Shown: positions 1-29,044 of the stretch, in pieces
How the letters are laid out: each line of letters begins with the position of its first letter
Position numbering within the stretch: the first letter of the stretch is position 1
Source of the DNA: Seison nebaliae
Lineage: Eukaryota
DNA: 29,044 bases
NCBI GenBank assembly: GCA_023231475.1
Contig: JALJEE010001690.1
Span: 124,001-153,044, forward strand
Direction of reading: 5' to 3'
Notes under the pieces: generated by a model
Database searches by the model: none
What the model was told of the DNA's origin: nothing
Seen by the model: the letters and a program-made list of their open reading frames with translations, nothing else
Made by a program: the position numbers and the translations under genes

Positions 1-14668: not shown

Positions 14669-15630
14669 AGATCTCGTGAAAGACAATAGAACTTATCTCA
14701 TTTTATAACATTAAATTTCTATCTCGTTTTTCTTGTTTTATAATTAATAATGTTCTATCTATCTAATCGTAGAGAATAAAATAAATTGATAAAGTTAAAT
14801 AAAAATATATCTCTTTTCTTTGTCATAAAACTATACAATTAATAAATTCTTTTTAATTCGTCATCTATTAGAAACGATAAATAATAATCATTGGACCATA
14901 ACTTCTCGTTTATCATTTGTATCTTGCGCATATAATTTCTTTTTCTGCCAACGATCCAACTATAATAGAGTGAAATATATGTATTCCATATTAATTTCAC
15001 TTTCAATGTATTGACCATATTGTCATGACAATTGTGCGTACATGATAACGAAAAGTCTTAGGAACAAAATCTACATAACAAAAATACCTGCAATTATCTT
15101 CAATACTTATGTAAAAGGATAATATGTCTTGTATCGACATGGCAAAATGTGTCATGAATGTTTCTCTGTTAATGAAATTGACGAAAACTTCATGATGAGA
15201 AATACTGACGAGTGATTGTTACGACGAAGGACGAAAAGTTTCTTAAATTGTGTAAAGTATCTTTACGGCAATGTTGTTTCTATAGAAATATTGAAGCGCA
15301 TGACAATTGAAAAGAGGAATGATGACATCCAATATTTTATGGAGGTAGTCATTTCAAGAAATATTTCCGAATATTAATAGTACGTAAACATTTGCTTTAA
15401 CTTCACATCTGTTTAACGACATTATGTTTCGAATTTCTCCTTCAGATTCTTAATTAGAATAATAATTTCTTATCCTATTTTGTTCTATTTAGAATTGTTC
15501 AATGAATGAATCTAAAAAACAATCACCTCGATTAAATTTTTTTTAATTCCAATTAATTCAAACAAAACGACACAAACTAATAAACAAAATTAATTCATAA
15601 CCATAATTACCTATAAAAATTGTGAAGAGT

Positions 15631-16461
15631 ATGACAAGAAGATCGACAAAAAAATGTTTGGTTATATGTTGCTCAAGCATTATCAGCTTATTGATATTTG
15701 TCCATTTTTATCTTTTACCGTCCGTAATGGGTTATTATAATGACGAATGTTTATTATCCGTTAACAAGAAATTTATGATGAAAATAATTATGCATTCCTC
15801 TATAGCCACTTTGTTATCATTGGATCAAACAGCGTGGATCGCATCCGGTATCCTGTTAGGATACACAAGAGAGAATGATATTATACCTTGGGATGGTGAT
15901 GTGGATATGGATCGTCTAATTGAACCGAACGATAAAATTGAAAAGAAATTCCATGAAAATTATATTAAACAAATGGAAAGTATACAGTTGATTGAATGTA
16001 AAGGAGATGTCGATCTGATGATTTGCTCGGAAAAGGTGAGAATCGGTTTCGTTATTTGGTCATGGAAAGGTGAAAGGAGAAATGCGAAAGAAATATTGAA
16101 ACATAACGAATATTTGGTGGATTTGGACGATGGGAACATGTTCCAAAAATATATAACAAAAAATTTTAAAATAAGAAAATATTTAACATCGGATATTCTG
16201 CCTATTGAATGGAAGAAAAACAATGAAACTTTCTCCTTAGCTTTTGTTAAGAAGATGTACTCAAGATATTTCAAATTTATAAGGAACCTAAATAAATCGA
16301 TGAATGAGTTGAATGAGAAACAACTTTTAACTTTACGTCAATATATTGGAACATTGCCATTGCCTTTTATCAACAAACCGACCAACTATTTGGATAAACA
16401 CTACCCGAGCGGTTGGAGAAAACCGAAACCATTCAAATGGAAATGTTATATTCCGACATGA
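15631..16461 (+). CDS. LicD/fukutin-family nucleotidyltransferase-fold phosphotransferase, type II membrane protein, intronless
   Basis: N-terminal basic stretch plus TM segment (LVICCSSIISLLIFVHFYLL). LicD signature SGILLGYTRENDIIPWDGDVD and C-terminal YLDKHYPSGWRKP. First ATG is at 15631. Confidence 0.88.
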   Translation: MTRRSTKKCLVICCSSIISLLIFVHFYLLPSVMGYYNDECLLSVNKKFMMKIIMHSSIATLLSLDQTAWIASGILLGYTRENDIIPWDGDVDMDRLIEPNDKIEKKFHENYIKQMESIQLIECKGDVDLMICSEKVRIGFVIWSWKGERRNAKEILKHNEYLVDLDDGNMFQKYITKNFKIRKYLTSDILPIEWKKNNETFSLAFVKKMYSRYFKFIRNLNKSMNELNEKQLLTLRQYIGTLPLPFINKPTNYLDKHYPSGWRKPKPFKWKCYIPT

Positions 16462-16990
16462 ATCAAAATATATTTATATCACAATACTTTGACACATCAA
16501 CAAAACGGAAAATTATTATTTTGTTTACCTTTTGGCGAATATCGCAAAATATGTATGTTTTTCCTCTGTACATATTTCGATTTCATGAAGTTTAAGTGTA
16601 AATAAAATTCCTAAAATTATTTTGTTCCATTCCTAATGAAATAGAAATGAATCTAGGAAAAAGGGGCGCCTAAGTTGATTTTTTCGGATAAACGCGAAAA
16701 AGGACGTCTATTTCGTATGTGCTGTATAATTCATAACTGTGTAATTGTCTGTTATAAAACAGATACATATACATATATACAAACATTGGATGTTCCGCGG
16801 AACATCCATTAGAAACAGTTGAACCAGATGCACTATCCATTATAAACCACATAAAATTTTTTTGCTATCATTGAACTCTCATTCTTGATCCATCATTCTT
16901 GTCCGTGGACGAGCAGAACCTTATCATTGATTCTTTGGTAGCTGTTTTTTTCTCACATTATATAAAATTTTTGAAAATTAGCAGTATCGG

Positions 16991-17078
16991 TTATTTCCTC
17001 ACCCACTTTTTTCATTATGGACTTTTCCTCACCCGATTTTTTCATCACCTAATTGTCTATTAATTGTTGAGGAAAAGT
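16991..17078. repeat. Two 30-bp tandem units plus an inverted copy (possible MITE/transposon remnant)
   Basis: ttatttcctcacccacttttttcat (16991) and acttttcctcacccgattttttcat (17021). ACTTTTCCTCA (17021-17031) is the exact reverse complement of TGAGGAAAAGT (17068-17078). Confidence 0.6.
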
Positions 17079-17413
17079 TCAATTAATAGATCGTGATCCG
17101 ATTCTTTAATCTTACAATGTCATTGACCATATAATAATTTCATAGAACAAATAATTTTCGATTGTTTAACTTCGATCTACATTTATTTAGATATGAATTT
17201 TAATTAGTCCAAAAAACTAATAAAAAATTAAATTATCTAATATCGAAAGAAAAAAATTCTAAAAAATTCACAAACTGATCTTGTGATCAGTTTCTTTCTC
17301 GAAAAAAAGAGCTGGTTGGTTTGTGATAACATCGAAAATAATGAATTCAATTCAAATTAATATATGGATGAAAATAAAGAAAAATATAAATTTAATAGAG
17401 ACGATAATCTTGA

Positions 17414-19207
17414 TTATAAACCGCCATGATAGCCAATTTTATTCCAGAAGTTGCATAAACTTGCTTTGAAGTCCGAGATGATATTAACACCTTGATGATA
17501 ATCAGTTGAATATCTCAACATCTGATAATCATTTTCAACATTATACAAAGGCCATTTGAGAGAACCGTTATTTGGATTACCAGTTTTAACAAAAGACGAC
17601 CATTGCTGAATCAACGTGTCTGACATTCTTATTTCGGAATCGGTATAACTATAATTTAAGAATGGTGCTGTTTGGAAAACATAAGGAATATCGGATCCAT
17701 GACATACTCGGCCTTTACAGAATGTGTCACTAAAACGAGAGAAATAAAATGAAAAAAAATCAAAATTCTACTAACGGTCCCCATGCATCAAAAGAAATAG
17801 CATGATCGAACAAATATCGATATACTGGAACGACTTTCGAAGCATTCTGAGCAAGATATCTTGTTGCACAAGAAAATACCCAATCGGTTGCCATCGAACT
17901 TAATACAGGACGTTCGTCGTTTAATTGGAACGGCGGATATTTATTCATAACGTCAATGGCTTTCTCTCCAAAACTTCCAGCCATAATTTCTAAATATGTA
18001 GCGAGCGAGACTGAAGTATTCCATGCACTATAAATAAAAAGGACACATTCTTCGGTGAGGGAACCCATCAATATCGGTGGTAATTTAGCAAGATGAGATT
18101 TTCCTTTTATACTATCATCCCAGACATCGATAATTTGACCGAAAACATATTTACCATCAACAACTGGAACGAATGGTTCGAAGAAACCCAAAATCTTTAA
18201 AGAAGATGGCACAGTTGCTGTTTTTGCTTGTGCGATAGTTATGTTTTCCCAAGATAAATTGTATAAACAATTTGTATCTCCAAAAGAACATTGAGTCTAT
18301 TAAAGAAAAATACCATAATATATCACAAACATAATCGATATTAACTTCTTCATTAAACTCGACGAATTGTAATGAAGCCGAATCGCGATTCATGAAGGGA
18401 ATGGTCGAAGGAGAACTTTCGATAATTACTTGTTGGAAATATTGTCTACTTCCTAAATTAGTCGCATGGAAAGCAGTAGATTGAGCACCAGCAGATTGAC
18501 CAGATAATGTTATCTGAAATAATATTGTCTATGCTTATAGAAATTATCAATATTTACTCACTTTATCGGGATTACCGTTAAAACGATTAATATTCTCATA
18601 AACCCATTTCAAAGCTAACTCCTGATCTTTCAGACCATAATTACCAGTAAAACCATATTGTTCGCTAAACAAGAATCCTAAAATTCCTAATCGATATTCA
18701 ATTGTGACCACTATAGTATTGGATTTTTTCACCAAATTACTCGCCCAATAAAGTACGGAAGAACTGGACATAAACCGGAAATTTCCTCCATGAATATAAA
18801 CGAGAACCGGAAGAGGTTCTGCTGGAATATTCGTCGGAGCATAAACATTCAAATACAAGCAATCTTCACTTATTTTTGTGGGACACAACATTTTCGGAGT
18901 GAGAACTTCACAATTAATTTGAGGACAAGCTGGTTTTAATTTAGTGCAATCGAGGATATCCGGAAACCATACATTTGGATCAATTGGATCTTTCCATCTT
19001 TAATATTCTCATAATAAATATCTTATGATATTGGTTAAATTGAAACCTTAAGGATTTTGTAGGAGGTGTAGCAAATGGAATACCCCACCAGATATTCGTG
19101 TCATTAATTGTTGTACCTCGAACTTTACCAAATTTAGTGTCAACTATCAGATTACACGAATAATAATTGAATAGTATTTGCAGAATAAGAATTATAAACA
19201 TTTTCAT
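17414..19207 (-). CDS. Secreted type-B carboxylesterase/cholinesterase-family hydrolase, about 533 aa, 5 exons: 19207-19047, 18997-18562, 18513-18346, 18296-17776, 17729-17414
   Basis: Signal peptide, GIPFATPP, SEDCLYLNVY, oxyanion HGGNF, YRLGILGFL, GNYGLKDQ, nucleophile GQSAG, acidic LTEEC, catalytic CHGSDI and FVKTGNPN. Four frame-preserving introns of 46-49 nt. Confidence 0.96.
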
Positions 19208-21303
19208 TTTTTAAGAGAAAAATGAGAAATTGAGAAAAGGTTTTATTACTAAAATAATATGACATCGAATGAACGATGAGAATTATCGCATGTGATAATT
19301 GAAAAAAAATTTAGTTATCGACATAACGAAGTAAAATAATGTGATGGTGGTTGAGGACGGAGAATGATAACATAAGGCACGATAAAGAAAAAAATTGAAA
19401 TGTCAAAAAATTGTATTTAATCAAAAATGTTCATGAATATTTTTTAAAAAATTTTTTTGTCTTCATTCGAAACTTCCATAACTGTATTTGTCAGCGTTGT
19501 TCAGTTTCTCAGAATATGTCGTTGATGGCAATTGGTGGATTGAAGAAATTTGAACTAACGAAAATTAATGTGGAAAAGTTGTTTATGGTGGTTTGTTGTT
19601 AATTGAATTCATCAGCATTCGATCAATGCTTGTGATGAGAGTTAAATAAAATAGAAATTTAAAAATCTACATTCTATTAGATGGAAAAAAGAAAACAAAA
19701 TAAATTAGATTGAATAAAAAGAATGATGAATGAAGAAAAAGATTCCGCACGTCTTCTTTAGAAAAATTGCTGAGAATTAGAAGTAGAATGTTAAATCATC
19801 AAAAAGGTTACACGTCACATGAATTGAAAATAAATGATGATGATAAAATAAATAGATAAACGATGAGTGATGGTGATACAGTATGTGCAGTTGTGATTGA
19901 AAATAACTGGAGCAATTGGACAAGATGAAACAGAAGGAACGATGAAAAGAACTTTTGTCGACTAAAAAGAAATTTGAAAGAAATCAGACACATTATTGTT
20001 TACGTGTAACTGCCATTGGAGGAGGGTAGTTTCTTCCAACGTTCATTGTTTTATCTTCTCATCATTCTCATCGGAACGATATGGGAGCATATGTCAGAAG
20101 AATACTTTAGGTAGACACTCATTTAGTTTTGTTAAGTAGAAACATAAAATCAAGAGATTAAAGATATGTAATCTTATCTTCAAAAATGCTTTTTCAACAG
20201 GAAAACTATTTAATTATTTAATTTATGAATAACTATAAATATAATAAACTTATTTATAAGAAGAAGATACGGTTCATTTCATTATTCGTCATTCAACTTT
20301 AACGAGACGTAAAACCACAAAGTCACAATATAACTTAATGTAAATTAGGAAAGAAATGTGCACAATAATACTGCTAAAATTATAATTTTTATCTCTATAA
20401 AACAATTAAAACAATGATAGCTGTGAGGTATAAATGATACATATATGTAAATTAAGAACATTTTTTGATATTTAAAAGTTATAAGTTGGTCATACGTATA
20501 TAAAAGTCGAAAGAGTAAAGAATAAGTGTAATAAAGCTGTTTTACTTTTTACTTATAACTTAAACTACTTCAATTTTAACGACGTTGAACTTTGGAAGCA
20601 TAATTAAATTCTATTCCATCATAGTATAGCGTTTTAAATTGATGCATTTAATCAAAATTAAAGAAATATTAAATATAATGATCAGTTTTCCTTTCAGCAT
20701 GGTAAAATGTAAACGAATTTAAAACATGAACATGAAACAGTTAGTTTATGGTAATGTTTCTATGACGACCTATTGCATTAATGTGACTCAACTATCGATT
20801 GCACATTTGTACTTTGCAAGAAATTTTATATTCAGGAAATTCAGCTTTTATAAACTGCATAGAATTGAACATAAACGAAACGTAGATTGATTGAACATGA
20901 GAGAGAGGTACTTGTTTCTCTTCACAATTTGGTAACATACTGTTGAACTTATTGCTGAGAAGAGTCCAAAAAACAGAACAGAAAATCAACTATTAATTCA
21001 CATCAACTTAATTATTATATTTAACTGAATTTTAGATTGAATTCTTTTGAGGAAGTTGGCCCATGGGCCATATACTACGAATACCTACTGATTCGTACAA
21101 TGATTAGTGTTTAGCATATAAGTATATTAGAAGAATTTTCTCAAATTTACGCACATTCCTCAAATGTTTGACTGGAAGCTATAACTACAATTCCCATTTC
21201 TAATAGAATTCGTCTAATATTTATTAAGAAAACTTGATTTTTATCTAATAAACGAAATAATGTTTATGAGACTCTGTGTTATAGAACATTCCACTAAAGA
21301 TTC

Positions 21304-21333
21304 TTCCAACAATTTCTAACAATTTCTAACAAT
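21304..21333. repeat. 10-bp tandem repeat (about 3 copies of ttctaacaat)
   Basis: ttccaacaat ttctaacaat ttctaacaat. Confidence 0.8.
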
Positions 21334-22023
21334 GTGGCTTCCCACCGCGTAAACTTTCTACACAATCAGCATTCCCACTTTGTTCAAGTGAAACAGTTTT
21401 CATTATCAATCAACACTCATTGAAAACTAATAGTATCATCATCAGACGCACTCCCCACCATTATTCCCGATATTGAAGGAAGAAATATTAATGTGAAATA
21501 GAAATTTCTTTTCACACAATAGAGATTCTTTTATGAATTCTTCGTGATGGAAAATTTATTTTCTCATATTTCTCATTTGAAATTGAGATGAGTATGAAGT
21601 TTAGTGACTAATTGAATTCATCTCATAAGAATATTAAGTTACTTCAATTTGACACACTGAATTCTGAGAGTATTATAAATATCATACTTAATGGTATTTA
21701 TGAACAAATATCTTCTCAAAATAAGAAAATTGTTATGATGTCAATTAACAATTGAATAATCTTGAATAGATGGAACTCTTTCATATTTGTTCGACAAATG
21801 TTGAGAGAAACATACTTGGGGATGTCGGGAGCTGAAAATTTGAATGTTGAGAATTAATAGGATAATATTGTTAGATCAAGTTTTCCCTAAAAAATTTTCA
21901 AACAAAAGCCAAACTAATTATAAAAAATAATGATTCTCCAAAGAGAAGATTCCCATAATAAACAAACATTTCGTGAGGAGGTACAACGAAAATTTTTCAT
22001 GATTCTCATCAATACATTTTCGT

Positions 22024-24765
22024 ATGGTCATAAATTTGATCAGATTATTGGTGAGAGATTATTACAATCTAATAATCAGATGCGAACAATTGGAAAATAA
22101 AGTTGAACAATCCAATTTAAGTTATTTAGCGTCCGATTTAAACAGATATTTAATCTCGACTCGTTATTCATCGGAATTCGAATTAATTCTTCGGGAAAAA
22201 TCTCGTTTCGATAAACGTTATCAAATTATTTGGAAATTTTTGAAAAGAGAAAAATTTCTAATTTCCAAAACGATAATGGATGAGAATCATAAGAATCAAT
22301 TATTCCTCACAATATTCTATCTTCAATTAGTTCACTATTATTTTTATGTGAATTTTCTCGCAATTTATTTTTTCGTTCTATCACAAATATTCACATCAGT
22401 CCGATTAGTGAGTGGTGGCATTAATAGGAGATTATTTATGAGACAACTCAAAAAAGAAAAGCTTTATGGGAAGAAGTTCGAAAACTTAAAACTTTGGATA
22501 TCGTTCAAAAGAAAACAGTTTCGTCTTTTTTATTCTCAAAATAACTCAAAATCAGATGACATTCCAACAAACACAACTCTTCTTTCTCTTACTTATTCTG
22601 AAAATGATTCAATTGATGGATTGTTTGGACAGTTTATTGCGAGAAAAGTCGGTCTTGAACCAGAAACTGAACGATATCGATTAGAACGACTGTTGAGAAG
22701 TGTTAATGAAGATTATTGTTTAACAAAAACTATAAGATCTAATAGATTGTATGTAGTTCCCAAAAACGAAATTTTCTTGCTAAGTCCATCAGCTGAGGAA
22801 GATGAATGGAAAGAAGATGATTTTCTTCTATTTCGTTGTAATAAATCCGAGAAATTTATTTGGGGAATTTATCAAGAACCATTGAAAGATGATTATCATG
22901 CAATTTATCGTTTGGACGAGATAGAAGATGTGGAAGAAAAAACGAACATACATTATCGGAGAATACCTTCTACAAATATTATCCCTAAACGATACATGCA
23001 TCTTGTGAACTATACGTTTAAAATATCAGACGTGAAAGAAGAAGAAGAGAAGATGTTAAGTGATTGGCATCGCGACACGTTTTCATTAGACAAAAAGAGA
23101 TTTAAGCAAAATGAACTAATGAATTGTATCGAAGAAGAAATTGATAAATGTCATGAGGAAATTAGAAATAATTGTTTGGTATCAGAATTATATGTACAAT
23201 TTGATTGGGAAGACGATTTAATTTCAAATCCAATTGAAGAATTCTTACTTAAAACTATGAATGGCAAATTAGAAAATCGATTTGATGTAGAAGAACGTCA
23301 ATATAATCGTTTGAAGAGCAAATTAAGAGAAGAATTGAATGTCAATGAAGAATTACGTCGATACATTCGTTGTTATATTTCCAATCTGAAAATTGGCAAA
23401 TATGAATTTGAAGATGAAGAAACGGAGAGTTCAGATGACGAGGAAGAAGAAATTGAAAACGATATATCAAAAGAGCCGTGGTACGATTATAAATGGAGGA
23501 AATGGAGGAGCTTTTTAGATAATATGGAAAGTGAAAAAGAATCAGATGAAGATAAAAATTCTGAACATTCCGATTTGGAGTTGAATTTAGTGGAGGAAGA
23601 TGAAATATCTGAACATTCTGAAAATTCTGATTTAGAGTTAAATTTATGGGAGGAAGATGAAGAAACTAATGACGATTATTCTAAAGAGAGCGATGGAATT
23701 GATGAAAGTGACAATGAAGATGATGAAGCTACAGAGAGTGAGGAGGAGAAATCGAATGAGAAAGAAACTGATAAATTAGAGAAAAAAAGGAAAAAATGGG
23801 AAAATATTAAACGAATGTTTGAAAATGATATTGAAAAATGGACATATCCAAATCAATTTCCAGAACATCGATCATCGTCCAGTTTAACATCCGATACTTA
23901 TGAGGTAAATTCAGAATCAAATTCATTTAATATTTCACAAATTAATAATTCTAATTCAAATTTCTCACCAACTGACAATTCAGTAAATTCAAATTTGAAA
24001 TCGTTAATTGATGAGGAACATTCCGAGAATTCATCATTATGGAATGAAGATGCAACTTCTTCTGTAAATGAATTGGAAGAATCTTTCAGACGATTATTTC
24101 AACATCGAAATTACAATAAATCTCAAATTATTTCAATCTCTGAAACAAATGAAAGTTCCATTTTTAATAAAAGATATAAAGAATTGGAATATCCGTCGAG
24201 AAATGACCAAGAAATGATTAAGAAACAAATTGAAATATGGATTGCTGACAATATAGATGACGTAAACGATAAAGAATTGTTGGAGGACTGGGAAGTGTAC
24301 ATAAATTATTCCGATATCCTTAATATGGAAAGTGAGTTGGTACTGGAAATTTATTCGAAAGAAAATCGAATTGAATTTGAAAGAAAAGAATTCCTTCAAT
24401 TTCTTTTAGACTATGTGAGAAATGAGAAGTTCTCATTAAATAATTTCAATGAACGAGAGATACACAACATAGATAATTCTACCCGAGTTAATGTCAATGA
24501 CGTGTCAATAGACAATAGAGATACTGCTTGGAATTTATTTAAGAAAAGTGATTTTTATAGAAGATTTGAAGGAAAAATTCAAGGAAGTTATGGTCGAACA
24601 TCTTCGTCGTCAAATTCAATTTTAAATTTTCGCTCATCTCGTGAAAGTTCCACAGTATTTCCCAATACTTCTTATCGTGTTCCAGATGATGATGAATCGA
24701 GAAATGAAACGATCTCCATTCAATGGGTATTCGACTCGTTTACTGCATATTTTTGCGAGTTATGA
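22024..24765 (+). CDS. Uncharacterised intronless 913-aa protein with a large D/E-rich region and a possible Tudor-like (DUF4537-like) domain
   Basis: A 2.7-kb ORF in AT-rich DNA is very unlikely by chance. It has a hydrophobic segment near aa 92-125, a beta-rich-looking segment at about aa 200-330, a coiled-coil stretch, and acidic and S/N-rich tracts. Confidence 0.85.
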   Translation: MVINLIRLLVRDYYNLIIRCEQLENKVEQSNLSYLASDLNRYLISTRYSSEFELILREKSRFDKRYQIIWKFLKREKFLISKTIMDENHKNQLFLTIFYLQLVHYYFYVNFLAIYFFVLSQIFTSVRLVSGGINRRLFMRQLKKEKLYGKKFENLKLWISFKRKQFRLFYSQNNSKSDDIPTNTTLLSLTYSENDSIDGLFGQFIARKVGLEPETERYRLERLLRSVNEDYCLTKTIRSNRLYVVPKNEIFLLSPSAEEDEWKEDDFLLFRCNKSEKFIWGIYQEPLKDDYHAIYRLDEIEDVEEKTNIHYRRIPSTNIIPKRYMHLVNYTFKISDVKEEEEKMLSDWHRDTFSLDKKRFKQNELMNCIEEEIDKCHEEIRNNCLVSELYVQFDWEDDLISNPIEEFLLKTMNGKLENRFDVEERQYNRLKSKLREELNVNEELRRYIRCYISNLKIGKYEFEDEETESSDDEEEEIENDISKEPWYDYKWRKWRSFLDNMESEKESDEDKNSEHSDLELNLVEEDEISEHSENSDLELNLWEEDEETNDDYSKESDGIDESDNEDDEATESEEEKSNEKETDKLEKKRKKWENIKRMFENDIEKWTYPNQFPEHRSSSSLTSDTYEVNSESNSFNISQINNSNSNFSPTDNSVNSNLKSLIDEEHSENSSLWNEDATSSVNELEESFRRLFQHRNYNKSQIISISETNESSIFNKRYKELEYPSRNDQEMIKKQIEIWIADNIDDVNDKELLEDWEVYINYSDILNMESELVLEIYSKENRIEFERKEFLQFLLDYVRNEKFSLNNFNEREIHNIDNSTRVNVNDVSIDNRDTAWNLFKKSDFYRRFEGKIQGSYGRTSSSSNSILNFRSSRESSTVFPNTSYRVPDDDESRNETISIQWVFDSFTAYFCEL

Positions 24766-25258
24766 TGGGAATATCAGTATGGAAGATTTCATGATTTTTA
24801 GGTTGTCCTTTCTTATCAGTCAACATGGCCAAATAACCACCGTTAAATGGATTCGTTCTTACGATATCTGGAGTTTCCGTTAATTTTCTATTAATTTCAA
24901 TAAGACAACTCTTCAGACATGCTGGAACATTATAATATTTATTTTCTTCCGTTATTAATTGGCAAATAATGAAATTTGGAGAGACCATTGGCATATTCTT
25001 CTTCATTTTCCCCGAAGCTTTCAAAGTTGTCAAATCAATTGTCGATTGTTTCCCATCGAAATTAATTTTTTTTATTTTCTCCTTGTTCTTCAGGATAGGA
25101 TGCTCAGGAGATAATGTTACCAGATATATTCCATTCGAATGTCGAAGAACATTAAATTTCTCATTATTCTCATTCGAATATTCGCCAATTGTAAAATACC
25201 TTTCTATGAAACATTTGTATGCGAAATCTTCAAAATTTTTAGTTGAGATCGGATTCAT
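24740..25258 (-). CDS. ABITRAM: Protein Abitram (FAM206A/Simiate), glycine-cleavage-H-like fold, intronless
   Basis: FIERYFT, HSNGIYLVTLSPEHPIL, SGKMKK, VPACLKSCLIEINRKL and PFNGGYLAML match the family. Confidence 0.92.
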   Translation of the reverse strand: MNPISTKNFEDFAYKCFIERYFTIGEYSNENNEKFNVLRHSNGIYLVTLSPEHPILKNKEKIKKINFDGKQSTIDLTTLKASGKMKKNMPMVSPNFIICQLITEENKYYNVPACLKSCLIEINRKLTETPDIVRTNPFNGGYLAMLTDKKGQPKNHEIFHTDIPIITRKNMQ

Positions 25259-26163
25259 ATTTTCACTCTTCTATTATTTCCATAAGCTTTCATATTCAAA
25301 TTATATTTCTATATTTTTTCCTTGTTCAACATATTTAGTTCTGGTTAAATCAATTTCCATTTACTCTTAAAAATTACTAGAATTTTATAAATAATATTGT
25401 TAATTATTAAAACTTGTATTTATATTTTATTTTTTAATGTACCTAACAATTGTAAGATACGTAAGAATTCCCCTAAAAATTAACATCTGGAATCTAAATT
25501 GATTAATCAATCTTGACAAATATATTAAACTTAACGTTCTTAAAATTTAAATCTGACAAAATGTTTTCCATTATGAGAGAGTAGTGAACGAATAAAAAAT
25601 ACCATTGGTCTCCGACAATATTTTTTGTTAAGATTTCTGTTAAAGGTTAGTTAAGGTGAGTTAGGTGAGGTTAAAAATTTTTTTGAGAATGATCAATAAA
25701 ACAACTGTGAAGAAAGACGTTTTACTGTCATTTGTGTAGGAATGAAATAAGAGAGACTCTATTTAAACCCGACATGAAAAAGTTTCGAAGTTCGGATAAT
25801 TTATGTCTTCAGATCATCGAAAGATTGGGTTCGTTATTGTTTGGCTTGACAGTTTCATAGAATGTTGGTAACTATAATGATTAATTTTCCAATTAAATAA
25901 AAAAAATGTTCTTTTCTATTAGAAATATTTAGGATATGTGGCTAAATTTAATACATTTTGAAGTAGCTGCTCATTATCTTATTATTATCAAAGCATATAA
26001 TTAATTAAACATCTATGGCGTTTCTAGAATGAATAACACCGATTCATGGTATTGAATATTACGTTTATATTGGTAATAAAAAATATGAACAGCTTAAAAT
26101 TTAGAACAGTTTTCCCGGAATTGTGCTTCTAACTTTTCACATTGTAAATTGTTTATAGGGTAT

Positions 26164-26177
26164 GTTGCTATAGTAAT
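26164..26177. promoter_or_regulatory. RFX X-box upstream of WDR19 (GTTGCTATAGTAAT)
   Basis: Near-palindromic 14-mer close to the X-box type GTTGCCATGGCAAC, 52-65 bp upstream of the ATG of an intraflagellar-transport gene. Confidence 0.7.
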
Positions 26178-26228
26178 ATTTCATTTAAATACTTACCGTA
26201 TTATTAAAAGAGTATAACGACCATCAAT

Positions 26229-28921
26229 ATGGCGTCAAATAAAGTTATTTATCTATTGCTCTTTTAATCTGTAATTTTGAAATCTAATTTGTAATAAAAT
26301 AGAGAATTATTGAATTAGGGAAGGCGGATACGGGTGGAGGTAGCGTTCTAATGAAATGGCAAAAGAAACAAGCATCTTATTTTGCTTTAGTTGGGTTAGA
26401 ATTAAATCTTGAACATCTATTTTGAAGGTGAACATCTTCTAAAAGAGATAAGAAACAACTACAACTGTATAGTCGACAGGGAGAAAATATTGCTCAATAC
26501 AAACTTTCTTCGTTAGAAACGTTTTTAATTGCTAAGTGTAATAATGTTAATTAGACATGCAACCGCTATAGAATGGTCTAGAAATGGTGATTACGTTGCA
26601 GTTACATTAGCGAAGAAGTCCCATGTGATTATACTAAATGTGAACAACATGTTTTTCCAAGAGGTGGAATCAGGATTCCGGTTTGACTTATTGATTTTTC
26701 TTTTCTCAATAAAGTGTGAATAGAGATCAATTATCCTCTATATCATGGTCATTGGTTTCCAATGTTCTGGCTATTGGAACGTCAAAAGGAAATTTAATGT
26801 TATATGATCCAGATAGTGATCAGAAAACCCCGTTATTAGGAAAACTTTCGAAAAAGATCACTTCAATAATCTGGAGTCGAGATAATTTACTTGCTTTGGC
26901 GTCAGACGATGGAAAATTATCCATAAATGAAGCAAATGGTGATACGATGAAAGAATTATCAATTTCTAAAGGAATCACCAATTTGAAATTTGGTAATATG
27001 AAAGGAAGTGAACCATCTAATTATCGAGACAATACGGTTCGTACTTTATTATTGATAAATATAAATTTATTATAAAATTCATAATTAGATTGCAATGAGT
27101 TGTGGAAAGAGTCTGTTCTTTCTTAACTTAAATGAACTTGATCATCCAGTCGAAATGAATTTCCAAGAAAAATATGGAAATATTGTCAATTATCATTGGT
27201 ATGGTGATGGTTATATAGTAATGGGATTTGAGAAGGGATCATTTCTCGTCATATCAACACATCCTTCTGAAATAGAAAAGGTTTCAATATTTAAATTCCA
27301 AACCTTCTATATAATATTATATATTTCTGTCAAAACTTTTAATCTTTTGGACTGTAGGAGAGATATACGTCAAAGAATCATCAAAACTATTTAGCTGATG
27401 TTGCGATATGTAAAGAATTGGAGAAGGCGGCAACTTGTGGAGATCACTGGTTATTCATTTAATATTAACTTTGTTTCTTTTGTCAATATTGTCAGGATAA
27501 AAGTAAAATCGATCTCTATTTTGAATAATTATGTGAAGTATTCAACATTTCTTCTAATTCTATTTCTTTTTATTTATTCATTTATTTCGATATTTTCGAT
27601 AATTTTATTTTTGTAGTATAACGATCAATAATTTGAATGATAATGTCATGAGTGGACTAGTGGAGATTGATCAATATCAACCGGTTACTGAAATGAGTTT
27701 GTTTCATTTTTTTTCGTTCGTCTATTTCGATTATTAAGTTTTCTAAATATCGACCTTTTCAATTTAGTAAGGGAACTGATTTTGACTATTGTAATTAAAT
27801 TTTTTTAGAAATATTGATACTTCAGAATTAGTTGATATTGACATCCTAAAAGTTGATCATATTAAATCATTTCATTCAATGGGTAGCTACTATCTTTCTT
27901 AATACAATATTCCTTCGTTCTATTCATTCATTTTTCTTTTGATTAAAATCATTACTTATTTCTTTCACTTCATAAATTTTAAATATAAAAAAATTATTTT
28001 ATTTATATTGTTATTTTATATCAATTTTGTTATTTTATATCAATTTTGTTATTATATTCTTATCCTATGTTCCATTATTCATTAGATTGGTCTGATGATG
28101 GATCTATGATGTCAATAACAACCACCGACGGAATAGTCGTGGTTTTTCTGATGAAGATGCCTCAAATACATAGCACTTATAATTTAACGATGGCTTACTT
28201 GACATCTTTGAGAGAGGTTACAATAAACAATGCTATTATACCACAAATGGATATCAAAATAGAAACTCCGTTTGAACCTCAAACTATAGGAGTCAGTCAG
28301 CTATTTTTAACAATCGGCTTCAATAACCGTATATGGTTCTATGGCGCTTCAGAAGGTTTGTTGTTAATATTTCTTTTTAAAATTCAATAATGGTCGAACA
28401 ACTTTTAGATAATAACTATACTAAATTGTACGAAAAAGAATATCTGAATTCGGTTCGGAAGATTCGAATGAACGACCAATACATAGCTGTTTTGATGGAG
28501 AAACAAGTTCAAATTCACGGAAATGATGAACGTTATGAGGAACATGAAAATGTAGCGACTGCTATTATTCCCGCCGATTTGAACGAAGGAAATTCTGCGA
28601 CCGATATCGATATGAACAGTTCTTATGTAGCTATTAGTCAAATGGTTGAGCTTAAAAACTTGTATAAAAAAACCAATTTTTTCTATTCAGAATGGAGAGA
28701 TAAAGTACTTCTTATTAAGGAATTGGAGTGAATCGATAGCATTTAAACATTCGTTAATGGTGAAGAGGATTTTCATTCAACCGTCTGGTTCACTTGCCGC
28801 TTTCATTGATAAATCAAATGATGGATTTATTTTAAATCCGATACGACATACAATTATTGAAATACCTGAACTTCCTCCAAAATGTCAAGGAATTCTTTGG
28901 GAAGTCTATAACAAAGAAAGT
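26229..28921 (+). CDS. WDR19: WD repeat protein 19 / IFT144, 5' part (continues past the window). Exons 26229-26243, 26303-26394, 26446-26511, 26555-26680, 26724-27036, 27089-27280, 27358-27449, [alternative: 27496-27537, 27617-27696, 27809-27882], 28086-28355, 28409-28644, 28691-28921
   Basis: Spliced translation matches WDR19: [70 protein letters not shown] and [10 protein letters not shown]. Confidence 0.97.
28008..28053. repeat. 19-bp intronic tandem repeat (about 2.5 copies)
   Basis: ttgttattttatatcaatt repeated inside a WDR19 intron. Confidence 0.85.
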
Positions 28922-28944
28922 GTTAGTTTTGTTATCATAAATAT

Positions 28945-28945
<1 letters not shown>

Positions 28946-28982
<37 letters not shown>

Positions 28983-28998
28983 TTTTTTGTATTTTTTT
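28946..28998. repeat. Poly-T low-complexity tract
   Basis: Run of more than 30 T near the window end, inside a WDR19 intron. Confidence 0.9.
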
Positions 28999-29044
28999 GT
29001 AAAATTTTTAAAAATATTTTTAAATTATTTTTTCGGGAAATTTT

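Follow-up and report, generated by a model that had tools for sequence, protein, structure and literature searches.

Does the gene for WDR19/IFT144, a protein of ciliary transport, in the rotifer Seison nebaliae encode one version of a segment of its first beta-propeller, or two versions that exclude each other? The DNA considered here, called the window, is the whole analysed stretch of 29,044 nucleotides (contig JALJEE010001690.1 of assembly GCA_023231475.1, positions 124,001 to 153,044). A first-pass annotation, made from its letters and open reading frames, had proposed that two exons, A and B, replace each other in a WD40 blade of this gene and give rise to two proteins with swapped segments, perhaps serving different kinds of cilia. 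All positions below are those of the window.

Identity of the gene and its public model

The NCBI protein SNEBB_006880 of Seison nebaliae (P0001, 583 aa) is reproduced exactly by 12 exons and 11 GT-AG introns. The gene continues past the last donor at 28922, and SNEBB_006880 is a partial sequence that ends at residue 583; a C-terminal TPR array and a zinc-binding domain also belong to WDR19/IFT144. The exon at 28088-28354 matches residues 327-412 of human WDR19 with an E-value of 3e-15 and SNEBB_006880 with 100% identity. Pfam detects the N-terminal tandem beta-propellers of the WDR19 type (PF23389, E 5e-100, 335 bits; PF15911, 182 bits), and the segment in question falls within the first of them (residues 20-353). 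The best structural match of the predicted SNEBB_006880 model is IFT144 in the IFT-A1 module (8BBF chain A, E 9e-58). These matches identify the gene as WDR19/IFT144 of Seison nebaliae, in agreement with the first-pass annotation.

The public model contains B and a further short exon, termed m, which is spliced to B through a 271-nt intron that bypasses A. Since this path uses a long intron and two atypical donors, RNA hints may underlie the model. At a minimum, the exon that best fits the protein family, A, is missing from the public gene model. A representative search with the exon 26725-27036 yielded, besides P0001, no relative above 56% identity among the 150 matches listed, so that no comparison with other rotifers was available.

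Exon map and reading frames

The features of the locus are as follows.

26229-28921 (+): 5' part of the WDR19/IFT144 gene, encoding the first and most of the second beta-propeller (NCBI model match, Pfam, human WDR19)
27358-27449 (+): constitutive exon upstream of the alternatives; the C-G-D-H codons precede its phase-2 end (NCBI model; intron position common to related loci)
27450-27495 (+): 46-nt intron with an ordinary GTT donor; a copy appears to persist as a relic at 27573-27616
27496-27537 (+): exon m, 42 nt, phase 2-2, GTA donor; predicted to encode strand c and a short helix (NCBI model, divergent contig, DNA similarity to A)
27573-27616 (+): putative relic of the duplicated upstream intron, ending in the acceptor of A (exact 11-nt repeat, 27451-27461 recurring at 27574-27584)
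27617-27696 (+): exon A, 80 nt, phase 2-1, of ancestral type as judged by profile rank; strands c and d plus strand a of the next blade; without a place in the NCBI model
27697-27706 (+): donors of A, a consensus-like one at 27697 and a weak second one at 27701, use of which would turn A into an 84-nt in-frame cassette (donor scores)
27809-27882 (+): exon B, 74 nt, phase 2-1, GTA donor; strand d plus strand a of the next blade (NCBI model, divergent contig, predicted strands)
27883-28085 (+): 203-nt intron, containing a 19-nt tandem repeat at 28008-28057 (2.6 copies, 50 nt)
28086-28355 (+): downstream constitutive exon, W-S-D-D-G onward (human WDR19 match, NCBI model)

Acceptors are present at 27495, 27616, 27808 and 28085, and donors at 27450, 27538, 27697, 27701 and 27883; the sites, lengths (A 80, B 74, m 42 nt) and phases given in the first-pass annotation thus all recur at their coordinates. 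Exons A and B share entry phase 2 and exit phase 1, and both end at an M-x-W position (M-N-W in A, M-D-W in B). Translation of the joined paths leaves the frame open for A alone, m+B, m+A, A84+B and m+A84+B, where A84 is A extended to the donor at 27701. Stops occur in A+B, in m+A+B, in m alone and when all three exons are skipped. B joined directly to the upstream exon creates a TGA at the junction and is therefore usable only after m or A84, which bears out the earlier claim that B needs m. The frame shift that had been expected from joint inclusion of A and B was likewise found: via the donor at 27697 a stop falls inside B, whereas via the weak donor at 27701 the frame stays open.

As there are 586 open GT-AG paths through the stretch, the matching phases alone carry little weight; support beyond chance comes from a homologue profile and from a divergent contig. 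The introns around the exons had been described as longer than usual. Compared to the ordinary introns of 43-77 nt (n=14), this is true for those of 112 and 203 nt, while the one of 79 nt is merely borderline.

Fit of the alternative paths to the protein family

A profile was built from 21 homologue segments, excluding two gene models in which an exon was skipped or introns were retained. A alone ranks first among the 586 open paths (82.4 bits), and it is also first with a second profile of 11 animal sequences. A84+B follows at rank 14, m+A at 34, m+B at 149 and m+A84+B at 259. With 69.0 bits, m+B lies near the median of all paths (66.7 bits), as does the combination of all three exons (67.2 bits). 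The distance from the cysteine to the tryptophan is 33 residues in A, 45 in m+B, 47 in m+A and 73 with all three exons; it is 31-39 residues in 49 of the 53 homologues that passed the coverage filter (180 were searched, and 140 gave a hit). When only the alternative residues were shuffled, none of 500 shuffles scored as high as A, m+B or m+A, whereas B without m failed to stand out (84/500). Likeness to the corresponding family segments was reached by few shuffles for the 5' part of A (3/500), the 3' part of A (1/500), m (5/500) and B (13/500).

The search for related loci yielded 80, of which 49 had both flanks; 37 of these have no intron here and 12 have one. In 6 of the 12, the intron occupies the phase-2 position of the donor at 27450. 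A duplicate of the segment was seen in none of the 49 loci, by a scan that failed to recover even A and B of the window itself, so that the blank in the related loci is weak evidence. A weak protein search with the A-containing open reading frame returned one candidate and no match. Judged by its fit to the family, A is the ancestral-type exon.

The profile bears on a first alternative, in which m is constitutive and A and B form an ordinary mutually exclusive pair behind it. The products would be m+A, with 47 residues between C and W, or m+B, with 45, and the first strand of A would become a loop. The skipping of m in the A-alone path does call for an explanation, given the strong 46-nt intron before m, which is ordinary in length and sites. 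Moreover, m+A is open and surpasses all 500 shuffles, and A and B have similar lengths and identical phases. However, the 5' part of A still resembles strand c of the family, and the cysteine codon is rebuilt, as it is in locus L070, when A follows the upstream exon directly. The score is 75.7 for m+A versus 81.4 for A alone, the ranks are 34 and 1, and the donor of m is the weakest of those scored (-4.0). A constitutive m is therefore rather doubtful. A is probably joined directly to the upstream exon, and B is probably always used with m.

Other departures from the usual segment were seen among the homologues. In one RefSeq isoform of Monopterus albus WDR19 (P0024, cluster 2), the corresponding exon is extended in frame at either end by insertions that look like retained introns, and the cluster contains several isoforms of graded length. 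In sheep WDR19 (P0027) the segment is skipped.

Conservation in a divergent allele

Four DNA runs were aligned on 26300-27940. The region was covered by X4 alone; the pieces from X1 and X2 were short and due to chance, and X6 yielded no alignment. Over 26300-27840, the main contig of X4 (depth 28) is identical to the window. A second X4 contig of 438 nt (depth 5) aligns solely at 27493-27540, 27615-27710 and 27803-27840. These blocks contain m, A and the first 32 nt of B, and the A block spans both donors, 27697 and 27701. The second contig, one record from one run, differs from the window at 2 positions in the m block (48 nt), 10 in the A block and 1 in the B block (38 nt). Between the blocks there is no alignment at 90%, and the lengths of these stretches differ; conservation tracks the exon borders. 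All 4 of the displayed changes in A (4 of the 10 differences in its block) are synonymous in the frame of A (chance 0.004), compared to 1/4 and 0/4 in the other frames. For m and the start of B there are 3 differences in 86 nt, with a chance of about 0.002 each if 20% neutral divergence is assumed. Seison nebaliae has been reported, in the available part of PMC8351084, to comprise two strains with a mitochondrial divergence of approximately 17.5%; a second strain is therefore a plausible source of the divergent contig.

This comparison shows conservation of m, of A and of the beginning of B in a divergent allele. All three are very probably genuine exons subject to selection. This bears on a second alternative, namely that a single path makes protein, most likely A alone, that the remaining blocks are relic duplicates or splicing-regulatory elements, and that the NCBI exon choice is wrong. 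The modest family fit of m+B, the failure of B without m against shuffles (84/500) and the atypical donors of m and B would agree with it. Against it stand the 3 differences in 86 nt of m and B, while the adjoining introns fail to align at 90%, the coincidence of conservation with exon borders, and the m+B segment itself, which beats 500/500 shuffles and is predicted to fold as a complete blade. A single productive path is thus improbable.

Predicted fold of the m+B form

The structure prediction proposed in the first-pass annotation supports the two-version reading for the m+B form. Folded models were those of the m+B form and of a canonical homologue; A was placed on the fold via the profile alignment. 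In the AlphaFold2 model of P0001 (mean pLDDT 87.7), which represents m+B, m forms a strand (residues 299-304) and a short helix, and B forms two strands (322-327 and 334-339); residues 311-314 are a low-confidence loop. In the canonical homologue model, the corresponding three strands are 295-300, 309-312 and 320-325. Since the m+B strands match these three, m+B would be a complete substitute for the canonical segment, and it is predicted to cover the region that A occupies in the propeller. According to this prediction, the m+B protein would retain the fold; its 12 extra residues would fall in two surface loops, and its segment is less acidic (net charge -1, compared to -4 for A).

In two Schistosoma IFT144 sequences (P0028, P0029) and a relative (P0075), 17-21 extra residues lie in the loop where B adds residues. 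This propeller loop therefore tolerates insertions.

The N-terminal propellers of IFT-A face the membrane in train models, according to the available part of 10.1101/2022.08.09.503213. For the segment encoded by A or by m and B, the available part of PMC10023715 names no contact.

Splice signals

Among 23 ordinary donors of three genes (WDR19, the calcineurin-like gene and the carboxylesterase gene; two further anchor pairs remained unplaced), 22 are GTT, one is GTG and none is GTA. The donors of m and of B are both GTA, and this shared class offers a possible way of coupling the two exons. With a matrix derived from 15 donors, the scores are 6.4 for 27697, 1.4 for 27701, 1.3 for the B donor and -4.0 for the m donor; ordinary donors score 0.0-9.0 in a leave-one-out comparison. 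The prevalence of GTT might reflect an unusual consensus at 5' splice sites, or else a variant U1, in Seison nebaliae. Six related WDR19 loci have GTA donors, unlike the GTT rule of the window.

The donor at 27701 is the basis of a third alternative: all three exons would always be included, and a single protein with a 73-residue segment would loop the duplicated strands out of the propeller. This path is open and has the shortest introns (46, 79, 108 and 203 nt), fitting a genome with introns of 43-77 nt, and 3 of the 53 homologues carry 17-21 extra residues in the segment. The hexamer at 27701 serves as donor at two ordinary introns, and the site outscores 2 of the 15 ordinary donors. At both of those introns the hexamer is preceded by AAG, however, which is missing at 27701, and the site is inferior to 27697 in score (1.4 vs 6.4) and in U1 matches (3/11 vs 5/11). 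The extension of A to an 84-nt in-frame cassette, which had been pointed out earlier, is correct as to frame but depends on a weak donor. Furthermore, the path ranks only 259th of 586, A is left out of the NCBI model, the M-x-W strand is the end point of A as well as of B, and each strand is still family-like in either copy. If m+B is a complete substitute, the form with all three exons would duplicate every strand. Constant inclusion is accordingly quite unlikely.

Several known means of excluding one exon by another were considered for A and B. Branch-point sterics found no support: the sole YTRAY in the intron between m and A lies 20 nt from the m donor, and the motif is absent in 3 of 13 ordinary introns and has no fixed place in the others. 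AG exclusion zones found none either, AG-free introns being not unusual. For docking-site/selector pairing of the Dscam type, the RNA fold of 27430-27930 gave a z of -0.05, and the inverted repeats were short only. When 30 exon/intron length signatures of the gene were compared with 19,906 listed rows of the transcript map in the available part of PMC8351084, 3 matches resulted, all in other contexts.

Origin of m and B

At the DNA level, m resembles the 5' part of A (1/3000 shuffles; 80% identity over 25 nt). The upstream intron together with m aligns with 27573-27650 (0/2000 shuffles, with borders chosen after the repeat was seen); for the relic intron part alone, 131/2000 shuffles were as good. 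From the similarity of m to A and the alignment of intron plus m, m arose by tandem duplication: according to these alignments, it is a duplicate of the upstream intron and the 5' part of A.

Similarity between A and B is not significant (protein 436/3000 shuffles; DNA p 0.55), and neither is a relic third intron copy upstream of B (146/2000 and 1106/2000 shuffles). The A segment and the m+B segment, when compared, gave a p of 0.01. B shares the phases and the M-x-W end of A and resembles the C-terminal half of the family segment (13/500). It may be an older, diverged duplicate of an A-type exon whose first strand has disappeared, which would make it dependent on m.

Probable alternative use of A and B

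That A and B are used alternatively, with or without m before A, is the likeliest reading, and a fairly probable one. Its narrower form, in which A alone and m+B are the mutually exclusive alternatives for one segment of the first propeller, has about an even chance of being correct. The existence of two versions is suggested by homology, by conservation in the divergent allele, by the m+B path of the NCBI model and by the predicted fold; we infer the mutual exclusion of A and B from sequence and predicted fold. The proposal of the first-pass annotation is partly supported. It is refined in two points: m is itself a partial duplicate of A, and the similarity of A and B is not significant.

In the proposed mechanism, the default path would lead from the upstream exon to A and on to the downstream exon via ordinary GTT donors. 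In the second path, both GTA donors, those of m and B, would be active together. Wrong joins would be cleared by nonsense-mediated decay.

Comparison with known exon pairs

As far as described in the available parts of Hatje et al. 2017 (PMC5740500) and Martinez Gomez et al. 2021 (PMC8373072), internal mutually exclusive exons derived from duplication have equal entry and exit phases and lengths not divisible by three. They encode one structural region, end inside secondary structure and cause a stop on joint inclusion. A and B are like them in phases and lengths, by prediction also in the region encoded, and, where A is spliced from 27697, in the stop on joint inclusion. They also agree in frame and have similar lengths (80 and 74 nt, both phase 2-1), as Hatje et al. 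2017 use for recognition, along with sequence similarity of the alternatives and junction reads that span from each exon past the other. In human, 60% of the clusters are frame-shifting, and 87% of the structure-mapped exons have an end embedded in secondary structure (PMC5740500, available part). Unlike those pairs, B needs a partial duplicate, m, upstream of A, such that the two-exon path straddles the one-exon path; the similarity of A and B is no longer significant, and splicing in Seison is deduced from genomic sequence. Human CUX1, with interleaved clusters in which exon 3a is spliced solely with exon 4a (same source and part), is alike in that one of two mutually exclusive exons has an optional exon tied to it. 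It differs in being an unrelated gene that alternates whole exon sets, whereas m is a truncated copy that would replace the missing first strand of B.

WDR19/IFT144 of other eukaryotes (8BBF, 8BBG, 8FGW; PF23389) is an orthologous protein with the same fold. Six loci have a phase-2 intron before the segment; a segment duplicate was seen in none of 49 by the insensitive scan, unlike in Seison. WDR19, IFT140, IFT122, WDR35, TTC21B and IFT172 are absent from the human exon catalogues in the available parts of PMC5740500 and PMC8373072, where control genes are present. In the portions of the literature retrieved, no mutually exclusive exons were found for IFT144 or other IFT genes, and the one report on WDR19 splicing concerns cryptic splicing in cattle. 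The Seison case would most likely be a lineage-specific variant of duplication-born mutually exclusive splicing.

If true, a regulated swap in the first propeller of IFT144 would be a direct way of tailoring one transport machine to different cilia, and a duplicated exon would have been completed by a later partial duplicate. It would concern one lineage and an organism that is hard to handle in the laboratory. A more far-reaching idea is that this IFT-A core subunit alternates between an ancestral blade encoded by one exon and a rebuilt blade whose two exons straddle it, that the switch is coupled via the rare GTA donors, and that it provides cilium-type- or sex-specific IFT trains with an altered membrane-side propeller surface. 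This idea is a long shot.

Neighbouring genes

A multi-exon phosphatase gene with a Metallophos match, which we take to be calcineurin A-like from motifs, is located at about 4850-7450 (+). A carboxylesterase gene of five exons (PF00135) lies at 17414-19210 (-), and an intronless open reading frame at 15607-16461 (+) matches the LicD family (E 2e-7). Two long intronless reading frames, at 11620-13458 (-; 612 aa) and at 22003-24765 (+; 920 aa, very acidic), have no Pfam match. The same holds for a 145-aa reading frame at 13635-14072 (-), which by eye resembles the small subunit of TFIIA. An intronless reading frame of the Abitram (actin-binding transcription modulator) type at 24740-25270 (-), with a feature score of 0.97 and no Pfam match, is arranged head-to-head with WDR19 at a distance of about 960 nt.
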